Shown in pieces: positions 1 through 64,000 of a stretch of 64,000 nucleotides of DNA. How positions within the stretch are numbered: the stretch's first letter is position 1; the number at the start of each line of letters is the position of its first letter. The position numbers were made by a program, and so were the translations under genes. Source of the stretch: Candidatus Nanosyncoccus sp. (GTDB lineage Bacteria > Patescibacteriota > Saccharimonadia > Saccharimonadales > Saccharimonadaceae); contig JAZNDC010000030.1 in NCBI GenBank assembly GCA_045587885.1, positions 1,628 to 65,627 of the forward strand, given 5' to 3'. The notes below the pieces were generated by a model that was not told where the DNA came from, made no database searches, and was given only the letters and a program-made list of their open reading frames with translations.

Positions 1-195
1 GGGGTGGTGCGCGACAAGGCTGCTGGATTATCATATTGCGGTGGTGGAGTTTTTTGGAAATATGCGGGAGTTTTTGATAACGATACCGCCGTATCAGCTG
101 TGGGTGTTTTTGATTTATATATTTATTGTGGGGCCACTATTATATATATGGTGGAAAAAGCATAGGCATAATAAGAGTTATGCTATAATGAAGGC

Positions 196-1008
196 ATGAG
201 TAGTATATATAGCGATAATGTATTAGGGGGATTACAAAACTTTAAAAAGTGGCTATTTAGATTCGCTGTTGGTCTACTGATTTTTGCAGTAGTACTAGGC
301 GGCTTGACGCTTCTAATTGGTGATGCGAGTTTTACGACTGCAAAACTAATTGGCCAATTTATGAGCACCGTATTTATCATTGGTTTTATGATGCTCTTTA
401 CGACTTGGGATATCAAGTTGATTGAATCTAGAAGAATGTCTGTGCAGATACTTGCTACAATTGGTCTGGCATTTAACCTTTTGTGGGCAATTCTTTGGAT
501 TATTATTTGCTGGGCACCAGAGCTTGTGCAATGTTCTAGTGAATTCTTGGTATGCGATTATAGCCCACTAGCCAAAATTGCATCGATTTGTACTTCGATG
601 TCTCTGTTTGGCACACTCTGTGGTGGCGTGATGAATATGTATGAAGGTAAAAGGAAAGATATTATTTTGCCTTTAAAAATTACTACTGCTGTTTTGCTAG
701 GATATGAATTACTGTTTGCAACTATGACTGTGCTTCTGGATGGCCATGTAAATGAAAGATTTGCGCTTCTTTCTGGATACGCTGGAGTGCTTTGGTTTAT
801 CTTGTGGCTTATTACTCTTGCTGTGTCCTCTAATGAGAAGAAGAAAGAGCTTGGTAACCAGACTGCAAAAACGCAAGAGGAAAAAGAAACGCCAGCAGAA
901 AAAACTGATGAAGAAATTCGCAAAGAAGTAGAGGAAAGACTTAGAAGGGAAAGAATCGAAAAAGAAGTACGTGAAGAAATGGAAAAGGCTGAGAAAAAAG
1001 AAGATTAA
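196..1008 (+). CDS. Integral membrane protein with charged C-terminal tail
   Basis: 270-aa ORF with ~6 hydrophobic segments and an E/K-rich tail; TGCTATAAT 6 nt upstream of ATG; terminator hairpin at ~1020-1048. Confidence 0.75.
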   Translation: MSSIYSDNVLGGLQNFKKWLFRFAVGLLIFAVVLGGLTLLIGDASFTTAKLIGQFMSTVFIIGFMMLFTTWDIKLIESRRMSVQILATIGLAFNLLWAILWIIICWAPELVQCSSEFLVCDYSPLAKIASICTSMSLFGTLCGGVMNMYEGKRKDIILPLKITTAVLLGYELLFATMTVLLDGHVNERFALLSGYAGVLWFILWLITLAVSSNEKKKELGNQTAKTQEEKETPAEKTDEEIRKEVEERLRRERIEKEVREEMEKAEKKED

Positions 1009-1102
1009 TTGGTTTGTAGAGTCCACTTCTTCGGAGGTGGACTTTTTGTGTTTTTGATAGTATAATATAGAGAAGTTAGTTTATAAAAATTGGAGAAATA
1101 AT

Positions 1103-1804
1103 ATGTCTGGACATAGTAAATGGGCTACTACTAAGCGTCAAAAGGCGGTAGTGGATGCCAAGCGTGGCGCTCTCTTTACCAAGATTGGGAATCAGATTGC
1201 GATTGCGGCAAGAGCTGGTACTGATCCTAATATGAACCCATCACTTGCAATGGTGCTAGAAAAAGCCCGTCTTGCAAATATGCCAAAAGCAAATATTGAG
1301 CGTGCGATTGCGCGTGTGGCTGATAAGTCTGCAGCGGCTCTGATTGAAGAGGTTTATGAAGCTTACGGCCCTGGTGGGGTTGGAATTGTGATTGAAATTG
1401 CGACTGACAATAAAAACCGTACGATGCCAGAAGTACGTCATACTTTGGATAAGAATGGTGGCCGTATGGCTGATCCAGGAAGCGTGATGTTCCAATTCGC
1501 TAAGAAGGGTGTAATTGAAATTTCTGAAAAAGGCGAAGATGCTCTCATGGCTGCGCTTGAAGCTGGTGCTGAAGATGCCGTAGAAGAAGATGAGGGGACT
1601 GTGATCTATACGGCTTCTTCTGATCTAATGAAGGTACGTGGAGCTCTTATTGATGCAGGTCTTACTGTGACGAGTGCCGAACTTCAATATGTGCCAAATA
1701 ACTATGTGCCGATTGAAGGCGAGAACGCTGAAAAGCTCGAGAAATTGCTTGATGCAATCGACGAGCTAGACGATGTAGTTAATACTTACACGAATGCAGA
1801 ATAA
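1103..1804 (+). CDS. yebC: YebC/PmpR family DNA-binding regulator
   Basis: MSGHSKWATTKRQK start, YEAYGPGG and ATDNKNRT motifs. Confidence 0.95.
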   Translation: MSGHSKWATTKRQKAVVDAKRGALFTKIGNQIAIAARAGTDPNMNPSLAMVLEKARLANMPKANIERAIARVADKSAAALIEEVYEAYGPGGVGIVIEIATDNKNRTMPEVRHTLDKNGGRMADPGSVMFQFAKKGVIEISEKGEDALMAALEAGAEDAVEEDEGTVIYTASSDLMKVRGALIDAGLTVTSAELQYVPNNYVPIEGENAEKLEKLLDAIDELDDVVNTYTNAE

Positions 1805-1807
1805 ACA

Positions 1808-1834
1808 AAACCGTCTCTAGTAGAGACGGTTTTT
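1808..1834. terminator. Bidirectional intrinsic terminator
   Basis: aaaaccgtctct-ag-tagagacggtttt hairpin between convergent genes. Confidence 0.8.
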
Positions 1835-1841
1835 TGATGGA

Positions 1842-2018
1842 TTAAAGTGCGATAAAACTTTTGGCACTGTTTTTTGCTTTTTGCTCTTTGATTCGGTTTT
1901 TTAGAATACGTTCATCCGCTTCTTTGGTGATTTCTTGATAGCGCTTTTCGCCTGCTTTGACCTTTGATTTTGTTACTCTTTTACTTGCGTTTGAATCTGG
2001 GATTATTATTTTAGACAT
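1842..2018 (-). CDS. Small basic hypothetical protein (58 aa)
   Basis: AGGAGGTGG SD before ATG at 2018; ends at the shared terminator. Confidence 0.6.
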   Translation of the reverse strand: MSKIIIPDSNASKRVTKSKVKAGEKRYQEITKEADERILKNRIKEQKAKNSAKSFIAL

Positions 2019-2154
2019 ATGCCACCTCCTTAATGTACTGTGCTGAGTTTTATTTATTATAACATGAGTAGGTGTAATTGAAAAACACAATAAAAAATGT
2101 TAAAATATGTAACGCAAATTGTTCTTTAACATACTATTTGAAAGAGGTGAAAAA

Positions 2155-2514
2155 ATGGATGAAAAACGTATTATAGCAGTAATAGTGCCTAAAAAACGTA
2201 CTATGACTACTTTGGCGGCTTTGTTTAATTCTATTGAAAGAAAAGAAGTGAGTGAGATGGTAGATTTAGACAACTTGATCAACAAAAAGGAGGGAATAAG
2301 CAGGATGAACAATTACAATGAGGATATGGCAAAGTTATTTAATGAGTGTGGCTTAACCGGGTTTGAACTTAGGGAACTCACAGATTCGGAAAAGGCAACT
2401 CCGGAAGATTGGGCAAAACTTGAGCAGCGTATTGCACTTAGGTCGGCCGAGAATGCTAGAATGTTAGATGTTAGTATGTTTAATGCAAAAAATGATTCAT
2501 TTCCGATAGTATGA
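2155..2514 (+). CDS. Hypothetical protein (119 aa)
   Basis: GAGGTG SD before ATG at 2155; terminator aaacccagc-tttt-gctgggttt follows. Confidence 0.65.
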   Translation: MDEKRIIAVIVPKKRTMTTLAALFNSIERKEVSEMVDLDNLINKKEGISRMNNYNEDMAKLFNECGLTGFELRELTDSEKATPEDWAKLEQRIALRSAENARMLDVSMFNAKNDSFPIV

Positions 2515-2590
2515 TCTAAACCCAGCTTTTGCTGGGTTTTTGCTTTCAAGAGTCTGTGCAAAAGAAGAATAATCTGTTATAATAGTAAAT

Positions 2591-2676
2591 GGAAAGGTGG
2601 CCGAGTGGTTGAAGGCACTGGTCTTGAAAACCAGAGATGGCAACATCCGCAGGTTCGAATCCTGTCCTTTCCGCCA
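2591..2676 (+). tRNA. trnS: tRNA-Ser(UGA)
   Basis: Cloverleaf with long variable arm, anticodon arm ctggt-cttgaaa-accag, GTTCGAATC T-loop, encoded CCA. Confidence 0.95.
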
Positions 2677-2734
2677 AATCTTAGCCGTAATGGCTATTTT
2701 TTGTTATAATATTGGTATAAATTAAGGAGTAAAA

Positions 2735-3421
2735 ATGAAAAACATATCAAGCATAATTTGGGGTCTTGTGCTGGTCGCGGTTGGTGTGATTCTCGGCGGC
2801 AACGCAATGGGCTGGTTTAATATTGACGTCTTCTTTGATGGATGGTGGACATTATTTATTATCGTGCCATGCGCGATTGGTTTTGTTACAGAACCTGGTG
2901 AGCGTATCGGTCATCTAATTGGTCTAGCTGTAGGTGTATTCTTACTTCTTGGCTGCCTTGATGTCTTGTCGTTTGATACACTTTGGAAACTTGTATTCCC
3001 AATCGTAGTTATCTTGGTGGGCCTATGCATGATTTTCAAGAATGTGTTTTCGACTAAGTTTAATGAATCTACTAAAAAACTGAACGAAAAAATCAACAAA
3101 GATGATGAAGTTGGTGCCGTATTTGGTGGCCAAAATGTCGACATGAATGGCGAAGAGTTTAAAGGGCGCAACATTAATGCTGTCTTTGGTGGAGTTAAAT
3201 TTGATCTTCGTAAGGCTAAAATCAAAGAAGATGCTGTAATTAATGCGTCTGCTATCTTTGGTGGAATTGATATTTTGGTACCGGACGATGTGGTTGTTGT
3301 AACTAAATCTAACTCTCTATTTGGTGGTGTGTCAAACAAGAAATCTTCTGAGGCAAAAGAGGGCGCACCTACTATTTATGTAAATGGTATGGCAATCTTT
3401 GGTGGCGTGGAGATTAAATAA
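2735..3421 (+). CDS. LiaF-like membrane protein (N-terminal TMs + DUF2154-type beta domain)
   Basis: Four TM segments followed by repeated (A/S)(V/I/L)FGG beta-strand motifs. Confidence 0.75.
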   Translation: MKNISSIIWGLVLVAVGVILGGNAMGWFNIDVFFDGWWTLFIIVPCAIGFVTEPGERIGHLIGLAVGVFLLLGCLDVLSFDTLWKLVFPIVVILVGLCMIFKNVFSTKFNESTKKLNEKINKDDEVGAVFGGQNVDMNGEEFKGRNINAVFGGVKFDLRKAKIKEDAVINASAIFGGIDILVPDDVVVVTKSNSLFGGVSNKKSSEAKEGAPTIYVNGMAIFGGVEIK

Positions 3422-4134
3422 TGAATACTGCGCAAAAGATTATTAAATATATTGCGATGGCTTTTGCGGCGTTACTTTCTGTATCGATTATTGCTGGGCT
3501 GATCTTTGCTGGACTTGGGCTTATGACTGCCACAAAACTGATTAGCAATAATTCTCACGTAGAGATTAGTTGCGAGGCGGATGAGGCGCCATGTTTGCAA
3601 GTAGCGCTTGCGGCTTCTGAGCTCGTAATTAAAAAAGGTGATGAGTTTACCGCCGAGAGCACTTACGACAAGGTAGAGATAAAACAAGATGGTAATTTGA
3701 TGGTGATTACCGAAAATGGCGGAAGCATTTTTGGTGATTACAATAGAACTACTACTGTGTATGTGCCAGAAGACATGGAATTTACTAAGGTTGGAATTTC
3801 TGGTGGTGCTGGTAGGATTTATGTAGAATCTCTTCGTGCAAAAGAAATGGAAGTGGCACTGGGCGTAGGAGAAACTGTGTTTGACAAGCTAGAAGTAGAG
3901 AAGGCAAAATTTAGCACTGGGATTGGGCGCGTAGCGATTAATCTTGCTTCTTCCGATGATGCGTATGCGATTAAGGTAGACAAGGGAATTGGTGAAATTA
4001 AGTTTAATGGTAATAGTATCAGCAGCAATACTTGGATTGGAAATGGTGATAAGGTGATAGAAGTTAGCGGTGGTATTGGTGAACTGGAAATAAGGACGGC
4101 AGAGAAGAAGGCTGAACAGAAGGTCGAAGAATAA
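3421..4134 (+). CDS. DUF4097-like beta-strand repeat membrane-anchored protein
   Basis: N-terminal TM; repeated G-x-G-x-I motifs (SGGAGRI, GVGET, TGIGRV, KGIGEI, SGGIGEL); coupled to upstream gene. Confidence 0.7.
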   Translation: MNTAQKIIKYIAMAFAALLSVSIIAGLIFAGLGLMTATKLISNNSHVEISCEADEAPCLQVALAASELVIKKGDEFTAESTYDKVEIKQDGNLMVITENGGSIFGDYNRTTTVYVPEDMEFTKVGISGGAGRIYVESLRAKEMEVALGVGETVFDKLEVEKAKFSTGIGRVAINLASSDDAYAIKVDKGIGEIKFNGNSISSNTWIGNGDKVIEVSGGIGELEIRTAEKKAEQKVEE

Positions 4135-4187
4135 AAAACGGGCTGGACAAATTGTCCAGCCTTTTTGGTGACTTCTTGTGATTATGA

Positions 4188-4466
4188 TTAGAATGGTGTC
4201 GGCATTATGCCGGTTAATTCGTGAAAATCACAAGGTCTTGAGTTGGGATTAGGATAATCCGAGATTGCCTCATCCTTCATCGTGTCGAAGTTCTGTCCAA
4301 AAGCGGACTTCAACATTTTTTCGGATAAATCCATTTTTTTGGTGGCTAAAGTTTCCGTCTTTTTGTTGACAACTCCTTTGGTGTCATCAAAGAAGATTTC
4401 TACTCTGTAAAGCTCACCATCTAAAAAGTCCAAAGAACCATGAAATTGTTTTTTCTCAATCTTCAT
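4188..4466 (-). CDS. Hypothetical protein (92 aa)
   Basis: GGAGGG SD before ATG at 4466; convergent terminator at ~4135-4168. Confidence 0.55.
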   Translation of the reverse strand: MKIEKKQFHGSLDFLDGELYRVEIFFDDTKGVVNKKTETLATKKMDLSEKMLKSAFGQNFDTMKDEAISDYPNPNSRPCDFHELTGIMPTPF

Positions 4467-4574
4467 AATAGCCCTCCTTCTAATGCGAGAAAACAACTTT
4501 ATCTGTATAGTTATAGCACGAAATGCATAAAAAGTCAATTAAAATAGACATAATTCTTATGCTATAATGGGATT

Positions 4575-6197
4575 ATGGATGAATCTGAAATCCAGCAAAA
4601 AAGGCGTGACAATGAAGAGCAGGCCACTATGGGTCGTGCTCGGATTTTGGGTTTACCTTATTTGGACACACGAGAGTTTGAAGATACAATTCCACTTACA
4701 GAGAAGTTTATATCTGTCGAACAGATGCATAAGGACTTTATTATTCCTTTGCAAAAAGGTGGAGGTGAAGTTCGTTATCAGTTTATGGTAACGAGTCAGA
4801 CGCCGAGGTCTTTGATTGAGAAAATGCGTCAAGACTATCGAAATGATGGCGAAAATGTGGATTTTTTCTTGATTTCTGGTTCGGCTTACAAGGTGTTCAT
4901 GCTTCGTTATGATCCACCGGTAGAGATACAATATGATGATATCAAAATTGGTGGCGAGGGAGATTCGGAGACAATCGCATCAGTGTCTAAGACGCTTAAT
5001 TCAGTTTCTACGGAAAAGATTTTTGATTTTCTTATTGATCAAGCGGATAAACTTGGCGCATCTGACATACATATTGAAAATATGCGTGGCGAGATTAGGA
5101 TTCGTATGCGTGTGGATGGGATTTTGCACCCGGTGGCGGATATCGATAAAGATAAATACCGTATTTTTATGGGGGAGCTAAGCTCTCGTGCAAATGTTTC
5201 GACGGCTTCGAATAAGCCACAATCAGGGCATATGCAAAAAGAAATCACTCGCGACAATGCAACACATATGCTGAACATTCGTGTGGAAACAATCCCGACG
5301 ATGTATGGGCAGGATGCAGTGCTACGTTTGTTTAACTTTGACGAATCGTTGCTGAATTTGGATCTTTTGGGGTTATCTAAGGAAGAAAAAGCAGAAATCG
5401 ATAGTGTGATTTCGCATCCGCGCGGTTTGGTTCTAATGGTAGGTCCAACTGGTTCAGGTAAATCCACTACTCTTTATTCGATGCTAAATGCATTGAACAC
5501 AACTGACCGTAAGATTATTACACTGGAGGATCCGATTGAGTATGGTATCACAGGTATTTCGCAGATTCCAATTAATACTAATTCTGGTGGTTCGTTTGCG
5601 GAAGGACTTAGAAGCGTGCTTCGTTTGGACCCGGATGTAGTGATGGTGGGTGAGATTCGCGATGCGGATACGGCCAAGACAGCGATTCAGGCGTCTATTA
5701 CTGGACATTTGGTGCTAAGCTCATTTCACGCAAATTCTACTTCGGCGGCATTTTCGCGTATGATTGATCTTATTGGTGTGAACCCAATTTTTGCAAGTTC
5801 GATTCGGTTGGTGATCGCACAGAGATTAGTGAGAAAACTTTCTGACACAAAGAAAGCGCGTCCAGCCACTGATGCAGAAGTAAAATATATCCATGAAGTC
5901 TTTGAAGGCGTTTCACAAGAAAAATTATCAGGGGTAGATTTAAATAATATCACGCTATATGACCCAGTAGTGTCGGAAGACGACCCATTTGGTTATAATG
6001 GAAGAACAGTGTTGATGGAACAGTTAGTCGTGTCTGAGAACATACAGGCATTTATACGAGGGGATGTAACCGACATAAATACGGACGCGATTGAAAAAGC
6101 AGCCAAAAAGGACGGAATGCTGACATTGGAACAAAAAGGTGTTCTTGCGGCGCTTCGTGGCGAAACCACTTTAGAAGAAGTATCTCGTGTGATATAA
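4575..6197 (+). CDS. pilB: GspE/PulE/PilB family type IV pilus assembly ATPase
   Basis: ASDIHIE, RMRVDG, Walker A GPTGSGKSTT, TLEDPIEY, LRLDPDVVMVGEIRD, TGHLVLSSFH. Confidence 0.92.
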   Translation: MDESEIQQKRRDNEEQATMGRARILGLPYLDTREFEDTIPLTEKFISVEQMHKDFIIPLQKGGGEVRYQFMVTSQTPRSLIEKMRQDYRNDGENVDFFLISGSAYKVFMLRYDPPVEIQYDDIKIGGEGDSETIASVSKTLNSVSTEKIFDFLIDQADKLGASDIHIENMRGEIRIRMRVDGILHPVADIDKDKYRIFMGELSSRANVSTASNKPQSGHMQKEITRDNATHMLNIRVETIPTMYGQDAVLRLFNFDESLLNLDLLGLSKEEKAEIDSVISHPRGLVLMVGPTGSGKSTTLYSMLNALNTTDRKIITLEDPIEYGITGISQIPINTNSGGSFAEGLRSVLRLDPDVVMVGEIRDADTAKTAIQASITGHLVLSSFHANSTSAAFSRMIDLIGVNPIFASSIRLVIAQRLVRKLSDTKKARPATDAEVKYIHEVFEGVSQEKLSGVDLNNITLYDPVVSEDDPFGYNGRTVLMEQLVVSENIQAFIRGDVTDINTDAIEKAAKKDGMLTLEQKGVLAALRGETTLEEVSRVI

Positions 6198-6198
6198 T

Positions 6199-6957
6199 AT
6201 GCGCTATATGAGTGAAAAAGTTATTTCTGACTACAACGGCTACGACTATAAAAAAGATTTTTGGGAAGATGTAGATCGTGAATATGAAGACCAAGCGGAT
6301 CGTATGGCGATTCGTAAGCTACTTCCAAAGCGCATGGAAAAATTTGCTGATATTGGTGGTGGCTATGGTAGGCTTGCAAATGAATATATTAAACGTGCTC
6401 ACAAAGTTTACATTTTTGATTATTCTAAGACAGAGCTAAAGCAAGCAAAGGAGATCTATGGCGATAAAATTGAAACCAAAGCTGGTGATATATATAAATT
6501 GCCATTTAAAGATAACGAACTAGATGGATTGATGATGGTGCGCGTAACGCATCATCTTAAGGATTTGGAGAAGGCAATTGGTGAATTATATCGCGTACTT
6601 AAACCAGGTGGCGTGGCTGTGATTGAGGTTGCCAATAAACGCACTTTGCCAAAAATTGCACGATTTGTAACTCGTCGTTCCAAGGTGAATCCTTTTGATA
6701 AAAAGGTTGCAAACTATAAAGAGATTTCTAAGGATGGTTTTTATAATTATCATCCAAAATATGTGGAAGATATTTTTACAAAGACTGGTTTTAAGCGCGA
6801 AAAGGTTTTGTCTGTATCGAATTTCCGTAGCCGTGGACTTAAAAAAGTGTTTAAGACAAAGAATTTGGTAAAGATGGAAAACTCTGCACAGCAGATTTTG
6901 GCGCCAATTCGTTTTGCTCCATCCATCTATTATAAGTTGAGAAAACCTGAAGAATAA
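6199..6957 (+). CDS. Class I SAM-dependent methyltransferase
   Basis: ADIGGGYGRL motif I, GDIYKLPF, LYRVLKPGG. Confidence 0.9.
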   Translation: MRYMSEKVISDYNGYDYKKDFWEDVDREYEDQADRMAIRKLLPKRMEKFADIGGGYGRLANEYIKRAHKVYIFDYSKTELKQAKEIYGDKIETKAGDIYKLPFKDNELDGLMMVRVTHHLKDLEKAIGELYRVLKPGGVAVIEVANKRTLPKIARFVTRRSKVNPFDKKVANYKEISKDGFYNYHPKYVEDIFTKTGFKREKVLSVSNFRSRGLKKVFKTKNLVKMENSAQQILAPIRFAPSIYYKLRKPEE

Positions 6958-6977
6958 GGTATAATAATACTGTTGGC

Positions 6978-7052
6978 GGGGCAGTCGTTCAACGGATAGG
7001 ACATATCCCCTCTAAGGATACAATGCTGGTTCGATTCCAACCTGCCCTACCA
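6978..7052 (+). tRNA. trnR: tRNA-Arg(UCU), with C33 instead of U33
   Basis: Acceptor stem ggggcag/ctgccct, anticodon arm tatcc-cctctaa-ggata, T-loop TTCGATT, CCA. Confidence 0.85.
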
Positions 7053-7141
7053 TTATAGGAACTGAATAAAAAGGGAGCTTGCTCTCTTTTTTGAAGGTTC
7101 GAAGTATCCACTATTTTTATTTATTGTGCTATAATGAGCTT

Positions 7142-7756
7142 ATGCTAGAGTACAGATTATTAGTCGGTGGCTTGGTTGCTGTAACTCTTTTTTCTGGTTT
7201 TGCGCTTTCTTCTAGTGGTGCGGCCGCTGAGACATATACGAGGGATGCCCTCGTTCGTGTTTCGAGCGCATGTACCATGACTGGTGGTGTTAGTGATTTG
7301 CATGCTAGATCCGTTCCAATTGCAACATATGCTTCTGATATTGGAGAGACAACACTTTCTACTGTGTGTAATGATAACGGTGGTTTTGCAGTATATGCGA
7401 TTGGTTATACGGGCAATGTAGACGGTACGAATACGTTGGTTCATGGTACTAATTCGAACAAAACTATTGCGACTGGTCTTACTACTTCTGGTAATGTCTC
7501 AAGTTGGGCTATGAGATTGGCAGCTGTTCAGAATGGTGGTAGTACCCCGACTATTGAGAATGGCTATAGTTCTTATAGTGTTGTACCAAATAGTTATGTA
7601 AAGGTTGTTTCGTATTCTTCTGCAACTGCGCTTAATACGAGCGTTTCATTTAAGACTTATTATGCGGTGTATGTTTCTCCAACTCAAGCTGCTGGTACTT
7701 ATACTGGCCAGGTGAAATATGTGCTTGTGCACCCATCAGCTGCTACTCCTTCGTAA
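7142..7756 (+). CDS. Secreted single-domain protein, WxL-like module related to the N-termini of the FISUMP proteins in this window
   Basis: Signal peptide; GFAVYA..., SWAMRL and terminal GTYTGQVKYVL strand resemble paralogous modules. Confidence 0.7.
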   Translation: MLEYRLLVGGLVAVTLFSGFALSSSGAAAETYTRDALVRVSSACTMTGGVSDLHARSVPIATYASDIGETTLSTVCNDNGGFAVYAIGYTGNVDGTNTLVHGTNSNKTIATGLTTSGNVSSWAMRLAAVQNGGSTPTIENGYSSYSVVPNSYVKVVSYSSATALNTSVSFKTYYAVYVSPTQAAGTYTGQVKYVLVHPSAATPS

Positions 7757-7773
7757 TGTGCTATAATTAGCTT

Positions 7774-8496
7774 ATGAAAAATATTGTTGAGGTAAAGAAT
7801 TTTAAGATGGTTTTTGGTGACAAGACTGTTATCAAAGACTTGTCTTTTGAAGTAAAAAAAGGCGAAATCTTTGGTTTGCTCGGCGCGAATGGGTCGGGTA
7901 AGACCACTACCGTTAGGGCGTTACTGGGATTTTATCATCCTACAGCTGGTGATGTGCTGGTAGATGGCAAAGTGTATAATCCAGAGAATTCTAATATTAG
8001 GATTGGCTATCTTCCAGAAGAGCGTGGGTTATACCGTAAGGAAACAGTATTAGATACGATGGTGTATTTTGGTGAGTTGAATGGACTAAAAGACCCAGTA
8101 GAATGGAGTAAAAAATATTTAAAACGTGTTGGTTTAGAAGAAAAGGCAAACGAGAGACTCGAGAAATTGTCTGGTGGGCAACAGCAAAAGGTGCAGCTTG
8201 GCATCACTATTATGGGTGATCCACAACTATTAATTCTGGATGAACCAACTAAAGGTTTTGACCCGATGAACCGTAGACTTCTAATGGAAATAATTGAAGA
8301 GCATCACAAAAAAGGTGCGGCGATTATTATGATTACGCATTATATGGATGAAGTAGAAAAGCTTTGCGACAGGGCATTACTACTTAAAGATGGCGTGGCA
8401 AGAGCATATGGATCGATTGCGGACATCAAGAAAGAATTCAAGGGAAAGAGCTTGGAACAAATCTTTGTAGAAGTATATGGAGGTGAAAATGAATAG
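7774..8496 (+). CDS. ABC transporter ATP-binding subunit
   Basis: GANGSGKTT, LSGGQQQ, LLILDEPT, H-loop ITHYMDE. Confidence 0.95.
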   Translation: MKNIVEVKNFKMVFGDKTVIKDLSFEVKKGEIFGLLGANGSGKTTTVRALLGFYHPTAGDVLVDGKVYNPENSNIRIGYLPEERGLYRKETVLDTMVYFGELNGLKDPVEWSKKYLKRVGLEEKANERLEKLSGGQQQKVQLGITIMGDPQLLILDEPTKGFDPMNRRLLMEIIEEHHKKGAAIIMITHYMDEVEKLCDRALLLKDGVARAYGSIADIKKEFKGKSLEQIFVEVYGGENE

Positions 8497-9682
8497 TTTT
8501 ACTTTTAAAGTTGCAAAATTTGAAATCATGCGCCAGCTAAAAAAGCCAGCATTTTGGGCGGCGACGCTTTTAATTCCTCTTCTTATGGGTGGTATTTACT
8601 TTGTGAGTTTCATTTCGTCACAAAATGTAAATGAAAATCCGGAACTTAGCCAAGACACTAAAGTGGCTATTACGGATGATGCGGGAGTATTTTCGGAGGA
8701 TGCACCATATATAATAAATGGGGATAAAGAATATGGAAAGGAACTTGTTACAAAAGGTGAGGTAGATTTATATTTCTATATTCCACAAGACTTTCTAGAA
8801 ACTAAGAAAGCAGAGTTTTATCATATTTCAGAAGGGCTAGAAATATTTAATTTCGATGCTAATATTTTGAAGAGCTTGATGGCACAGGATGCGGCTAAAC
8901 GTGTGTCTCCTTCGGATATTTTGTCACTCAATGGCCAGTTTGAAATTGTAGATAATAAGCTTTCTAAAGACGGTAAGGATTCTAATGCGCTCGGTAAGGC
9001 GATAATCCCGTTCTTTATTGGGATACTATTCTTTATGTTTGTTTGTTTATGCGGCAACAGATTTTTGTTATCTGTGGTGGAAGAAAAAGAGAATCGTATT
9101 TCTGAAATGATTTTGACGGCAGTATCGCCTAGACATTTGATTGTCGGTAAGATTATTGCGATGCTGGTGCTAGGTTCAATACAAATGCTAGCGATAACTA
9201 TTCCAGTACTGTTATTGATATTTGCAAACCGTGATAACCCAATGCTTAGTCAAATTATTGGTATGATAGAAATTGATCCAGTGGCGATTATACTAAGTAT
9301 TTTACTATTCATTGTGTCTTCTATATTCTATGCAGGGACTTGTACATTTGTGGGCTCACTAGTATCTACAGCAAAAGATGCATCATCGTTTATCGGGCCA
9401 GCAATTATTGCGATGGTATTTCCACTATACCTTATGCAAATGTTTATGATGACGGACCCAAACTTCATCGTGCAATTCTTTACGTATTTCCCATTATCTG
9501 CGCCGGTAGCACTGATGTTAAGGCAAGGGTTTGGCACAATCTCAACCTGGGAATACTGTATTGGCCTTGCCGTAGTGTTTGCGGCTGCAGTAGTGATGAT
9601 TAGACTTGCGGTTATTACGTTCCAAAAGAACGCAATTAATTTTGGCACTGTTAGCTTTAAATTTGGCAGACGCAAAAAATAA
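8489..9682 (+). CDS. ABC-2 type permease (NatB/YhaP-like)
   Basis: N-terminal TM, extracellular loop, VVEEKENRISEMIL and GKIIA motifs, C-terminal TMs; overlaps ATPase stop. Confidence 0.9.
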   Translation: MNSFTFKVAKFEIMRQLKKPAFWAATLLIPLLMGGIYFVSFISSQNVNENPELSQDTKVAITDDAGVFSEDAPYIINGDKEYGKELVTKGEVDLYFYIPQDFLETKKAEFYHISEGLEIFNFDANILKSLMAQDAAKRVSPSDILSLNGQFEIVDNKLSKDGKDSNALGKAIIPFFIGILFFMFVCLCGNRFLLSVVEEKENRISEMILTAVSPRHLIVGKIIAMLVLGSIQMLAITIPVLLLIFANRDNPMLSQIIGMIEIDPVAIILSILLFIVSSIFYAGTCTFVGSLVSTAKDASSFIGPAIIAMVFPLYLMQMFMMTDPNFIVQFFTYFPLSAPVALMLRQGFGTISTWEYCIGLAVVFAAAVVMIRLAVITFQKNAINFGTVSFKFGRRKK

Positions 9683-9694
9683 TACATTTTATGC

Positions 9695-9723
9695 TTGCAA
9701 GCGCTCCTTTTGTTTGGTAGAAT
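9695..9723 (+). promoter_or_regulatory. Sigma70-type promoter
   Basis: TTGCAA-N17-TAGAAT. Confidence 0.7.
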
Positions 9724-9809
9724 AGAAAAAGTTGCTCGTTTTTACCCAGATTACTGCGAGTGGGCGTTAGGTCGGAGAGCAGCAAAACATTAAGGAGAAT
9801 ATTTGATAC

Positions 9810-9893
9810 ATGCGTATCATCAAGGCTAAGCGTTCTAAGGAACGCAAAGCAAAGATTGCTCCTGCTGAATGGCAAGAGTTTATCGAAATATAA
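9810..9893 (+). CDS. Candidate 27-aa basic peptide MRIIKAKRSKERKAKIAPAEWQEFIEI (or part of a structured sRNA)
   Basis: Own promoter, AAGGAG upstream, CGT/AAG/GCT codons typical of highly expressed genes here, terminator directly after stop. Confidence 0.45.
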   Translation: MRIIKAKRSKERKAKIAPAEWQEFIEI

Positions 9894-9920
9894 AATAAGC
9901 CCTTTACAGGGCTTATTTTA
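9891..9920. terminator. Bidirectional terminator
   Basis: taaaataagccc-tttaca-gggcttatttta perfect 12-bp stem. Confidence 0.85.
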
Positions 9921-9933
9921 TTGCAAGGAGAAA

Positions 9934-10683
9934 CTATTTTGCTTCAGCGATTTCGAGAAGGAGTTTTGTAAATTCTTCACCAGAACGAGCGGAATCCCAC
10001 GAAATAACTTTGCCATTTACGACAACCTGACTGCCACTAGTGTTTGCCCAATCGATTTTTTGACCTTCAACATAGAAAGCTGGAGTACCAGAGACATCAA
10101 TGCGTTTGCCGATACCCATGTCGAAGCTGATTTTCTTTGAAACGTTTTCGGAAGCGATGTCTTTGTTGAATTGGTCTAGATCACCTTTGCCGTCGGTGAC
10201 TTTGGTGAAGTAGTTATTGAAGAAAGTAGTGCGTTCGGATGCAGAAGCGTATTCCCACTCTGCTTGATTAGCAAAGAGGGTGTCGGCATATTCTTTCCAA
10301 TAGCCTTGAAGACCGGCAGCTTCGGCAGCAGAGGCTGCAGCGGTACCGTTTTGGTGGTAGCTAAGAAGGAAATTACGATATACTATGGCGAGCTTGCCCT
10401 CTGATTTTTCGACTGCTGCGTTGACGCGTGGATTAATAGAAGCACAACCTGGGCATTGGTAATCTGCATATTCGTAAATCTTGACCGGTGCATCTGGGTT
10501 GCCTTTGACGTGATCACCGATGTTGCCGTTGTGATTGTCTGCGGCGATGACGGAATAAAAATCATATTTACTATAATCGGTTGCTTTATTGTTGCCATCT
10601 ATGACAATGTATCCGCCAATGCCTAGAATGGCAATAATGGCGACTGCGATAATAATTCCGACAGTGGAAAAACCTTTTTTCAT
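9934..10683 (-). CDS. DsbA/thioredoxin-fold membrane-anchored oxidoreductase
   Basis: N-terminal TM, EYADYQCPGC active site, GTPAFYV cis-Pro loop. Confidence 0.9.
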   Translation of the reverse strand: MKKGFSTVGIIIAVAIIAILGIGGYIVIDGNNKATDYSKYDFYSVIAADNHNGNIGDHVKGNPDAPVKIYEYADYQCPGCASINPRVNAAVEKSEGKLAIVYRNFLLSYHQNGTAAASAAEAAGLQGYWKEYADTLFANQAEWEYASASERTTFFNNYFTKVTDGKGDLDQFNKDIASENVSKKISFDMGIGKRIDVSGTPAFYVEGQKIDWANTSGSQVVVNGKVISWDSARSGEEFTKLLLEIAEAK

Positions 10684-10714
10684 GAAAACTCCTTTAATGT
10701 TATAATTATATCAT

Positions 10715-11281
10715 ATGTGGGATAAGATTTTATACAAGTTTACGAAGTGGGTTGATCCAAAGCTTGAGAAATATCGTCCGAAAAAACCGGAGGTAAAATA
10801 TACCCCAAAGACTCTTGAGGATTTTATCGGTGTTTTACAGAGAACACCAAAGAGTATATTGTCTGAAAATGATCGTTCACGAATCGCAGCGGTGATGAGT
10901 TTTGATGAAAGAAAAGTATCTGACGTGATGGTAAAAAAAGGCAAAATGGTGTTTGTGAATGAAAAAGATTTTCTTGGCCCCTTGATGTTAGACAAATTAT
11001 ATAAATCTGGTTTTACGAATTTTCCGGTGGTGGATAATCATAACAAAGTAAAGGGAATTATTCATACCGAAGCCCTAAATGCGCTTGAGATTAAAAAGAC
11101 TGATAGAGCATCCAAATATATGAGTTCGGATGTGTTTTATCTACACGTTGGTGATACTCTAAAAAAAGTTACTGAAGAAATAGAAAGAACAAATAGTTTT
11201 TACTATTTGGTATTGGATGAAAATGATGAGCTTGCCGGGTTCTTCACGATCCAAATGTTGTTGGACTATTTGCTTGCTTAA
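10715..11281 (+). CDS. CBS domain protein
   Basis: KVSDVMV, SGFTNFPVVDN...GIIH tandem CBS pattern. Confidence 0.8.
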   Translation: MWDKILYKFTKWVDPKLEKYRPKKPEVKYTPKTLEDFIGVLQRTPKSILSENDRSRIAAVMSFDERKVSDVMVKKGKMVFVNEKDFLGPLMLDKLYKSGFTNFPVVDNHNKVKGIIHTEALNALEIKKTDRASKYMSSDVFYLHVGDTLKKVTEEIERTNSFYYLVLDENDELAGFFTIQMLLDYLLA

Positions 11282-11355
11282 ATACAAAGGCGAAAGATCG
11301 TAAAGACTTGGCCTTAGCGGCCCGGAGCGCGATCTTGAGCCTTTGGTATTTAAGC
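11276..11355. repeat. 80-bp imperfect palindrome
   Basis: gcttaaatacaaaggc...aagatcg pairs with cgatctt...gcctttggtatttaagc. Confidence 0.75.
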
Positions 11356-11377
11356 GAGAATATGGTATAATAGCTGC

Positions 11378-13141
11378 ATGAGAATTTTGACAAATGCTTT
11401 AAATGAGTATATGGGCCAAAGTGTGACCGTAGAGGGTTGGGTAAACTCCCGTCGTGATCACGGTGGACTGATTTTTATTGATCTTCGTGACCATACTGGT
11501 ATTATTCAATTAGTCGTAACTCCAGAGATGGCGGATGCTTTCAGGCTCGCCGAGAGTGTACGTGATGAATTTGTGTTAAAAGCGACTGGCAAGATGCGCG
11601 AGCGTGAGCCAGAGCTAATTAACCCAAATATTCCTACAGGTAAGATTGAGCTTGTAGTGTCTGAACTCGAGTTATTAAACCGTTCTGAACCACTTCCTGT
11701 AAATACACATGATGATGGTGAAAAGTCTTCTGAAGAGATGAGATTAAAATATCGCTTCCTAGATCTTCGTCGCCCTAGCATGCAGAAGATTTTGCGCGAG
11801 CGTGCAAGATATTACAGTTTTATTCGTTCTTACATGGAAGAACATGAGTTTATCGAGATAGCTACACCAATTCTTGCGAACTCATCTCCAGAAGGTGCGC
11901 GTGATTTTCTAGTACCATCTCGTCTCCATCCTGGTAAGTTTTATGCTTTGCCACAGGCGCCGCAGCAGTTCAAGCAGCTCTTGATGGTAGGTGGCGTGCC
12001 AAAGTATTATCAAATTGCGCCATGTTTTCGTGATGAAGATCCGAGAGCAGATAGGCTTTATGGTGATTTTTATCAGCTAGATATGGAAATGGCATTTGTA
12101 GATGATGGTGAAATTGTCCGCAAGGAAATTGAGCCACTCTATAAAAAACTTGCTACAGAATTTGCCGGTAAAAAGCTGCTTAGTGAAGATATTCCACGTA
12201 TTTCTTATACTGAAGCGATGGAAAAATATGGTGTAGATAAGCCAGACCTTCGCTACAAGATGGAACTCGTTGAGCTTACTGATGTTTTCTCTGAAACTGA
12301 ATTTAAGGTGTTTAAGGCACCATGCGTAAAAGCAATTTGCGTAAAGGGTGGCGCGAGCCTTACTCGTCGTGAGATTGATGAGTTTACTGAACAAGCTAGA
12401 AAACTTGGTGCTGGTGGACTTGCATATATATTATATAGTGAGGGTGAAGCGAAATCTCCTATCCTGAAGTTTATGAGCGAAAAGGAAATCGCTGGAGTAA
12501 AAGAACGTACCGGAGCGGAAGAGGGTGATGCGGTATTCTTTGGCGCAGATGAGCGCTCTCTAGTAAACAAAGTGCTAGGCCAACTTCGTATTAGTTTTGC
12601 GGATCATTTTAATTTGAAAGATCCAAACGTAATCGCATATTGCTGGGTAGTAGATTTTCCATTTTATGAATGGGATGAGAAGAACAAGAAGCTTGATTTT
12701 GGTCACAATCCATTCTCTATGCCAAAGGGCGGGCTAAAGGCACTTGAAGAGGCAAAGACCGATGAGGAAAAACTTGCAATTGTAGCAGACCAATACGATA
12801 TGGTAATGAATGGCTATGAAGTGGCTTCTGGTGCTGTACGTAATTATAATCCAGAAATTATGTACAAGGTATTTAACATTCTTGGCTACAACAATGAATA
12901 TGTAGAAGCAAGATTTGGTGGAATGCTTAATGCATTTAAGTTTGGTGCGCCACCACACGCTGGTTGTGCTCCTGGGCTAGACCGTATATTTATGGTGCTT
13001 GAAGATACTGAAAATATCCGTGATATTGTGGCATTCCCGAAAAACGGTGCTGGTGTAGATCTTATGATGGATTCACCATCCGTGGTAGACCAGTCTCAAC
13101 TAGATGAAGCGCACTTAGCAATATTACCGGAAGAGGATTAA
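11378..13141 (+). CDS. aspS: Aspartate--tRNA ligase
   Basis: GWVNSRRDHGGLIFIDLRD, YALPQAPQQFKQLLM, CFRDEDPRADR, GAPPHAG..PGLDR. Confidence 0.97.
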   Translation: MRILTNALNEYMGQSVTVEGWVNSRRDHGGLIFIDLRDHTGIIQLVVTPEMADAFRLAESVRDEFVLKATGKMREREPELINPNIPTGKIELVVSELELLNRSEPLPVNTHDDGEKSSEEMRLKYRFLDLRRPSMQKILRERARYYSFIRSYMEEHEFIEIATPILANSSPEGARDFLVPSRLHPGKFYALPQAPQQFKQLLMVGGVPKYYQIAPCFRDEDPRADRLYGDFYQLDMEMAFVDDGEIVRKEIEPLYKKLATEFAGKKLLSEDIPRISYTEAMEKYGVDKPDLRYKMELVELTDVFSETEFKVFKAPCVKAICVKGGASLTRREIDEFTEQARKLGAGGLAYILYSEGEAKSPILKFMSEKEIAGVKERTGAEEGDAVFFGADERSLVNKVLGQLRISFADHFNLKDPNVIAYCWVVDFPFYEWDEKNKKLDFGHNPFSMPKGGLKALEEAKTDEEKLAIVADQYDMVMNGYEVASGAVRNYNPEIMYKVFNILGYNNEYVEARFGGMLNAFKFGAPPHAGCAPGLDRIFMVLEDTENIRDIVAFPKNGAGVDLMMDSPSVVDQSQLDEAHLAILPEED

Positions 13142-13146
13142 ATAGA

Positions 13147-13824
13147 ATGGGTGGGCGAATCAAAATCAAACAACCAAAGATAAGGACATGGATGCTCCTG
13201 GTGGTTTTGATTCCGCTATTCTTTATTGACGCAACTTTGCTTCGGCAAGACCATATTAGAATGACGGAACTTCGTGATGCGGTGCTTCAAGCAGATGAGG
13301 AAGAAGATGACGAGAAGATTGCTGCGACTTTGGCAGAGCTCAGGGATTTTGTATCAAGGAATATAGTAATAAACATTGTTGATGATAATGGTTCGCAGAA
13401 GATAATGTTTGGAACGGGTCCATTTTATCTTGAACATCAATATCTTCGTGCGGCAAATAAAGCTTTAGAGGAAGCGGAGGCGGCTCTTTCTGGCGATAGT
13501 AATCCGAATGGGAATATATATGGTATGGCCGGTGAAGTCTGTAGGCCACAGGCAATTGCCAATGGTTGGTCTTGGACTAATCCAAATTATATTAATTGTA
13601 TGTTGACCGAGATTGATAAATATCCATCAGCGGCGGAGTTGCAGGATAAAATAATAGCAAGTATACCATCAACAGAATTGTACCGTCATAATTATGCTGC
13701 CCCGGTATGGGCCCCAACTTTGTCTGGGTTTATAATTCTGATAACCGTGATTGTAATTGTTGTAATTTTTATCAGATTAATGGGGTGGGTGATAATCCGC
13801 TTATCCCTATTATTCATCCGTTAA
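13147..13824 (+). CDS. Membrane protein with two terminal TM segments
   Basis: 225-aa ORF directly downstream of aspS. Confidence 0.7.
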   Translation: MGGRIKIKQPKIRTWMLLVVLIPLFFIDATLLRQDHIRMTELRDAVLQADEEEDDEKIAATLAELRDFVSRNIVINIVDDNGSQKIMFGTGPFYLEHQYLRAANKALEEAEAALSGDSNPNGNIYGMAGEVCRPQAIANGWSWTNPNYINCMLTEIDKYPSAAELQDKIIASIPSTELYRHNYAAPVWAPTLSGFIILITVIVIVVIFIRLMGWVIIRLSLLFIR

Positions 13825-13860
13825 TCTGGGGTTTTCCGCGTTTTTTCTCTAAAATCCCCC

Positions 13861-13889
13861 TTGACAATTGTTCTCTGGGGTCATAAGAT
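13861..13889 (+). promoter_or_regulatory. Sigma70-type promoter
   Basis: TTGACA-N17-TAAGAT, followed by AGGAGG SD. Confidence 0.7.
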
Positions 13890-13920
13890 AAGAATATATT
13901 AACTTAAGGAGGAAGCTTAA

Positions 13921-14124
13921 ATGGCTTACGAACATACCAATGGCAAGGGAGTAAAGTACTACCTTCACAAATCTGAAGTAACTCTACGTGGTGGCAAACC
14001 TCAGACTATCTACTTCTTCACTAAAGACGAAAAAGGTGGCAAGGGTACTCCATGTGATCTCCCAGCTGATCGTATCGTTTGCGAAAATCCACGCAATGGT
14101 TTCTTGACTCTCAAGAAAAAATAA
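13921..14124 (+). CDS. Small basic protein (67 aa), function unknown
   Basis: Strong promoter, SD and terminator; highly-expressed-type codon usage. Confidence 0.8.
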   Translation: MAYEHTNGKGVKYYLHKSEVTLRGGKPQTIYFFTKDEKGGKGTPCDLPADRIVCENPRNGFLTLKKK

Positions 14125-14197
14125 TCAGTGCGCAAGTTAATTAGGTGCAAGAAAAAGAGCCTCTAGGGGCCCTTTTTCGTGGTATAATTATCTGAAT

Positions 14198-14274
14198 GGG
14201 GATGTAGCTCAGTTGGTTAGAGCATGCGTCTTATACACGCAGTGTCCCTGGTTCGAGTCCAGGCATCCCTACCA
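14198..14274 (+). tRNA. trnI: tRNA-Ile(UAU)
   Basis: Anticodon arm tgcgt-cttatac-acgca (anticodon TAT), acceptor ggggatg/catccct, A73, CCA. Confidence 0.9.
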
Positions 14275-14298
14275 TTTTTTTTGTGTTATAATTTTAGC

Positions 14299-15900
14299 AT
14301 GAGCGAGAAACTTCCAAGACGTCGCGAAATAATGGCCGAACAAATAGAGCAGGGTGAACAATACCATGCTGCGAGATGTTTGGAGAAAGTGGGGATTTTT
14401 AAGCGGGTTGGAACTCTTGATCTTTGGCATGGTCGTGCGGGCGATGGAAAAGAATGGAGGGTGCGACCTGCTTTTGATAATGCCTACGACAATACTGGTA
14501 ATTCGAATACTAATAAAATACCAGCACTAAACACGGCAAATTATTCTGTAGCAAAGGAATTTGCAGAGGCAAGGGCATATGGCAATAAAACGCCTGATGT
14601 GCATAAAATAGTTTCCGGTGATCCAGATGCGGTGATTATTGATAGAGCACCAAGTGGGCTTACTAAAGAACAAAAGTATGAAATTCGAAGGGCTATAATG
14701 AAGCTTTCGCCATCTATTACTGAAGGTGCGCCGCTTAGCTTTAAGAATAGACACGATTTGGAATGTATTGATACAAGTGATTTTATTAATCAATATGGGA
14801 TAATGTTTAAGGAAGATGTCCCTGATTTAGCAAAAACTGTTGGTGTTAGCGAAGAGCTAGTAATGCATGTTGGGTCAGCAATAAATACGAAAAGAATATT
14901 AAAGGGTGGAAATGTCTATTCGCTATGTAGTGCTTTTTTGGATAATAAAACTGAAATTGAAGTAACATTGGACGAAAATGAAAAACGGTCGCTTCCGATT
15001 AATCGTGAGTATCTGGCCAGTTGGTTTAGAGCGAACCACGTTGTAGGCTGTAAAAGAGTGATTAATTCTGCGACTCTAGGAAAAACGATTGACAGTATTC
15101 AGTTGTTTGATTTGGAAAAAGTGAATGTACCTGATGTTTACAAGACTAGAGAAAGAAATCGGATGAGGTTGTTTGGGAAGGCTGCACTTAAGGCAGCTAA
15201 AGAAAGCGTTGATGGCAAAAGCGAATTGGTAAAAACACTACACTCGAATTTGTATATAAAGCCACAGGAAATTATTGCGTTAGCAAAAAGGACTCCTGGT
15301 TTTGAAAGTGTGTTTGAGGCCGATGCCGGTAACTGGGAGGGATTTAAGCTCGGTGAGCATACGGAAACAGTTTTAAGAATCTTTGACGATAATTATGCAG
15401 ATAGTTTGCCGGCTTCAATTTTGCCGGTGATGAGAATGGCACTTCTAGTACATGATATTGGGAAAGGCGAAGCCGTAAAACAGCATGATAAGAATAATCA
15501 AAGAGTATATAATGTGGAGTATGCAAAAAGATTTATGGATTTGAATTGCATTGATAAATCTACGCAGAAACTAATCATATCAATGATTGGTGAGGGCATG
15601 AAGAAGACTGAGAAAATGGTTTTGGCGAGAGACGACAAGAACATATTGTTGGAGCTAAGAAAGTATTGTTATCAGATTGCAACGGAGTATTTGGGTGAGA
15701 ATGCAGATGATGATACTGCATATGGGTTTAAGTGCTTGCTAGAAGTTTTGCAGACTTGCGATAGCGCAGCATATACTACGATGGCTGTAACCAGGGGTAA
15801 AAATGGTATTTTTTATAGGAATAATGGTTCATTTGATAGCTCGTTTAAACTATATAAAGGTCTTACTGGTAAACGCACCCGTTTGAATTGGAATATTTAG
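14299..15900 (+). CDS. Two-domain protein: putative ADP-ribosyltransferase-like N-terminus + HD domain
   Basis: C-terminal EHTETVL...ALLVHDIGKG...CDSAAY HD pattern; N-terminal LWHGRA...FDN...ALNTA...AKEFA resembles H-type ART strands (weaker). Confidence 0.6.
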   Translation: MSEKLPRRREIMAEQIEQGEQYHAARCLEKVGIFKRVGTLDLWHGRAGDGKEWRVRPAFDNAYDNTGNSNTNKIPALNTANYSVAKEFAEARAYGNKTPDVHKIVSGDPDAVIIDRAPSGLTKEQKYEIRRAIMKLSPSITEGAPLSFKNRHDLECIDTSDFINQYGIMFKEDVPDLAKTVGVSEELVMHVGSAINTKRILKGGNVYSLCSAFLDNKTEIEVTLDENEKRSLPINREYLASWFRANHVVGCKRVINSATLGKTIDSIQLFDLEKVNVPDVYKTRERNRMRLFGKAALKAAKESVDGKSELVKTLHSNLYIKPQEIIALAKRTPGFESVFEADAGNWEGFKLGEHTETVLRIFDDNYADSLPASILPVMRMALLVHDIGKGEAVKQHDKNNQRVYNVEYAKRFMDLNCIDKSTQKLIISMIGEGMKKTEKMVLARDDKNILLELRKYCYQIATEYLGENADDDTAYGFKCLLEVLQTCDSAAYTTMAVTRGKNGIFYRNNGSFDSSFKLYKGLTGKRTRLNWNI

Positions 15901-15926
15901 AAGGAGTTTTTGGTATAATAGTGGTA

Positions 15927-16355
15927 ATGAATAAAATAAAGACTTTTTTTCGTAGAATTCAGTATCGTTTGAAACACGGTTTTTTTACGGTTGAAAATGT
16001 CGTATTTTTGCTTGCGATTATTATTTGTTCTCTGTGTACGTTCAAGTCGATTGAATCAATGACAAGAAATTGGGAATTGTCTGAGAGATTAAACACTGAG
16101 CGACAGAATTTGGAACTGTTAAAGATTGAAACTCAAATGGCAGAACTTGAAAATGAGTACTATCGTTCTGACGAGTATCAGGAATTGCTGGCTAGAAAAA
16201 ATGTAAATAAGAAACTTCCTGGTGAAAACATGGTTTCTATGCCAGAGAATAGCGAGAATGCCAAAAATAAACATCAGACTGTCGAAAAAACTGTTGAGCA
16301 GAATGAAAAATCGAATTTCCAGAAGTGGATATTATTCTTGTTCCCAAATCGCTAG
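15927..16355 (+). CDS. FtsL/DivIC-like septum formation initiator
   Basis: Short cytoplasmic N-terminus, single TM, coiled coil, LARKNVNKKLPGE motif. Confidence 0.65.
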   Translation: MNKIKTFFRRIQYRLKHGFFTVENVVFLLAIIICSLCTFKSIESMTRNWELSERLNTERQNLELLKIETQMAELENEYYRSDEYQELLARKNVNKKLPGENMVSMPENSENAKNKHQTVEKTVEQNEKSNFQKWILFLFPNR

Positions 16356-16378
16356 TGGTTATGTGTTATAATGAATGC

Positions 16379-17209
16379 ATGACAATGCGTCGTGGCTTTA
16401 CGTTGATTGAAGTATCATTGTTTTTGGCGGTTACTGCTCTTCTTTTTGTAGGCATTACGGCTGGTACGCAAAACTCAATAAACCAACAAAGAAAATCTGA
16501 TGCGATAAATGGTTTTGCTGATTTTCTTAGGAATGTTTATTCGGAAGTATCTAATCCGCAAAGTAATGGCAAGGGGACTAGCGACCAAGCGATTTATGGG
16601 AGATTGATTACTTTTGGTGAGAGTAAAGCTTTGGATGGCGAGAATAACGAAAATAAACGAGGCATTTTTGTGTACGATGTACTTGGTGATGTAAGTGGCG
16701 ATTTTGGGTCCGGGTCTTCTCTCCAGAATATGTTAAAAGAACTGGACGTGACGGTGTTCTATGAAAAAAGGGCTAATAATGGAGTTAATGCCATGTTGTC
16801 TTTGGTCGGCCAAACTGAAAGTTATAGTCCAAGATGGCAAAGCGAAATAGAGAACACGACGAGAAATTCCGGCCCAATTAGCGCTGCGATTTTGATAGTA
16901 CGCCATCCTCGTTCGGGCACAATTAATACTTTGGTGCTGGAGGGTTCTACGCTGGAAATAAATAATGCCGCTAGAGATTTAGCAAGCGGAACACCTATTA
17001 CTATTAATTCGCCAGCCTATACTGGGACTCATGGTATTCTGAAAGGAAAGATAGATGAATTTCAGGTGAAAGAGATAAATTTTTGCGTGGATACATTTGG
17101 AGAAAATAACAATGAAAGAAGAAATGTCCGAATTGTCGCAAACGCAAGAAATTCTTCTGGTGTGCAAGTAATTGACCAAGATACAGACGATAATAAATGC
17201 GTTGAATAA
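16379..17209 (+). CDS. Type IV minor pilin (prepilin N-terminal methylation motif)
   Basis: MRRG/FTLIEVSLFLAV class III signal with E5. Confidence 0.88.
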   Translation: MTMRRGFTLIEVSLFLAVTALLFVGITAGTQNSINQQRKSDAINGFADFLRNVYSEVSNPQSNGKGTSDQAIYGRLITFGESKALDGENNENKRGIFVYDVLGDVSGDFGSGSSLQNMLKELDVTVFYEKRANNGVNAMLSLVGQTESYSPRWQSEIENTTRNSGPISAAILIVRHPRSGTINTLVLEGSTLEINNAARDLASGTPITINSPAYTGTHGILKGKIDEFQVKEINFCVDTFGENNNERRNVRIVANARNSSGVQVIDQDTDDNKCVE

Positions 17210-17233
17210 TAATGCTTATGGTATAATAATAGT

Positions 17234-18241
17234 ATGATAAGGAAAGCTTCCAGGGAAGGTTTTACTTTGGTTGAGCTATCGCTTGCGATGGTTTTTATTT
17301 CTTTGCTTTCTTTAGCGATTGTGCTAATTATTATTAATACGATTTCTTCTTATCGGCGCGGTATCACACTTAGCGCAGTTAATTCTGGTGGTTCTCAGCT
17401 AGTGGATGATTTTCGTGTTGCAATACAGAATAGTTCTGCGAGTTCAATTGATACAATTTGTGCTTCGCATTATCAGAATAATCGAACAGACTCAAGTGGT
17501 GATCAAGCTGAAATAAGATGCAAAAACAATGGGGCCGAATACTTTTTTTCAATTACTTACAGAAATGGTAGCGTAAGGTTGTCCGGCGCTTCGAGTGATC
17601 AAACTGACATACCTTTGTTTGGGGCTTTTTGTACAGGGACTTATTCTTATATATGGAATAGTGGTTATTTCTTTTCAGATGGGGTAACGGTAAGTGTAAA
17701 TGGCGATGTCGTAAATGACGATTATACTATTGGAAATGGTAGCGCCAAAAGGAAATGGTTTATGGGGAGTAACCCGGCTGGGTCGGCTCGTGTATGGTAT
17801 AGAGATAGTGAAGATCATCTCGTAGATGTGGCTGGTTTTAGATTACTAAAAATAAAAGACGAGTCCAGGCAGATATGTGTTTCTAAAGCTACTCATGGCA
17901 ATGCGTCGAATTACGATCCGTATTCTGGCGACAAAATAAACGTTTTTGATATTACGTTTGAAAGGGGCCAGGCAGTTTTGGAAGAGCCAGTTGATTTGTT
18001 AGCAAGTGGTGATACTAATGATTTAGCTCTTTATAGTTTAGATATAAACATTCCGGCTGAAAGTGTATCTGGCGCAAATCTATTTTATGCAGGTTCGTTT
18101 ATCCTTGGTACTACAACCGGTGGGCCTGATGTTAAATCTTCTAATGGCGTGTGCGCGGTACCGAGTGATGCCGTTGATTCCAACTTTGACTACTGTGCTA
18201 TAAACAGATTTAATTTTGCTGCGCAGGCGAATGGAGGTTAA
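17234..18241 (+). CDS. Type IV minor pilin, PilW-like
   Basis: REG/FTLVELSLAMV class III signal. Confidence 0.85.
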   Translation: MIRKASREGFTLVELSLAMVFISLLSLAIVLIIINTISSYRRGITLSAVNSGGSQLVDDFRVAIQNSSASSIDTICASHYQNNRTDSSGDQAEIRCKNNGAEYFFSITYRNGSVRLSGASSDQTDIPLFGAFCTGTYSYIWNSGYFFSDGVTVSVNGDVVNDDYTIGNGSAKRKWFMGSNPAGSARVWYRDSEDHLVDVAGFRLLKIKDESRQICVSKATHGNASNYDPYSGDKINVFDITFERGQAVLEEPVDLLASGDTNDLALYSLDINIPAESVSGANLFYAGSFILGTTTGGPDVKSSNGVCAVPSDAVDSNFDYCAINRFNFAAQANGG

Positions 18242-18247
18242 TTCTGA

Positions 18248-19726
18248 ATGAAGGGTTTTTCTAAAAAAGGTGCGGCATCGTTTTATATAGTAGCGTTTTC
18301 TACCTTGATTCTTGTTGTCATTGCTACTAGTTTTGCCGTTTTGATTCTAAATGAAATTACACGTACTTCGAATGATGATTTATCGCAGTCTGCTTATGAT
18401 TCGGCAATGGCTGGTATTGAAGATGCAAAAGTTGCTTTTATGAATTATCAGAGGTGTAAGGAATCTGGTGCGAGGGTCCCAAATGCCAATCAGAAACCAA
18501 CTGGGACTGGCGTTCCGACTTGCGAGGAGATTATGTGGTATGTAGAAAAAATGCCAACTGCTTTTCCAGATGAAAAGTGCTATATGGTTGCACATATTCT
18601 TGGAAGAATCCCTAAAGATGTAAATACGGAAGTAAAAATTAAAGAGACTGAGCAGAGTAGTGACAGTGATAATGGTTTACAACAGGCTTATACTTGTGTG
18701 ATGCTTGATGCGAAATTGGAGGATTATAGAGCGAGTTTGTCTTCGACTACTTCCGAAAAGGTTGTAAAAGTGGAATTAGACGGAACTCAGGCAAGTAGTA
18801 TAGATGCAATAAGAATTAGTTGGTATTCAAATAGGGATGGGGTGCAATATGCGTATTCAAATTATGATTACAATATGTCAACAAGTGGAAGCACCGGACG
18901 GGTCGTGTTTAAACCATTGAATGCAAATGGTGTATCTACGCCTCCAACTATCGCAGTGAAAATGATTCAAACTGCAAGTAGTTTTAGTCTGAATGATTTT
19001 GATAAAACTGTGGATGGGAGAACTAATCGCGGGACGCTTTATCTGGTACCATTTGGCAATATTATTTGTGGACAAAATGAAAGAGCCAAATGGGGTTGCC
19101 AACCAAATAGTACGGTTCAAGTAAAATCGATATTAGAACAAGCTCTCAATGCGACAAACTGGGCGGAACCAGCTACCTTTGTTTATTATAGAAATAATAA
19201 CATTCCTAGTGATGCTTTTGTAAAAAGTAATGATAAGGTGTCGGTTAATAAACCATATCTTGTATATTGTGATGGTGACACATCTACTGAGTTTGCGTGT
19301 AGCGCAGTAATCCATTTACCAAAACCGGTCGGTGGTGAAAGGAATAAGGATACATTTATGTTTACTGTGAGCATTCCATATGAACAGCCTGATACGGATT
19401 TCTCGATGGAGTTTATTTGTAGAGACGGCGTCAATTGCCCGAATACTTCTATTGTCGACTTTGATAATACTGAACATGAGGAGAGAACTGCAAATCTCAA
19501 TAGTGTCCAAGTTGAAATAGATTCCACTGGTCGCGCAAATGATTTATTTAGAAGAGTAAAAACAAGGCTCGAAACCACTGATACGAGCTTTGCGTATGCT
19601 TTTTACGCAATGCAATTGTTTGGTTCTACTTCTGGTTCTGATGGTAGTGTTATCCAAAAAGACCTTAAGGGAGTGATAACAGAGTGGTGTGCCGGCACTA
19701 ATCGTACTGAATGTAAAGAAGGTTGA
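18248..19726 (+). CDS. PilX-like minor pilin
   Basis: KKG/AASFYIV signal lacking E5, and AYDSAMAGIEDAK motif typical of PilX N-termini. Confidence 0.8.
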   Translation: MKGFSKKGAASFYIVAFSTLILVVIATSFAVLILNEITRTSNDDLSQSAYDSAMAGIEDAKVAFMNYQRCKESGARVPNANQKPTGTGVPTCEEIMWYVEKMPTAFPDEKCYMVAHILGRIPKDVNTEVKIKETEQSSDSDNGLQQAYTCVMLDAKLEDYRASLSSTTSEKVVKVELDGTQASSIDAIRISWYSNRDGVQYAYSNYDYNMSTSGSTGRVVFKPLNANGVSTPPTIAVKMIQTASSFSLNDFDKTVDGRTNRGTLYLVPFGNIICGQNERAKWGCQPNSTVQVKSILEQALNATNWAEPATFVYYRNNNIPSDAFVKSNDKVSVNKPYLVYCDGDTSTEFACSAVIHLPKPVGGERNKDTFMFTVSIPYEQPDTDFSMEFICRDGVNCPNTSIVDFDNTEHEERTANLNSVQVEIDSTGRANDLFRRVKTRLETTDTSFAYAFYAMQLFGSTSGSDGSVIQKDLKGVITEWCAGTNRTECKEG

Positions 19727-19772
19727 TGAAGCTTGACTATTTTTGGTTCTTGCGGTATAATACTGACTATAT

Positions 19773-19849
19773 CGCGGGGTAGAGCAGCCTGGTAGCTCGT
19801 TTGGCTCATAACCAAAAGGTCGTTCGTTCAAATCGAACCCCCGCAACCA
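19773..19849 (+). tRNA. trnfM: Initiator tRNA-fMet(CAU)
   Basis: C1:A72 mismatch, cgcgggg acceptor, gagcagcctggtagctc D-arm, TTCAAAT T-loop, CTCATAA loop. Confidence 0.92.
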
Positions 19850-19888
19850 AAATCAGCCTAGATTACCCCCCAATCTAGGCTGATTTTT
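19849..19888. terminator. Bidirectional terminator
   Basis: aaaatcagcctagatt-acccccc-aatctaggctgatttt. Confidence 0.85.
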
Positions 19889-19895
19889 GTGATAG

Positions 19896-21266
19896 TTATT
19901 TTTTGCTTAGAATCTGTTTGGCTGCGGTGCGAATTGCGATAGAATAATTGATGGCGATATGTGGAGTACTGGCGAGTTCTAGTGCGGTGATACGATGGCG
20001 GACAGCTACAGCAAGTTCACCAATTAAAGAACTGGCGTTTGGGGCTACGATTGTGGCGCCAATAATGTTGCAGTTTTTGCCGTCGGCAAGGAGTTTAACA
20101 AATCCATGTGTACGATTGATTTTGCCAGGAAGTGTTTCTTCGAGTTTGACGATGGCGCGTTTGCATTTGTGATCGCGTTTTAATAAATCGTATTCGTTCA
20201 TGCCGACTACAGCAACTTCTGGGTAAGTATTAACTACGCGAGCAAAGCCATTATAATTGATAATATTTTTGGTGCGATGAAGGATATTGGAAGCAAGGAT
20301 AGTACCTTCGTATTCTGCACGTTCAATGGAAGTGTCTGGTGCCCCGATGGCATCGCCGATGGCATAGATGTTTTTGGCAGAGGTTTGGAATAATTTGTTT
20401 ACGATAATGCCGGTGTTTTTGTACTTGACGCCGGCGTTTTCGAGGCCGTAATCTACGATTGGCTGAGAGCCTGTAGCGAGAACAATGCAGTCTACGCGGA
20501 CTTGTTTTTCAGTGTGGTTAGTGCTGAATATTACGCGCTTAGATATATTATCTTGTTCTAGAGCGACGACTTTGCAGTTTGGTAGAACCATAACGCCAAG
20601 TTCTTTAGTGAGGTATTCTGTAATAGTGTCACCGACTTCTTTGTCTTCGCGAGGAAGAAGATGTTCGGAGCGTTCCATGATGAGAACTTTTGTGCCGAGT
20701 TCGGCAAAATATTGAGCGATTTCGCAGCCTGATGCGCCACCTCCCACTACAAGTACGGCTTTTGGTAAGTGACGGATTTTGATGGCAGTTGCTGGAGTAA
20801 GGAAAGTAACGGATTCTAGACCGGAGATTTCATTGGCTTTGAGTTTGGAACCGGTAGCGAGAATGAAATTGTCTGATGTGTATTTGTCGCTACCGACGGC
20901 GATAGTATTATGATCTAGGAAATTGGCTGGACCATTGATACATTTGATGCCGGCCTCCTCCAAATCTTTGGTGCTACCACCGCCAACTAATGTAGAAATG
21001 TGTTCGGAGTGGGTAATAATGGTAGGAAAATTATAATGAATATCTTGACCGCGTAATTCTGGAAAGCTGAGAAGATTTGAAAATGCATGAGAAAAGTTCA
21101 GACAAACATTGTATGGAACGTCGCGCGTGTTTAACGCGGAGCCGCCAAATTTATCTGATTCTACGATAGCGATTTTTTTCTTGGATTTAGACAAAGTAAG
21201 GGCCGCGGCTTTGCCTGCTGGACCGCTACCTAAAATAATGTAATCAAAATCGTGTTTTCTACCCAT
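19896..21266 (-). CDS. Dihydrolipoamide dehydrogenase-like FAD/NAD(P) oxidoreductase lacking the redox disulfide
   Basis: GSGPAG (FAD), GGGASGCE (NAD), TSAKNIYAIGD, dimerisation domain; GGSALNTRDVP replaces GGtCLNxGCIP. Confidence 0.85.
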   Translation of the reverse strand: MGRKHDFDYIILGSGPAGKAAALTLSKSKKKIAIVESDKFGGSALNTRDVPYNVCLNFSHAFSNLLSFPELRGQDIHYNFPTIITHSEHISTLVGGGSTKDLEEAGIKCINGPANFLDHNTIAVGSDKYTSDNFILATGSKLKANEISGLESVTFLTPATAIKIRHLPKAVLVVGGGASGCEIAQYFAELGTKVLIMERSEHLLPREDKEVGDTITEYLTKELGVMVLPNCKVVALEQDNISKRVIFSTNHTEKQVRVDCIVLATGSQPIVDYGLENAGVKYKNTGIIVNKLFQTSAKNIYAIGDAIGAPDTSIERAEYEGTILASNILHRTKNIINYNGFARVVNTYPEVAVVGMNEYDLLKRDHKCKRAIVKLEETLPGKINRTHGFVKLLADGKNCNIIGATIVAPNASSLIGELAVAVRHRITALELASTPHIAINYSIAIRTAAKQILSKK

Positions 21267-21269
21267 ATC

Positions 21270-21512
21270 TTATATTATTTTATCACGAATTTTATAAACA
21301 TAAGCTAAATCTTTGTTGTATTTTTTTGCAGATGTGGAAATATAGCGATTAATGTCTTGCTCGGTGAGGATTTTTTTGCCTTTGATATTCTTTTTCAAGT
21401 CTTTTAGGATTTCTTCGGCAAAGGCTTCTGCTGCGCCGATTGGGATACCAAGCCCTTTCATATTAATCTTGAGGTCTTTTAAAATTTCTTTTTGTAGGTT
21501 ATCGTCTATCAT
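21270..21512 (-). CDS. Hypothetical protein (80 aa)
   Basis: Operonic, overlaps upstream gene by 4 nt. Confidence 0.7.
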   Translation of the reverse strand: MIDDNLQKEILKDLKINMKGLGIPIGAAEAFAEEILKDLKKNIKGKKILTEQDINRYISTSAKKYNKDLAYVYKIRDKII

Positions 21513-22210
21513 TGTGCTAATCCCATATTAATTGTAGCTACGGCTAGAAGAATGTAAGCGATTGGAATGATGAAGCGGAAGAATAGTTTGTTTTGAACGC
21601 GGTGCCTTTGGATTTCGGCGAGATTGTTACCAGAACGATATGATAGATGGATTGAAAACAATGGAATTGTGATTGAGGCGATGAATAAAAAGAGAAGCAG
21701 TGAGCGTGGCGCAAAGTCAATAATGTTTGAGATGACAATCACTATAATATATAGCGGTAAAGTAAAGATTAATTCGGCTGTGCCAGAAAAACATCCAAGC
21801 GCAAAAGCATCTCCACGTGTTTTGACGTTTTTGGCGCGGAAGGTAAGATTTTTGGCAATTTTGCGAGAAACAAATAGCTCTGTACCTTTTGACTTGCGGA
21901 AATAGAAAAAGAATGAAGCTAGGGCAAGTGCGAGGAATATTCCGGCCATAATCCACGAGAATAAACTAGTATTTAGATTATCAATATTATAGAAGATGGT
22001 GTAATAAACAGTATAAAGTAACAAAAATAATAATGTATTAAAGGTTTCGGCGCCGAGGACAAAGCTAAGTGTAAGATCATCGGCTTTGGCGCGGGATTTT
22101 TTACCGGAAGCATAGTGGTAAAAAACCATAAAAATGCTAGGCACAAGTTGTAGAGATGCCTGAATAAGCGTAGCCAGTATTAGTATGCCCACAGAGATGA
22201 AAAAACTCAT
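21509..22210 (-). CDS. Integral membrane protein (~6 TM)
   Basis: Hydrophobic 233-aa ORF; TGTTATAAT 6 nt upstream of ATG on minus strand. Confidence 0.75.
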   Translation of the reverse strand: MSFFISVGILILATLIQASLQLVPSIFMVFYHYASGKKSRAKADDLTLSFVLGAETFNTLLFLLLYTVYYTIFYNIDNLNTSLFSWIMAGIFLALALASFFFYFRKSKGTELFVSRKIAKNLTFRAKNVKTRGDAFALGCFSGTAELIFTLPLYIIVIVISNIIDFAPRSLLLFLFIASITIPLFSIHLSYRSGNNLAEIQRHRVQNKLFFRFIIPIAYILLAVATINMGLAQ

Positions 22211-22269
22211 GCTTTAATTATAACACGGTGGGGGTTGTAATTCCAGATGGAGTTTGCTAGTGTGCAGGC

Positions 22270-23625
22270 ATGAAGAAATTTTTAATAATTTTAGTAACAA
22301 TAATTGGTAGTGTGTTTGTAACTAATTTGGCGTTTGCCGATGGAAATGTACTGCCAGAAATCTATATAAAAGCGATTAATCCGGGTTACACGGTGGATGG
22401 TGTAAGCAATGTCGGAGAGATGATTGAGATTGGTCGCGTGATGGACTCCGACGAACCGTTATCGCTCACTGGGCTAACCATAAGCTATACTAATTCGAGC
22501 GGGAATGAAACCGTATTGGTGGAGTTTCCCGAGAACAGTTGGATGGTCGGTGAGAAAATCCTCCTTCGTTTGGCTAGCTCGCCGGGTCACGAGCTAGCAA
22601 GCGTTCTTTATATGAAGACTTTGGCGGCGAAGGCAGGGCCACTGACGATTCGACGCGGTGAGGAGGTGGTAGATAGTGTGTGCTGGACCGGGAAAGAAGG
22701 ATGTTATAAAGATTTTAAAACGACTAATCCGACGACGTTGGTAAGAAATACGGAAACCGGGTTTTTTGAACACGTGGCGGATTATGAGCCGGAATATGTG
22801 GTAGAGAATTATCGTGAGGATGTAGTAAAAGAAGAACCGCTACCGAGCCAATGTAAAGGTCTAATGTTTTCGGAAGTGTTGACTTATTATGAAAGCGAAA
22901 AGTCGGAACAGTTTATTGAAGTGTATAATTCGAGCGCGGAACAGATTTTGATGGCGGGATGTAGTATTCGGTACAAAAATAAACTATATGGACTTGATGA
23001 AGTAATAAAACCGGAGGAGTATAAAGTAAAGTATTTTGATAATATTAGTTTGACAAAAAATCCTACGAATAAGAATACTTTGGAAATAATAGATGTGAAC
23101 GGCGATGTAGTAGATAAACTCGAAATACTGAATGGGCAGAGGAAAGGCGCGTCTTATGCGTGGATTGGTTTTGATGCGGAGGGGGCAGAGCTTTGGCGGG
23201 TGACGTATGCTTTGACGCCGGGTGAGGCGAATTATTACCAGGAGTACAAAACTTGTGAGGCGGGGAAGGTTATTAATAAGGAGACGGGGAATTGTGTAAA
23301 TGTAACGGAGGTTATAACAAAAGTATGTAAGGATGGTTATTATCTAAATTTGCTAACTGGTAGGTGTAATAAAACAAAAACTACGACAGCGAAGACATGT
23401 AAAGAGGGGTATCGGTTAAATGAAGAGACTGGACGGTGCATAAAAATAAAAGAAAATACTGGCGCGAACTATGCGCTTCAAAAAGAAGAATATGAAGAAA
23501 GCTCGTCTTTTGTGGCACTATATGTAGTGCTAGGAGTAGTAGGAGTTGGACTGATATATATTATATATGAGTTTTGGGGAGAGATTCTAAAGTTTTGGCG
23601 TAAAGTTTTTCGACGATTTCATTAA
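22270..23625 (+). CDS. Surface protein: two lamin-tail-like domains, Cys-rich repeats, C-terminal TM anchor
   Basis: Signal peptide; IYIKAINPG...EMIEI and FSEVLTY...EQFIEVYN LTD-like starts; three C-x2-G-x3-N-x2-TG(R/N)C repeats. Confidence 0.75.
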   Translation: MKKFLIILVTIIGSVFVTNLAFADGNVLPEIYIKAINPGYTVDGVSNVGEMIEIGRVMDSDEPLSLTGLTISYTNSSGNETVLVEFPENSWMVGEKILLRLASSPGHELASVLYMKTLAAKAGPLTIRRGEEVVDSVCWTGKEGCYKDFKTTNPTTLVRNTETGFFEHVADYEPEYVVENYREDVVKEEPLPSQCKGLMFSEVLTYYESEKSEQFIEVYNSSAEQILMAGCSIRYKNKLYGLDEVIKPEEYKVKYFDNISLTKNPTNKNTLEIIDVNGDVVDKLEILNGQRKGASYAWIGFDAEGAELWRVTYALTPGEANYYQEYKTCEAGKVINKETGNCVNVTEVITKVCKDGYYLNLLTGRCNKTKTTTAKTCKEGYRLNEETGRCIKIKENTGANYALQKEEYEESSSFVALYVVLGVVGVGLIYIIYEFWGEILKFWRKVFRRFH

Positions 23626-24196
23626 AAACTACATCGCGTGATTGGTCGCCATTGATACTAATGAGAAGACCAAGCTCTTGATAATGTTGAAGCACTGGTA
23701 AAGTTTTTGTGCGGAATTCTTCAAGACGCGCACGGAATATTTCGATATCTTTATCGTCGGCGCGATCGCCGCGGTCATTTAAAGTCTTGGCGGCTTCGAA
23801 ACGCTTCTCGGCGTCTTCTTCGGTAATATCGAGATGAAGTACGGCTTTGATTTCGTGGCCGGCACTAGCAGCGGCTGTCATAACTGAATTTTCTTCGCCA
23901 TACCAACGCCCAACCGAAGAAAGAATTAGTGGGTATTGGAACAGATCGCGTCGTTCAAAATATGGTAACACCCATTCGAAAAAAACGTTTGTTGGTATGA
24001 GGGCGCCTTTGTCGGAATAAGACTTTTTGGTTTGATTCTCCATAGCACGAACAATAAGTCCTGATGATAAAAATTTGGCACCGAGTGATTCGGCGAGGCG
24101 GATACCTTGGGTGTCTTTGCCGGACATTGGCAGGCCAAAAATATTAATAGAACCTGTACCAAGCCATTCTTTTATGCTAGCAATTTTTTCTTCCAT
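23561..24196 (-). CDS. adk: Adenylate/nucleoside monophosphate kinase
   Basis: FGLPMSGKDTQG P-loop, LSSG, GALIP, RGDRADD, short LID; 3' end overlaps convergent gene. Confidence 0.85.
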   Translation of the reverse strand: MEEKIASIKEWLGTGSINIFGLPMSGKDTQGIRLAESLGAKFLSSGLIVRAMENQTKKSYSDKGALIPTNVFFEWVLPYFERRDLFQYPLILSSVGRWYGEENSVMTAAASAGHEIKAVLHLDITEEDAEKRFEAAKTLNDRGDRADDKDIEIFRARLEEFRTKTLPVLQHYQELGLLISINGDQSRDVVFNEIVEKLYAKTLESLPKTHI

Positions 24197-24317
24197 ATTT
24201 TTATTATAACAAAGAATTTGACATGAAAAAACCCCAGTGGAAATGACCACTGGGGTGGGATTTGCAGTTACTGTTGTACTCCTAATGGAAGAGCGAGTAA
24301 CTGCAGGACTTAAGGTC

Positions 24318-24545
24318 CTAAGCATACTGTTCTTCGATCACGCATTTTACGCCGAACGGGATATTCATTCCTTTTGCGACTTGCCAAGTCTTATCTACGA
24401 CATGGAAGTATCCAACCGTAATCAACTGTCCTTTTGCAGTTTTTTCCGCTTTTACACACAATTTTTCGTTGTTTGGCGGATATACGATGAACGTCCCCTC
24501 CTTTGTGTGAAATGTGATGATGCTTTTTTGCTTAGATTTACCCAT
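24318..24545 (-). CDS. Hypothetical protein (75 aa)
   Basis: GAAAGGGGG SD, own leader hairpins and downstream hairpins. Confidence 0.55.
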   Translation of the reverse strand: MGKSKQKSIITFHTKEGTFIVYPPNNEKLCVKAEKTAKGQLITVGYFHVVDKTWQVAKGMNIPFGVKCVIEEQYA

Positions 24546-24683
24546 AACCTAAGTCCCCCTTTCTGAAAGTACGCTGGGGCGATGTTGCTACCCCAGCTGA
24601 TCTATAGTTAACCCTCTAAATTTCAGAGGGATTTTTCGATTATATAAAAAAATAAGCATGTAGTCAAGAGTTTTTTGACATAA

Positions 24684-24710
24684 TTAGCACTCTTTACATT
24701 TTAGTGCTAA
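24684..24710. promoter_or_regulatory. CIRCE operator (HrcA box)
   Basis: TTAGCACTC-tttacattt-TAGTGCTAA, one mismatch to TTAGCACTC-N9-GAGTGCTAA, directly upstream of hrcA. Confidence 0.92.
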
Positions 24711-24727
24711 TTTACTATAATGTAAGC

Positions 24728-25438
24728 ATGGAAATTACGAAGCGTCAAAGAGAAATCTTGACTCAAATTGTAGAGGAATATGCCGAAACTGCCGCGCCGG
24801 TTGGTAGCATGACAATGGCAAAACTTTTTGGTGTATCACCAGCTACAGTTCGTGCTGAAATGGCGAGACTTGAAGTGCTCGGGCTTGTGGCGCAGCCGCA
24901 TACTTCGGCTGGGCGTGTACCGACTGATGCTGGATATAGATTTTATGTAAATAATCTCGAAAATCGTGAAACTGCTATGGAGCCATCACTTGAACGTGGT
25001 ACGCATGTGCTTGATGTGAGGGTGAATTCGCAATCACGCGCAGATGCGGCAATTCGTGGCGCAGTAGATTCTTTGGTGGAACTTACTGGCAACCTTGGGC
25101 TCGCGACGATTGGTGGACAATTGTATCTTTCTGGTATTTCACAACTATTTACTCAACCAGAGTTTATGGACACTCGTAGAGTGCAGGCGGTCGCAAAATT
25201 ATTGGATAACCTTGAGCCATGGCTTCGTGAAGCAGCACCGGGCGAACCATTAAATATATTTATTGGACAAGAAAATCCGATTGGGCGTAATTCTGGCGTA
25301 TCATTGATTATTTCGAAGTTTCGTTCGCCTTTTTCAGACAAAAGTTATATTGGTGTGCTTGGCCCGACAAGGCAAAATTATTCGAGAGTAACAGCTTTGG
25401 TTCGCCATGCTGGTAATATGTTGGAGGAAATATTATGA
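24728..25438 (+). CDS. hrcA: Heat-inducible transcription repressor HrcA (short form)
   Basis: SPATVRAEMARLE, QPHTSAGRVPTDAGYRFYVN, IGVLGPTRQNY. Confidence 0.95.
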   Translation: MEITKRQREILTQIVEEYAETAAPVGSMTMAKLFGVSPATVRAEMARLEVLGLVAQPHTSAGRVPTDAGYRFYVNNLENRETAMEPSLERGTHVLDVRVNSQSRADAAIRGAVDSLVELTGNLGLATIGGQLYLSGISQLFTQPEFMDTRRVQAVAKLLDNLEPWLREAAPGEPLNIFIGQENPIGRNSGVSLIISKFRSPFSDKSYIGVLGPTRQNYSRVTALVRHAGNMLEEIL

Positions 25439-25854
25439 AAAAAGATATAAAAACTGACGAAAAAATTGCTGAGCTTACAAATGATCTTCAGCGTACGAGG
25501 GCGGATTTTGAAAACTATCGTAAGCAAGTAGAACTTCAAAAACTAAATGAAAAAAACTCTGCGAAACTTGCAACAGTATATAAAATGTTGCCGTTACTTG
25601 ATGATATTGATAGAGCAATTTCTACTTATGCGGAACTTGAGCCTCTCAAAAAATCTATGGAAAAAACTTTGACAGACCTTGGTTTAACCAAAATTCCAGC
25701 AGATGAGACTGTGGAGTTTAATCCAGATTTACATGAGGCGGTAATGGCTGAAGGGGATGGCGACAAGGAGGTAATTGCTGAAGTGCTTCGCCCTGGATAT
25801 TATTATGAATCTGCCGTGCTTCGTCCAGCAATGGTAAAAGTAAAAAAGATTTAG
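25435..25854 (+). CDS. grpE: Nucleotide exchange factor GrpE (short N-terminus)
   Basis: QRTRADFENYRK, LPLLDDIDRA, FNPDLHEAV, GYY...VLRPAMVKV. Confidence 0.93.
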   Translation: MKKDIKTDEKIAELTNDLQRTRADFENYRKQVELQKLNEKNSAKLATVYKMLPLLDDIDRAISTYAELEPLKKSMEKTLTDLGLTKIPADETVEFNPDLHEAVMAEGDGDKEVIAEVLRPGYYYESAVLRPAMVKVKKI

Positions 25855-25904
25855 TTTTGTAATTGGTTGTGGAAAACTTTTTTGAATTTTTTATGTTTTT
25901 GTGG

Positions 25905-25998
25905 TTGCAATAAGCATAAACATATTATAAAATAGTTCCAAATAGGTCATACATTATAAACAAAAAGAGGTGTAATAAATGTTGAGAGGTCATACATT
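25905..25998 (+). promoter_or_regulatory. Promoter with two AGGTCATACATT boxes 43 bp apart
   Basis: TTGCAA-N17-TAAAAT; boxes at 25944-25955 and 25987-25998; same layout recurs at 57914-58009. Confidence 0.7.
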
Positions 25999-28900
25999 TA
26001 TTGGCGGTTTTTCGCAGGAATCGTCAAAAATGATTGGGGCCAGTAAAAGGCTTCGAATTTCTGCGTATTTGTCGGCAAGTTTTTTGCTGATTTTTGGTTT
26101 ACTGGCAGTATTTCCAGTGGCGAGTAGCATATCGGATACAAATGCTGCGAAAAAAGATTTAGGGCAAACAACCCTTGCTATGACCTCTTCTAATTTTTAT
26201 GCGAATCCAAAAGTAACTTCTGCGAATGGCACTTTTTCTTCCACCTCAACCGATATCACTGTATCGACCGATAACTACACTGGTTATACAATTGGTGTAG
26301 CGGCTGCGACTGACGATAGTGATTATTCAAAACTAAAAAGTACGGATTCTGAGCTTAATTCTATTTCTTCTGCTACGAGTGAAGCGGATTTTTCAGCGGC
26401 GGCCGGTACATCTTATAATGGTTTATGGGGATATAAACCAAGTATGCTTGGGTCATCCTCAAATACAAATTATTTACCTGCCCCAACTTTTGCTGGTGAC
26501 GAGCTAAACAAGACAAATAGTCCAAATGAGCAAGCCGATACATATACAATTTCACTTGGCGCAAGGGCGGATGCTTCTACTCCATATGGTAGATACGAGA
26601 ATTCATTTGTGATTAGAACCGTGGCGAATCCAATAGGGGTTTCATTTAATTATAATAAGAATACTGAAGATACTGTGACGAATATGCCGGCAAATATTGC
26701 AGCATCTTTGTCTGATGAAAAAATTGTGGTGTCTGATACTGTGCCGGTGCGTAGTGGTTATGAACTAATTGGTTGGTGTGATGGCGCAACTAAACATGTG
26801 CTAGATGTTGATTACTGTGACGATGACAAACTATATGAAGGCGGCGATGATTATTATTTGGATAGATCTGATGCTAGCGTGGCGGTGGATCTTTATGCAA
26901 TGTGGAAACCAACTGGTGCAAATGATTTTGTTTGTAATCCGCTAGCAACAACAATTTCTGAAGCAATTTGTATGCAAGATATGAACGAGAGTGTGAAGGC
27001 TTCGATGACGGCAGAACAACAGTATCGTTTATATGATAATCGTGACGGTAAAAGATATTATGTGTCTAAACTTGCAGATGGTAACGTGTGGATGACGCAA
27101 AACTTGGATTTTGTGCTTAATGCTTCGATGACTTTGACACATGCTGATACAGATCTTGGTTGGACAAAAAATGATGCGGCTGCCACTTGGTCTCCAGCAA
27201 ATGATACTTTGCTTGATGAAACTTTATGGCCAAATAGTGATACTGAAGCACAGTCTCTAAAGTTGACTAATCGATATTATGTACCGTCCAATACGAAATC
27301 AATTGATAAATCTTATGAAACACTTGAAGAGTGCGAAAGTGTAACTGGTTCAAAGGCTGATTGTGAGCATCGTCAAACTGGTATGATTTACAACTGGACT
27401 GCTGCTGTGGCGACTGATAATCCTAGCGCTGAAGAACTAAATGGAAACGGCACAATTGCACCGGATTCTATTTGTCCAGCTGGATGGAGGCTACCGTATG
27501 GTGCACGTTCTGGTATTAGTTCTGCCGACCATGCTAGTGATTATGGTAGATTGATGTATGCTTATGAATTTTTGCCAGATCCTTCTGCAAATAACTATGG
27601 CGGTAGACCAGATACTGTGATTGGTCAGATTGGCTCGTCTCCGTTGTATTTTGTGCGTACTGGATATATTTATGGTGGGGATTATGGTTTCGAGTATAAA
27701 GGGGAGTATGGTTATTATTGGAGTAGCACTAATGCTATAAGTGGGACTTCTTCTGGAGTAAATGTATTCTATTACTATGCAAGTTCTTATAATCCAAATA
27801 GTGGTCAAATTGGCACTGAGGGTTATTGGAGTAAATATTATGGTATGCCAATAAGATGCGTAGCGCGAAATAGTGCGACTATATCATTTGATGCGAATGG
27901 TGGTACTGGCACAATGGAGTCAATGACTATTTATGGCGACGTGCATTTACCAGAAAACCAATTCACGAAGGCTGATAAATCTTTTGTTGGTTGGAATACA
28001 GAAGCTGATGGCACTGGTACTGGCTATAGTCTTGGCTATGAGACGTCGTTATACTATCCATTGCGTGATAATCCTGATGACGTGACGCTTTATGCGCAGT
28101 GGGAAGATAAAACCAGTATTACTTATGATGGAAATGAAGCCGATAGTGGTAGTGTAGAAACGCAATACGTGGATTATTCAAAGAGTATTGAAATTGCTGA
28201 AAATGGTTTTACCCGTGACGGGTATGCATTCTATGGATGGAATACGGCTGCGGACGGAAGTGGCACGGATTATGACCCGGGTGATACATATACGGCCACT
28301 GTAATTGAAGGTGAAAATGTGACGCTTTATGCAAAATGGCGCGCTAGAACGCTTCACACGGTAAATTATACAGGTAACGGCGTTACTAATTCTGTGGTTT
28401 ATTCTTGCCATGGCGGGACATATACTATTACAAAGTATTCTCATACTCAAAACGTGGACGACACTGGACTTAAACTGAGTAACTACGGTGGGAGCTGGAC
28501 GGAAGCTAATATTACGGGTACCGATAGAGGTGATACTTCTAAGGCACACGTGGTAACTATACCGGGCGCTACTACCTTGAATGTGAAAATATATTATAAC
28601 GGTGAGAGCACAAGCTATGACTGGGTGAGTGTGTGGAGAGGTAGTCATCCTGAATATACCGCAAAGAACGACTACAATTCTACAGGCAATGTTTGGCAGA
28701 AGCTTGGAGGTTCTCAAAGTGGTTCATATACAGTAAATGGCAATTCTTTGACTAATGTGGGGTATTCTTCGACTAATATAAGTGGAGATACCGTGACATT
28801 TGGATTTAGGTCTGATAGTGGTGTTTATGGTCAGGGTTATGGATATTATGCAATTATCACGGGTACTGCAAATGACTTTACTTGTGATGTTGAAGAGGGT

Positions 28901-31900
28901 GAATATGTTGAAGCTGAAGACACTGAGAATGGCGGGTTTATTGGTTGGAATACTTACAATACGTATAATTATGCAACATATGCGACCGAGGCAGACGTTT
29001 TGAGTCTTGTACAGACACGTATGGAGAGTTCATATACTTCTACGACTGTTTATGCTGCGTATGGTAGATGGACGAACTTTACCTTTGATGCAAATGATGG
29101 TTCTGGTAACACTGAAACGCAAAGAATTCCGTATTCCAAGACTGAGAATCTCCGAAAGAATACGTTTACACGACAAGGTTATGACTTTTATGCATGGAAT
29201 GAAAAACCTGATGGTAGTGGAACGTTCTATACTGATGAACAAGCTTGGGCTGCAACGGCTACTGTTAATACAAATATTACTTTGTATGCGCAGTGGACAC
29301 CAAAAGCCGAGTATACTGTAAATTACCATAATGGTGAAGATGTAAATACGGTTAAATATAATTGTTGGGATGGTAGATATCTCAATAAGAAAATTGCTCA
29401 TTCTCCAAATGTTGACGATAGTGGTACAAAAGTAAGTGAGCTTAATACGTACTATGTAAGCAATAGTACGGTTATCACTATACCAAATGCGACGAGATTA
29501 CACGTAAAATTAACTTATGGTTCGACAAGTATAAACTATGGCTATGCAGTTATTTGGAAGGGGAATATGGGAACCAGTTATTCCGCATCTAGCTATTATA
29601 GCTACGGCGTGAAACTTGGTGATAATACTACGGGTAAATATGGTGGTACCGGTCCAGAAGGAGAAAATTTGGTAGTAGAAGGAGATATTGATGGCGATAC
29701 TATTACGGTTGGCTTCCATAATAGTTATAATGGTACAAACTATGCAAATGGCTACGGCTATTATCTTGAAGTAACGGTAGATCAGGGTACAATGCTTTGT
29801 GATGAGCAGCCAACTCAAGGCCAATATGTAGCACCGACTGGCGAAGAAAATGATGTGTTTACTGGATGGAGCTTTGATAGCACTGCTTCTCTTGGTAGCT
29901 ACATGGATGAGTCTGAGACAAAGGCAGCACTTACGACCGATAGTACTACTGTAGATGTATATGCAATTTGGGCAAAACCAACCATTGTAAGATTTGATAG
30001 TAATGGTGGTAATGGTACAATGGATGATGTGCTTCTAAAATATGGTGAAACGTTGGCAATGCCGCAAGCTACATTCACTAATGATGATGACGGTGCCGAA
30101 TTCTATCGATGGAACACGGCTGCAGATGATTCTGGTACGTTCTACTGGAAGAACAATGCATTTACGGCTACGAACCCTGCTGGTGAAATTTATACTGTGT
30201 ATGAAATATGGTGGATGCCAACGTACTATCATCTTGATGCGAATGGTGGTACCGGGGAAGAAATGCCTGTGATAAAAGTAAATAGAAGTGGCTCGTGTGG
30301 TAGAGCGCCAAGTGCAGATATGACTACGTATTCGATGGAAAATGCTAAATTGTATTCTTGGAATGAAAGTGCGGATGGAACTGGTACTGGATATTCATTC
30401 AATTCATCACTCTGCACTAAGAGCGTGGCGGGCGGTCATTATACACTTTATGCAATTTGGGGCCATGATACAATTATCCACTTTAATGCAAATGGCGGTC
30501 TTGGCGAAATGGCAGACTTCCATGCTCCATATGGTACAAGTAGCTATCTCCCAGATGTGGCGTTTGGTCGGTCTGGTGCGAAGTTTGATAAATGGAATAC
30601 GGCTGCAGATGAATCCGGAACACCTTATAACAACAAAGGATATTTCTATCCAAGTAAGATTGAGGGTGAAGAAATAACGCTTTATGCAATTTGGGGTTGG
30701 CCAGCTACGCTGCATTTTGAACCAAATGGTGGTGTAGGTGAAATGGAAGATATATATGTGCCATATGACCAAAACATTAATTTGCCTGCTGTGGGATATA
30801 GTAAAGAAGGGACAGTATTTGCATACTGGAATACGGCAGCAGATCATACTGGGCAAAGATACGATGATCAGGCTCAATATAATTCGCATAACACGGAATA
30901 CGTAGGGACATTGTATCTGTATGCAATTTGGGGATATCCGACATACTTCGTGTATCATGCTAATGGTGGGTCTGGTGATATGGCAACTCATAGGGTCGAT
31001 TGGAACAATACTTTTACTCTAGATACGAATACATTCACATATAGTGGTATGAAGTTTATTGGGTGGAACACTGAACCGGATGGAACTGGTAAAACATATA
31101 ATGATGAAGACGAGTACTTTACTGGCAATGTTGATGGGGAAACAGTGGATCTCTATGCGATTTGGGCACCAGCAAATGGGCCTCAACAGAATGTAGTTGG
31201 TCCAGGAGTCACGATTCAACGTGCATATGAGATTGCCTATACTGCTGCACATAAAGGAATGTACGAAGAACAACATGAAGGACAAGGTGATTATGCACTT
31301 GTGAATTCATGGCCTCCGACCAGCGAGCAGTATAAGGGGTATGACGTGAGATTTGCAATGCAAGATATGACTTCGGAAATTTGTAATAGTGTGACGGTGA
31401 TTTGGGATGATTATCAGGCGCTTGACGTACGCGATAATAAACTATACCACATTACCAAGATGAATGATGGGTCTTGTTGGATGACGCAAAACTTGGATTA
31501 CGATTTCAAATCTGATGGTAACGGTGGGGTAGTGCCACTTACGTCTGAGACGTCCGATTTGAATTTATATAATACAAGTCAGTACAACGCTTCTACTGGG
31601 TATAGCTATAACAATGGTGTGATCAGTTGGACTCCTTCACGCAAGACAACGGATGCAAGTAACGTAACAAATAACAGAATCAATGGAATATACGAAGACT
31701 TCTCTTTGACTAGCACAACTATACTTGCCACTCCATTCTCTGTTGATGTTGGAAACTGGTATTGGAAGTCTCATGACAATGATTTGGATTGGAGTTGTTC
31801 TTACTCGCCTAGTGGTGGATGCTCCGTTGTTATTGATGAAACTCAAGACAGAAGATACCTAAAGGGCGATGGGGTACCCGAATTCTTCCGAAAGAATAAT

Positions 31901-32458
31901 CCATATGATGAGAACGGCGAGCATGGCCACTTGGGCAACTACTATAACTGGACTGCGGCTGTGGCTACGAACAATGGGCAAACGTTTGATTATGATTCTA
32001 CCGATGAATGGAATTGGGAAACTGAACAGTATGAAAGTACATATGACTTAGATCTAAATGCAAAGAACTCGATTTGTCCAAAGGGATGGAGATTGCCTCG
32101 CCAGGATTATATGTATATGAATGAAAAGGGAGACGCATATAGTCTTTATAAAGTTCAATATGATACTAGTGAGGGTTGGTGGAATGCGAGAATGTATAAT
32201 GATCCATATTATGTAGTAAGAGCTGGCTATATTAGCACAGGAAACTCAGAAAACCCGTATGCTCAATTAAATAGCTCTGATTATGCTGCATATTTAAATA
32301 CAAGTGATTCTAGCCGTATATATCAAAAGATTGGTGAGCAGTTCGTTGTTTCATATGGCCATAATCTATTAGAGATGGATGGAAAAGAAGCATACTTAAC
32401 TGGTGTGGATATGATGGGTGGTAGTTCGTTAGCTTCTGTGAGATGTATTGCAAGGTAG
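25979..32458 (+). CDS. Giant surface protein (2159 aa): WxL-like module, InlB B-repeat/Listeria-Bacteroides repeats, two CUB-like domains, two FISUMP domains
   Basis: Many F(D/H)ANGGxG...F.GWNT.ADG.G..Y...LYA.W repeats; two D.RD...Y....L.DG..WM.QNL...YNW.AA...SICP.GWRLP...RC(V/I)AR domains; duplicated SH..NVDD.G...GDT...GF...GYGYY domains. Confidence 0.88.
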   Translation: MLRGHTFIGGFSQESSKMIGASKRLRISAYLSASFLLIFGLLAVFPVASSISDTNAAKKDLGQTTLAMTSSNFYANPKVTSANGTFSSTSTDITVSTDNYTGYTIGVAAATDDSDYSKLKSTDSELNSISSATSEADFSAAAGTSYNGLWGYKPSMLGSSSNTNYLPAPTFAGDELNKTNSPNEQADTYTISLGARADASTPYGRYENSFVIRTVANPIGVSFNYNKNTEDTVTNMPANIAASLSDEKIVVSDTVPVRSGYELIGWCDGATKHVLDVDYCDDDKLYEGGDDYYLDRSDASVAVDLYAMWKPTGANDFVCNPLATTISEAICMQDMNESVKASMTAEQQYRLYDNRDGKRYYVSKLADGNVWMTQNLDFVLNASMTLTHADTDLGWTKNDAAATWSPANDTLLDETLWPNSDTEAQSLKLTNRYYVPSNTKSIDKSYETLEECESVTGSKADCEHRQTGMIYNWTAAVATDNPSAEELNGNGTIAPDSICPAGWRLPYGARSGISSADHASDYGRLMYAYEFLPDPSANNYGGRPDTVIGQIGSSPLYFVRTGYIYGGDYGFEYKGEYGYYWSSTNAISGTSSGVNVFYYYASSYNPNSGQIGTEGYWSKYYGMPIRCVARNSATISFDANGGTGTMESMTIYGDVHLPENQFTKADKSFVGWNTEADGTGTGYSLGYETSLYYPLRDNPDDVTLYAQWEDKTSITYDGNEADSGSVETQYVDYSKSIEIAENGFTRDGYAFYGWNTAADGSGTDYDPGDTYTATVIEGENVTLYAKWRARTLHTVNYTGNGVTNSVVYSCHGGTYTITKYSHTQNVDDTGLKLSNYGGSWTEANITGTDRGDTSKAHVVTIPGATTLNVKIYYNGESTSYDWVSVWRGSHPEYTAKNDYNSTGNVWQKLGGSQSGSYTVNGNSLTNVGYSSTNISGDTVTFGFRSDSGVYGQGYGYYAIITGTANDFTCDVEEGEYVEAEDTENGGFIGWNTYNTYNYATYATEADVLSLVQTRMESSYTSTTVYAAYGRWTNFTFDANDGSGNTETQRIPYSKTENLRKNTFTRQGYDFYAWNEKPDGSGTFYTDEQAWAATATVNTNITLYAQWTPKAEYTVNYHNGEDVNTVKYNCWDGRYLNKKIAHSPNVDDSGTKVSELNTYYVSNSTVITIPNATRLHVKLTYGSTSINYGYAVIWKGNMGTSYSASSYYSYGVKLGDNTTGKYGGTGPEGENLVVEGDIDGDTITVGFHNSYNGTNYANGYGYYLEVTVDQGTMLCDEQPTQGQYVAPTGEENDVFTGWSFDSTASLGSYMDESETKAALTTDSTTVDVYAIWAKPTIVRFDSNGGNGTMDDVLLKYGETLAMPQATFTNDDDGAEFYRWNTAADDSGTFYWKNNAFTATNPAGEIYTVYEIWWMPTYYHLDANGGTGEEMPVIKVNRSGSCGRAPSADMTTYSMENAKLYSWNESADGTGTGYSFNSSLCTKSVAGGHYTLYAIWGHDTIIHFNANGGLGEMADFHAPYGTSSYLPDVAFGRSGAKFDKWNTAADESGTPYNNKGYFYPSKIEGEEITLYAIWGWPATLHFEPNGGVGEMEDIYVPYDQNINLPAVGYSKEGTVFAYWNTAADHTGQRYDDQAQYNSHNTEYVGTLYLYAIWGYPTYFVYHANGGSGDMATHRVDWNNTFTLDTNTFTYSGMKFIGWNTEPDGTGKTYNDEDEYFTGNVDGETVDLYAIWAPANGPQQNVVGPGVTIQRAYEIAYTAAHKGMYEEQHEGQGDYALVNSWPPTSEQYKGYDVRFAMQDMTSEICNSVTVIWDDYQALDVRDNKLYHITKMNDGSCWMTQNLDYDFKSDGNGGVVPLTSETSDLNLYNTSQYNASTGYSYNNGVISWTPSRKTTDASNVTNNRINGIYEDFSLTSTTILATPFSVDVGNWYWKSHDNDLDWSCSYSPSGGCSVVIDETQDRRYLKGDGVPEFFRKNNPYDENGEHGHLGNYYNWTAAVATNNGQTFDYDSTDEWNWETEQYESTYDLDLNAKNSICPKGWRLPRQDYMYMNEKGDAYSLYKVQYDTSEGWWNARMYNDPYYVVRAGYISTGNSENPYAQLNSSDYAAYLNTSDSSRIYQKIGEQFVVSYGHNLLEMDGKEAYLTGVDMMGGSSLASVRCIAR

Positions 32459-32491
32459 ATTGACATGAGCGGGATGTGTTATAATAAAAGT

Positions 32492-34150
32492 ATGAAAGAG
32501 AGGCTTGGTATACTATTTGGTGTTGGCGCTGCGATGCTAACGATTGCTGGCTGTGGAATGGCAAGTGCAGTAGAGAAGGTGACTGACTTTGTAGTAGATA
32601 TTGATCCACAAGCTATGTTAGTGGTGCCGGCTGAGCCAGTAATACTTTCGATTACTCCGAGCGAAAATGGTACTTTTGACAAAGCATCGTTTGATGTATA
32701 TGCCTCTACTAATAGCAAAAATGGTTATACTCTTACTATTCAAACTAACAAAACTCAACTTGAGTCGACCTATGCGGATGCAAATACTGGTATTGCACCA
32801 AAGATTCCAGCCATGTCTTATGTGAGTGGCGGCATGACTGAAAATGAGTTTAGCGCATCTAGTGATAGCCAAAACGTGTTGAATCACTGGGGGATTTCGA
32901 TTGACGATACCGATAGTTTCAATCCAGTTCAAAATTCTCGTGTAGTAAAAACTACGGCAACTGCAGCATCTAATGACAAAACTACGGTAAATGTGGCAGC
33001 AAAGGTAAATACGGATGTGGCATTTGGTAATTATGCTACTACGATAAATTTTATGCTTACACCGAATATTAATAACGACCCGCGCGGTGTGTCTGGTGGT
33101 TCTATCGACACTCCATCTGGCAATGGCGGCAATTATCGTGCTAATTCGCTTGGGCGCTCATACGAGATTTACTATAATGATGTTTTGCAAAAATCTATTT
33201 ATGTGAAGGATGATTCGACCCCGGAAGGTTACCATGCTTTGCGCGATGGTGAGGATACTACTGGCAAGGGACTTTACTTTGCGATGCAGGATATGAATTC
33301 GACTATCTGCAGTAGAGCTACGGTGGTGCCTGATCAATTGCAAGTAATGGACCTTCGTGATGCAAAAGTTTATTGGATTGCAAAACTTGCCGATGGTAAA
33401 TGTTGGATGACACAGAATTTGGATTTGAATCTTTCTACTAACGTAACACTTACTCCGGCAAATACTGATATTAGACGTAATTGGACCCCAAGTTTCACGA
33501 CATTAAACTATGATGGTAAAATTGTGAACTCTACATATATTTATGAATGGGCTAACAATTATTCTAGTTATAGTATTCCGTATTCGTTAGATATGGGTGA
33601 TTGGTATTGGATTGGTAACTGGGATGATAACGGTAATAACACTTGGTATTATAGTACTACGGACTATTTCTTTGAAGGGCAGGTTGGTAGTCCAGCAAAG
33701 TTTAAGTATAAAGAGCCGTTTACTGGTAATGGTGAACATGGCCATGTAGGAAATTATTATTCGTTTACTGCTGCAGTAGCAATGAATGATACCGGTACGC
33801 TTGATAATGTAGAAGTCGATCAGTCCATTTGCCCAGCACATTGGACTTTACCAAAATATGCAGACTATTCTAATGATTCAGAGAATAATTATGTGTATAA
33901 TTTGATGCAAGCACATAGTGTAGACACCAGCAATGATAGGAGTACGACTGCTGCACCGTTCTATTTTGTAAGAGCTGGGTATGCTGACTCATCATTTTCT
34001 AATACGGGCTATAATGGTTATTATTGGACAAATCATTCATCTAGTTCGAGCAGTGCGTATTACTATTATCATAGTAGCAGCTCGTTCTATGCACAGGGTA
34101 GCACGTTAAGTAAATATTACAGGGCATCGGTACGATGTGTAGCGAGGTAA
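32492..34150 (+). CDS. Secreted FISUMP-domain protein
   Basis: Signal peptide, N-terminal module with HWGISI, FAMQDM, DLRDAKVYWIAKLADGKCWMTQNL, SICPAHWTLP, SVRCVAR. Confidence 0.85.
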   Translation: MKERLGILFGVGAAMLTIAGCGMASAVEKVTDFVVDIDPQAMLVVPAEPVILSITPSENGTFDKASFDVYASTNSKNGYTLTIQTNKTQLESTYADANTGIAPKIPAMSYVSGGMTENEFSASSDSQNVLNHWGISIDDTDSFNPVQNSRVVKTTATAASNDKTTVNVAAKVNTDVAFGNYATTINFMLTPNINNDPRGVSGGSIDTPSGNGGNYRANSLGRSYEIYYNDVLQKSIYVKDDSTPEGYHALRDGEDTTGKGLYFAMQDMNSTICSRATVVPDQLQVMDLRDAKVYWIAKLADGKCWMTQNLDLNLSTNVTLTPANTDIRRNWTPSFTTLNYDGKIVNSTYIYEWANNYSSYSIPYSLDMGDWYWIGNWDDNGNNTWYYSTTDYFFEGQVGSPAKFKYKEPFTGNGEHGHVGNYYSFTAAVAMNDTGTLDNVEVDQSICPAHWTLPKYADYSNDSENNYVYNLMQAHSVDTSNDRSTTAAPFYFVRAGYADSSFSNTGYNGYYWTNHSSSSSSAYYYYHSSSSFYAQGSTLSKYYRASVRCVAR

Positions 34151-34154
34151 AACG

Positions 34155-35939
34155 ATGAAAAGAAACGCTCTTTTGGGATTACTAGCAATAATAATACTAG
34201 GATGTATGGTACAGACTGGGGCTTTTGCTGAAGGGAAAGATGTAGAGCTTAGGATTGGCTCGTCTGTGTCGCTTTCTGTGCCAGAAAGCACTAATCTAGA
34301 GATTATGGCTGCCGGTGCTGGTACTTTTGGTAGTACATATTTTGACGTAACGGCCTCTACAAATAGCGAGCATGGTTATACGCTCACTATGTCTACTGAC
34401 AAGACTTATCTAGAATCTGAAACTATCGACCCTGCTACTGGTGATAATGCTGTAATTGAGGCAATTCCATATGTGTCTGGCGGTATAACGGCAGATGCAT
34501 TTAGTGCTACTACCGATAGTAATATACTAAATCACTGGGGGATTTCGATTGGTAATACCACTTCTTATAATCCGATTGCGCTTTCTGCAGTTATTAAGGA
34601 AACAAGTGAAGAAGTGACTGGTGATGTAACTCGTATAAATTTGGCATCAAAAGCAACTTCTGCTCTTGTGCCTGCTACATATACTACCAAAATGAACTTC
34701 CAATTGGTGGCAAATGTGGTGGAACCAGACGAAGGAACAGAATTTTTGTGTTCTGATAGTACCTGTTCTGAGGATGCGACTGATGTAACAAAATCTTCTA
34801 CGCACCTGGATGGGCGTAATAATAATGTGACTTACGCGGGCGGAACTTTTGCACGTGCATTTGAGGTGGTATATGTAAATGCTGATAAGAGTATGTACAT
34901 TCCAGCAAGAAATACTGACACTGGTGAATATACTGGTGAGTACAAAGAGGCTAGCATCGGTAGGGATTATTTGGGGCTAGCTGCATCTGATTATAGATTT
35001 GCAATGCAAGATATGACTTCGGCGATCTGTGATGCTGTAACAGTGGAGCACGACTCTTTGCAGCTTCTTGATATCCGTGATGGTAAGTCTTATTGGGTAA
35101 CAAAGCTTAATGATGGCCATTGTTGGATGACGCAAGATTTGGCGCTTACACTTAGCAAAGACACTGCCCTCGATTCTACTACTTCGGATTTGAACTCTTA
35201 CGGTGCTAAGGGGTACACTGCAGACTGGGGCTATACTAGTAATAATGGTGTGATTACTTGGACACCAAATAGGAATATGCGCGAAGCAACATATACAGAA
35301 AGAGGATACTTGGCGGAAAAATATGATGGTTATCAGTATTATTCTCCATCTTCGGTAAATGTATGGGCTAGGAATATTTATCAAGTTGACGAATATTTCT
35401 ATCACTATACTTGTGATTATCTAGTAGGGCCATACAAATGTATTGATTACTTTATTGGAAATCCGGAGACTAAGAATGAGCATAGGCGCATGGGCAATTA
35501 TTATAACTGGTCTGCGGCAGTAGCTAATAATAATACGGCGGAATATACTTCTAGTACAATGGGTGATATTTCTAATAACCCGCAAAACTCAATTTGTCCA
35601 AAGGGTTGGAGGCTTCCGACGGTGGCTGGCGCTGATCCGACTGTGGCTGGCTCGACTGATGAATTCCAGAGGCTAAGAAAAGTTTATAGCGAAGAAGGTG
35701 ATGCCGAAGATCAGGTGTTTGTAGAGGCCCCACTCTACTTTAACCGAGGTGGCGTTATTAGTGATAGCTGTGGTTCGAGCGGCGAGGAATGCTTGAATTA
35801 TGCTGGATATAATGTGGAATATTGGTCTAGCACAGTTTACAATAATTACAGCGCATATACAATGTATGGTCATACTGCTACTGCGACATCTTCTTACAAC
35901 AGAAGTCAGCTACTTTTGGTTCGCTGCGTGGCGCGATAA
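34155..35939 (+). CDS. Secreted FISUMP-domain protein
   Basis: Same architecture as upstream paralogue (HWGISI, FAMQDM, KLNDGHCWMTQDL, SICPKGWRLP, VRCVAR). Confidence 0.85.
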   Translation: MKRNALLGLLAIIILGCMVQTGAFAEGKDVELRIGSSVSLSVPESTNLEIMAAGAGTFGSTYFDVTASTNSEHGYTLTMSTDKTYLESETIDPATGDNAVIEAIPYVSGGITADAFSATTDSNILNHWGISIGNTTSYNPIALSAVIKETSEEVTGDVTRINLASKATSALVPATYTTKMNFQLVANVVEPDEGTEFLCSDSTCSEDATDVTKSSTHLDGRNNNVTYAGGTFARAFEVVYVNADKSMYIPARNTDTGEYTGEYKEASIGRDYLGLAASDYRFAMQDMTSAICDAVTVEHDSLQLLDIRDGKSYWVTKLNDGHCWMTQDLALTLSKDTALDSTTSDLNSYGAKGYTADWGYTSNNGVITWTPNRNMREATYTERGYLAEKYDGYQYYSPSSVNVWARNIYQVDEYFYHYTCDYLVGPYKCIDYFIGNPETKNEHRRMGNYYNWSAAVANNNTAEYTSSTMGDISNNPQNSICPKGWRLPTVAGADPTVAGSTDEFQRLRKVYSEEGDAEDQVFVEAPLYFNRGGVISDSCGSSGEECLNYAGYNVEYWSSTVYNNYSAYTMYGHTATATSSYNRSQLLLVRCVAR

Positions 35940-36017
35940 ATCGCCCAGTGCTCTCTAGACTTTACTTTTTACCAGATAAGTGGTAGAATTATAGGAATAA
36001 TTAAAGGATATACATAA

Positions 36018-36698
36018 ATGGCTGAATATAAGTTGGCGCTTGATAAGCGTGAATTAACCGGGAAAAAATTGAAAAGTCTAAGAGAAAAAGGCTTCATCCC
36101 ATCTGTTGTCTATGGCGGCAAAGAGCCAGTACTAGCTGCTTCTGAATATGTTGCTACCGAAAAGGTACTCGAAGGCGCTGGTTACCACTCTCCAATCGAT
36201 CTAGACATCGCTAGCAAGAAATCTCTTGCTATTGTAAAGAATGTAGCTATCGATCCAGTTTCTCGTAAGATTTTGAACGTAGAGTTCCAAGCAATTAAGG
36301 CAAACGAAGTTGTAGAGGCTACTACCCCTATCGTAATCGTAAATTTTGAGGCATCTGATGCTTCCAAGCTTTACCACTTTGCTATGACTCAAGCAATTGA
36401 GGAAATCGATGTAAAGGCAAAACCTGCCGACCTTCCAAAAGAGCTCGAGATTGATGCTTCTAAACTTGCTACCGTTGAAGACAAAATCGTGATTTCTGAC
36501 CTCGTACTCCCAGAAGGCGTAGTACTTGCTGACAAGGAAATCGACCCAGAACAGGTAATCGCATCGCTATACGATCCAGCTGCTGAGGCTGCTGCTCGTG
36601 AAGCTGAAACTGAAGAAGAAGCTGTAGACGCTGCTGATGTTCCAGCTGACAATGGTTCTAAGCCAGAAGAAGCCCCAGCTGAAGAAAAAGCTGAATAA
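36018..36698 (+). CDS. rplY: 50S ribosomal protein L25/Ctc
   Basis: LREKGFIPSVVYG, DPVSRKILNVEF, PADLPKELEIDASKL, acidic tail. Confidence 0.92.
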   Translation: MAEYKLALDKRELTGKKLKSLREKGFIPSVVYGGKEPVLAASEYVATEKVLEGAGYHSPIDLDIASKKSLAIVKNVAIDPVSRKILNVEFQAIKANEVVEATTPIVIVNFEASDASKLYHFAMTQAIEEIDVKAKPADLPKELEIDASKLATVEDKIVISDLVLPEGVVLADKEIDPEQVIASLYDPAAEAAAREAETEEEAVDAADVPADNGSKPEEAPAEEKAE

Positions 36699-36852
36699 TC
36701 TTAGTTTAGATTCTGCGAAAATCCCCTTGTAGTAGAGGGGATTTTTGTTGGTGTCAGGGGTAGGCTGGACAAAATGGCGATTTTGTGGTATAATCAGCTT
36801 AAGGAGTATTCTCTGTACCTTTATTTTTGCTAATCAGAAAGGGGGCGATCTT

Positions 36853-37140
36853 ATGATTAGTAAAGAGGAATTGCTCTTTTTAAAGGAAGAGCGAAAAGTT
36901 ATGGTTGCCTCCAGGGATGAGGCAAAGTACGACTATATCGAAGCTTCCAAAGCGTTTGATAGTGCTGACAGAAAGAACTATCGAGAACGTCTGGCGGAAG
37001 TTAGATATAAGAGAGAAATATATTATTGGTTTGACTATCAAGTCAAAGAATTGACACGTAAAATCAATAATAACTACCGGGACTTATGGAATAATCCAAA
37101 ACCAAGGTCTAAGGTAGAAAAAAGAAGAAAAAAGAAATAA
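36853..37140 (+). CDS. Hypothetical basic protein (95 aa)
   Basis: Own TGGTATAAT promoter, GAAAGGGGG SD, convergent terminator at ~37153-37182. Confidence 0.6.
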   Translation: MISKEELLFLKEERKVMVASRDEAKYDYIEASKAFDSADRKNYRERLAEVRYKREIYYWFDYQVKELTRKINNNYRDLWNNPKPRSKVEKRRKKK

Positions 37141-37180
37141 GAGAATACTCAAAAAAGGCCGGCGGGATATCGTCGGCTTT

Positions 37181-38962
37181 TTACTTCAAGGCATCGGTAT
37201 TGGCGATGAGGCGGTCACGGAAGGCGGTGCGAGCGGCGTCTGCGTTGGCGTTGTCGCCTTTCCAGGTGAAGAGGGCTGGATCTTGCAGAGCACGGGCAAA
37301 GGAGAAGGTAACTGGCCAAGGGAATGGGCCGTTTTTTGTGACTTCGGCGAGGTTTTCGGTGGCTTGCTCGACGGTTTGGCCACCAGAGAGGAATACTACA
37401 CCGGCAAGGTCGGACGGAACGTGGTTTCTGAGCACTGTGGCGGTGGTAATACCGACTTCTGCTGGGGTAGATTGGACTTCAAATTTTTTGCCGGCGAGCA
37501 CCATGTTTACTTTGAGAATACACGCACGGAGGTCGACGTTAAACTTGTTTAGGTGTTCAAAGAGACAATCGAGGATTTTGCCGGTGATTTCGGCTGATTT
37601 CTCGATTGGGTAATAGCCATCGTAGACTACCTCTGGCTCTACGATAGGGACGATACCGGCGGATTGGCATTTTTTGGCGTATTCGGCGAGGATACGGGAA
37701 TTTTCGATGACGTTTTCGGCAGAAGGAGTGACAATGCCGCCGTCTTCATTTAAGGTAAGGTTAAATGCGGCGCGCCATTTAGCAAAACGGAGCCCCATCG
37801 CGTAGTATTCGCGGAGACGGGTTTCGAGGCCGTCGAGGCCTTTGGTGACGTTTTCGAGCTCGGAACCATTGAACGGCTCAAGGCCTTGGTCTACTTTGAT
37901 ACCAGGGATAATGCGTTTACTAGTGAGAAAATCGACGTAAGTTTCGCCACTTGCGGCGTAGTCACGGGCAGTTTCATCAAAGAGAATGACACCATTGACA
38001 TAATTCTCGAGATTTGGGGTAGTAAAGAAGATGTCTCTATAACTGTGACGGTTTTCAAAGGTATCTTCTATATTTAGCTGAGCGAATTTTTTCTTGATGG
38101 ACCCACCAGATTCGTCTGCGGCGAGGATACCTTTTGGTTTTAAGACGAGGCTTGCGGCGATTAGTTCGAGATTGTCGGCGTCGCTGGTGTTTGAAGCTAG
38201 TTTTTCAAGCTCGCTAAGTGACAAAACAGAGGAAAGAGTGGCGTTTTCGACATTGATTTTGGCAAGACGAAAACTTTCCTCGGTGGTTTTGCCAAGGACA
38301 AAACATCCAAGGATGGTAGAGCAAATAATAGAGTAGGCAGATAGATGAGTAAGAGTGTCAATACGAGGGGTATTGATAGTTTCGGAGATGTCGCCAGTGG
38401 AGATTTGGTTTTCGGAAACACGGATAATTTTATCCTGTGGAAAACTTTCTGGAACAGAAGTATTGTTTTCCACAAAAGCCAAATCCGCGGAATTTAACAG
38501 AGAAGAAATTGCGGGATTTAACGAATCTTTTAAATAAATGACTAATTTTGTGGCTGTGGAAAACTCTAGGTATTGCTGAATTTTCGAAGCGGTTTCTTTG
38601 GTGATTTCGGCGGAACGATCTACGAAAATATAATCTATTGGGTCTTCTGGCTCATAGAAAATGGTTGATTTTTTGGTTTCTGGGACGAAATAAGAGACGC
38701 CGCCGTCGGCGACAAGGATATAGCGATAAGTGATGTCGTCTTCGTCGTAGTCTAAAGAGGCGGAAAGGCCAAGATTATTGAGCACGTCCAGAGAGACGGC
38801 AGCGCCAGCAAAACTACTATTACGGCTAAAATAGTGATGCATGGAAGCGTTAAAACTGAGGTCGAGCCAGTTTACGCTGTTTTTGTCGAGCTCAAAACCT
38901 TTTCTGGTGTCGAGATTAAGATAAACGTCCTTTAGGACATTGCCCACTATCAAAATATTCAT
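37181..38962 (-). CDS. fba: Fusion: degenerate PfkB/ribokinase-like domain + class I fructose-bisphosphate aldolase
   Basis: C-terminal KGILAADES, GIKVDQG, FAKWRA, VPIVEPEV, LKVNMV, VVFLSGGQ, TFSFARALQ; N-terminal ILIVGNVLKDVY PfkB-like start. Confidence 0.88.
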   Translation of the reverse strand: MNILIVGNVLKDVYLNLDTRKGFELDKNSVNWLDLSFNASMHHYFSRNSSFAGAAVSLDVLNNLGLSASLDYDEDDITYRYILVADGGVSYFVPETKKSTIFYEPEDPIDYIFVDRSAEITKETASKIQQYLEFSTATKLVIYLKDSLNPAISSLLNSADLAFVENNTSVPESFPQDKIIRVSENQISTGDISETINTPRIDTLTHLSAYSIICSTILGCFVLGKTTEESFRLAKINVENATLSSVLSLSELEKLASNTSDADNLELIAASLVLKPKGILAADESGGSIKKKFAQLNIEDTFENRHSYRDIFFTTPNLENYVNGVILFDETARDYAASGETYVDFLTSKRIIPGIKVDQGLEPFNGSELENVTKGLDGLETRLREYYAMGLRFAKWRAAFNLTLNEDGGIVTPSAENVIENSRILAEYAKKCQSAGIVPIVEPEVVYDGYYPIEKSAEITGKILDCLFEHLNKFNVDLRACILKVNMVLAGKKFEVQSTPAEVGITTATVLRNHVPSDLAGVVFLSGGQTVEQATENLAEVTKNGPFPWPVTFSFARALQDPALFTWKGDNANADAARTAFRDRLIANTDALK

Positions 38963-38982
38963 AAGCTTATTATATCATAAAA

Positions 38983-39120
38983 TAAGATTATTTCGCTTTC
39001 GCTCGAGCCAAGAACATAAAAATAATTTCAGGCAGATTTTCACCTGTATTTCAGTACAGGATTCAAATCTGTGAAATTATTTTTATGTTCTTGGGCTCGC
39101 TCAAATGCTCAATAATCTTA
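38983..39120. repeat. 138-bp imperfect palindrome (MITE/ERIC-like), TA-bounded
   Basis: gagccaagaacataaaaataatttca vs tgaaattatttttatgttcttgggctc, plus outer taagattatt/aataatctta and inner cagattt/aaatctg, cctgta/tacagg. Confidence 0.85.
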
Positions 39121-39885
39121 TTTTATGACACCTAATATGCCTTTTAATGCAAATGCGGTGTCTTCGTGGCTGCGGACGGTGATAGTGTCGATGCCCATCT
39201 GGACGACAGGGTAATCGTTGCCGCCAGGCTGAGTCATGTCGCCAAAATAGAGAATGTCGGATTTTTCGACGTTTAGTTCCTCTAATAGGTGTGTCATACC
39301 GAAGGTTTTGTTCATGCCCGGGGTGATGGCATTAATAGAGGTAGTACCGCCAATTTCGTAGTCGAATTCTGGGGCTAGTTCTTTGCAGCGGGCGACGATT
39401 TTCTCGCGTTTTTTGCAGTCCGGGTCCCAGGCATATTTGGCATCGGTGCCGGCTTTTTGGCCGAGAGCGGAGAAAGTTACCTGAGAGAGGCGGTTTTCGA
39501 TAATTTCGTCACCTGGGGCGAGCTTGTCTTCTTCCCAGTAGCCGAGCTCGCGGGCGGACTGCTCGATAGTGGCAGTGATTTTGGCGACTTGCTCCTCTGT
39601 AAGTGGGTAATTGTAGACCTGTTCCCAGTCGTCGTCTTTATAGTGGTAATATTGGGTGCCTTGGGCGACAAATAAATGAAGATGCTTCAGTTGCTCTGGG
39701 GTGGCACCACGCTCTACCAACCTATCCACGATTTGAATCAAAAATTGTTCGAACTTTTGGCCAGAAATTGGGCAAATTTCGAACTTTTCGAGACATTTAT
39801 TTAGCAAATCGGCTATTTCGTCTGGGATAGGCGTCTTTGCCACATTTAATGTTTGGTCTATATCGAATGCAAGTACCTTTTTCAT
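39118..39885 (-). CDS. HAD-IIB hydrolase, eukaryotic-type phosphomannomutase-like
   Basis: AFDIDQTL motif I, ISGQ, IENRLSQVTFSALGQKA, GGTTSI, YFGD...GGND. Confidence 0.88.
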   Translation of the reverse strand: MKKVLAFDIDQTLNVAKTPIPDEIADLLNKCLEKFEICPISGQKFEQFLIQIVDRLVERGATPEQLKHLHLFVAQGTQYYHYKDDDWEQVYNYPLTEEQVAKITATIEQSARELGYWEEDKLAPGDEIIENRLSQVTFSALGQKAGTDAKYAWDPDCKKREKIVARCKELAPEFDYEIGGTTSINAITPGMNKTFGMTHLLEELNVEKSDILYFGDMTQPGGNDYPVVQMGIDTITVRSHEDTAFALKGILGVIK

Positions 39886-39899
39886 GTTATAATGATAAC

Positions 39900-40670
39900 A
39901 TGAAAACTTATATTGTGGGCAACTGGAAGCTAAATTTCACCGTGGGTGAGTCTTCCATCTATCTTCATAAACTCTTAAAAAAGGTGCCGATTATTCGCGA
40001 AATGGAGGTGGTGATTGCGCCAACAGCTTTGGCATTGCAACCTCTGTCACTTCAGATTGATCGTCACAAAATGAAACTTGCGGCGCAAAATGCGTTTTAT
40101 CGTGATTACGGTGCGTTTACGGGGGAAATTTCTTTTGACCAACTACGTGGGCTAGTGGATTATTGTATTATTGGGCACTCCGAGAGGCGCCATATTCTCG
40201 GTGAAGATGACAAAATGATTGGCAAAAAGGTCGCCGCGGCGATTCGTAATAGAATTACCCCTATTCTTTGTATCGGTGAGACCGAATCTGAGCGTTCGTT
40301 TGGCGAAACTGCTGATGTAATCCGTGATCAATTAAAAGGTGGACTTGAAGAGGTTTCTGAGGAAGACATCTCTAAAGTGATAATTGCCTACGAGCCAGTT
40401 TGGGCGATTTCTAGCACGAAGGCAGCACGCCCGGCTACCCCTGATGAGATTGCGGATGTGATTAAACTAATTCGTTCGTCGATTGCAGAAATTTATGGCA
40501 AGAAAACCGCTGATGAAATGCCAGTTCTATTTGGTGGAAGTGTAAATCCGTCTAATGCAGGGGCTTATTTGACCGTGCCTGGCGTAAATGGGTTGTTGAT
40601 TGGTGGAGCCTCGTTGATTCTTAGTGAATTTACTGATATAATTGAAATTGCTAAGAGAGTAAAAGCATGA
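39900..40670 (+). CDS. tpiA: Triose-phosphate isomerase
   Basis: VGNWK, GHSERR, IAYEPVWAI, FGGSV, LIGGASL. Confidence 0.97.
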   Translation: MKTYIVGNWKLNFTVGESSIYLHKLLKKVPIIREMEVVIAPTALALQPLSLQIDRHKMKLAAQNAFYRDYGAFTGEISFDQLRGLVDYCIIGHSERRHILGEDDKMIGKKVAAAIRNRITPILCIGETESERSFGETADVIRDQLKGGLEEVSEEDISKVIIAYEPVWAISSTKAARPATPDEIADVIKLIRSSIAEIYGKKTADEMPVLFGGSVNPSNAGAYLTVPGVNGLLIGGASLILSEFTDIIEIAKRVKA

Positions 40671-41422
40671 AACAGCGATATATGGATTTCGTCCCAAAGG
40701 GCAAAAAAATTCCAGCAAAAAAACCTGTGGAGGTAAAAAAGTCTGTCCCAGTGGCAGAAGAGCCAGAGGTGTATTCTTATACTGAGGAAACAGTCACTAC
40801 AGAGTATTTTGACGAGCCGGAGCTTCTTGAAACACCGAAAAAGGCAGTGCCTGATGATGTTTCGATTGAGGAGTTTTTTGCGGTAGACGATAATCCTAGG
40901 CGTCGCAATCCTGAGCCTGATTTTGGTGTAATAGAGGAATACAAGCCGAAATTTGTAAAAGCAGAGATAAAGAAGCGTCCACTTGGTGGGCCGGCACGTC
41001 CAGTAGCCAAGCCAGCGGCACCTGTAGCTAAACCTGAGACCCCTGTGGCAAAGCCTGCAAATACTGCCGCAGTGGCAAAAGCACAAAAGGTGGGTGCGCG
41101 TCCGTTTGCAAAGGTAGCGGCGAAGCCTGCTCCAAAAGCTCCGAAGAATCCAGAGACGCCAGCAAAGAAAGCAGAGTCAAAGACGGAATATGTGACTCCA
41201 AAAACTCGTTTTGTAAATACAGAGAAGGTCGAGAAGAGACCTCTGTCGAAGAATGTCTATAAGAAGAAAGTAGTTGCTCCAAAAGAGGAGCCGACGGGCC
41301 CGGTGACGATTATTACTAAGCCGGATAAGGGTTCGCATATTGGGGTGATTGTGACGATAATTCTTACGATTATCCTCGGTGCGGCGGCGGGTACCGTAGC
41401 TTTCTTGCTGTTGCCAAAATAG
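40667..41422 (+). CDS. Low-complexity P/A/K-rich protein with C-terminal TM anchor
   Basis: Overlaps tpiA stop; hydrophobic C-terminus. Confidence 0.7.
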   Translation: MKQRYMDFVPKGKKIPAKKPVEVKKSVPVAEEPEVYSYTEETVTTEYFDEPELLETPKKAVPDDVSIEEFFAVDDNPRRRNPEPDFGVIEEYKPKFVKAEIKKRPLGGPARPVAKPAAPVAKPETPVAKPANTAAVAKAQKVGARPFAKVAAKPAPKAPKNPETPAKKAESKTEYVTPKTRFVNTEKVEKRPLSKNVYKKKVVAPKEEPTGPVTIITKPDKGSHIGVIVTIILTIILGAAAGTVAFLLLPK

Positions 41423-41460
41423 TGGCAAAGGTGTTATAATAATAAAAGCAACCTACGTAT

Positions 41461-41538
41461 GGTGGGATTAGCTCAGATGGTTAGAGCGTCTGATTGTGGT
41501 CCAGAAGGTCGTCGGTTCGATCCCGATATCCCACCCCA
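41461..41538 (+). tRNA. trnH: tRNA-His(GUG)
   Basis: G-1, TTGTGGT loop, C73, CCA. Confidence 0.93.
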
Positions 41539-41644
41539 TTTCGAGCTAGAATTCCGTATCTTAGCAGTTTTCGACTCTCGCTCTATCAATAATAGCGCGT
41601 CGAGTCGAGAAACTACTAATCTACGAAATTCTAGTCTCGAAATG
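41537..41644. repeat. 108-bp imperfect palindrome in the tRNA-His/tRNA-Gly spacer
   Basis: catttcgagctagaatt...ttagcagttttcgactc pairs with gagtcgagaaactactaa...aattctagtctcgaaatg. Confidence 0.85.
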
Positions 41645-41657
41645 AGCGGTTGAACAT

Positions 41658-41732
41658 GCGGGTATAGTACAGTGGTTAGTATGCAAGTTTTCCAAACTTG
41701 AGATGAGAGTTCGATTCTCTCTACCCGCACCA
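41658..41732 (+). tRNA. trnG: tRNA-Gly(UCC), discriminator A73
   Basis: gcgggta/tacccgc acceptor, caagt-tttccaa-acttg anticodon arm, CCA. Confidence 0.93.
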
Positions 41733-41838
41733 TAAAAAATGAGAGCTTGCTCTCAATTTTTTTATTTGGAGCAAGGATTTTACTATATTTGCACCAGGGG
41801 TGGGGTGCTGGAAAGTGGTTATATTTATGTTATAACTA

Positions 41839-41867
41839 TTGACAAATTATTGTATGTGTGCTATAAT
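41839..41867 (+). promoter_or_regulatory. Consensus sigma70 promoter with extended -10
   Basis: TTGACA-N17-TATAAT, with TG preceding -10. Confidence 0.85.
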
Positions 41868-41972
41868 TACGACAATTGCACATTAAGAAGTTGAAATGGG
41901 TTTTGCTGTGCAATTTTTACATAGAGTAGAGTAACTGAAAAATTATTACACTGTATAACGGAGGAAAAGCCA

Positions 41973-42449
41973 ATGAAGAGTCAGGACAGACAGAAAATTG
42001 AGCAGCAGAATGAAAGAAAAAAAGCAAACGCGGCAAATAACGACCGTATCACAAAGCTGGAAGAGAAGATGGATGGATTTGCGGAAACGCAGGCGAAGAT
42101 CCTCGAGATTCTCGAGCAAAACGGAATCGACCGTAAAACTGAGGCCGAAGAGAAGAAGGAAGAAAAGAAGGCCGAGAAGAAGGCCGAAAAGAAAGAAGAG
42201 AAAAAGGCCGAGAAGAAGGCTGAGAAAAAGGAAGAGAAGAAGGCCGAAAAGAAGGCACTGATTCCCAAGAAGGTCTATCAGGTCTGGGACGCAAGTTCCG
42301 GATGCTATAAAATTGTAATAGACCTGTGGGAGGCCAAACAGTTTTATGGGGATTACACCCCGGTTTGGGCCGGTTTCTTGCCCACGGGTGAGTATTCCCA
42401 CCTTCTTTCGAAGGAGGAGATGGCTATGCTCCTCCCTAGAGTAAAATAA
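41973..42449 (+). CDS. Hypothetical protein with KKAE/KKEE tandem repeats
   Basis: GGAGG SD; coiled coil; 12-bp unit repeats at ~42149-42255; terminator at ~42478-42505. Confidence 0.7.
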   Translation: MKSQDRQKIEQQNERKKANAANNDRITKLEEKMDGFAETQAKILEILEQNGIDRKTEAEEKKEEKKAEKKAEKKEEKKAEKKAEKKEEKKAEKKALIPKKVYQVWDASSGCYKIVIDLWEAKQFYGDYTPVWAGFLPTGEYSHLLSKEEMAMLLPRVK

Positions 42450-42540
42450 TAGCCTAAGCAAAACCCAAAACAACGAAAGACCGTGCTCGAATGAGCGCGG
42501 TTTTTCATTTTTGCCATAAGCGGAATATATGATATAAATA

Positions 42541-42569
42541 TTGACTTTTTAGGGAAAGTGTGCTATAAT
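42541..42569 (+). promoter_or_regulatory. Sigma70 promoter just outside the inverted-repeat-bounded segment
   Basis: TTGACT-N17-TATAAT with extended TG. Confidence 0.8.
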
Positions 42570-42618
42570 GTAATTAGTCTGAGTTAAGAGGTGTGTACTC
42601 TATAACGAGAAGACCATT

Positions 42619-42637
42619 AACAACCAAATCATCTCAG
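42619..42637 (+). repeat. Left arm of perfect 19-bp inverted repeat (partner 44615-44633)
   Basis: aacaaccaaatcatctcag. Confidence 0.9.
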
Positions 42638-42760
42638 ATTTCAAATATTGAGATCTGAAGTTGCCTATGGCAATTATAACCCCCCCAGGTTTTGAAATAT
42701 AACAATTGTTTGGGGGGTATGTGCCCCCTTCTATACAGAAAGGTTAAAAAGGTGATAAAT

Positions 42761-44509
42761 ATGAATATTATAAGAATATTCGAACTTATTTTCATTTTTA
42801 CGGGGATTTTAATCCCTGGCACAGTAATTGCAAATATGTTTATGGCACGCGACGAGGACGGAAAGGTTGCAGAACCTACTGGGTTCTTCGCAGCTCTTGG
42901 CTTCGCAGTTGCAGCAGTTATCGCAGCAGCAAGCATGACAAAACTCGCCGAAGCAGCCATAGCTAACAAAGGGTTAGGCGTTGTAATCGTTGGCATCTAT
43001 TTGCTAGCGATTGCAGCCTTCGTAGGGCTGGCCATTCTTTGGCAAAAAGAAGGCTCCACTGTCGGTGAGCTTATTTGCACGCTCATTGTAGCGGGAGCCA
43101 TCTACCGCCTTGCTGCTATTGCGGCGAGAGCCATGGGAGTTTTAACTACTTCTGCTTTTTGGCAGTCAGTTTTTAAGTGGTTACCGCTTGCTTGCTTTGT
43201 CGCGACGGCTGGGATGATCCTGGCCAGCTTCTTCTGGTTCCTGTATAAGGAGATGAAGAAAGGTGTTTGGGCAAAGGTACTGTACATCATTATCTTAGTG
43301 ATTACAGGTCTTATCCTGATTGGCACCTTGCCCATGATTAATTGGGCAGCAGCTGGGAGTAATCTGAAATTAGCCGACAATGACACTGACACCAATGTGA
43401 TTGAAGAGGAAGAGCCAGTGCTCACAGCCGAAGACCTGGATACCTTCACGGTTCCTGTTTTAACTGCTGAAGAGCTTGAGGAATTAACTCTTACGAAGTA
43501 TGCGAATATTTCGGAGGAGTTCCTCGATAGCTCTTTCTCAGTAAAAGATAAAGGGAGAACGGCGGAGACGGGCTTTAGTGACGCATTAACCTTTCCCTTT
43601 AGCACAAACGACAGATTCGCCGAGCTGGAGGAAGAGATTCTTCGGAATCCAGTCTACGGCGTAACGGTAGTGGAGGCACTGAAGGATAAAAAGTTAGGTT
43701 CGGAGACAATCAGTAAGCTTAATCCCTGGATGGACGAAATGGTCTTAAAGACCGACCGTTTTGGGATGGCTGCTTGGTTGGAGCATAGAGAAGGTACTGA
43801 AAAGTTTTATGTAACAAAAGAGTACCGAATTTATGCGGCAACGCTTTGCACTCTTCTTGAAAGATTTGTTGAGGTGGATGGCACCCAGACCTTCAAGACG
43901 AAGGAAAACTGGTGTCTGTCCATGACATCAATGAACAATGATAGGAGAGGCGTAAAAGCCAACTATCAGTACAGTGGACAGTTTTACGTACTGGTAGCCA
44001 AGACGAAAGCAGGCAAGGAAATGCTTAGAATTGGTTTCAATACCAAGGACAAGCGTCCGGCTTTCCCTGAAGGAACTCCGAAACCGACTCCGACGCCGAC
44101 GCCGACTCCGACGCCGACTCCGACTCCGACGCCGACCCCAACCCCTACTCCAAATCCAAAAGATAAGAGTAAAGGGACGCAGGGTGAGGTAGTCAAGCCG
44201 AATGACAATCCGGGTCCGGGGCCTGATACAAACAACCCCAAAGATCCGAATCATTCTGCGGCTGAGGAAAAACCCAACAGCACGGGTGAGAGTTATCCTG
44301 AGTACAAACAGGAAATGAAGGATAAGGAGGATATCAATAAGAAACAGAATCCTACAAATCCGACTACACCGGCTGACAAAGGTACGAATGTGGTCGATCC
44401 TGGTGCTGGATCGGTAAATCCGAAAGCCGACACTCCTCCGGCGGAGACCGGAGACGGCAAAAAGATTGACAACAATAATCCTGGTAAGCCCTGGGGGGGA
44501 CCGAACTAG
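42761..44509 (+). CDS. Multi-TM membrane protein with extracellular domain, Pro-Thr linker and low-complexity tail
   Basis: AAGGTGA SD; ~6-7 hydrophobic segments; (PT)n encoded by 6-bp repeats at ~44079-44155. Confidence 0.8.
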   Translation: MNIIRIFELIFIFTGILIPGTVIANMFMARDEDGKVAEPTGFFAALGFAVAAVIAAASMTKLAEAAIANKGLGVVIVGIYLLAIAAFVGLAILWQKEGSTVGELICTLIVAGAIYRLAAIAARAMGVLTTSAFWQSVFKWLPLACFVATAGMILASFFWFLYKEMKKGVWAKVLYIIILVITGLILIGTLPMINWAAAGSNLKLADNDTDTNVIEEEEPVLTAEDLDTFTVPVLTAEELEELTLTKYANISEEFLDSSFSVKDKGRTAETGFSDALTFPFSTNDRFAELEEEILRNPVYGVTVVEALKDKKLGSETISKLNPWMDEMVLKTDRFGMAAWLEHREGTEKFYVTKEYRIYAATLCTLLERFVEVDGTQTFKTKENWCLSMTSMNNDRRGVKANYQYSGQFYVLVAKTKAGKEMLRIGFNTKDKRPAFPEGTPKPTPTPTPTPTPTPTPTPTPTPTPNPKDKSKGTQGEVVKPNDNPGPGPDTNNPKDPNHSAAEEKPNSTGESYPEYKQEMKDKEDINKKQNPTNPTTPADKGTNVVDPGAGSVNPKADTPPAETGDGKKIDNNNPGKPWGGPN

Positions 44510-44614
44510 GATTTAGGCAACTTTATGGATGACATCGGAGAAATCTGATGAAACATAGTACTTTATAATGTGCCTGGCGGCTCACGCCGCCGGGTTTCAT
44601 CCAAAAATTTGAGA

Positions 44615-44633
44615 CTGAGATGATTTGGTTGTT
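44615..44633 (-). repeat. Right arm of perfect 19-bp inverted repeat (partner 42619-42637)
   Basis: ctgagatgatttggttgtt. Confidence 0.9.
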
Positions 44634-44775
44634 CAGACGAAAATTAACAATTCGGCTAGCAACACAGGGCTTAAACTTTTCTTTCGGAAAAGAAAAGTTT
44701 AGCAAAAGAAACTAGTATTAATTTTGAATTGAAAGTAAATTCCAATTCAGAATTTATTTAAGAAAGGATTTAATA

Positions 44776-46026
44776 ATGAATAAAATTTATAAGGCAGTTC
44801 TTGCTGCAGCTGCTGTCACAGTTGCTGCTACTGCAATAATTACTCCTGCTTGCGTAAACGCTTGGGGTGACTCTGACAATGGTCGTCCTAGCTATACTAT
44901 TGCAGATATTAATGCTGGTAAACTTGGTGACAAGATTACCTTTAACTCTATCTCTGACTCCAAAATTGGTGATGAGAAAAACTTCGTTGGCGCTAAGCTC
45001 AGCTCTCAAACCGCTGATACTTGGAACGCTGACTCTATCAACGTAAAAGATGGCGAAACTTATACAATTCGTCTTTATGTTCACAACAACAGCCCTAAGG
45101 GCACCGAGAAGGTTGCGGAAGGCGTAAAAGCTACTTTTGCAGTTCCTACCGCTGTTGCTACTTCTCATACTATCGTAGGCTATCTTGATTCTTCTAACGC
45201 TACTCCAAAGCGTTACTGGGATGAAGTTGTTCTCAAATCTGACAGCGACTTTTATCTAGAATACGTGGATGGCTCTGCTCGTTATACCAACGCTAAGCTC
45301 GGTACCGTAAAACTTCCTAACGAAGTTATTACTTCTGGTGCTACCCTTGGTTATGACAAGCTTGATGGTAAAATCCCTGGTTGTTATGAATACGATGGTG
45401 TTGTAACCATCCAGGTAAAGGTACACAAGTCTGTTTCCGCTAAGGTAAGCAAGACTGTACGTATCAAGGGTACCAAAGATTGGGCCGAATCTGTAAATGC
45501 TAAGGTTGGTGACGAAGTTGAGTACCAAATCGAGTACGTAAACCTCTTGAATACTCAAGTAAGCAACGTAGTCGTAGCTGACTCTCTTCCTGCTAACATG
45601 GAATATGTAAAAGGTTCTACCTATCTTTATAACTCCGTATACCAAGATGGTGTACAAATCAAAGATGATACCTTGGTTACTACCGGTATCAACATTGGTA
45701 GCTATACTGCCAATGGTAATGCGTATGTTCGTTTTACCGCTAAGGTAACTGATAAAAGTCTCCAATGTGGTAAAAACCAACTCGTAAACTGGGCTGGTGT
45801 AACGGCAAGCAATAAAACCAATAAAGATGATGCATCTGTAATGGTTAACAAGGATTGTCCTACCCCTACACCTCCCCCAACCCCTACCCCTACTCCAACT
45901 CCTACTCCAGATCCATTGCCGGAAACTGGTGCTAACGAGATTGCTCTTAGCGCTCTTGGTGTAGGTGGTGTTGTAACCGCTGGTGGTTACTATATTGCTA
46001 GCCGCAAAAAATTAATGAAAAAATAA
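44776..46026 (+). CDS. DUF11-type surface protein with LPXTG sorting signal
   Basis: Signal peptide, VNAKVGDEVEYQIEY...VVVADSLPANMEYV (DUF11-like), PT linker, LPETG + hydrophobic helix + RKKLMKK. Confidence 0.85.
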   Translation: MNKIYKAVLAAAAVTVAATAIITPACVNAWGDSDNGRPSYTIADINAGKLGDKITFNSISDSKIGDEKNFVGAKLSSQTADTWNADSINVKDGETYTIRLYVHNNSPKGTEKVAEGVKATFAVPTAVATSHTIVGYLDSSNATPKRYWDEVVLKSDSDFYLEYVDGSARYTNAKLGTVKLPNEVITSGATLGYDKLDGKIPGCYEYDGVVTIQVKVHKSVSAKVSKTVRIKGTKDWAESVNAKVGDEVEYQIEYVNLLNTQVSNVVVADSLPANMEYVKGSTYLYNSVYQDGVQIKDDTLVTTGINIGSYTANGNAYVRFTAKVTDKSLQCGKNQLVNWAGVTASNKTNKDDASVMVNKDCPTPTPPPTPTPTPTPTPDPLPETGANEIALSALGVGGVVTAGGYYIASRKKLMKK

Positions 46027-46177
46027 GTAGACCGCTTCACTTAGATGCCTAGGGGCATCATGGGCGGGAACTTTAAAAAAGGCCTCTCCTTGGCTTTGCT
46101 GAGGGGAGGCTTTTTTGTGGTATAATTGTTTGGCGGGCCTTTTTAAGGCCTTTAGTACTTTGAAAGGGGGTGAGGAG

Positions 46178-46738
46178 ATGAACGTTAAAAGGTTTTTGAA
46201 AGTGGCTGTGATAGGGATGATCTTGATTGTCTCGATTTGGATTTTGGCGATGGGAGTACGCGCCAGGACAAAGTTGTGGATGTATGAGATATCTGAACAG
46301 ACTGCTATGGCTTATAACCAGCTTTGCGTGGTAGACGGAGAGCATCTGTATTCTTTGGCTGGCTGGGTGCCGGCGCCAAAATACAGAGAAAGGCTGGTTG
46401 CTGCTGGAATAAATGTGGAGGATTATGTCACGATGTACGAGCAGCTAAGCTATGAAAAGTTGGTGGCATGCTCTGATGCGCCAATACCTGTAGTAAAGGA
46501 TGATAAGAACTTGGTGCATTATTATTCTACAGAGGAGTCGATTGTGTCTTTTCGTAAGGCAAGTCCCGCTGGGATGGACGGCGAGCGTCGTGCGTTTAGT
46601 ATCGATTCGGAGCAGGAGTATGTTTTTCACGCTGAAGTGGGGCCGGAAGGGTACGGTGTGTATGATCTGTTTGAACTAGAGGATGGGCTGTATTATGTGA
46701 ATTCTGGTGGCCTGGTGGAACTGAGACGTTCAAAGTAA
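46178..46738 (+). CDS. Exported/membrane-anchored hypothetical protein
   Basis: SD, N-terminal hydrophobic segment, own promoter and terminator. Confidence 0.65.
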   Translation: MNVKRFLKVAVIGMILIVSIWILAMGVRARTKLWMYEISEQTAMAYNQLCVVDGEHLYSLAGWVPAPKYRERLVAAGINVEDYVTMYEQLSYEKLVACSDAPIPVVKDDKNLVHYYSTEESIVSFRKASPAGMDGERRAFSIDSEQEYVFHAEVGPEGYGVYDLFELEDGLYYVNSGGLVELRRSK

Positions 46739-46899
46739 AATGCGTCGCATCTTGCGGCGCTTTTTGCTGTTTTATTGTCTTGCCAGGGTTTAAGCAGGAC
46801 CATCTTGATTTTTTGGTAAAAGTGTGGTATAATAAGAGTGTAGTTATTGATTTTTGTTATTCAATTATATACTAAGTACCTTGAGAGGAGGGGGAAGAA

Positions 46900-47775
46900 A
46901 TGAAGAAGAAAATAATAGGTTTTTTTAGTGTAATTTTGTGCTTAGTTCTGGTCGCTGGCTGCCATAAGACAAACGCGACTTCCGAGCCGGTACTGTCGGT
47001 AGATGATACCCAGCCGGTAATCATCGAGGAGCCGACGCCGGAGCCTGTAGTGGTTGAACCGGAGCCTACACCTGTACCGGAGCCTGCAGAGGAAAAAAAC
47101 TTTGACGGCGACCCTAAACTGGCCTGCCTCGAGGTGACAGAGTCGTTTGCTACGGCGAACGAGCTACTGTGCCTGTATAGAAACGGCCATTTGTATTCTT
47201 TGGGGAAGTATATTCCCTATGAGAACAGCAAAAACTACGGGGTTGGTCTCGTAGTGGACAACTCGAAGTCGGAACTATTATGCTACAATGAAGAATGCAT
47301 CTATGTAATGGGGGACGTCCCTGATATAGTATTGCAGGAAGGTGATGAGCTTCGAGATTATGAAGGAACTGCCGGTCTGTTTTTCTTGGTAAAGGAGATT
47401 GGATATACGTTACCGATGTTTCGAAATGGGAGCAATTATTGGATAGTTCAATATTTGAACTATCAACCAATACAGGTACAAATGTCTCGAATTGAACAGT
47501 TTTCTGTAGTTGATGCGGCCGGCAATGAAACTGACTGGCAAAAAAAGGCATTACCCAGAAACAATGTCTATACCGTATCTTGGTTTGAAGGTGTGACATA
47601 TAACGAATACGAACTCGATGCATATTGGCGTTTGTATGACACAAAACACAACAGAGAAGAGAGTGTGAACCTTCCAAGAGAACTAAAAAAAGAAGGGTAT
47701 GCTCTTTTGACTTGGGAAGGAATTCCTTCAGGAACTTATGGAAATGTGATGAGTATCCCATTTACCGTAAAGTGA
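46900..47775 (+). CDS. Putative lipoprotein
   Basis: Lipobox LVAG/C, Pro/Glu linker; own promoter and terminator. Confidence 0.7.
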   Translation: MKKKIIGFFSVILCLVLVAGCHKTNATSEPVLSVDDTQPVIIEEPTPEPVVVEPEPTPVPEPAEEKNFDGDPKLACLEVTESFATANELLCLYRNGHLYSLGKYIPYENSKNYGVGLVVDNSKSELLCYNEECIYVMGDVPDIVLQEGDELRDYEGTAGLFFLVKEIGYTLPMFRNGSNYWIVQYLNYQPIQVQMSRIEQFSVVDAAGNETDWQKKALPRNNVYTVSWFEGVTYNEYELDAYWRLYDTKHNREESVNLPRELKKEGYALLTWEGIPSGTYGNVMSIPFTVK

Positions 47776-47874
47776 ATTATTAATTCTTCATCAACTAAAG
47801 CGCGCTGTAATTTTGGCGCGCTTTTTTCATTATTACTATTTATTTTGAAAATGCTTATGTTATAATGGTTTTAT

Positions 47875-48717
47875 ATGGATCCGTCATACAATAATTCTTT
47901 TGGCAGTTTTAGTTCTGGTGGTGGGCAAACACCTCAGCCTGTTATGAGTCCGGTTGGTGGGGATATTACGTTGCCTGCTAGTCAGCCTGTGAAGAAGAAA
48001 AAGACTGGGCTGGTGATTATTTTGGTTATCTTAGTTTTGGGTCTGTGTGTAGTAGCTGCTATATTTTTGGTGCCAAATTTTGGAAAAGGCGGGGCATCAG
48101 GGGGCAATGATGCAATTGAAAAATACAAAAATTTAGTTTTATATGGTGATGAAAACAAAAGTAGCAGTGAAGAGTCGGGAATTTATTTTGAGGTGAATTA
48201 CCATAAAGGCGATATTACTTCGTGGCAAGAATACAATGATAAACTTGTAAACGCGTTGGACTCGGTGGAAAAATCAAATAGCGAGCTAAGTGGAACGGTT
48301 TCTCTACAAAAGGCTTTTTTGAAGATGTTGACGAAAAACAAAGTAATGGATGGTAACGAATTCAATGTCTTTTTGGAAAAGTATATTGAAGGTAAAGAAT
48401 CGTTAATGAATGCGTATATTGAGGGCGAATATGGAGAGCTGAAGAGTGTAGATAATGGTTATGTACAAGAGTATTATTATAGGATAATAGATTTGTCGAT
48501 GAGTGTCTTAGACTATATTGGTGTGCTTCAAGAAGAAGGCTGTACTAATTATTCACTTGAAGCACTTGCCGAGTGTGTTTCTTCAGAAGAAACTTGGAAC
48601 AATATTGATTTGATTATGGATAAAAGCTTTTCCTATGTAAATAGTTCTGATAATGAGATGGCGTTTGTGTTGCCAAATTATCTTCAACTTGTTAATGAGA
48701 TGGGGAATAAAGAATGA
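47875..48717 (+). CDS. Single-TM membrane protein
   Basis: KKKK followed by a hydrophobic helix; overlaps downstream gene by 4 nt. Confidence 0.7.
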   Translation: MDPSYNNSFGSFSSGGGQTPQPVMSPVGGDITLPASQPVKKKKTGLVIILVILVLGLCVVAAIFLVPNFGKGGASGGNDAIEKYKNLVLYGDENKSSSEESGIYFEVNYHKGDITSWQEYNDKLVNALDSVEKSNSELSGTVSLQKAFLKMLTKNKVMDGNEFNVFLEKYIEGKESLMNAYIEGEYGELKSVDNGYVQEYYYRIIDLSMSVLDYIGVLQEEGCTNYSLEALAECVSSEETWNNIDLIMDKSFSYVNSSDNEMAFVLPNYLQLVNEMGNKE

Positions 48718-51700
48718 ATAAATTGACTGGCGTTATCAAAAAAATAGGGGCTTGGGTTATTACTGTTGGTTTTTCAATGTTTGTTGTATTTCTTGTCTTA
48801 AGCAACAATGCATCCGCTGCGCTGCCATCCGAAAGCAGTACTATAGCTGCCAAGGCTTATTACAGAGATGTGTTTAACTGCTATCTGTCGGATAGTTGGC
48901 TAAAGAATGAGATTACGGTTGGGGAATTTTCTGGTAGACTAGAGAGTTTGGTACGGGATTCATCTAGTGTGGATGCCGTGAAGCAACCTGGGATTGGTGA
49001 TGAGAATACTAAGATTGGGTGCGGGACACTTATTTCATCGAAAGTTGCTAATGCGTTTGGCCCATATTCTACTTCTACTAATCCAAGTATACTGGAGCCC
49101 CGTCTTACGAAAGCATACTATGCATTTGTGGGGGGGTCTCGAGCCTCTAGTGCATCTTGTGCTGAATTTCCATTAAAATATGTTCTTTCAGAATATAGTA
49201 GGGCTTTTGGTAGTACTGACTATGTCACTAAAGCGTCTGGTGTGGAATATACGGAAAAGGTATGCGTAGGCGGTGAAAAGGGGGATTATTCTGTTCTTGT
49301 GAGTGGCGATGAGGCACGTATGGGTTGGTCTTCTCACGTATTGAAAATTACTTTTACTCGGTCTAGCCAGGAGATTAATGTAAAAAGATTAGCGGGCAAT
49401 AGAAGCTCGGAGATTGGCGCAGTTCCTATAGGTAACGAAGAAAATGCGGCGAATGTTTTGGCTAAGGTTGGGAATAAAATTGCAGATTTAATTGGTTCTT
49501 ATAGAGATTTAGGAAACTATAGGACAACGCATAACTATATAGGGACTCTGACCAATACGGATAAATATGAGTATTGGTCTGCATGCTCTAACTGGGTTCC
49601 TAGCGAAAATGGTATTAATTGTACGGGCTCTTCGACTGGAGATGGGAGTCCGTATGATATCAGTTTTGATGCTGCTGGCCGAGCAACAGCAAGATATAGA
49701 AAAAAAATTGATGATGACGTCATTAAGCATTTTTCAAATAATCAATACGATGCAAGTTCAATCAAATTTACGGATTTGGAGACCTACGTTTTGTATCAAT
49801 CATATCTGACTGATGTTTATGGTGTAAGTTCCATACGATGTTTTGATGGTGAACAGCATGGACGAGGGGAATACCAGGCACGTTTATATTCGTCGGAATA
49901 TGGCTATACAGATTATTGTTATTTTGATGTGTCAGATAGTAATAAGAGCAAAAAAGTAAATGGCGTGTTCGCTACGAGTAAGTATTGGGGGGATTTGATT
50001 GATTTAGATACGATGATTAGTCGTCTTCATAGCCTTAGACCTGCTGAGCCCCCAGATTCCTTATTGATTGAATCTGGTATTGATGAAGATGGTTCAATTG
50101 ATGATGGTGACGGCGGTGATGGTACTGGCAATACTGACCCTTGTTGGAATTCTGGGATTGATAGTATGGCGTGGGTGCTTTGCCCAGCACAGACGAATTT
50201 GCAATATTTTGCTTCTGGCCTTAGTGGTGCGGTAGACAAGTTCCTCCAGATGGACAGCTCTTTATACGATAACGAGAGTGGTGCACATACTGCCTGGGAG
50301 TATGTAAGGACATTCGCAAATGTTTTGATGATTATTTTCCTTGGTGCGATTATCTTCTCGCAGCTTACTGGCTATGGGATAGACAATTACGGGATTAAGA
50401 AAATCTTGCCAAAATTGGTAGTAATGGCAGTTTTGATTAATCTATCGTTCTTTGTTTGTCAGTTGGTTATAGATTTGTCTAATATTATAGGTAATGGTAT
50501 CCAAGGTTTGTTCTATGGGGTTGGTAATGGGATTCTTGAACGGAGCGAGTTGCGATCAGCAACGGGTGCAATGGAGGATTTTATTGGGAATTTGGTACCT
50601 GCGGTTTATGCGGTAGCTGCTGGCGGGACGGTGGCGATCGGCGCTGCTTCTGCTGCTGTTGCAAGTGGCGGCGGTGTTATGGCGGTATTGCTGATCATAT
50701 TGATGCTTCTTACAATTGCTATTGCAATTTTGGTATTCTTTATTTCGCTTGGTGCCAGAATAGTGATAATTATAATGTGTACCGTGTTAGCACCATTAGC
50801 TTTTGCGTGTTATATTCTACCAAATACGAAGCCTGTGTTTAAGAAGTGGTATGATGCCATGAAGGCAGCCATAGTTATTTATCCAATTTGTGGGGCAGTG
50901 ATGGGGATTGGTTATGTAATTAGAGCTATTTCGGTTACCCAAGAACGTGATTTGGCTTTTGTCGTGATTTCTGGTATTGCGCCATTTTTGCCATTCTTTA
51001 TGATTCCGTCTATGCTCAAGGGCGCGATAAGTGCACTTGGCGTGGTTGGCAATGCTCTTTCTACGATGGGTAACACGTTTAAGAGTAATGTGGGTAAGTC
51101 CGCGGGTGAGGCAAGTAAACAAATTCGTGATAGCGAACCATACAAGAATGCGTCAAGGTTGGCGTCCGAGGGAAGAATGAGACGTAGAGCGGGCATAGAC
51201 GAAAATGGACAGCTGACGAAGCGAGGAGAGAAAAAGGCAGAAAAAGCAAAGAAAAATCCAAAGAGAAGCAGGCTTCAGGCTGCATATATTGCTGCTGCCA
51301 AGAAGAGCGTTGCTGCCGACGAGGAGGCAAGTTCCCAGCTTACAAATGCACTATCTAAGTCTGGGATTGCCGGGCACGGTGGCGATGCAGAAACTTACTA
51401 CAATGAAGAATATGCAAAAGCTGCGAGTAAAGGTGATATTGCTGGTATGAATTCGGTAATAGCGGCTGCTGTTTCGTCTGGTTATTTGAAAGATAAAGAC
51501 ATAGCAAAGATAGTTAGGAATAATATGGGAACGGCAGAGGGTAAAATGAGCAAGGAATCCTTTAATTCTTGGGTGCGTGATTTGGGTGCTAAATATGGAA
51601 ATGGGTTTATGAGCACGGATTTTGAGATGAAACATTGGTCACAGAATGGTGGTAATGGTGGTACGGCCAAGTTGGGGAATTATGGTGATTATGCTACGAC

Positions 51701-52268
51701 TATGGATCGAAGTGACTTTAAGCCTGAAGATTGTGGTAAGTTGTCTAGTGATAGTCTTCTGGGAATGGCCAAAGCTGGAATAATTGACAGCAGTATGGCT
51801 AAGAGTGCTTTGGAAGCTAATCCAAATATGGCCGCTGATAAGAAAGTTATGTACAATGCAATTGCTAATGGAGCGAAAGTTGATTCTGATTTTAAGGCTA
51901 AATGTGATGCGGCATTGCAATTGAAAAATGATGATGACACTATCCTTATTGGGGGCAAAACATTCACAAAGACACAAGTTGATGCGTGGACAGCCGTGAA
52001 ACCACAAGATGTAAATGTGGTACAGAACTTTGCTGGTGGCGGTGGGCAACTTAATCCAGTTGATGTTGCAGTTCAGGGAGAAACATTTAACGTGCGTGAG
52101 GAAGCTCCAGCCAGTGCACCAACAAATCCTGTAGTTGGGAGTTCAAGGGCTGACCATGATACTGGACCTCGCCCAGTTGTTGGTAGCGCAAGGGCTAATG
52201 CTGACGAACAATATGGCAAAAAACCAAAGATACAATTCCGTCCACATGACCCAAATACACCGCGGTAA
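48714..52268 (+). CDS. Large VirB6/TrbL-like membrane protein (1184 aa)
   Basis: Central W..VRTFANVLMIIF...IKKILPKLVVMAVLINLSFF...IDLSN...PLAFACYILPNTKPVFKKW block, flanked by extracellular N-terminus and long hydrophilic tail. Confidence 0.65.
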   Translation: MNKLTGVIKKIGAWVITVGFSMFVVFLVLSNNASAALPSESSTIAAKAYYRDVFNCYLSDSWLKNEITVGEFSGRLESLVRDSSSVDAVKQPGIGDENTKIGCGTLISSKVANAFGPYSTSTNPSILEPRLTKAYYAFVGGSRASSASCAEFPLKYVLSEYSRAFGSTDYVTKASGVEYTEKVCVGGEKGDYSVLVSGDEARMGWSSHVLKITFTRSSQEINVKRLAGNRSSEIGAVPIGNEENAANVLAKVGNKIADLIGSYRDLGNYRTTHNYIGTLTNTDKYEYWSACSNWVPSENGINCTGSSTGDGSPYDISFDAAGRATARYRKKIDDDVIKHFSNNQYDASSIKFTDLETYVLYQSYLTDVYGVSSIRCFDGEQHGRGEYQARLYSSEYGYTDYCYFDVSDSNKSKKVNGVFATSKYWGDLIDLDTMISRLHSLRPAEPPDSLLIESGIDEDGSIDDGDGGDGTGNTDPCWNSGIDSMAWVLCPAQTNLQYFASGLSGAVDKFLQMDSSLYDNESGAHTAWEYVRTFANVLMIIFLGAIIFSQLTGYGIDNYGIKKILPKLVVMAVLINLSFFVCQLVIDLSNIIGNGIQGLFYGVGNGILERSELRSATGAMEDFIGNLVPAVYAVAAGGTVAIGAASAAVASGGGVMAVLLIILMLLTIAIAILVFFISLGARIVIIIMCTVLAPLAFACYILPNTKPVFKKWYDAMKAAIVIYPICGAVMGIGYVIRAISVTQERDLAFVVISGIAPFLPFFMIPSMLKGAISALGVVGNALSTMGNTFKSNVGKSAGEASKQIRDSEPYKNASRLASEGRMRRRAGIDENGQLTKRGEKKAEKAKKNPKRSRLQAAYIAAAKKSVAADEEASSQLTNALSKSGIAGHGGDAETYYNEEYAKAASKGDIAGMNSVIAAAVSSGYLKDKDIAKIVRNNMGTAEGKMSKESFNSWVRDLGAKYGNGFMSTDFEMKHWSQNGGNGGTAKLGNYGDYATTMDRSDFKPEDCGKLSSDSLLGMAKAGIIDSSMAKSALEANPNMAADKKVMYNAIANGAKVDSDFKAKCDAALQLKNDDDTILIGGKTFTKTQVDAWTAVKPQDVNVVQNFAGGGGQLNPVDVAVQGETFNVREEAPASAPTNPVVGSSRADHDTGPRPVVGSARANADEQYGKKPKIQFRPHDPNTPR

Positions 52269-52279
52269 AATAAAACAGT

Positions 52280-53053
52280 TTAAGCGGCGTTTAATATGTG
52301 ATCGAATAAGCAGGTGACGGTGAGGGGGCCGACACCACCGAGGATTGGGGTGATGGCAGTGAGGTCTGTGCGTTCACGGACCTCATTTGCTACGTCGCCT
52401 TTTAATACGCCGTCTTCGGATGCGGTGCCGGCGTCTACTATCACGGCACCTGGTTTTACCATTTCATTTGTGATGAGTCCTGGTTTGCCGGTGGCAGTGA
52501 CGATAACGTCATAATCTTTAAGAATAGTGAGGTCGTCGCCACGGTGGAACATCGCTACATTATAGCCGGAGTTTTGCCACATTTTTAGAAGTGGAGCGCC
52601 GACGAGTTTGCCGCGACCAACGATAGCAATTTTGGCACTATCTAGTTTGATGTCATAGCCGGCGAGGAGCCAGTTGATAGCGGTGGCGGTGGCAGAGTCA
52701 TAATTGCCTTTGCCACTGAGACCATCTACGTCTTTTTCTGGTGCGATTAATGCGGTGAGTTCGTCGGTTTTGTCTCTTTCTATGATTGGGAGCTGGAGAA
52801 TAATTCCGGAGATGGTTTTGTCTTTATTTGCTTCGGTGATTTTTGCGGCGATATCATCTGAATCTTTGGCGCGGTAGTCGATAACTTTTACACCGATATC
52901 TTCGCCGTAGCGGATTTTGAGATTTACATACTTGGTAATCACAGGATTGTCACTATCGCGAATGATGAGGAGCGTGGCGTGCTTGCTACGCGCCACGTGC
53001 GCCTGGCGTTCCTTGATAAAACCAGCGAGTTCACGACCGTTTAACTCTTTCAT
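52280..53053 (-). CDS. folD: Bifunctional methylenetetrahydrofolate dehydrogenase/cyclohydrolase
   Basis: MKELNGRELA, GIILQLP, PEKDVDG, VGRGKLVGAP, ITPILGGVGPLT. Confidence 0.95.
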   Translation of the reverse strand: MKELNGRELAGFIKERQAHVARSKHATLLIIRDSDNPVITKYVNLKIRYGEDIGVKVIDYRAKDSDDIAAKITEANKDKTISGIILQLPIIERDKTDELTALIAPEKDVDGLSGKGNYDSATATAINWLLAGYDIKLDSAKIAIVGRGKLVGAPLLKMWQNSGYNVAMFHRGDDLTILKDYDVIVTATGKPGLITNEMVKPGAVIVDAGTASEDGVLKGDVANEVRERTDLTAITPILGGVGPLTVTCLFDHILNAA

Positions 53054-54048
53054 AATATCTCCACTGGCTCCTGCTCGAGTCTGTAGCCAAAATCTTTGTA
53101 GACTTTTTCGATGATTTCGGCGCGAGCGACGGCGAGGTCTTGATAGCTTTTGGCGGATTCGTTGATGAGGACGAGTGCGGCCTTTGGATTTACATACATG
53201 CCGTGAAGAGTTTTGCCAGAAAAGCCGGCCTTTTCGATGAGCCAACCGGAATTGATTTTGAGACCGTCGTGGCCGTGGTAGACTGGATATTCTTTTGCCT
53301 CGGCGTCTTTTGCTTCTTCTTCGGTGAGGTAAACATTTTTGAAGAATGAGCCAGAGCTGGCGTGCTCGGCTGGGTCTGGAAGTTTGTCGCCACGGATTTC
53401 GCTGACGATTTTTCTGATGCCTTTTGGTGAGAAATCTGTGGTGCCAGTTGCGGCGATGTATTTTTCAATGGAATTATAAAATGGGCGTTGCATTTTGCCG
53501 ACGTGAAGTTCTAACGTGATGGAGATTACAAAATAGCGACCTTTTTCTTCGGTATTTAGGATGCTTTTTCTGTAGGAGAATTTGAAGTCTTCTTTATTTA
53601 GAGTTTTGAATTCGCCGGTTTTGGTGTCGTAGACTCTAGCGGAGACGAAAGTATCGGAAACATCTTGACCGTAGGCGCCAATGTTTTGAGCTGGTGCTGC
53701 GCCGGCGGAGCCTGGAATTTTGCTAAGGGCTTCAATACCGGTAAGGTCGCGTTCTACAGCAAAAGCGACTACGTCATCCCAAACTTCGCCACCTTGGGCT
53801 GTAAGTTTGTCGCCTACGAGTGCGATGCCGAGCATTTTGTTTGTAATGATTACGCCATCGTAGCCTTCGTCGTGACCGATGGTGTTGGCGCCGCCGCCAA
53901 GGATAAAGACTGGCAAGGATTTTTCTTTTGCGAAATTATAAGCTTCTGGGATTTCTTCTTCTTTTTCGATTTCAATCACATAGCGTGCCGGCCCACCGAG
54001 ACGCATTGTGGTTAGTGAAGAAATTGGAATGTTTTCGCGAATTTTCAT
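53050..54048 (-). CDS. murB: UDP-N-acetylmuramate dehydrogenase
   Basis: TTMRLGGPA, LGGGANTI, IPGSAGAAPAQNIGAYG, FSYRKS, SGSFFKN, LEQEP. Confidence 0.95.
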   Translation of the reverse strand: MKIRENIPISSLTTMRLGGPARYVIEIEKEEEIPEAYNFAKEKSLPVFILGGGANTIGHDEGYDGVIITNKMLGIALVGDKLTAQGGEVWDDVVAFAVERDLTGIEALSKIPGSAGAAPAQNIGAYGQDVSDTFVSARVYDTKTGEFKTLNKEDFKFSYRKSILNTEEKGRYFVISITLELHVGKMQRPFYNSIEKYIAATGTTDFSPKGIRKIVSEIRGDKLPDPAEHASSGSFFKNVYLTEEEAKDAEAKEYPVYHGHDGLKINSGWLIEKAGFSGKTLHGMYVNPKAALVLINESAKSYQDLAVARAEIIEKVYKDFGYRLEQEPVEIL

Positions 54049-54210
54049 GTTGTTATTATAACATTTTTGACTGCCGCTATAAAGCGCAAGCTCGTTTGGC
54101 GGGGGACGGTGGGGGTTGTAAATAAAATTGGGGTGTGCTATACAGGGGCACAAGGTGGGTGACAGCTGTTCAAAAATAATATATAATAAACAAAAGAAAG
54201 AGGTAAAATT

Positions 54211-55236
54211 ATGGCAAAAAAGGATGCGGTGGCAGAAAATAAAAACGATAAGTCCGACGGAAAGTCCGAAGCGTTGAAGCTTGCAATTTCGCAAATTACC
54301 AAGCAATTTGGTGACGGCTCTATTATGAAACTTGGTGAGACGCCAAAAATGGATGTGGAACTTCTTCCTTCTGGGTCTCTTGCATTGGATTTGGCGCTTG
54401 GTGGTGGTTATCCAAAAGGACGTATTATTGAAATTTATGGGCCTGAATCTTCTGGTAAGACAACATTGGCGCTTCACGCAATTGCAGAGATTCAAAAGCA
54501 AGGTGGACAGGCTGCATTTATCGATGCAGAGCATGCTCTAGACCCAGCTTACGCCAAGAAAATTGGTGTGGATACAGCCAATTTGTTGATTTCGCAGCCA
54601 GATAATGGTGAGCAAGCGCTCGAGATTTGTGAAACTTTGGTGCGCTCTAATGCGGTAGATCTCATTGTAGTGGACTCCGTGGCAGCACTTGTACCACAAG
54701 CTGAAATTGACGGCGAGATGGGCGATGCACAAATGGGCCTTCAGGCGAGATTGATGAGCCAGGCAATGCGTAAGCTTACTGGTATTATTTCCAAGTCTAA
54801 AGCAACCGTGATCTTCATTAACCAAATTCGTATGAAGATTGGCGTGATGTTTGGTAATCCAGAAACAACTACTGGTGGTAATGCGCTTAAATTCTATACG
54901 TCTGTGCGTATTGATATTCGTCGTATCGGGCAGATTAAAGATGGCGAGAACATTGCTGGTAACCGTACTAAGATTAAGGTGGTAAAGAATAAAATTGCAG
55001 CACCATTCCGTACTGCTGAGTTTGATATTATGTACAACGAAGGCATTTCTAAGACTGGTGACGTACTGGACCTCGGTATTCAATATGGTATTCTCGAGAA
55101 GGCTGGTGCGTTTATTAAATATAATGGTGAAACAATTGGCCAAGGTCGCGAAGCAGTGAAAAAGATTTTCCGCGATGATCCAAAATTGATGGCAGAGATT
55201 GAAAAGAAAGTTCGCGAGCAAGCAAAGGCAGACTAA
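54211..55236 (+). CDS. recA: Recombinase RecA
   Basis: [53 protein letters not shown]. Confidence 0.99.
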
Positions 55237-55788
55237 ATGGAACATCCAGGCGAGATTTGGCAGGAGTATGATTTTAATGGGGAAAGGCTCGGGGGGATAG
55301 AGCCGGATAAGTGTGATTTTGATGCGATTCATCTTATGGGTGGCGTAGCGTTGATGCTTTATCGTGTGCGCGATGGCGAAGTAGAATTTCTTTTCCAACA
55401 CCGTTCCAAATTATTGCGAGCAAATCCAGATAAGTGGGATGTATCTGCGGGTGGTCACGTAAATTTGGACGAGCCAGTGGTTGATGCGCTTGTTCGTGAG
55501 ACACGTGAAGAAATTGGTGTTGATATAGATAAAAACAAAGTTGAATACGCCATGACATATCTTCGCTGGAAGGTATTGATACATTTGTATTATTATGATT
55601 GGGGTGACAGGCTGGACGAGTTTTCTTTTGATGACCAAGAAGTCGAAGAAGTAAAATGGGTAAAATATTCTGAGTTAAAAGATTTTTATTCAAATTTGAA
55701 ATGGTCTGATTATGGAGAAGACAAGTTCTTTACGTTGAGTATTGAAGAATTGAAAAATAGAGTTTTGGAAAAAAGTGGAAATATATAA
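55237..55788 (+). CDS. NUDIX hydrolase
   Basis: SAGGHVNLDEPVVDALVRETREEIG Nudix box. Confidence 0.9.
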   Translation: MEHPGEIWQEYDFNGERLGGIEPDKCDFDAIHLMGGVALMLYRVRDGEVEFLFQHRSKLLRANPDKWDVSAGGHVNLDEPVVDALVRETREEIGVDIDKNKVEYAMTYLRWKVLIHLYYYDWGDRLDEFSFDDQEVEEVKWVKYSELKDFYSNLKWSDYGEDKFFTLSIEELKNRVLEKSGNI

Positions 55789-56524
55789 GATAAAAGATTT
55801 TGAAAAAGTGGATGAGGCGGATGCGGGTTCGACATCGATGGAACTTCGGATTACGGATATTCGGCAGGCGGTGAAAAATGAAAATCGCGTGAATGTTTTT
55901 GTGAATGATAAATACTCGTTTTCGCTTGATATTTCGCAAGTAGTGGATATGCATATTAAAAAGGGGATGGTACTATGCGAGGCTCAACTTGAGGAGTATA
56001 AAAAAGCGAGTGAATTTGGAAAACTGTATCAAAGGACTTTGGAATGGGTGCTTGCGCGCCCACATTCGGAACGAGAAGTAAGAGACTATCTGTACAGAAA
56101 GCTCAAAACATCTTCTTCGGGACGCTCCTCGCGCCCGTCTTCACGGGGCTCGTCGCTGCGTCCTCGTAGCGACTGCGGATGCCCCTCAGAAGACGTTTCT
56201 GAGCTTTCCAATAAAATCATCTCCAAACTGCTCTCCAAAGGATATATTGATGATACTAGATTTGCTCAATACTATGTGGAAAATCGGTTTGTGAAGAAGG
56301 GCGTGTCGCAAAAGAGATTAGCAATGGAGCTGACTAAAAAAGGTGTGACGCGTGAGATAATTGATTCTGTTTTGGACGTGCGAAATGATGAAGAAGAGAT
56401 CAAAAAGATTATTGCAAAAAAACGTGCGAAATACGATGATGAAAAACTTATTCAGTATCTGTGTCGGCAGGGGTTTGATTATCAGTTGACGCAGGAGATT
56501 GTTCGGTCTTACGGAACGGATTAA
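55775..56524 (+). CDS. recX: Recombination regulator RecX, with internal insertion
   Basis: RPHSEREVRDYL, GYIDDTRFAQYYV, KLIQYLCRQGF; located downstream of recA. Confidence 0.88.
   Translation: MEIYKIKDFEKVDEADAGSTSMELRITDIRQAVKNENRVNVFVNDKYSFSLDISQVVDMHIKKGMVLCEAQLEEYKKASEFGKLYQRTLEWVLARPHSEREVRDYLYRKLKTSSSGRSSRPSSRGSSLRPRSDCGCPSEDVSELSNKIISKLLSKGYIDDTRFAQYYVENRFVKKGVSQKRLAMELTKKGVTREIIDSVLDVRNDEEEIKKIIAKKRAKYDDEKLIQYLCRQGFDYQLTQEIVRSYGTD
56101..56204. repeat. GC-rich palindromic element in frame within recX
   Basis: Outer stem gctcaaaacatcttct / agaagacgtttctgagc; inner hairpins gcccgt..acggggc and gtcgctgcg..cgtagcgac. Confidence 0.75.
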
Positions 56525-57059
56525 CGAAGTTTGGCACAAAATCTTCGTGTTCAGCCTTTTGTTTGATGACTTTTTCTTCGTCTTTTACAATAATCTTGTA
56601 GTCTGTAACTTCGACGATTTCTTTGCGTGGGATAGTGAGTTCTGGATCCATGAGGCTTTTGAGCATTGGGCGCTTGACGATGATTTGTTGAACGGTGAAA
56701 TTATCGTCCGTAACCGTATAATCTGAGACTTTGCCGAGTTTACTGCCTTTTTTGGTTTCGACTTTGAGGTTAATAAGACTGAAATTCAATTTTAAGACTT
56801 CGGAAATTCTAATGACGTCGTCTGGTTCGACGAGTTCGTCTACGGAATCTATAACCATGCCATAGCGGGAATATTCGCGGATAGATTTGACGTCTAGAAT
56901 GTTTGCGGTGGATTTACCAATTACGCCACCAGAGAGACGGAAGGCGATAATTTTGAGAGAATCTGGGTCTACGATAGCTGATTCCACTGTGGCAATTTGC
57001 GCGGTGGCTTGCATGCTAAGAACTGGTGTGCCGATGAGGCGATTTGCTGACACTAACAT
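56448..57059 (-). CDS. Tandem PRC-barrel domain protein
   Basis: LIGTPVLS...IVDPDSLKIIAF and LKVETKKGSKLGKVSDY repeats. Confidence 0.8.
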   Translation of the reverse strand: MLVSANRLIGTPVLSMQATAQIATVESAIVDPDSLKIIAFRLSGGVIGKSTANILDVKSIREYSRYGMVIDSVDELVEPDDVIRISEVLKLNFSLINLKVETKKGSKLGKVSDYTVTDDNFTVQQIIVKRPMLKSLMDPELTIPRKEIVEVTDYKIIVKDEEKVIKQKAEHEDFVPNFVNPFRKTEQSPASTDNQTPADTDTE

Positions 57060-57078
57060 AAGCTAATTATAGCACAAT

Positions 57079-57870
57079 TTATAAAGTAATTTGGCGAGCG
57101 TCTTTGACGTCGTAGTCGGCGATTTTGGTGCGGCGGAGAGCGGTGAGGTAGGCACCAGTGCCAAGAGCTTTGCCGATATCTTCGGCGAGAGTACGAATAT
57201 AGGTGCCAGAAGAAACGCGGCAACGTATTTTTAGTTCTGGGTAATTGTAGTCTAGGATATCAATACCATAGATGGTAACTTTGCGGGATGGAATTTCGAA
57301 ATCTGCGCCCTTGCGAGCGAGTTTGTAGGCACGTTCCCCGTTAATTTTAATTGCACTGAAGCGCGGTGGAGTTTGCTCTACTTCACCGATGAAAGAGTTG
57401 ATAACAGAAATAATTTTTTCTAAACTCGGATAGTATTCGCGCGGGTTTATTTTTACAACATGTTCTGCCTCTGAAAAATTCTTTATGCTGGCTTTGCCAG
57501 CGGAATTTTCCAGAGGTGAAATGTTGTAAAAATCCGGCGAATCACTCAACTTCTCTTGACGAGAAGTTTCGCCATGTTTAGAAAAAATTACTTCTGTTAA
57601 CTCTCCTTCAGGGTCTCCGGTAGTGGAGGTATAGCCAAGCTTCAGTGTGGCTTCGTAGACTTTGTCGTGTTTTAAGAATTCATTGGAGCGTTTAGTCATT
57701 TTGCCGGAGAGAAGGATGAGAAGGCCAGTGGCAAAAGGGTCAAGGGTGCCGGTGTGGCCGAGCTTAACTTTGTGACCAAATTGGTCGCGGAGTTCGCGAC
57801 GTACGCGCGCAACTACGCCAAAGCTAGAAATGCCGGCAGGTTTGTCTACTAAAATGATTTGGTCTTCCAT
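57079..57870 (-). CDS. truB: tRNA pseudouridine(55) synthase TruB, with internal insertion
   Basis: VDKPAGISSF, KLGHTGTLDPFATGLL, QTPPRFSAIKING.RAY.LAR, VSSGTYIRTL, LRRTKI. Confidence 0.95.
   Translation of the reverse strand: MEDQIILVDKPAGISSFGVVARVRRELRDQFGHKVKLGHTGTLDPFATGLLILLSGKMTKRSNEFLKHDKVYEATLKLGYTSTTGDPEGELTEVIFSKHGETSRQEKLSDSPDFYNISPLENSAGKASIKNFSEAEHVVKINPREYYPSLEKIISVINSFIGEVEQTPPRFSAIKINGERAYKLARKGADFEIPSRKVTIYGIDILDYNYPELKIRCRVSSGTYIRTLAEDIGKALGTGAYLTALRRTKIADYDVKDARQITL
57434..57573. repeat. Palindromic element in frame within truB
   Basis: atttttacaacat...cctctgaaaaattc / gaattttccagagg...atgttgtaaaaat around gctggc-ttt-gccagc; second hairpin aacttctc-ttgac-gagaagtt. Confidence 0.85.
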
Positions 57871-57913
57871 TGCCACATATTTTAACATTTTTTGGGTCTT
57901 TTGAAAAAAGCTA

Positions 57914-58009
57914 TTGCTTTTTGGATTAAGGTATTATAAGATAAAAGTACAAAAAGGTCATACATTACAAACAAAAAGGTGTGTTAATGCAACAAAAAGG
58001 TCATGCATT
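57914..58009 (+). promoter_or_regulatory. Promoter with two AGGTCAT(A/G)CATT boxes 43 bp apart
   Basis: TTGCTT-N17-TAAGAT; boxes at 57955-57966 and 57998-58009. Confidence 0.7.
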
Positions 58010-59735
58010 TTTGGATGGCATCTCTTTGATGCCGGAAGATAACACCCGCAAAACAAAAACAAATAATAGGCTTGCGGACTACATTTTGTTGTCTTCCAAA
58101 ATTCGCGTAGCGGCATTTATGTCCGCGGCGTTTTTGTTTGTATTTTCTTTGCTTGCAGTTTTTCCGATAGCTAGTAGTTCGGATGATACTCTGGCCACTT
58201 CTCCTAGAGAGAGCGAAACTTCGATGACGATCAGTACTGATGATTTGAATTTACAATTTGATGTTGATGCAATAAAGGGGACTTTTTCGGAAAGTTCAGC
58301 AAATGTAAGTGTAACTACAAATAATATAACTGGGTATACATTAAATATTGTAACTGGGAATACTGGTAATGATGCCGGAAAACTGGTGGGTGAGAATAAG
58401 TCGTTTAATACGATTTCTAGTGCTACTTCGGAAACGGATTTTGCGGCGGAGTCTGCCACTACTATGAATGGACTTTAGGGATACAAGCCGAGCAAAGTAA
58501 ACGGGGAAAGCAATACTGATTATCTTCCTGCGCCTACGGAACAGACTACAATTGAAAGTACTACGGCGCCAAATGCGCAGGCGAATGTGTATGAAATTGC
58601 TCTTGGTGCTAGGGCGGATATGTCTTATGAAGCTGGTGGATATACTAATACTTTTATTATCACCGCTATTGCAAATCCGGTGAGATATACTATTTCTTTT
58701 AATGAAAATACGGAAGACGAAGTTACTAATATGCCAAGCGAGCAGGGTGGTACGACGGTTGGCACGGTGGTAAGTCTTGCTAGTGATGTGCCGGTGAGGG
58801 ATGGGTATGATTTTGCGGGTTGGTGTGATGGCACGGCGAGTGGTGCGGATTGTACGGGCACGGTTTATCAGCCGGGAGATGATTATGCGATTGACCAGAC
58901 TACTGCTAATAATGTAACGCTTTATGCGCTGTGGGGTAGTGATGCAGTGACTTTTGACGAGGCTTTTGCTGCTGCCGAAAAAACCAAAGATACTACTTCG
59001 GGCAAATATAAAATGCAGGATATGACCGCTTCTATTTGTAGTGCTGTTACTACCGGCCAGACCGGCGAACTCGTCGATACTCGCGATAGTACCGTTTATC
59101 GTGTTGGTAAACTCGCAGATGACAGATGTTGGCTGCAAGACAACCTCGCACTAGACCTTACAAACACAGATGTAAAGAATGCTATGTATGATAGTAGCGA
59201 CTCTACCCATGATACTATGACTAACGCCACCAATACACAGCTAGGCTATCTGTTTAATGGCGGACGTAATTCTGAAGATGCTAATACTGACAACCTTCCT
59301 ACTGCAGGTGTAGCTAACTGGACCAGTGACTATAACTATAACTATTCCGTGCCACTAGTAGATATGACAAGCAAAGACGTTGAACCAACTCACTATTCAG
59401 ATCCTGATCCTCAGTACGACGCAGATGACCCGTTAGCCTCAGAAGTTACTGCTGGGCACTGGAAAGTAGGTGGATATTACGACTATTGTGCAGCTTCGGC
59501 CGGTAGTTACTGCTATGGTGACGGTAGTACATATAGTGGTACACCAGTAGACAAACCAAACACTGCCATCGATGCAGAATACGACATTTGTCCATCTGGC
59601 TGGCGCATGCCTACAGGAGGTAGCTATGATGCTACAGCTCGTCCAGATGGCGGTGAATACCAAAACCTATATGACCATTACTCTGGCGCTAGCGGTACAG
59701 GCGAAGGAAGTAGATATGCTAACTTTAGAAACGCT

Positions 59736-59915
59736 CTTAGCCTTCCTCTCTCGGGCTACTTCAACCAAGGCTCAGCGGACTTTCAGGGCTCGATCGGCTT
59801 CTTCTGGTCCTCTACGTACAATAACTCCGATATGTACGGCCTCGGCGCAGATACATCACGTGTCACGTGGTATTACAACGGTCGCAACAGCGGGAGCTCT
59901 ATGCGTTGTATAGCT
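59736..59915 (+). other. Candidate DGR variable region 1
   Basis: End of first FISUMP domain; differs from the paralogous region at codon positions 1-2 while the scaffold stays identical. Confidence 0.6.
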
Positions 59916-60836
59916 AAAGACGGCACGGAGCCTGCGCCAGTCGACCCGGACAATCCTGTGCAGCCGTATCCAGAGGACCCATGTAACAGTAATCCAGATT
60001 GTGATGCTACAAGTGGTGTAACTCTTCAGCGTGCCTACGAAATGGCTTATACTGCTGCACACAAAGGTATGTACGAAGAAATTAATCCAGGCAGCAATAC
60101 ATATCAATATATAGATTCTTGGAATGGCGTGCAGTACCAAGGTGAAGGCAGAGATGTCCGCTTCCTCATCCAAGATATGACCCCAGAGATTTGTAGCACT
60201 GCTACAGTAATTGGTTCACAGACGCTAGTATTAGATATACGCGACCAGACTAGCTACTATATCGTAAAGGCTGCAGATGGCAGATGCTGGATGCAGGATA
60301 ATTTAGCACTGGATCTTACCAATGTAAATGTAAAAAATGCTATGTATAGCGATACGGATACCAATCATAATACGAATACGAATGCCACTAACACGCAATT
60401 AGGCTATCTATTTAATGGTGGGCGTGTTTCTGGAGAATCTACTACGGATAATCTTCCTACTGCAGGTGTAGCTAACTGGGGCAGTTCAAATAGCTACTCT
60501 GCACCACTAATAAATATGGCAAGCAAAGACATAACTAGAGCCGACTTAACAAATCCAGAAGATACGCTAACAGAAGCAGATGACTGGAAAATTGGTGGCT
60601 ATTACAACTATTGTGCCGCTTCTGCTGGTAGTTACTGTTATGGCGATGGTGCAAATTGGGGTACACCAGTAGACAAACCAAACACAGATATTGATGCAGA
60701 ATACGACATTTGTCCATCTGGCTGGAGAATGCCTACTGGTGGAGCAAGCGGTGAATATCAAGCTCTTGCTACTATCACCAATGGAGCTTCAGGGAACATC
60801 TATGATTCTACTAAATATACAGCCTTTAGAAATGCT

Positions 60837-61037
60837 CTTAGCCTTCCTCTCTCGGGCATCTTCAGCTATGGCTCTACGTACAATCAGGGCACCTACGGCA
60901 ACTTCTGGTCCTCTACATATTATAATGACAACTATGGCAACTGTATGTACTATCTAAGTGCCTATACGTCCAATATCCGCCCGCAGGAATACAGCTATCG
61001 CTTCATCGGTAGCTCTATACGTTGCGTAGCTCAGTAG
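60837..61037 (+). other. Candidate DGR variable region 2
   Basis: 3' end of gene; LPLSG.F..GS...QG..G.FWSST...MY.L.A.TS.....R..GSS.RC.A layout. Confidence 0.65.
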
Positions 61038-61201
61038 TCTTAGAGAAGAGATTCCGTTTCAGTTCTTTACGTTCTCTAATCTCTGAAAAAGGCACTCTAG
61101 GCCCATCATTTAAGCCTATCCATTTTCACGAAAATTTTTATGCATAATAATATCTATGGTGGGGGTTGTAGATTTTACTATTCTATGCTAGAGTGCTGGG
61201 C

Positions 61202-61654
61202 ATGGATAAAATAGATAGAAAATACAAAGAATGGTTTGGTGTAAAAGCTGATATCCAAGCTAGAAAGAATAAGCCACATTTTAAGGAATGGCAGATTTGG
61301 TGGTGTGCTGTCGGTGAGAATGTTGGCGTTGAAATAAATGGTAAGGGGATGAAATTTGCCAGGCCGATTGTAGTATATAGAAAATTAAGCGAATATGGTT
61401 TTGTGGGCATTCCTCTTACGACACAGGATCATACTGAAACGTCACCAGATTGGTATGTTCATTTTAGATTTAGAGGCATAGATGAGTATGCTGCTTTGCA
61501 CCAAGTGGAGTCTGTGAGTGTCTATAGACTCTATCGTTTTGTCGGAACGTTGGATGATGAAGACATTGATGTCGTAAAAAATGGCTTTAGGAAACTATAT
61601 ATAAAAAATACCCCTTCCATAAAGAAGGGTGTGGCGGGAGAATCCCGAATATGA
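61202..61654 (+). CDS. PemK/MazF-family toxin, no adjacent protein antitoxin
   Basis: WWCAVGENVGVEINGK...RPIVV...GIPLTT...Q...VS..RL pattern. Confidence 0.8.
   Translation: MDKIDRKYKEWFGVKADIQARKNKPHFKEWQIWWCAVGENVGVEINGKGMKFARPIVVYRKLSEYGFVGIPLTTQDHTETSPDWYVHFRFRGIDEYAALHQVESVSVYRLYRFVGTLDDEDIDVVKNGFRKLYIKNTPSIKKGVAGESRI
61600..61652 (-). ncRNA. Candidate ~50-nt antisense sRNA over the PemK 3' end
   Basis: Minus-strand TTGTAC-N17-TATAAT (61687-61659) with TG extension; hairpins cggga-ttc-tcccg and cccttc-tttatg-gaaggg followed by U-tract. Confidence 0.5.
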
Positions 61655-61730
61655 CTTTATTATAGCATATTAGGGTATTTTGTACAATAGGGTTGGCAAG
61701 GGGGACAATCTGTGGTATAATTAGTCCACT

Positions 61731-61997
61731 ATGATAACAAAAGAGAATAAGGACAAGGCTATTGCCAAGGTTGCCCGCAACAAGGCAGACGTTGGTTCTC
61801 CTGAAGTTCAAGTTTCGATTTTGACGGAGCGCATCAAAGAAGTGACTGAGCACGTCAAAGCTAACAAACATGACTTTATGGCCAAAAGAGGTTTGATGCA
61901 AATGGTAGGGAAGCGCAAGAAGCTTCTCAAATACCTAGAAGAGACCGATTTTGAGCTATACAAGAAGACTGTTAAGAAGCTCGGCCTCAGAAAATAG
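61731..61997 (+). CDS. rpsO: 30S ribosomal protein S15
   Basis: DVGSPEVQVSILTERI...H...NKHD..AKRGL.QMVGKRKKLLKYL. Confidence 0.97.
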   Translation: MITKENKDKAIAKVARNKADVGSPEVQVSILTERIKEVTEHVKANKHDFMAKRGLMQMVGKRKKLLKYLEETDFELYKKTVKKLGLRK

Positions 61998-62127
61998 TTT
62001 TGAGTAAAAGAAAACCCGCCTGATAGAGGCGGGTTTTTGTGGTATACTGGGATTAGTATAGCTGACTAATAACAATTTAATTCTAAAAACCATTACTGAT
62101 GGTTTTTGTTTTTTTGTAAAGGAAAGA

Positions 62128-62541
62128 ATGAATAAAATAGAATTAGAAAAAGTACCCAAAGATAAAGTGGGTAGAATTGAAAAGAATGGCATAAAACTAG
62201 AAGATCATGAAGAAAAGACAATTAGATTTTTGTTGAAATACGGTTTTAACATTGAACTGATTCGCCCAGTAAGTATCCCAAAGATGAACAATCCTGATAT
62301 TTTGGTGTCTGGTGCGATTTGGGAGATAAAAGCGCCGACTAGTTTTAATGAAAACAAGTTAAAAAAGAGGATAAAAAAAGCTTCAAGGCAAGCAAGCCGC
62401 GTGGTTTTTGACCTTAGAAATATGAATAGGGATTATGAAAAAGCCGGGATATTTTTAGAAAGAATGTTTGATGGTAATGCGACTATAAGAAGAATGATTA
62501 TTATTGAGAAGAAAGGAAAAGTCATTGAGTATTATAAATAG
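62128..62541 (+). CDS. Stand-alone PD-(D/E)xK nuclease, CdiA C-terminal toxin-like
   Basis: DHEEKT...GFNIELI...NPDILVSGAIWEIKAP...KKASRQASRVVFDLR. Confidence 0.65.
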   Translation: MNKIELEKVPKDKVGRIEKNGIKLEDHEEKTIRFLLKYGFNIELIRPVSIPKMNNPDILVSGAIWEIKAPTSFNENKLKKRIKKASRQASRVVFDLRNMNRDYEKAGIFLERMFDGNATIRRMIIIEKKGKVIEYYK

Positions 62542-62610
62542 ATGTAGTATAATCAAGGTAATGAGGGCGACCCCGTTCTTAATTGAGCGAGGCCAAGCCC
62601 TCTTTTTTTG
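62525..62610 (+). ncRNA. Candidate promoter + ~50-nt hairpin RNA downstream of nuclease
   Basis: TTGAGT-N17-TATAAT (62525-62553), then gagggc...cgttc-ttaatt-gagcg...gccctc + T7. Confidence 0.4.
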
Positions 62611-62650
62611 ACAAAAAAAGACCCCGCCTGTAAAAGCGCGGGGTTTTTGG

Positions 62651-63304
62651 TCAGTTCGTTGTTTCGGGGATTGCTTTTTTATTGATTGATTCGTAGATTT
62701 GATCTCCGAATCCATCAATTTTTTCCAGAGCTTTCGCAGTTTGTTTAAAAATTCCGCGAAACTCTTCGGGGAAGTTACCTTTATTCTTATAAAGGTAATG
62801 TTCCAGCTTTGCCCAAAGATCCATGGCGCAGGACCTAATCTGTACTTCTACGGGGATCAATTCTGTACCGTCTTCGGTATAAATTTCTACATTTACTATT
62901 AGATGAAGAGATCTATACCCATTTGGCTTTGGGTTTGAAACATAATCCTTTGTTTTTACAACTGACATTCCAGGGAAATGTCGAATCGCGTTTTCAACGT
63001 CTTTGATTTGTTTTCTAAACAAAACAATAATACGCTGTCCTGCGATATCGTTAACACATTCAAGGATTTCTTCTATCGTTGCGTCTTCGATTTTTGCATT
63101 TTTTTCCTGGAACTTTTTTGTTATTTTATTCCAAAGACTCTTCCATTCTTTCATGCGAAAGACTACGTCAGCGGGGATTTCTTTTCCGCTACTTTCCATC
63201 AGGGAGAGGCAATTCTTGCTTCTTGTGACAACTAGAAAAAGTGCCGCCTGATATTTCGGTTGGATTTTGGAATAAAACTCTTTTTTAAATAATTCTTCTG
63301 TCAA
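62651..63304 (-). CDS. Small alarmone synthetase (RelA/SpoT SAS, (p)ppGpp synthetase domain)
   Basis: DIAGQRII, KDYVSNPKPNGYRSLHLIV, VEVQIRS.AMDLWAKLEH; TTG start. Confidence 0.88.
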   Translation of the reverse strand: MTEELFKKEFYSKIQPKYQAALFLVVTRSKNCLSLMESSGKEIPADVVFRMKEWKSLWNKITKKFQEKNAKIEDATIEEILECVNDIAGQRIIVLFRKQIKDVENAIRHFPGMSVVKTKDYVSNPKPNGYRSLHLIVNVEIYTEDGTELIPVEVQIRSCAMDLWAKLEHYLYKNKGNFPEEFRGIFKQTAKALEKIDGFGDQIYESINKKAIPETTN

Positions 63305-63451
63305 TTTTTTTCACCGCCCTTCATTGTTTTTTTGAAGAAGAAATGCAATTAGATATAATTACCCAATCCTCACTATTATATCATACTTACGCTAAAAAGT
63401 CAACGTCTCAAGGGGTAAAAAGTGTGATATAATAGAGATAACATTAACAAA

Positions 63452-63507
63452 GGGAAGACGGCAGATACGTTTTTCTGGTAACAGAGGCACATATCTGATG
63501 TTTTCCC
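63452..63507 (+). promoter_or_regulatory. Long hairpin in the pnp 5' leader
   Basis: gggaagac/gttttccc, cagata/tatctg, tctg-gtaa-caga; -10 TATAAT at 63428-63433. Confidence 0.6.
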
Positions 63508-63525
63508 AAGAAAGGAATATTTTTC

Positions 63526-64000
63526 ATGGATATTATAAATCCAAATGGCAAAAAGACTCTCCGTGTAGAAACGGATTGGCTAGGCCGCAAGCTTACTCTA
63601 GAGGTAAACAGAGTAGGTTTTCGTACCACCTCTTCTGTGCTTGTAACCTATGGCGACACCGTAGTACTAGGTTCAGTAGTAGTTGGCACCAAACCAGTAG
63701 TGCAGGATTTCTTCCCACTATCTATTGATTACGAAGAAAAATTCTATGCAGCTGGCAAAATCAGTGGTTCTAAATTTATCAAGCGTGAAGGCAAGCCAGC
63801 TGACGAAGCTGTGCTCGTAGGTCGCCTGATTGACCGTCCAATTCGCCCACTATTTCCAAAGGGTTATCGCCAAGAAGTACAGGTAGTTTGTACAGTACTA
63901 TCTATGGACCCAGCTTTTCGTCCGGACTGTGTAGCAATGCTTGCTGCATCGGCTGCCCTTATGAACGCTGGTGTACCATTTGATGGCCCGGTGGCCGGTA
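63526..64000 (+). CDS. pnp: Polyribonucleotide nucleotidyltransferase (5' part, runs off window; not in ORF track)
   Basis: Translated by hand from ATG 63526: YGDTVVL, DFFPLSIDYEEKFYAAGKI, KREGKP, RLIDRPIRPLFPKG, GVPFDGPVAG. Confidence 0.96.
   Translation, partial: MDIINPNGKKTLRVETDWLGRKLTLEVNRVGFRTTSSVLVTYGDTVVLGSVVVGTKPVVQDFFPLSIDYEEKFYAAGKISGSKFIKREGKPADEAVLVGRLIDRPIRPLFPKGYRQEVQVVCTVLSMDPAFRPDCVAMLAASAALMNAGVPFDGPVAG

Follow-up and report, generated by a model that had tools for sequence, protein, structure and literature searches.

A conserved inverted repeat around a surface-protein gene of Candidatus Nanosyncoccus probably forms a long-range RNA helix of rRNA-operon-like design

Results

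We read the two arms of a perfect 19-bp inverted repeat in Candidatus Nanosyncoccus sp., with a probability of about 65%, as the two strands of a ~24-bp long-range RNA helix in the sense transcript of an operon that encodes two surface proteins and has an rRNA-operon-like leader-trailer design, and not as recombination sites. For this operon we infer co-transcription, Nus binding, RNase III cleavage and a regulatory outcome. Its features in the window (the whole stretch of 64,000 nt that was analysed) are collected in Table 1. The order, as we read it, would be promoter, P1, boxA-like element, helix 1 5′ strand, membrane-protein gene, hairpin B and helix 1 3′ strand, followed by the second boxA-like module, the helix 2 5′ strand, the LPXTG gene with the helix 2 3′ strand, and the terminator.

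Table 1. Features of the surface-protein operon, in window coordinates
Feature	Position	Strand	Remarks
Operon promoter	42541-42569	+	-35 TTGACT, 17-nt spacer, TG-extended -10 TATAAT; outside the repeat-bounded segment
P1, 5′-terminal leader hairpin	42577-42614	+	GUCU...AGAC closing pairs; predicted fold
boxA-like leader element AGACCATTAACAA	42611-42623	+	near-invariant in 57 loci
Helix 1, 5′ strand (left arm)	42619-42645	+	perfect over 42619-42637, then imperfect inward extension; unpaired as far as P2 in the leader fold
P2, local hairpin	42634-42658	+	present in 57/57 loci, with 25 different stem sequences
Rest of structured leader and ribosome-binding site	42659-42760	+	C-rich/G-rich hairpin at ~42681-42716 (fold)
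Hypervariable membrane-protein gene, 582 aa	42761-44509	+	several N-terminal hydrophobic stretches, apparently membrane-spanning; Pro-Thr linker; C-terminal WGGPN
Conserved single-stranded motif AGTACTTTAT	44557-44566	+	consensus AGYACNTTAT; precedes hairpin B
Hairpin B, GC-rich (CCTGGCGGC-TCAC-GCCGCCGGG)	44573-44594	+	followed by UUUCAUCC, not a U tract
Helix 1, 3′ strand (right arm)	44607-44633	+	perfect part 44615-44633
Second boxA-like module AGACGAAAATTAACAATTCGGCTAGCAA	44635-44662	+	near-invariant in relatives; its end CGGCTAGCAA (44653-44662) is the helix 2 5′ strand
DUF11 / LPXTG cell-wall-anchored surface-protein gene	44776-46026	+	second cistron
Helix 2, 3′ strand TTGCTAGCCG	45995-46004	+	in the last codons (..IASRKK..) of the LPXTG gene
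Canonical intrinsic terminator (GCCTCTCC...GGGGAGGC, then TTTTTT)	46082-46117	+	ends the operon

The inverted repeat and its conservation

The sequence-only reading had started from the exact reverse complementarity of AACAACCAAATCATCTCAG (42619-42637) and 44615-44633, and this perfect 19-bp inverted repeat is confirmed. The chance expectation for such a pair is none (0 matches in 100 dinucleotide shuffles, even with 3 mismatches allowed), and the search that had been suggested for more copies of the 19-mer recovered the two arms only in the 834-kb genome. The weaker similarity noticed inward of the repeat is also real, the arms 42619-42650 and 44602-44633 being 81% complementary over 32 nt, and so is the local hairpin that was seen to overlap the left arm (P2).

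The arm pair is kept, one per genome, in 132 of the 151 genomes of the genus, and outside the genus it is not above background. Complementarity is kept with differing sequences in the diverged arms of further genus members, and the arms of the sister genera g26 and g27 are likewise complementary with different sequences. The arms always bracket a hypervariable membrane-protein gene, directly upstream of the LPXTG gene and always co-directional with it, and the locus is syntenic, adjoining the LPXTG gene, in 57/57 species loci. No Pfam family matched the membrane protein, whose orthologues share 25-53% identity or escape detection; since looking up the exact sequences of both proteins of the window gave no records, orthologues were used instead. 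Two tRNA genes are found just upstream of the locus. Against Rfam 15 at the gathering score, the region 41700-45000 matched no family and gave only sub-threshold chance matches.

Promoter and leader

The strong promoter that had been placed just outside the segment is indeed there (TTGACT-17-TG-TATAAT), and an equivalent one scores 11-13 of 13 in 56/57 related loci; the 57th was left without a score because it begins too near a contig end to contain the promoter. The predicted transcription start is at ~42576, and AGTCT...AGAC is conserved in the 5′ regions of relatives. P2 and helix 1 are mutually exclusive, since the 5′ half of P2 is the inner end of helix 1; in the co-fold of the arms P2 is displaced, and it covaries with both partners. 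Its pairs are almost purely Watson-Crick, and alone it does not indicate the functional strand.

The left arm lies ~110 nt upstream of the ribosome-binding site. This site is predicted to be unpaired with a mean probability of 0.39 when the arm is free and of 0.38 when it is blocked. Predicted accessibility being thus unchanged, no simple translational switch is visible, and we rejected masking or freeing of the ribosome-binding site of the kind found in icaR.

Intergenic region and end of the operon

The terminator-like hairpin that had been placed after the membrane-protein gene exists as hairpin B, GC-rich and lacking a proper U tract. Between species its stem has changed in a compensatory manner, and U-G pairs appear on the + strand. 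A U-tract terminator is absent between the two genes, and a canonical terminator appears solely after the LPXTG gene. Hairpin B might nonetheless be an effective terminator, and the helix 1 3′ strand would then rarely be transcribed. The TATAAT at 44564-44569, which had been proposed to face the LPXTG gene, is present and lacks a -35; it is not a conserved -10, because relatives carry YACNTTAT there. No promoter is conserved between the two genes in the related loci that were compared. We also considered TTAACA of the second boxA-like block as an LPXTG -35 and rejected it, being weak and not conserved.

The cassette is duplicated in tandem in three species. There, a 3′ strand comes after every copy of the membrane-protein gene, with the promoter of the next copy directly behind it. 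In g26, a sister genus, the LPXTG gene has a consensus promoter of its own, which is located downstream of the 3′ strand. These two arrangements show the right arm to be part of the bracketed gene's putative 3′ UTR and not of the LPXTG leader.

This assignment bears on the alternative offered by the sequence-only reading, in which a transcript crossing the right arm pairs with the leader of the membrane-protein gene. The pairing itself survives as a covarying sense-strand RNA helix, but the right arm is not in the LPXTG leader. In its trans form the alternative would have an LPXTG mRNA start upstream of the right arm and pair through its 5′ UTR with the leader of the membrane-protein mRNA, so that the two genes are cross-regulated. 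The same complementarity and covariation would apply to it, the window does contain the TATAAT, and hairpin B could serve as a 5′ stabilising hairpin. We consider it unlikely in view of the unconserved TATAAT without -35 and the lack of a conserved intergenic promoter, as well as of the tandem cassettes, which keep a 3′ strand with each membrane-protein gene, and of the g26 promoter downstream of the 3′ strand.

Covariation and folding of the helices

Helix 1, the long-range pairing that we favour, is a covarying helix of ~24 bp on the transcribed strand. Comparisons were anchored and gapless, because the giant duplexes that RNAduplex predicted for long flanks could not be interpreted. Over 77 distinct arm pairs, from genomes that are not phylogenetically independent, 93.9% of the cells of the 24-bp helix are paired versus 87.9% after shuffling, a value that 0/500 shuffles reach, and 12 pairs show changes on both sides; sliding the partner lowers the pairing to 25-50%. 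One-sided differences give sense-strand G-U in 132 cells versus 59, and 12 versus 1 in diverged arm pairs, yet counted by site and not by genome the bias is only ~11 to 5. In the core, sense-strand A-C mismatches occur at 16-mer positions 2, 10 and 13 in 9, 14 and 15 of 57 species loci, respectively. Strand counting of G-U versus A-C is mixed, suggestive and not decisive.

In the minimum-energy structure of the co-fold, the arms pair over at least 16 bp in 47/56 genomes, with a mean gain of -25 kcal/mol; the duplex of the window is at -34 kcal/mol. A second covarying helix, helix 2, encloses the LPXTG cistron, and its compensatory changes include a synonymous AGC -> AGT paired with a G -> A in the upstream block. 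Conservation of its 3′ strand is partly a protein constraint, because this strand is coding sequence. Both helices thus have complementary flanking strands with compensatory changes, as helices of the rRNA type do.

The arms could instead be paired operators, on which a DNA-binding regulator loops or roadblocks the DNA and co-regulates both surface genes. The 16-bp core is highly conserved within the genus, and its recurrent differences are the sense-strand A-C ones, which base pairing does not favour. The arm sites, however, are not palindromic, and the locus lacks a linked regulator gene. Moreover, the inner 7-8 bp and the sister-genus arms vary freely yet stay complementary, in step with the 3′ half of P2, which is the signature of base pairing and not of a protein site. 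On balance, operators seem to us improbable, more so than pairing in trans.

DNA inversion and mobile elements

In invertons such as fimS, the Bacteroides capsule promoters and C. difficile cwpV, a segment that influences the expression of surface proteins lies between inverted repeats of 10-40 bp. The sequence-only reading had proposed such a switch here: a site-specific recombinase would flip 42619-44633 and uncouple the gene from its outside promoter. The locus does resemble invertons in having conserved inverted repeats of 19-24 bp around a complete surface-protein gene whose promoter lies beyond them, and the strong conservation of the repeats in homologous loci counts in favour of a switch. 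No inverted state was found in more than 100 loci from assemblies and contigs, and this counts against it. The orientation is the same in the 57/57 species loci and in ~40 further genome loci with both arms, and the same holds for 14 metagenome contigs and for 18 contigs representing 3 species in independent samples (a junction-level check of 18 loci among the matches listed). An inverted junction occurs in 0 contigs of 241 million metagenome records, a negative of limited power because only 15 contigs carry the tested arm subtype, some of them MAG assemblies. Site-specific differences between the arms never change sides and do not vary from sample to sample.

The absence of a recombinase noted for the window holds for its whole contig, and no target-site duplication was seen, as had been noted. 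The invertase search that had been proposed for the rest of the genome yielded 2 tyrosine and 4 large serine recombinases, all away from the locus, and no dedicated invertase conserved with the repeats. Serine recombinase genes occur near the locus, at a distance of 2-7 kb, in 3 relatives, roughly as many as chance alone would give. Serine recombinases are missing in 30/81 near-complete genomes of the genus, many of these with the repeats, and ~40 of the 81 have a single tyrosine recombinase, which is Xer-like; a single Xer-like enzyme is the only recombinase found genus-wide. The locus thus has the flanking inverted repeats of an inverton, one of the two orientations and no linked or co-conserved invertase. 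It further differs from invertons in that a whole gene and not a promoter is enclosed, and in that the arms lie in structured, putatively transcribed UTRs, the leader and the 3′ UTR. We regard the switch as very unlikely.

Least probable of all are terminal inverted repeats of a non-autonomous mobile element, or flanks acting as homology arms for swapping of the variable gene: the flanks are conserved around a hypervariable gene, tandem duplications exist in three species and the two tRNA genes lie upstream, but each genome has a single copy, its site being syntenic in 57/57 loci, with no transposase, target-site duplication or empty sites, and the sense-strand G-U pattern, the boxA link and the second helix are left unexplained. 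As a side effect, the conserved flanks could still allow exchange by homologous recombination.

boxA-like elements and the rRNA operons of the genus

The leader-trailer reading draws its parallel from the rRNA operons. As the MAG has no rRNA operon or 16S gene, we compared its boxA-like elements with those of two other species of the genus, G135 and G139. AGACCATTAACAA resembles the rRNA-leader boxA of the genus, GACGAATTTTAACAATT, with which it shares GAC..TTAACAA, and also the consensus GYTCTTTAANA, which is gammaproteobacterial (PMC5725501). For the block 44635-44662, 16/18 of the first bases match the rRNA leader of G135 and 15/17 match its spacer boxA. In the rRNA operons of the genus the 16S leader-trailer helix starts inside boxA (GACGAATTTTAACAATTCAG...); helix 1 starts at 42619, inside the boxA-like element 42611-42623, an arrangement that is the same in the rRNA leaders of G135 and G139. 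P1 occupies the place that boxB has in the rRNA leader, and nusB and rnc are present and adjacent in the genome. A crude scan of the genome for further boxA-plus-helix cassettes found this locus only. The sole other match of that scan, on contig C13, falls inside a coding region.

In E. coli rrn operons, which have leader-trailer helices and for which there is a model of boxA tethering (PMC10250234), the order is likewise promoter, hairpin, boxA, 5′ strand, enclosed RNA, 3′ strand, second boxA and second enclosed RNA. Further likenesses to rRNA operons are that the helix starts at or inside boxA and has a length sufficient for RNase III, and that nusB and rnc are both present. The differences are that the enclosed RNAs here are translated surface-protein mRNAs and that the 3′ strand of the second helix is in coding sequence. 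Nus binding, antitermination and cleavage are putative here.

Discussion

We propose that NusB/NusE and partners would bind boxA on the nascent RNA and let RNA polymerase read through hairpin B. The boxA-bound complex would hold the leader strand at the RNA exit channel, and the complementary strand, emerging 2 kb later, would anneal to the single-stranded toehold of 16-19 nt and invade P2. Annealing of helix 1 would close the membrane-protein cistron into a loop. RNase III might then cleave the helix, with the membrane-protein cistron keeping P2 and hairpin B as protective end hairpins, and such processing would set the relative stability and output of both surface proteins.

Three known systems share parts of this design. 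In S. aureus yabJ-spoVG, the 5′ UTR and an intercistronic region form an RNase III duplex (bioRxiv 10.64898/2026.09.18.752551). An RNase III substrate and control of one gene within an operon (both putative here) would be common to the two; the helix described here is longer (~24 bp), bridges 2 kb and is associated with boxA-like elements, and its covarying conservation extends across the whole genus and family. As to a single polycistronic transcript, which yabJ-spoVG has, the related loci show no conserved intergenic promoter or U-tract terminator, but g26 has a separate LPXTG promoter, judged by its sequence. In S. aureus icaR, the 5′ UTR pairs with the 3′ UTR, the duplex is an RNase III substrate, and the 3′ UTR covers the ribosome-binding site and blocks translation (PMC3868564). 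There, as predicted here, two ends of one mRNA pair; the arm described here differs in its distance from the ribosome-binding site, of which the predicted accessibility is unaffected.

Some protein-coding genes, E. coli suhB among them, carry a boxA in their 5′ UTR that recruits Nus factors, and in the known cases it is near the start codon and represses the gene (PMC5725501). The operon described here has in common with them a boxA-like element in the 5′ UTR of a protein-coding gene, and none of those cases combines boxA with a long-range helix around the gene.

Conclusions

Saccharibacteria are obligate epibionts with tiny genomes, and their surface proteins are the interface with the host bacterium; to our knowledge, almost nothing is known about how these proteins are regulated. 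If our reading is true, the family would possess a 2-kb RNA design in which boxA of the rRNA type and leader-trailer helices are built around protein-coding cistrons, and the mechanism of Nus/boxA and leader-trailer helices would extend beyond rRNA. The helix would be among very few documented end-to-end helices of bacterial mRNAs, with no Rfam family, and inverton surveys that rely on inverted repeats alone would misclassify such loci. As a broader and more tentative view, to which we give somewhat less than even odds, Saccharibacteria may have borrowed the whole expression system of the rRNA operon (boxA-Nus antitermination, leader-trailer loops and RNase III maturation) as a chassis for fast-evolving surface-protein genes, whose mRNAs would then be handled like rRNA precursors.

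Conservation of the inverted repeat

The 5′ arm, AACAACCAAATCATCTCAG, is the perfect reverse complement of the 3′ arm over 19 bp, and the weaker inward similarity claimed in the sequence-only reading is an imperfect complementarity that extends to 42650 and 44602. Also present as claimed were both genes, the promoter outside the segment, a local hairpin (P2) overlapping the left arm and a GC hairpin (hairpin B) after the bracketed gene. Shuffled sequence gave no match to the repeat with three mismatches tolerated, and only two arm copies occur in the 834-kb genome.

A degenerate 16-mer of the arm was present in 132/151 genomes of the genus (Candidatus Nanosyncoccus, Saccharibacteria), usually exactly once forward and once reversed at a spacing of 1.5-2.7 kb, and only at background level outside the genus. 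The repeat, whose conservation in homologous loci is thus clear, is under selection. We fetched 56 related loci, which with the window made 57; in all of them the arm pair encloses one long open frame (two in some species), with the LPXTG orthologue immediately 3′. The bracketed gene is hypervariable (orthologue identity 25-53% or undetectable) and its flanks are almost invariant among relatives.

Features of the locus (window positions)
Feature	Position	Remark
tRNA-His(GTG) gene	41462-41538	just 5′ of the locus
tRNA-Gly(TCC) gene	41658-41732	just 5′ of the locus
86-aa ORF, opposite strand	41473-41733	spurious
158-aa Lys/Glu/Ala-rich ORF	41973-42449 (region 41823-42506)	repeats of 12-nt period
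Terminator of 158-aa ORF	42475-42506	canonical
Leader promoter	42541-42569	consensus
Transcript start	~42576	predicted
P1		5′-terminal hairpin, closing pairs GUCU...AGAC
AGACCAUUAACAA		conserved single strand between P1 and 5′ arm
5′ arm	42619-42637	helix 1, 5′ strand
P2	42634-42658	hairpin
C7...G6 hairpin	within 42681-42753	closes the leader
Bracketed gene	42761-44509	membrane protein
WGGPN end	44480-44509	
AGYACNTTAT motif	44557-44566	between two 3′-UTR hairpins
TATAAT	44564	
Hairpin B	44573-44594	GC hairpin
3′ arm	44615-44633	helix 1, 3′ strand
Block AGACGAAAATTAACAATTCGGCTAGCAA	44635-44662	after 3′ arm
CGGCTAGCAA	44653-44662	helix 2, 5′ strand
DUF11/LPXTG gene	44776-46026	
TTGCTAGCCG	45995-46004	helix 2, 3′ strand; last LPXTG codons (..IASRKK..)
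Terminator	46082-46117	canonical, 3′ of LPXTG gene
1184-aa ORF	48714-52268	

The 86-aa ORF was considered spurious because of the tRNA genes at its position, and its apparent conservation in relatives is that of the tRNAs. The 158-aa ORF, found in some relatives only, has a promoter with 78% identity over 45 nt to the operon promoter. Hypervariability notwithstanding, 27/57 bracketed proteins (that of the window and orthologues in loci L059-L114) have a W-G-G-P-x-D-like end, which could be a conserved C-terminal signal. In another species the orthologous membrane-protein gene is split by one nonsense change, TGC to TGA (L296:2049-3809, compared with L297), in one metagenome sample, the gene being intact in all other samples of that species. 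The AGYACNTTAT motif is kept across the genus. In relatives (L287-L294) the next large gene 3′ of the LPXTG orthologue (~900 aa) matches PF19590 (TrbL_3), so that the surface-protein operon may adjoin the gene of a membrane protein like those of conjugation or type IV secretion; the 1184-aa ORF of the window may be the counterpart of that gene.

Probable pairing of the arms in RNA

The 5′ arm sits in a long, conserved, structured leader, in the order promoter, transcript start, P1, the single strand and the arm, P2, a G/C-rich hairpin and the ribosome-binding site. P2 is present in 57/57 loci with 25 different stem sequences; its 5′ half doubles as the innermost stretch of the arm-arm complementarity, and therefore three segments covary. 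Among 77 distinct arm pairs, 93.9% of the cells of the 24-bp helix (helix 1) were paired versus 87.9% after shuffling, a value reached by 0/500 shuffles, and both sides changed at twelve pairs. When the partner was slid along the helix, pairing fell to 25-50%. Genus members missed by the 16-mer pattern and the sister genera g26 and g27 have complementary arms of quite different sequence at the same site, about 2 kb apart (for example CATTAACAAGTCAGATCATTACA with TGTAATGATCTGATTTGATAATG).

Mismatches in these diverged arms were G-U 12 times on the sense strand versus once on the antisense strand, and one-sided differences overall gave sense-strand G-U in 132 cells versus 59; counted by site the signal is mixed, at only about 11 to 5. 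A-C mismatches recur at three positions of the helix core. When the leader was co-folded with the sequence 3′ of the gene, the minimum-energy structure had at least 16 arm-arm pairs in 47/56 genomes, with a mean gain of 25 kcal/mol and P2 displaced. Relatives' leaders also hold a CCUCC segment able to pair with the GGAGG ribosome-binding site, possibly a separate translational control module.

Orientation of the bracketed segment

A perfect repeat around one gene, with the promoter just outside, had suggested an invertible DNA switch in which 42619-44633 flips and turns the gene off. We consider this very improbable and reject it on good evidence from assembled sequences, as the orientation appears fixed and the inverted state was found in no locus examined. 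In 57/57 loci the long frame enclosed by the arms points in the same direction as the LPXTG gene. No chimeric junction occurred in about 40 additional Saccharibacteria genome loci with both arms, or in 14 metagenome contigs with an arm; outer and inner flanks always matched, leader-type with leader-type and trailer-type with trailer-type. The inverted-junction pattern had 0 matches in 241 million metagenome records, a negative that is weak on its own because the matching control gave just 15 contigs. For three species we compared contigs from many independent samples with an identical LPXTG protein, and the 18 loci listed all kept the usual arrangement, with the arm-specific differences unchanged. 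These differences are directional: at motif position 16, for example, 26 loci carry G in the 5′ arm with A in the 3′ arm, and no locus has the opposite; by these sequences, the two arms evolve as separate lineages, without exchange.

The recombinases point the same way. Among 81 near-complete genomes of the genus, 30, many of them repeat-bearing, lack a serine recombinase; the only universal tyrosine recombinase is a single Xer-like protein (~320 aa), and about 40 of the 81 have no other.

The transcript carrying the 3′ arm

Base pairing in RNA, between the leader and a transcript that crosses the 3′ arm, had been offered as the alternative to inversion. The pairing is supported by the covariation and the co-folds, in modified form. 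Between the two genes we found no conserved promoter (best scores 7-10 of 13; the leader promoter scored 11-13 and intragenic controls 7.7) and no U-tract terminator. The TATAAT noted there is real but peculiar to this genome and absent in relatives. In three tandem-cassette species, G098 (L099), G031 (L102, contig C35) and G114 (L274), a unit of promoter, leader, gene and 3′ arm is duplicated upstream of the LPXTG gene, so that every copy of the membrane-protein gene comes with a 5′ and a 3′ arm, and the next promoter lies directly 3′ of the inner 3′ arm. The LPXTG orthologue of g26 is preceded by a separate, perfect promoter located 3′ of the 3′ arm. On these grounds we assigned the 3′ arm to the 3′ UTR of the bracketed gene; in this genus, the same 3′ UTR probably also separates the two cistrons of one transcript.

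The inner 3′ arms of the tandem cassettes are partly degenerate (13/16 pairs). The g26 promoter in L283 (genome G214) is TTGACA-17-TATAAT, preceded by a CATAAGC motif, as are Nanosyncoccus leader promoters.

Likeness to rRNA operons and a second helix

Since the window's MAG has no 16S gene, the rRNA leaders compared were those of two other species of the genus. They consist of a promoter, a hairpin and then GACGAATTTTAACAATTCAGTTGTGCAATT; the 16S leader-trailer helix starts inside boxA (TTAACAATTCAGTTGTGCAATT pairs with AATTGCACAGCTGAGTTGTTAA), and a spacer boxA, GACAAAATTAACAATTG, comes after the 16S gene. Helix 1 likewise starts inside a boxA-like leader element, AGACCATTAACAA, which has a GAC..TTAACAA core in common with that rRNA boxA. 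Of the first 18 bases of the block that follows the 3′ arm, 16 agree with the rRNA leader; against the spacer boxA, the block agrees at 15/17 bases. The core fits the TTTAANA part of the consensus GYTCTTTAANA, which is gammaproteobacterial (PMC5725501).

A second helix, enclosing the second cistron, is predicted by the rRNA parallel and was found: CGGCTAGCAA is complementary to TTGCTAGCCG. Across 52 distinct loci the two strands stay complementary, with compensatory changes: AGC to AGT, which is synonymous, is matched by G to A in the upstream strand (4 cases), and the others are GCTAGTCAA/TTGACTAGC, GCTAAC/GTTAGC, GCTAGA/TCTAGC and GCGAT/ATCGC. Both sides changed at 6 pairs versus 2.5 expected (0/500 shuffles), and pairing was 88% versus 17-53% in slid controls.

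Proposed mechanism

From this architecture, the covariation and the rRNA-operon likeness we infer Nus binding, trailer pairing with P2 invasion and RNase III cutting. Precisely, Nus factors would bind boxA on the nascent leader, so that hairpin B is read through and the leader strand is kept at the RNA exit channel; such tethering through boxA is a model put forward for rRNA (PMC10250234). The emerging trailer strand would then pair with the single-stranded toehold and invade P2, and RNase III would cut the 19-24-bp duplex, splitting the membrane-protein mRNA (P2 to hairpin B) from the LPXTG mRNA. Genes for both factors invoked, nusB and rnc (RNase III), lie side by side, about 700 nt apart, in the same MAG, outside the window (contig C22:10371-11856).

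The element has no match in Rfam 15, and we found no published description of it in the literature. Among mRNAs, the nearest precedents are the yabJ-spoVG 5′UTR-intercistronic duplex and icaR; in icaR the ribosome-binding site is involved, whereas in helix 1 it is not. As judged by sequence comparison, the element is probably a set of leader-trailer helices with boxA, as in rRNA operons, applied to mRNAs.

Follow-up and report, generated by a model that had tools for sequence, protein, structure and literature searches.

A probable in-frame copy of a GC-rich fold-back repeat family in recX of Candidatus Nanosyncoccus, and how its core may spread

To our knowledge, in-frame selfish palindromes have been known mainly from Rickettsia, how they move has never been resolved, and we know of no transposase for them. 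These Rickettsia palindromic elements (RPEs), attributed to Ogata et al. 2000, are reportedly short repeated palindromes in a small, AT-rich and host-dependent genome, with many copies in frame in housekeeping genes, where they are said to add peptide loops, and copies at orthologous positions reportedly persist across species. The GC clusters of yeast mitochondrial DNA are GC-rich hairpins in an AT-rich genome and lie sometimes in coding sequence (var1); they belong to an organelle genome, are shorter than the elements described here and are reported with short direct target repeats. RPE-1 to RPE-8 are described as inserted in frame in functional ORFs, and REPs are GC-rich hairpins of 20-40 bp with a GTAG or CGTC tag and an associated Y1 (RAYT) transposase (PMC3733652). 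Bacterial MITEs, for example those of Coxiella burnetii, are small non-autonomous repeats able to alter proteins (PMC5896051). Previous studies also documented that template switching between the arms of inverted repeats homogenises the arms, inverts the spacers and expands the repeats (PMC8604942, PMC13100816).

Here we analysed a stretch of 64,000 nucleotides from a Candidatus Nanosyncoccus genome (contig JAZNDC010000030.1), referred to as the window, in which the segment 56097-56208 is, in all likelihood, an in-frame copy of a genus-restricted, non-coding, GC-rich fold-back repeat family. This identity combined with spread by a fold-back mechanism is the best overall explanation of our observations, with a probability of about 0.62. 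The host of the element is recX (55775-56524, plus strand), an ORF of 249 aa with a GTG start whose product matches the Pfam domains RecX_HTH1 (match ending at about aa 109), RecX_HTH2 and RecX_HTH3 and begins with an N-terminus, MEIYK, common to orthologues. The GTG start overlaps the last 14 nt (55775-55788) of an upstream Nudix-like ORF (55237-55788), recA (54211-55236) is located directly upstream of the latter, and the three genes thus lie in a single compact block.

The recX translation contains RDYLYRKLKTSSSGRSSRPSSRGSSLRPRSDCGCPSEDVSELSNKIISKLLSKGYIDD, in exact agreement with the peptide quoted in the preliminary description of this DNA, and the insert peptide sits between RDYLYRK and NKIISKLLSKGYIDD. 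That description had proposed a palindromic element much richer in GC than the gene and folded into a closed multibranch hairpin. Indeed, we found a GC content of 0.62 at 56100-56199 versus 0.35-0.43 in flanking recX and 0.416 (41.6%) genome-wide, and 56095-56215 folded as one closed multibranch structure of -57.6 kcal/mol, versus a mean of -33.2 kcal/mol for shuffled sequences (z = -6.9, with 0 of 200 shuffles folding equally well). The location was right and the proposed extent (56101-56204) slightly narrow, the hairpin covering 56097-56208 (112 nt) with inverted repeats at 56097-56108/56197-56208, 56106-56121/56183-56198 and 56152-56160/56165-73. On the plus strand, the left arm of the AT-rich outer stem (GAAAGCTCAAAACATCTTCTTC, 56097-56118, codons KLKTSSS) pairs with the right arm (TCAGAAGACGTTTCTGAGCTTTC, 56186-56208, codons SEDVSELS), and the two arms enclose a GC core of 67 nt with about 70% GC (GGGACGCTCC...GGATGCCCC, 56119-56185, plus strand), which is the repeated unit. 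Within this core lie, on the same strand, the tip of the conserved long hairpin P3 (CCCGT-CTTC-ACGGG, 56134-56147), invariant or covarying in the family alignment, and a second inner hairpin (GTCGCTGCG-TCCT-CGTAGCGAC, 56152-56173), which represents the variable P2 module.

RecX had been expected to tolerate an insertion at this place, and the AlphaFold model agrees: mean pLDDT is 86.7, only the core residues fall below 50, between two helices, and the codons of the stem extend both helices that border the insert in the first RecX three-helix repeat. In this model, RecX is thus predicted to accommodate the insert as a disordered core loop between prolonged helices. A second in-frame hairpin lies in truB 1.2 kb downstream (window 57434-57573, minus strand), with a long AT-rich stem and a GCTGGC-TTT-GCCAGC tip; the covariance model described below does not match it, and it therefore belongs to a different repeat family, which makes the in-frame hairpin phenomenon a general one in this genome.

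When the 121-nt element was compared with its own genome (834 kb), the similarity search returned a single partial match of 32 nt, in pheT, also translated as SRPSSRGS. What revealed the family was a search for islands that are rich in GC and fold strongly, extended with nhmmer and then with a covariance model (R1). Many look-alikes were present among the islands, each with a related GC core inside a long, near-perfect AT-rich stem of differing sequence, and 11 copies aligned to a common three-way-junction architecture composed of a P1 base helix (TYGAGGG / CCCYGARA), a variable hairpin P2 and a long hairpin P3 (AGCGCGCC-N3-CCCGY-GNNG-RCGGG-C-N3-GGCGACGCG) with compensatory changes. The family core is branched and about 70-80 nt long, and the outer stem is locus-specific, AT-rich and 10-30 bp long. 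R1 matched the window at 56112-56192 on the minus strand (G000:C30:57739-57819, G000 being the genome of the window), and the recX copy is a somewhat degenerate family member, antisense to the model. There are 14 covariance-model matches and 14-16 copies in all in this genome, so the anticipated copies elsewhere do exist: a core of 64-67 nt recurs at other loci, intergenic as well as in other ORFs, and the window core is identical at 64 of 64 nt to an apparently intergenic copy (open frame of 56 aa) in another species. Inside long ORFs are 11 of the 16 copies of this genome (polA-like, two in tsaD, two in obg, pheT, recX, two tRNA-synthetase-like, dnaX-like and a methyltransferase), translated in all three frames and in both orientations, these gene-context counts being based on open frames, not on annotation.

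Most copies outside ORFs either follow immediately on the stop codon of a same-strand gene upstream or lie in terminator-like stems with an A-run and a T-run, and those inside ORFs favour the sense orientation relative to the gene (22:6 in other genomes, 7:3 here). The antisense orientation has more stop-free frames than the sense orientation, and therefore stop codons do not explain the bias. Searches of Rfam 15 gave no relevant family, either for the recX copy at E<=10 or for seven well-preserved copies at E<=1.

All genomes analysed were metagenome bins. In the genus Candidatus Nanosyncoccus (Saccharibacteria; ruminant gut metagenomes), the R1 model matched 36 of 41 genomes, with 1-34 copies each, and by the same model the family was absent from the other five and from 40 genomes representing 40 other families of the order. 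Each of the 40 best copies from 20 other genomes has its own outer stem, typically of 15-30 bp, and 28 of these 40 lie in frames open across a whole 1-kb stretch. About two thirds of the copies are in frame in housekeeping genes, namely recX, tsaD (two sites), obg (two sites), pheT, leuS and lepA, and empty alleles were found for recX, tsaD, obg and lepA. As a functional class, the suggested parallel with RPEs is supported by these dispersed copies, by their in-frame position in housekeeping genes and by orthologues free of them. The core was not found in viral contigs by a pattern scan or in phage by BLAST, and our literature searches returned no description of such elements in Saccharibacteria.

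We examined 80 RecX loci of the genus, and the loop could be classified in 78 of them. Alignment of these relatives, proposed beforehand as the way to define the indel, did so: in 17 of the 78 loci, and in every other family of the order, there is a short loop instead of the element (the short native-looking form being YKKIFEKKLDKNYIDR), about 21 of the 78 carry the GC element, and the remainder carry other loops. A variable RecX loop, which the preliminary description took to be frequent, is therefore a property of the genus; in the other families of the order, a few codons lie between the two RecX halves. At least five core subtypes occupy this one site: type I, that of the window (SSGRSSRPSSRGSSLRPRSNCGCPSED), type II (..RARRYGAQS..), type III (..PVTTG..), type IV (..RRPVFTG..) and further, rarer ones. 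The locus L055 carries a type I element inverted in place within the same stem, with 99 of 127 nt aligned to the reverse complement of the insert of the window, and its peptide is for this reason entirely different. The sister genes L039 (type I) and L046 (type II) have flanks about 90% identical; their cores agree in the left half and diverge in the P2 module, and their stems carry paired changes. Orthologues of G011, G012 and G006 retain the outer stem with a different core or with no core, and in G006 and L069 the stem remnant stands alone.

The RecX closest to that of the window outside the loop (L054, 84% identity) is an empty allele, and the RecX tree requires at least 11 changes of loop state. 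Moreover, recX is a recombination mosaic, the last ~200 nt (56330-56524) being about 95% identical to L054, which comes from another species, and the 5' half about 65-70% identical to it; gains, losses and allelic exchange are therefore inseparable in the tree. As L054, the nearest empty allele, has a different native loop of 13 codons and the gene is a mosaic, neither the boundaries of the element nor the native arm can be assigned for the recX copy, and the insertion is too old to tell which arm was native.

At the nucleotide level, five type I recX orthologues differ by 6.9% in the core, by 19% in the outer stem and by 30-34% in the flanking recX sequence, which makes the core about 5 times better conserved than recX as judged from these alignments. 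Of the cells in 14 type I copies, taken at recX and elsewhere, 83.6% pair versus 44-50% in slid-partner controls, and 21 pairs have changed on both sides, 19 of them among the 27 outer-helix pairs. At the facing codons of the P3 tip, the 120 closest RecX sequences have P/R (CCG/CGG) in 62 cases, L/Q (CTG/CAG) in 10 and P/Q or L/R in none; P to L and R to Q thus always change together, which is the swap of a C-G for a T-A pair (of 72 homologues, 10 have CCTG/CAGG in place of CCCG/CGGG). If the stretch were simply a lineage-specific RecX loop maintained for its peptide, with incidental GC content and pairing, this would agree with the nearly identical insert peptide carried by 69 of these 120 homologues. 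We nevertheless regard this reading as refuted and give it hardly any weight, because the two substitutions are paired without intermediates, L055 carries the reverse complement with another peptide, this DNA is also present intergenically and, in each of the three frames, inside other genes, the nearest RecX outside the loop (L054) has no insert, and the segment is predicted to be disordered. The preliminary description had named orthologues with protein-level conservation of the loop as the finding that would speak against it; many orthologues do carry the loop, and it is the nucleic acid that is conserved in them, as seen in the paired changes, the compensatory substitutions in the stem, the L055 inversion and the copies in other frames or between genes. 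By these comparisons, conservation therefore acts on the nucleic acid and not on the peptide.

A sequence removed from the RNA or the protein, in the manner of an intron or intein, would be brought together at its ends by the long stem. The 11 ORF copies here and the 28 elsewhere leave the reading frame of the host intact and without stops, a feature that excision would not need, no intron family matched in Rfam, and an intein of 35 aa with no conserved peptide is impossible; we therefore consider removal of the insert extremely improbable. The in-frame repeat copy is the reading followed below.

There were signs of recent copying, as cores from separate loci of a single genome are often identical. 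In G012, three copies (two in leuS and one in lepA) are 100% identical over the 78-nt core and have unrelated outer stems of about 20-25 bp, in G020 five copies are 97-99% identical with unrelated outer stems, and 25 of 46 copies have their closest relative within their own genome. Identical cores with unrelated stems mean that the stems have not diverged from the stem of a donor. We had considered the outer stems as a second repeat family or as a diverged donor stem, and rejected both for this reason and because ten copies of one core have nothing in common beyond the innermost ~8 nt.

Filled and empty sites were compared in tsaD, obg and lepA. TsaD homologues range from 339 to 503 aa owing to at least three insertion hot spots, and tsaD of this genome (G000:C13:61373-62587, minus strand) has two unrelated hairpin inserts. 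At site 2, whose insert is missing from the close relative GCA_016852305.1, the empty allele reads GCA-GAAAAAGG-TGATGC and the filled allele GCA-[TCAGGAGTGA...TCACTCC]-TGATGC, so that 8 nt are replaced by 83 nt (net +75 nt) without a direct target duplication. Over ~190 nt, the element at site 1 and that of GCA_016852305.1 are 100% identical, within a gene that differs by about 10%; neither arm of the site-1 element resembles the empty allele, and a rule that one arm is native is therefore not shown to be universal. In lepA, empty alleles have a (G/A)PxP motif before ALIFDS, and in six lineages the left arm encodes this native motif and the right arm is its reverse complement, with the core in either orientation. 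In obg, the empty allele is GAAGGTGTTTTGATAGCCGAC and the filled allele GAAGGGATTTCTGAGACC[core]GGTCTCAGAAAACCCTT-ATTGCTGAC; the left arm (GAAGGGATTTCTGAGACC) is similar to the empty allele (GAAGGTGTTTTGATAGCC), the right arm is followed by the native LIAD codons, and pairing has been extended into flanking codons by synonymous changes (GGT to GGG, TTG to CTT). The leuS copies look similar, with conserved EIEF codons in the left arm. In lepA and obg, although not universally, this anatomy suggests that the core is the moving unit and that insertion takes the form A-core-A', where A is a native target stretch and A' its reverse complement. We know of no earlier description of such a signature for bacterial repeat elements. 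Neither the locus-specific stem, apparently built from target DNA, nor the far stronger conservation of the core than of recX had been noticed in the preliminary description.

Several further observations were made at these genes. lepA of this genome (G000:C26:18383-19552, minus strand) is split into frames of 188 aa and 424 aa exactly at the loop where relatives carry hairpin elements; the splitter is a cassette of ~620 nt encoding a histidine-phosphatase-like protein (MSLKLFFVRHGQSEAN...), and TATAAT-like boxes precede the cassette ORF and the restarted half of lepA. G013 and G046 have a similar split, and G009 and G048 may have one too. obg of this genome (G000:C25:14703-16295, minus strand) has two inserts, and at the second site the close relatives P0250 and P0251 retain nothing of the element except its final codons (SGSREDYL), apparently the remnant of a deletion. 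For one obg locus (L167:379-1686), the stored product fits the DNA only if TAG is read as Q and has an extra C-terminal Q after the normal end, which looks like a gene-calling artefact rather than recoding.

One explanation of such copying is a conventional non-autonomous transposon of MITE or REP type, mobilised by an unrecognised enzyme that reads the conserved core. The strong conservation of the core beside freely varying stems, the bursts of near-identical cores in some genomes, the orientation bias relative to genes and the semi-conserved TYGAGGG/CCCYGARA motif at the core boundary all agree with it. We consider it unlikely, since the three filled/empty pairs have no direct target-site duplication, the stems differ at every locus, and the flank is duplicated in inverted form instead. 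In addition, Y1_Tnp (PF01797; Y1/RAYT), the sole transposase family searched, has no match in G000 and matches in only 2 of the 41 genus genomes, a non-exhaustive search revealed no larger parent element with the core, and the phage and viral collections do not hold the core either.

Spread of the core by fold-back (snap-back) template switching, which would need no transposase, is a tentative mechanism that we rate at slightly less than an even chance and that is based on how the junctions are built in a few genes. The flank A would first be copied into a nascent strand, which would then acquire the core, the core would fold, and the 3' end would prime on the strand's own A and make A', after which synthesis would return to the template. 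In this way only the core would be copied between loci, and it would land between the native stretch A and the new A'. The same process would keep the arms complementary, lengthen the stem into the flanks, invert the core in place and let one core subtype overwrite another at a resident hairpin. The known effects of template switching would thus explain the compensatory evolution of the stem, the in-place inversion and the synonymous extension of pairing. Selection would then remove copies that break a reading frame or an essential fold, and what survives would be copies read in frame in surface loops and those located where a terminator would be. As an alternative we rejected hairpin-opening 'P-nucleotide' chemistry of the hAT/RAG type, because it would give A-A'-core, not A-core-A'. 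More speculatively, the stable three-way-junction core may spread through the genus without any transposase as the turning point of snap-back synthesis, each new copy making an inverted duplicate of its target flank and so, if true, an in-frame 'stalk-and-loop' addition in an essential protein, or else it may be the recognition site of a hairpin-specific enzyme; we find this somewhat doubtful.

Some observations stand against the fold-back mechanism. The core is conserved far more than passive sequence should be, the in-ORF orientation bias is not explained by stops, the native arm cannot be told at recX and neither arm is native-like at tsaD site 1, and the mechanism gives no account of the first jump to a core at another locus. 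Core conservation and orientation bias would be explained no less well by a protein partner that recognises the sequence or by a function of the RNA. In that case the repeat would be a functional cis-element under selection, either a motif in DNA or RNA to which a protein binds or a structure that acts in termination, in mRNA processing or at the mRNA 3' end, which is compatible with mobility and would make the recX copy a tolerated or even useful by-product. The low core divergence relative to the host gene, the tsaD site-1 element unchanged amid diverged flanks, the sense bias and the placement of most non-ORF copies behind stop codons or in terminator-like stems point in this direction. Conversely, both orientations occur, and at recX the element has been flipped within its stem. 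Genes that are otherwise alike often hold a remnant without a core or no insert at all, one subtype can take the place of another at a single site, the repeat family is missing from five genomes of the genus and from all other families of the order, and Rfam has no match; we hold a cis-element to be rather improbable, and keep the mobile fold-back repeat as our reading.

As an independent and much richer case of in-frame palindromes, the family occurs in Saccharibacteria, which have very small genomes and depend heavily on their hosts, with more than 100 species-level genomes available, several core subtypes and repeated hits at the same recX, tsaD, lepA and obg sites. Single sites show empty, filled, inverted, overwritten and decayed states. 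The suggestion that the hairpin stem is built from the target itself renders the mechanism testable by comparative genomics and by template-switch reporters. Further, the family shows a route by which new loops and helical extensions can arise in essential proteins, and it is a warning for annotation: odd segments rich in Ser, Arg, Pro and Gly in these proteomes are driven by DNA and are not functional motifs.

Compared with the known systems, the family resembles RPEs in being a set of repeated palindromes in a small, AT-rich, host-dependent genome, with in-frame housekeeping copies that add a peptide loop, with copies at orthologous positions across species and with no known transposase. It differs from them in its phylum, in its GC-rich three-way-junction core and a locus-specific stem apparently derived from the target's own flank, in having about two thirds of its copies within genes, in a core several-fold better conserved than the host gene, and in the exchange and inversion of cores at resident sites. 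In terms of function it is the RPE phenomenon of Rickettsia in another phylum; we do not file it as an RPE, as it is confined to one Saccharibacteria genus, and RPE-1 to RPE-8 were compared by description only. With the GC clusters of yeast mitochondria it has in common GC-rich hairpins that spread in an AT-rich genome, and it differs in being longer and bacterial and in having an inverted flank duplication rather than direct repeats. Like REP and REPIN sequences, which are GC-rich hairpins mostly downstream of genes with some inside repair or replication genes (PMC3733652), it places hairpins behind and within genes, and unlike them it has a branched core of ~80 nt and no Y1 transposase (PF01797) in G000; lacking a RAYT and limited to one Saccharibacteria genus, it is not filed as a REP. 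MITEs are bounded by fixed terminal inverted repeats and direct target duplications and have a parent IS; none of these features was found here, and owing to the missing direct target duplications the family is not filed as a MITE. Template-switch inverted repeats and 'coding palindromes' share with it perfect inverted-repeat arms in coding sequence (PMC8604942, PMC13100816, PMC6649704), and arm homogenisation, stem expansion and spacer inversion are seen here too (L055; 19 of 27 outer-helix pairs; L039/L046), although those repeats are local and have no dispersed conserved core, whereas here a mobile core seeds a palindrome at many loci. The family thus combines a dispersed conserved core with the behaviour of template-switch repeats and 'coding palindromes' (PMC6649704).

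Follow-up and report, generated by a model that had tools for sequence, protein, structure and literature searches.

Introduction

The 'selfish' palindromes that lie in frame in genes of Rickettsia are a curiosity known from textbooks; these palindromic elements (RPE-1 to RPE-8) were reportedly described by Ogata and colleagues in 2000. Translational-bypass 'byp' elements of yeast mitochondria are said to have been described by Lang and colleagues in 2014. On the mutational side, quasipalindromes undergo template-switch mutagenesis, as formulated in the Ripley model and followed with the E. coli reporters of Lovett and colleagues. RPEs are interspersed repeats of 100-150 bp that are abundant in intergenic as well as in protein-coding regions and include an old insert in pheT (PMC1779305). 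MITEs as a class are defined by terminal inverted repeats that are conserved, by target-site duplications and by descent from a parent IS (reviewed in PMC10969869). REPs are 20-40 nt long, carry conserved GTAG/CGTC heads and are mobilised by RAYT (Y1/HUH) transposases (PMC3116915, PMC3733652).

Here, a stretch of 64,000 nt from Candidatus Nanosyncoccus sp. (GCA_045587885.1, JAZNDC010000030.1:1628-65627; hereafter the window, its own genome being labelled G000) was analyzed, in which an earlier note had described a palindrome of ~140 bp inserted in frame in truB. Judged by layout and distribution, the Rickettsia palindromic elements are the closest analogue of this insert, which we do not count as a member of that group. 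We conclude that the truB hairpin very probably represents a copy, read in frame, of a palindromic DNA element that is non-autonomous and dispersed in ruminant-gut Saccharibacteria. The author of the note knew of no such description for CPR bacteria, and we likewise found no literature on palindromic elements of Saccharibacteria.

Results

An in-frame insertion in TruB

The host gene truB (57079..57888, minus strand) encodes tRNA pseudouridine-55 synthase of 269 aa. Pfam TruB_N is matched in two stretches (9e-46), together with TruB_C_2, and matches to TruB proteins in the PDB are interrupted at the position of the insert. TruB sequences were gathered from 40 relatives and 29 of them were aligned, most of which lack the insert. 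In the window the segment from G.TSTTGD to FSA.K comprises 97 aa; throughout the order, orthologues without the insert have 48 aa there. The truB gene of the window has thus gained a net 147 nt or 49 aa (49-50 extra residues in all). With this alignment the in-frame insertion proposed earlier, then put at ~45 residues, was confirmed. The insert follows a beta-strand of TruB and is itself followed by the helix in front of the F.GE..Q motif. Compared with M. tuberculosis TruB (PDB 1sgv), the query is aligned up to residue 105 and resumes at residue 156, which leaves residues 106-155 as extra. In an AlphaFold (AF2) model of the protein the mean pLDDT is 81.8, with values below 50 for residues 105-148.

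No stop codon occurs in the insert, and the frame is open over 66 codons in four species; deletion derivatives in relatives are also in frame. Peptides predicted from the reading frame across the insert are LSDSPDFYNISPLENSAGK and NFSEAEHVVK. One metatranscriptome contig crosses the junction between truB and the element, as would be expected if the transcript retains the element, although the depth is low and DNA carry-over is possible. In independent contigs from public ruminant-gut metagenomes the hairpin is present without gaps and with strain-level differences, which excludes an artefact of assembly.

A second variable insertion site of TruB was noticed between the VR..L helix and G.KVKVGHTG (alignment A1 columns 38-97), where several relatives carry inserts of 10-60 aa (e.g. 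L030:1501-2292, L007, L013, L017, L020, L021, L023, L026) and the window carries none. In the truB of another genome (G014, L008:1501-2289) an in-frame TAA forms codon 2 of the matched stretch; it lies upstream of the likely start codon, and this gene is probably intact.

Anatomy of the hairpin

The complete element spans 198 nt (57402..57599, minus strand) and corresponds to 66 codons in frame. As single-stranded DNA it folds with -60.7 kcal/mol, compared to -18.6 ± 3.4 for shuffled sequences (z = -12.5), and as mRNA-sense RNA with -97.2 kcal/mol (z = -15.5); in either case none of 200 shuffles was as low.

The outer stem (inverted repeat I1) is formed by 24 nt arms at 57402-57425 and 57576-57599 that are 96% complementary. 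In the coding direction, the 5' arm (57576..57599, minus strand) encodes LTEVIFSK at native positions of the TruB beta-strand and linker, aligned to VLQSVPAK of 1sgv and to the strand E97-99 of the AF2 model. The 3' arm (57402..57425, minus strand) encodes SLEKIISV at the native helix before the F.GE..Q motif; it matches IEAIDAAM of 1sgv, coincides with helix H156-164 at high pLDDT and is homologous to EKDVSLV of an insert-free relative (G012). Both arms thus map onto confident secondary structure. The sole mismatch of the outer stem in the window is an A.C at 57410/57591. All related metagenome contigs have a G-C pair there (57410 A>G), which points to a recent uncompensated change in the window strain.

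Enclosed by the arms is a conserved core of 146 nt (57428..57573, minus strand). It contains the hallmark inner stem (I3), in which ATTTTTACAACAT (57449..57461) pairs with ATGTTGTAAAAAT (57521..57533) over 13 nt with 100% complementarity and which does not vary in any of the seven aligned family members. Further inside, a distal stem (57468..57516; I4) has 14 nt arms at 57468-57481 and 57503-57516 (93% complementary) and includes the apex hairpin gctggc-ttt-gccagc at 57487-57501; the distal stem (helices 4 and 5) shows compensatory variation between copies. A side hairpin (57548..57568; I18) has a stem of 8 bp (57548-57555/57561-57568), of which each truB-carrying species has its own paired variant: AACTTCTC/GAGAAGTT, GACTTTTCC/GGAAAAGTC, GGCTTTTCC/GGAAAAGCC and GGTTTTTCC/GGAAAAACC. 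The 13 nt arms, 14 nt arms, apex and 8 bp side hairpin noted before were all recovered; the extent of ~140 bp given with them missed the outer 24 nt stem and has to be enlarged to 198 nt.

Many family members (L080-L095, L049-L070) have the apical loop TAGCG(A/T)AGCG or GCGAAGC, of which the window's own apex is a degenerate form (GCTGGCAAAGCCAGC). Such loops are similar to the d(GCGAAGC) mini-hairpin of DNA, which is very stable, and to the TAGCGT 'CS-6' loop motif in the ssoA single-strand origins of rolling-circle plasmids.

A dispersed family with a conserved core and private arms

When the 150 nt interior was used as query against 151 genomes of the genus, the same truB insert was found in G017 and G123, and four copies with 70-76% identity, all between ORFs, were found in G057. 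The core is homologous to these intergenic copies, and the blocks TGAGTGATTCGCCGGATTTTTAC and ATGTTGTAAAAATAAACCCGCGCGAATACTATCC are identical between truB and one of them. Since identical blocks reach 17-25 nt, the intergenic copies are unlikely to be mere generic hairpins. A covariance model (R1) was trained on the three truB and the four G057 copies. The window copy is a full-length match to R1 with 188.8 bits at G000:C30:59028-59227 (window 57401-57600), and full-length matches of 170-200 nt were obtained in 30 of the 151 genomes, with up to eight per genome (both strands counted). The carriers are ruminant-gut Candidatus Saccharibacteria MAGs, some of them labelled Candidatus Nanosyncoccus.

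All 29 copies examined for their context are intergenic. Most adjoin a stop codon, mostly at gene 3' ends, several exactly fill the space between two convergent stop codons, and their orientation relative to the neighbouring genes is variable. At one locus (L081; G144:C30:24188-24969) the element lies between convergent genes that overlap at their stops (TTAG) in the genome of the window (G000:C13:47376-47377); the downstream gene runs 13 codons into the arm of the element and stops in the conserved loop TAAATGA, so that such elements can lengthen the C-termini of neighbouring proteins.

Family members all fold as one long hairpin, in which a core of ~135-150 nt is enclosed by a locus-specific outer stem of 20-28 bp. 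Within a genome the cores are 85-90% identical and share the invariant stem ATTTTTACAAC...GTTGTAAAAAT as well as conserved asymmetric bulges. The outermost 20-28 bp are perfectly paired, yet their sequence differs from copy to copy (e.g. in G144, G131, G055 and G000). At orthologous loci of different species (L086/L087; L084/L089/L095) the arms are homologous and heavily diverged, and still perfectly paired. Only few young copies have arms in common (G057 a-d; G055 L091/L092), which indicates that the unit can move together with its arms. In three intergenic pairs of filled and empty sites the whole unit including the arms is extra DNA; the arms have no counterpart in the empty site and no resemblance to the neighbouring flanks. 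G000 has empty sites for other copies of the family.

A second copy of the truB element was not detected in its own genome by blastn-short. With filters off, R1 scored 41-45 bits on family B of this genome and 17-29 bits on families A and C and on a copy in a Wzy_C-type ORF, compared to at most 12.5 bits for generic hairpins. Family A has seven copies in G000 and is a distant relative of the truB element; the intergenic palindrome of 153 nt at 38975..39127 belongs to it (25.8 bits, filters off). A conserved small ORF in the core was considered and dropped, as its length varies between copies. Rfam 15 returned no family and only sub-threshold matches to generic hairpins (mir-5014, 25-33 bits compared to a gathering score of 101).

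A second, GC-rich family in recX and other genes

A different palindromic element is present in frame in recX (CDS 55775-56524) at about 56097..56208 on the plus strand, with its own locus-specific outer stem of 20 nt. It belongs to a GC-rich family, and its core is 82-84% identical to truB inserts of two other species (G001 and G021). The segment concerned comprises 57 aa in G000 and 32 aa as baseline, a net gain of 75 nt that approximates the GC core. At least 14 copies of this family were counted in G000, nine of them in frame in long ORFs, the hosts being RecX, PolA, TsaD, ObgE, PheT, DnaX, ArgS, an RNA methyltransferase and an ORF that, by eye, is IleS-like. The layout is again that of a conserved core with a private AT-rich outer stem. 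Besides truB, at least ten genes of G000 carry in-frame palindromic inserts. The search for long inverted repeats across the genome, proposed in the note, yielded 24 long palindromes compared to 0-4 in shuffled genomes. The note had linked recX and the intergenic palindromes with the truB insert; the recX element is of another family, and a close copy of the truB element in its own genome was not found.

The pheT copy (G000:C32:2051-2110) is a GC-rich element in frame. In all Rickettsia, pheT carries an ancient RPE-7 insert (PMC1779305), and the hit in both lineages may be a coincidence or reflect a shared permissive loop. G000 is a MAG of 35 contigs with an estimated contamination of 3.3%. 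Outside the window, a perfect palindrome of 120 nt with a 58 bp stem lies exactly at a contig end (G000:C35:19666-19785) and could be a real long hairpin that broke the assembly, or a fold-back artefact. Segments of ~6-7 kb at C22:20220-28318 and C32:20403-26941 are duplicated with 76-77% identity, which could stem from a second strain or species binned together or from an old duplication.

Origin of the outer arms

The net gain of 147 nt in truB approximates the core of 146 nt and not the hairpin of 198 nt, and the arms are found at native codon positions in truB and recX. The flanks are complementary at 18-19 of 20 positions in truB carriers, compared to 8-14 of 20 (chance level) in insert-free truB. 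By these comparisons of sequence, the outer stem inside genes consists of host codons turned mutually complementary, and we infer that the stem was extended into the flanking codons. Templated correction from arm to arm would spread outward from the core into host codons. Such spreading of the stem is hard to square with the empty sites between genes, at which the arms came as additional DNA. That the outer arms are inverted target duplications was also considered and is unsupported in the three intergenic pairs, the arms being absent from the empty site.

Gain, decay and replacement at one loop

Alleles of truB were surveyed in 369 genomes of the genus. The full element is present in G000, G017, G123 and G190. 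Three genomes retain in-frame deletion remnants, namely a segment of 54 aa with the 3' half kept (G262), a segment of 45 aa (G261) and a segment of 42 aa with the scar PREYY (G141). In G267 and G120 a chimera was detected, in which the 5' part of the truB element is fused to a GC-rich palindrome. Seven further genomes (G001, G006, G021, G013, G004, G003 and G016), from other species, have palindromic inserts of the GC-rich family in truB; a reading of these inserts as decayed copies of the R1 family was discarded, since R1 gave at most 12.5 bits on them with filters off. An empty or polymorphic truB allele, excision joints or deletions were not seen in public contigs, which are assembled and hide rare variants.

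These results bear on the claim in the note that active palindromic elements invade housekeeping ORFs. Invasion was substantiated by the dispersed family and by the inserts in at least ten further genes. The word 'active' goes beyond these results: the truB copy is old, being shared by four species with decayed remnants in five more, and no empty or polymorphic allele was seen. A single ancient insertion that is conserved as protein and has no other copies, named in the note as the finding that would speak against it, was not encountered, as there are further copies and it is the nucleotide sequence, more than the protein, that is conserved.

Constraint on the nucleic acid

Third-codon identity between carrier species ranges from 0.77 to 0.90 for the core and from 0.61 to 0.72 for the arms, compared to 0.44-0.52 for the remainder of truB. 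Amino-acid identity is roughly equal in the core (0.77-0.88), the arms and the rest of TruB. Along the gene, third-codon identity peaks at 0.85-1.0 on both halves of the hallmark inner stem (0.94-1.0 for the arm at 57449-57461), dips at the apex and the side hairpin, is 0.52 over the last codons of the 3' arm and drops to 0.40 in the interval just past the hairpin. The contrast between core and gene recurs at the strain level in contigs of ruminant metagenomes.

In an alignment of seven sequences 92.9% of the cells are paired, compared to 82.8% in shuffles. Double changes were found at 18 of 46 pairs, compared to 9.9 ± 1.7 in shuffles, none of 500 of which reached 18; slid partners gave 5-10. 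The outer stem covaries at 13 of 18 pairs in this alignment, and the hallmark stem is without variation. Among the truB carriers alone (G000, G017, G123 and G190), double changes occur at 6 of 24 outer-stem pairs, with three different Watson-Crick pairs at one position, and some paired changes alter residues on both arms, e.g. F to I together with K to I.

Synonymous conservation and compensatory pairs together argue for constraint on the nucleic acid. Recent recombination of the segment between species could partly account for the high synonymous conservation. This reading is weakened by the profile, which tracks the stems and not a uniform tract, and constraint on a structure or motif fits better than a recombination tract. 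Mismatches of the G.T and A.C type number 87 and 141, respectively (in model orientation, many of them inherited), and show no clear signal for one transcribed strand.

Transposases and target sites

The TnpA(REP)/IS200 (Y1) transposase that the note had suggested as a cognate enzyme was absent from G000 and from the element-bearing genomes: Y1 (HUH)/IS200/RAYT proteins (PF01797) were detected in 7 of the 151 genomes, none of which has R1 elements. Self-megablast of G000 gave no multicopy segments of IS size, the transposase search having covered the Y1 family. A direct target-site duplication was not visible at the G057 copies or at the three filled and empty pairs. With neither a target-site duplication nor a transposase, mobility is suggested only by the distribution of copies and by the empty sites. 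A lack of SbcC was considered as a possible cause for the tolerance of long palindromes; the search gave nothing above the cut-off with a narrow model, which detects the protein in just 1 of 14 control genomes, and weak terminal matches were seen in ORFs of ~1030 aa.

Discussion

If the truB hairpin is a copy of a dispersed element, it would have entered in the common ancestor of the small clade that carries it and would have persisted because the frame was kept, free of stops, and translated as a loop of ~50 residues that is unstructured in the AlphaFold model. The element is not a dead relic, since synonymous conservation of its inner stem exceeds that of truB and its outer stem, side hairpin and apex show compensatory changes. 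The force that acts on the nucleic acid would be selection, or correction from arm to arm by template switching or hairpin mismatch repair.

Other explanations were weighed against this one. The hairpin might have been co-opted in truB as a functional mRNA or DNA structure that serves processing or stability, causes a translational pause or binds a host protein, and a benefit to the host would then explain the nucleotide conservation. Third-codon identity of up to 1.0 on the inner stem within a coding gene, compensatory changes retained although they alter TruB residues, and the presence of the element in the metatranscriptome contig agree with such a role, as does the conservation of the hallmark stem, which extends to intergenic copies in many species. 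Five related species, however, lost most or all of the element with truB intact, and most of the genus never had it. The mismatch counts (87 and 141) give no clear one-strand signal, the orientation to neighbouring genes is not fixed and Rfam holds no match, so that we regard co-option as rather unlikely. Still less can be said for a lineage-specific TruB domain under selection, in which the palindrome would be incidental. The 66 open codons in four species and a core amino-acid identity (0.77-0.88) close to that of the rest of TruB are what a protein feature would give; synonymous sites are, however, as conserved as replacement sites, paired changes alter residues in both arms, AF2 finds no confident structure at residues 105-148, relatives have deleted the segment in frame, and homologous copies reside in non-coding DNA. 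A selected domain is therefore very improbable.

The palindrome could also have been made in place, by inverted duplication or template switching of truB at a loop that is a hot spot, with no mobile element involved. Outer arms that are TruB's own codons, unrelated palindromic inserts at the same loop in other species and stems that evolve by compensation between the arms would all be expected from such an origin. But the 146 nt core has TGAGTGATTCGCCGGATTTTTAC and ATGTTGTAAAAATAAACCCGCGCGAATACTATCC in common with the intergenic G057 copies and matches a family in 30 genomes, and the inserts of other species at this loop match a second dispersed family. An origin in place is contradicted for the core and has, as an account of the whole, only a slim chance; for the outer 24 bp stem alone it could still hold. 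An error of assembly or binning, e.g. a fold-back chimera, came into consideration with a fragmented MAG of 35 contigs and 3.3% contamination, one contig of which ends in a perfect palindrome of 120 nt. It is refuted, with next to no probability left, because four independent genomes of different species carry the same insert at this position, as do contigs of several unrelated ruminant metagenomes, which show strain-level differences and no gaps.

Returning to the dispersed element, we tentatively consider, as a possibility that falls well short of even chances, that these elements are more than tolerated ballast, being substrates of an undescribed hairpin-dependent process that combines a trans-acting factor at ATTTTTACAAC/GTTGTAAAAAT with fold-back rewriting of the flanks. 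A factor that recognises the invariant inner stem would explain why it is nearly constant even at synonymous sites. Fold-back (template-switch) synthesis would continue to convert the host DNA on either side into a private stem with perfect pairing, and in truB and recX the native strand and helix would be overwritten by mutually complementary codons. The likeness to quasipalindrome mutagenesis is that one arm of an imperfect hairpin is rewritten from the other, which would explain private stems, compensation and the spread into codons; the difference is that template switching is a mutational process and not a family of elements. We know of no demonstration that it builds stems of 24 bp within genes or takes place in Saccharibacteria. 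If the proposed process is real, proteins of Saccharibacteria would be remodelled at loops by DNA structure, with the same loop repeatedly hit by different families.

Comparison with known systems places the truB element nearest to the RPEs. In both cases palindromic repeats are scattered over a reduced genome, between genes as well as in frame in housekeeping genes; a number of families occur side by side, old inserts common to several species are among them, and no cognate transposase is known. The likeness is one of layout and distribution, and the hosts, Rickettsiales and Saccharibacteria, belong to unrelated phyla. RPEs are characterised by in-frame copies that are translated; the truB insert may be translated as well, its frame being open in four species and in the deletion derivatives. 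The elements described here differ in that conservation lies in the interior, each locus having a terminal stem of its own, in the strong synonymous-site conservation of the in-gene core, and in their greater length of 170-200 nt. With MITEs (Correia/NEMIS, ERIC, RUP and Nezha) they share a small size, multiple non-coding copies, hairpin formation and a location mostly at gene ends, whereas here the termini differ between copies and neither a target-site duplication nor a parent IS was found. REPs and REPINs are likewise extragenic, hairpin-forming palindromes at gene 3' ends that proliferate within a genome; the present elements, in contrast, have no GTAG/CGTC heads, and no Y1 transposase was present in any element-bearing genome tested. 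The GC clusters and byp elements of yeast mitochondria and the bypass insert of T4 gene 60 resemble them as mobile hairpin inserts in protein genes of compact AT-rich genomes. In those systems the ribosome skips the insert between matched take-off and landing codons, and stops can occur within it, whereas the truB insert is in frame and free of stops; a frame that is open in four species and in all deletion derivatives argues for read-through translation.

Three features go beyond the picture known from Rickettsia: the interior is conserved while the outer stem is private, a coding gene visibly bears constraint at the level of nucleic acid, and a single protein loop has seen gain, decay and replacement by two families of elements. 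On the practical side, inserts of this kind split Pfam domains and inflate protein lengths, and they can mislead annotation, phylogenetic markers and structure prediction in CPR genomes. The finding suggests that in-frame palindromes regularly supply core enzymes with new surface loops, and the occurrence of a Rickettsia-like lifestyle of such elements in an unrelated lineage with tiny genomes suggests that it is a general outcome of genome reduction.

Follow-up and report, generated by a model that had tools for sequence, protein, structure and literature searches.

The surface-protein gene near the end of this stretch of DNA encodes two FISUMP domains with closely comparable but non-identical C-terminal tails, and the question that it raises is whether these tails are written by a diversity-generating retroelement (DGR) located elsewhere in the genome and, if so, whether they are still being rewritten. 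The window (the whole stretch of 64,000 nucleotides that was analysed) is C30:1628-65627 of an 834-kb genome assembled in 35 contigs (G000; 96.8% complete), and the homologues named in a protein search carry the annotation Candidatus Saccharibacteria. A preliminary description of the window had proposed a remote DGR target with two hypervariable tips and, as a fallback, that the two derive from different or older templates or are captured modules. We compared the two tails, here referred to as VR1 and VR2, with the template (TR) and the cognate variable region (VR) of a DGR that lies on two other contigs, and it is the fallback that fits best. From the sequence comparisons we conclude, with a probability of roughly three in four, that VR1 and VR2 derive from the variable region of the DGR in this same genome, as retired or inherited copies, and are not active hypervariable tips. 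The features concerned are collected in Table 1.

Table 1. Features of the window gene and of the DGR. Positions without a prefix are those of the window; positions on other contigs carry the contig name.
Feature	Position	Strand	Remarks
Surface-protein gene	57987..61037	+	Signal/TM N-terminus, conserved-Trp module, Listeria-Bacteroides repeat, two FISUMP domains; one in-frame stop
In-frame TAG	58476..58478	+	TGG to TAG at a conserved Trp; signal peptide cut off from both FISUMP domains
Listeria-Bacteroides repeat (Flg_new / List_Bact_rpt)	58686..58928	+	PF09479, E 1e-07, residues 34-114 of the 816-aa ORF
FISUMP domain 1	59010..59922	+	TIGR02145; 57% amino-acid identity with domain 2
VR1	59734..59922	+	TR-homologous tail of domain 1, gene-internal; probable decayed VR copy
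FISUMP domain 2	60165..61034	+	Best TIGR02145 stretch, residues 674-815
VR2	60835..61037	+	TR-homologous tail of domain 2, gene end; probable decayed VR copy
Region 3' of VR2	61038..61100	+	Weak stem-loop without significance (DNA fold -9.6 kcal/mol; z -1.4)
TR	C12:1336-1529	+	22 AAC/AAT codons; translation LRLPLSGNFNNGSVNNQGSNGNFWSSTYNNSNNMYNLNINTSNINPQNNNNRNNGQSIRCIAR
Complete DGR cassette	C12:1336-4144 and C9:1-1911 (L001/L014)		Outside the window
Third TR-homologous tail	C29:7015-7203	-	LRLPLSGKLYRGSMTNLGVSGMFWSST...; gapless alignment to the TR, 28% non-adenine mismatch

The tandem-FISUMP gene and its two tails

The gene is preceded by recA, recX, a PRC-barrel gene and truB, and a tandem-FISUMP ortholog (P0012, L035) adjoins truB in a syntenic neighbourhood on another Saccharibacteria contig. 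The NCBIfam model TIGR02145 (FISUMP) matches the protein in two stretches with an E-value of 1.1e-21 and a score of 78.3 bits against a cut-off of 41.65; the Pfam model PF09603 (Fib_succ_major) scores 27.3, under its cut-off of 33.9. An AlphaFold model of FISUMP domain 2 has a pLDDT of 85 and a pTM of 0.87, and its sole significant viral match is to another FISUMP protein. Because a Foldseek search of this model against the PDB finds no neighbour below E=1, the C-type lectin fold (CLec2) of FISUMP domains is adopted here from the literature (PMC5758913). Using tblastn, at least 25 FISUMP domains were found in the 834-kb genome, several of them in tandem (four on contig C23, for example), and this family of surface proteins is very large relative to the size of the genome. 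A protein search with residues 400-816 gave nothing above 65% identity, and among 60 relatives searched at the DNA level no ortholog exceeded 77% identity; looking up the exact protein with either of two candidate start codons gave no match, nor did a metagenome scan for the 21-nt block at the 5' end of the VR.

The gene is interrupted by a premature stop, and the ORFs to either side of it (57981-58478 and 58587-61037) share one frame. The translation at this point reads NGL*GYKPSK, compared with NNWGYLPSK in the ortholog P0012 and NKWG in the paralog on contig C9. Recoding of TAG was considered and rejected, as the stop aligns with a conserved tryptophan and the other listed ORFs of the window are normal under translation table 11. 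The TAG could mean that the gene has recently become a pseudogene, could be polymorphic, or could be an error of the assembly.

The two domains share four identical DNA blocks, and each block quoted in the preliminary description is present once per domain: 27 nt at 59295 and 60453, 26 nt at 59538 and 60660, 33 nt at 59571 and 60693, and 21 nt (extendable to 24 nt) at 59736 and 60837, the first position being that in domain 1 and the second that in domain 2. The domains otherwise differ at about 45% of third positions, and the presence of exact blocks of 24-33 nt within them (59295-59756 and 60453-60857) suggests either patchy gene conversion or a constraint at the nucleotide level.

Beyond the LPLSG motif the tails differ mostly at codon positions 1 and 2, and a codon alignment reproduces the pairs that had been quoted as the sign of adenine mutagenesis (TAC/ATC, AAC/AGC, GCG/ACG, GAC/TAC, TTT/AAT, ATC/TAC, TTC/AAC and others). 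When the domains are compared only with each other this contrast is marginal, with 36 differences at positions 1 and 2 and 18 at position 3 in the tail, as against 110 and 100 in the rest of the domain (Fisher p=0.067), and it becomes significant once the real TR serves as the reference. With the TR as the alignment reference, 37 of 62 TR-adenine sites (60%) and 19 of 121 other sites (16%; p=2e-9) differ between VR1 and VR2. They also have 12 non-adenine states in common against the TR, and are separated by a multi-codon indel. The 19 non-adenine differences and the indel mean that VR1 and VR2 are not both fresh copies of any single template.

The DGR on contigs C12 and C9

When both window tails are searched against the genome with BLAST, the matches are at the end of contig C9 and at two places on C12, a contig of 4.1 kb. 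C12 also encodes the one RT in the whole genome (PF00078 RVT_1, E about 1e-11; 3.7e-12 in the genome search), a protein of 387 aa that contains the IGNLTSQ and YVDD motifs, which are hallmarks of DGR RTs, and whose best solved relative is the DGR RT 8ub7_A (E 1.3e-19). The TR reads GGC AAC TTC AAC AAT GGC TCA GTG AAC AAT CAG GGT AGT AAC GGC AAC TTC TGG TCC TCT ..., which is close to the template that the preliminary description had deduced from the two tails; its remark that the RT, TR and Avd are absent from the 64 kb is likewise consistent with our analysis, as all three are on another contig.

The cassette is arranged on the minus strand as a single-FISUMP target gene (running from C9 into C12), a gene for a 329-aa protein and the RT, followed by an inverted TR, which is on the strand opposite to the RT, just beyond it, and converges on its 3' end. 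The same inverted-TR layout is seen at the other DGR loci of the genus for which both the RT and the TR were located. The 329-aa accessory protein, encoded between the VR and the RT, is basic (pI 9.6) and is conserved beside the RT in relatives, and it has no match in Pfam or NCBIfam. In its AlphaFold model (pLDDT 81.5) the C-terminal part forms a four-helix bundle, and superposition of this bundle on Avd (4dwl) gives a TM-score, normalised to Avd, of 0.81-0.83 and an rmsd of 2.0-2.2 A; against 4dwl and chains B-E of 8ub7 together the probability is 1.00 and the target-normalised TM-score 0.75-0.83, with weak Foldseek E-values of 0.05-0.5. On the strength of this model the C-terminal third of the protein is predicted to be an Avd-like domain, which provides the cassette with an accessory of the Avd type. 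The coding sequence of the Avd-like gene contains, in its 5' part (L014:3560-3610, C12), a perfect inverted repeat of 14 bp (GGCGATGCTGCCTC / GAGGTAGCATCGCC) with a DNA fold of -20.7 kcal/mol and a z-score of -5.0.

The cognate VR differs from the TR almost exclusively at adenines. At the C12 end (minus strand), 21 of 65 adenine sites and one of 124 other sites are changed, and at the C9 end the corresponding values are 23/59 and 0/106. The two contig ends overlap by 205 nt (C9:1-205 and C12:3940-4144) and have a common 5' flank, and all of the 26 differences between them are at TR adenines. We therefore conclude that the assembly forks at a heterogeneous cognate VR. On the 3' side of the last A-to-N site the TR and the cognate VR are identical over 75 of 75 nt, extending past the stop codon. 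A GC-rich hairpin was looked for 3' of the cognate VR and of both window tails, and none was significant. A DGR is thus present in the genome, with a DGR-type RT, a TR/VR pair that differs essentially at adenines only, and a heterogeneous cognate VR.

The DGR of Bordetella phage BPP-1 is phage-borne and consists of Mtd, Avd, TR and bRT, with a differing IMH/IMH* pair. The DGR described here resembles it in its RT (8ub7_A), in the bundle that superposes on the Avd structure 4dwl and in the 3' segment common to TR and VR, and its mechanism is assigned by homology. It differs from BPP-1 in being cellular, in using another target domain, and in having a 3' segment that is identical in TR and VR over the 75 nt and is without a significant GC-rich hairpin.

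VR1 and VR2 measured against the template

VR1 differs from the TR at 31 of 62 adenine sites and at 22 of 121 non-adenine sites (18%), with two one-codon deletions, and VR2 at 26 of 65 and 25 of 124 (20%) respectively, with three extra codons. The excess of mismatches at adenines is significant for both (p=1e-5 for VR1 and p=0.006 for VR2). The description of the tails as DGR-type sequence is supported, as they are homologous to the TR of the genome and enriched for adenine changes. In addition, 18-20% of their non-adenine sites are mismatched. These non-adenine differences occur about every 8 nt along the entire VR and are more frequent at third positions (24-30%) than at positions 1 and 2 (12-14%), a bias that probably reflects ordinary drift under purifying selection. 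They do not correspond to infidelity of the RT, because the same RT is near-perfect at the non-adenine sites of the cognate VR.

The 3' end of the tails departs further from the template. Within the 75-nt 3' segment of the TR, only 29 positions match in VR1 and 35 in VR2 (39-47%), of which 17 and 21 respectively are in the first 34 nt. An active target has differences confined to adenines, minor exceptions aside, and an IMH-type 3' segment shared with the TR, and VR1 and VR2 have neither. There is also no alternative haplotype contig for VR1 or VR2 in the assembly by BLAST, the 67-kb contig being a single haplotype. The claim of a remote target with two tips that are hypervariable at present is not supported, in view of the 22 and 25 non-adenine mismatches, the indels, the missing 75-nt segment, the 19 non-adenine differences between the tails and the single haplotype. 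Downstream of VR2, the region with a weak stem-loop and the sequence downstream of the TR have the motifs GATTCCG, CGTTCTCTA and AAAAGGCA in common in a MAFFT alignment.

Given this degree of divergence, we considered whether the tails have any DGR history, or whether they are ordinary paralogs in which ligand-contact residues have diverged by selection and the likeness to the TR reflects common ancestry. Adenine enrichment alone is not specific to a DGR, because the majority of the distant FISUMP paralogs also have an excess, albeit a weaker one, of change at TR-adenine codon positions 1 and 2 over other first and second positions (p=0.0005-0.03), and part of the signal therefore comes from intrinsically variable binding positions; the marginal contrast between the two domains points the same way. 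Codon-level patterns are more discriminating. In AAY codons of the TR that have a changed first or second base, the third base is kept in all cases in the cognate VR (16/16 and 17/17, 100%), in 14 of 16 in VR1 (88%), 11 of 16 in VR2 (69%) and 8 of 18 in the C29 tail, and in 30 of 76 in four distant paralogs (about 39%), such that retention in VR1 and VR2 together (25/32) clearly exceeds that in the distant paralogs (p=3e-4). Moreover, six of the 16 changed codons of VR1 have both positions 1 and 2 substituted with the third base kept, and the divergence between VR1 and VR2 is itself concentrated at adenine sites. An origin independent of any DGR is, in view of these patterns, improbable. The non-adenine mismatch to the TR increases from 0-1% in the cognate VR to 18-20% in VR1 and VR2, 28% in the C29 tail and 44-58% in the distant paralogs, and the C29 tail appears to be an older retired VR.

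Another possibility is a second DGR, missing from the fragmented assembly, with one or two further TRs that have VR1 and VR2 as their targets. A second TR could be absent, because the 35-contig assembly has a completeness of 96.8% and relatives often have two or three DGR RTs. Of 121 genomes sampled across the genus, 80 have homologues of the RT, often two to three per genome; several of these matches are split or truncated. The 12 non-adenine states common to VR1 and VR2 are also as might be expected from a sister template. Nonetheless, no additional TR-like copy was found when both VRs were compared by BLAST with the entire assembly, the genome has a single RT, the window gene carries a premature stop, and the non-adenine differences and indel between the two tails are at odds with a common template, so that we consider a missing second DGR quite improbable. 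A better-fitting TR from the relatives was also sought and rejected, as the genome's own TR is closest to VR1 and VR2: in the cross-TR comparison their non-adenine mismatch is 16-17% to their own TR and 21-33% to the TRs of relatives. The distance between VR1 or VR2 and their own TR is nearly that between the TRs of different species (22-24%).

Finally, that VR1, VR2 or both are still diversified in trans by the C12 TR, with sloppy or partial homing behind the non-adenine differences, is highly improbable, as the approximately 190 nt of homology to the TR, the adenine-enriched mismatches and the documentation of remote targets and non-A-to-N differences in other DGRs (PMC5758913) are outweighed by an RT that makes 0-1 non-adenine errors per more than 100 sites in its cognate VR, by 22-25 scattered, third-position-biased non-adenine differences and indels, by a 3' IMH-equivalent segment with only 39-47% identity, and by the lack of an assembly fork.

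Origin of the tails, known systems and relatives

The most probable explanation for VR1 and VR2 as retired or inherited copies is as follows. At the DGR itself, TR-derived cDNA, randomised at the adenine positions, would replace the cognate VR. The window gene is a paralog of the single-FISUMP target of the DGR, and the variants in its tails would be products of adenine mutagenesis. Such variants would either date from early homing in place or have been inherited through copying of an already diversified VR sequence by duplication or gene conversion. The tails would then have lost the 3' recognition segment, and would afterwards have drifted by point mutations and indels under purifying selection. 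That homing no longer occurs at VR1 and VR2, and the order of these events, we infer from the sequences.

The timing is constrained by third codon positions, at which domains 1 and 2 diverge from the cognate gene by 48-50% upstream of the VR, and by 12% and 26% respectively inside it. The low divergence inside the VRs indicates that the tails shared sequence with the TR lineage after the two domains had split, a contact that could equally have come about by homing in place in the past or by capture of an already diversified VR. If only the proximal flank is taken for comparison, VR1 does not stand out significantly (p=0.13). Domain 1 is nearer to the cognate gene in its 3' half, with 80% nucleotide identity over 391 nt, and this resemblance, together with the long identical blocks that link the two domains, makes gene conversion among the paralogs plausible.

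We suggest tentatively that the graded series of tails (cognate VR, VR1, VR2 and C29) records a cycle in which variants are diversified, duplicated and frozen, a possibility that we hold to be less than even by some way. If so, useful DGR variants would be copied into paralogous or tandem FISUMP domains, the copies would escape mutagenesis through loss of the 3' recognition segment, and the DGR would seed a standing family of adhesins with fixed specificities and not one varying gene. The rarer alternative, rewriting of VR1 and VR2 in trans, would if true amount to a two-tip target with an internal VR. Saccharibacteria live attached to host bacteria as epibionts, and the observations here bear on how epibionts change, and then fix, their binding specificities; they suggest that part of the FISUMP family of Saccharibacteria may descend from DGR-diversified tips. 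They also illustrate that a DGR template located elsewhere in a genome can be anticipated from sequence alone, and that a sequence which looks like a VR need not be hypermutated at present, the count of non-adenine mismatches and the 3' segment being what separates live from retired targets. The general significance is modest, because the system is a typical CPR DGR with a target of the FISUMP class, which is a known kind.

Among characterised systems, the Legionella pneumophila LdtA DGR (DUF1566/DUF823/Fib_succ_major 'CLec2', category d; PMC5758913) is similar in having a surface protein with a FISUMP/DUF1566-type domain and its VR at the C-terminal end of the domain, an AAC/AAT-rich TR and an Avd-type accessory. 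The DGR here differs in that the TR is on the strand opposite to the RT and target, the Avd-like domain is predicted within a 329-aa protein, and the host is a Saccharibacterium; relative to the survey in which that class is defined, which uses an A-only criterion (PMC5758913), the two tails of the window differ from the TR beyond adenines. Wu et al. (2018) report that CPR DGRs often have several non-A-to-N differences, with a maximum of 11 in one target, and accept as remote targets those with A-to-N differences only, minor exceptions being allowed (PMC5758913). In the Treponema denticola TvpA DGR (as cited in PMC5758913), there are likewise several paralogs with TR-homologous tails far from the RT, and there the changes in the remote VRs are restricted to TR adenines. 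Those in VR1 and VR2 are not, and since their differences from the TR exceed the adenines, unlike those described for Treponema, we do not accept them as targets.

The DGR also resembles the Patescibacteria/CPR DGR clade (clade 2 of Roux et al. 2021, PMC8144416; the 'CPR set' of Wu et al. 2018), being chromosomal, in a small CPR genome and with a single adjacent target. The commonest CPR architecture reported in that work is TR-(avd)-RT, whereas the order here is target, Avd-like gene, RT and inverted TR. CPR DGRs usually have a single target (PMC5758913), and the results with two relatives, G094 and G021, agree, as each of their TRs that was tested matches the adjacent VR only. An apparent second VR in G094 was rejected, as it is the same locus at a contig break. 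G094 is the closest relative and has the same assembly fork at its VR (at the end of its contig C5 and the start of its C7; L045, L046), with one non-adenine exception, and a break at the cognate VR may thus serve, at the level of the assembly, as a marker of DGR activity in these genomes. In a further relative (G012, 96% complete), in which no RT is found at E<=1e-20, there are three matches to the VR region, at C10:40932-41128, C14:6895-6996 and C4:3740-3841 of that genome, and these may be further orphan VR-like tails.
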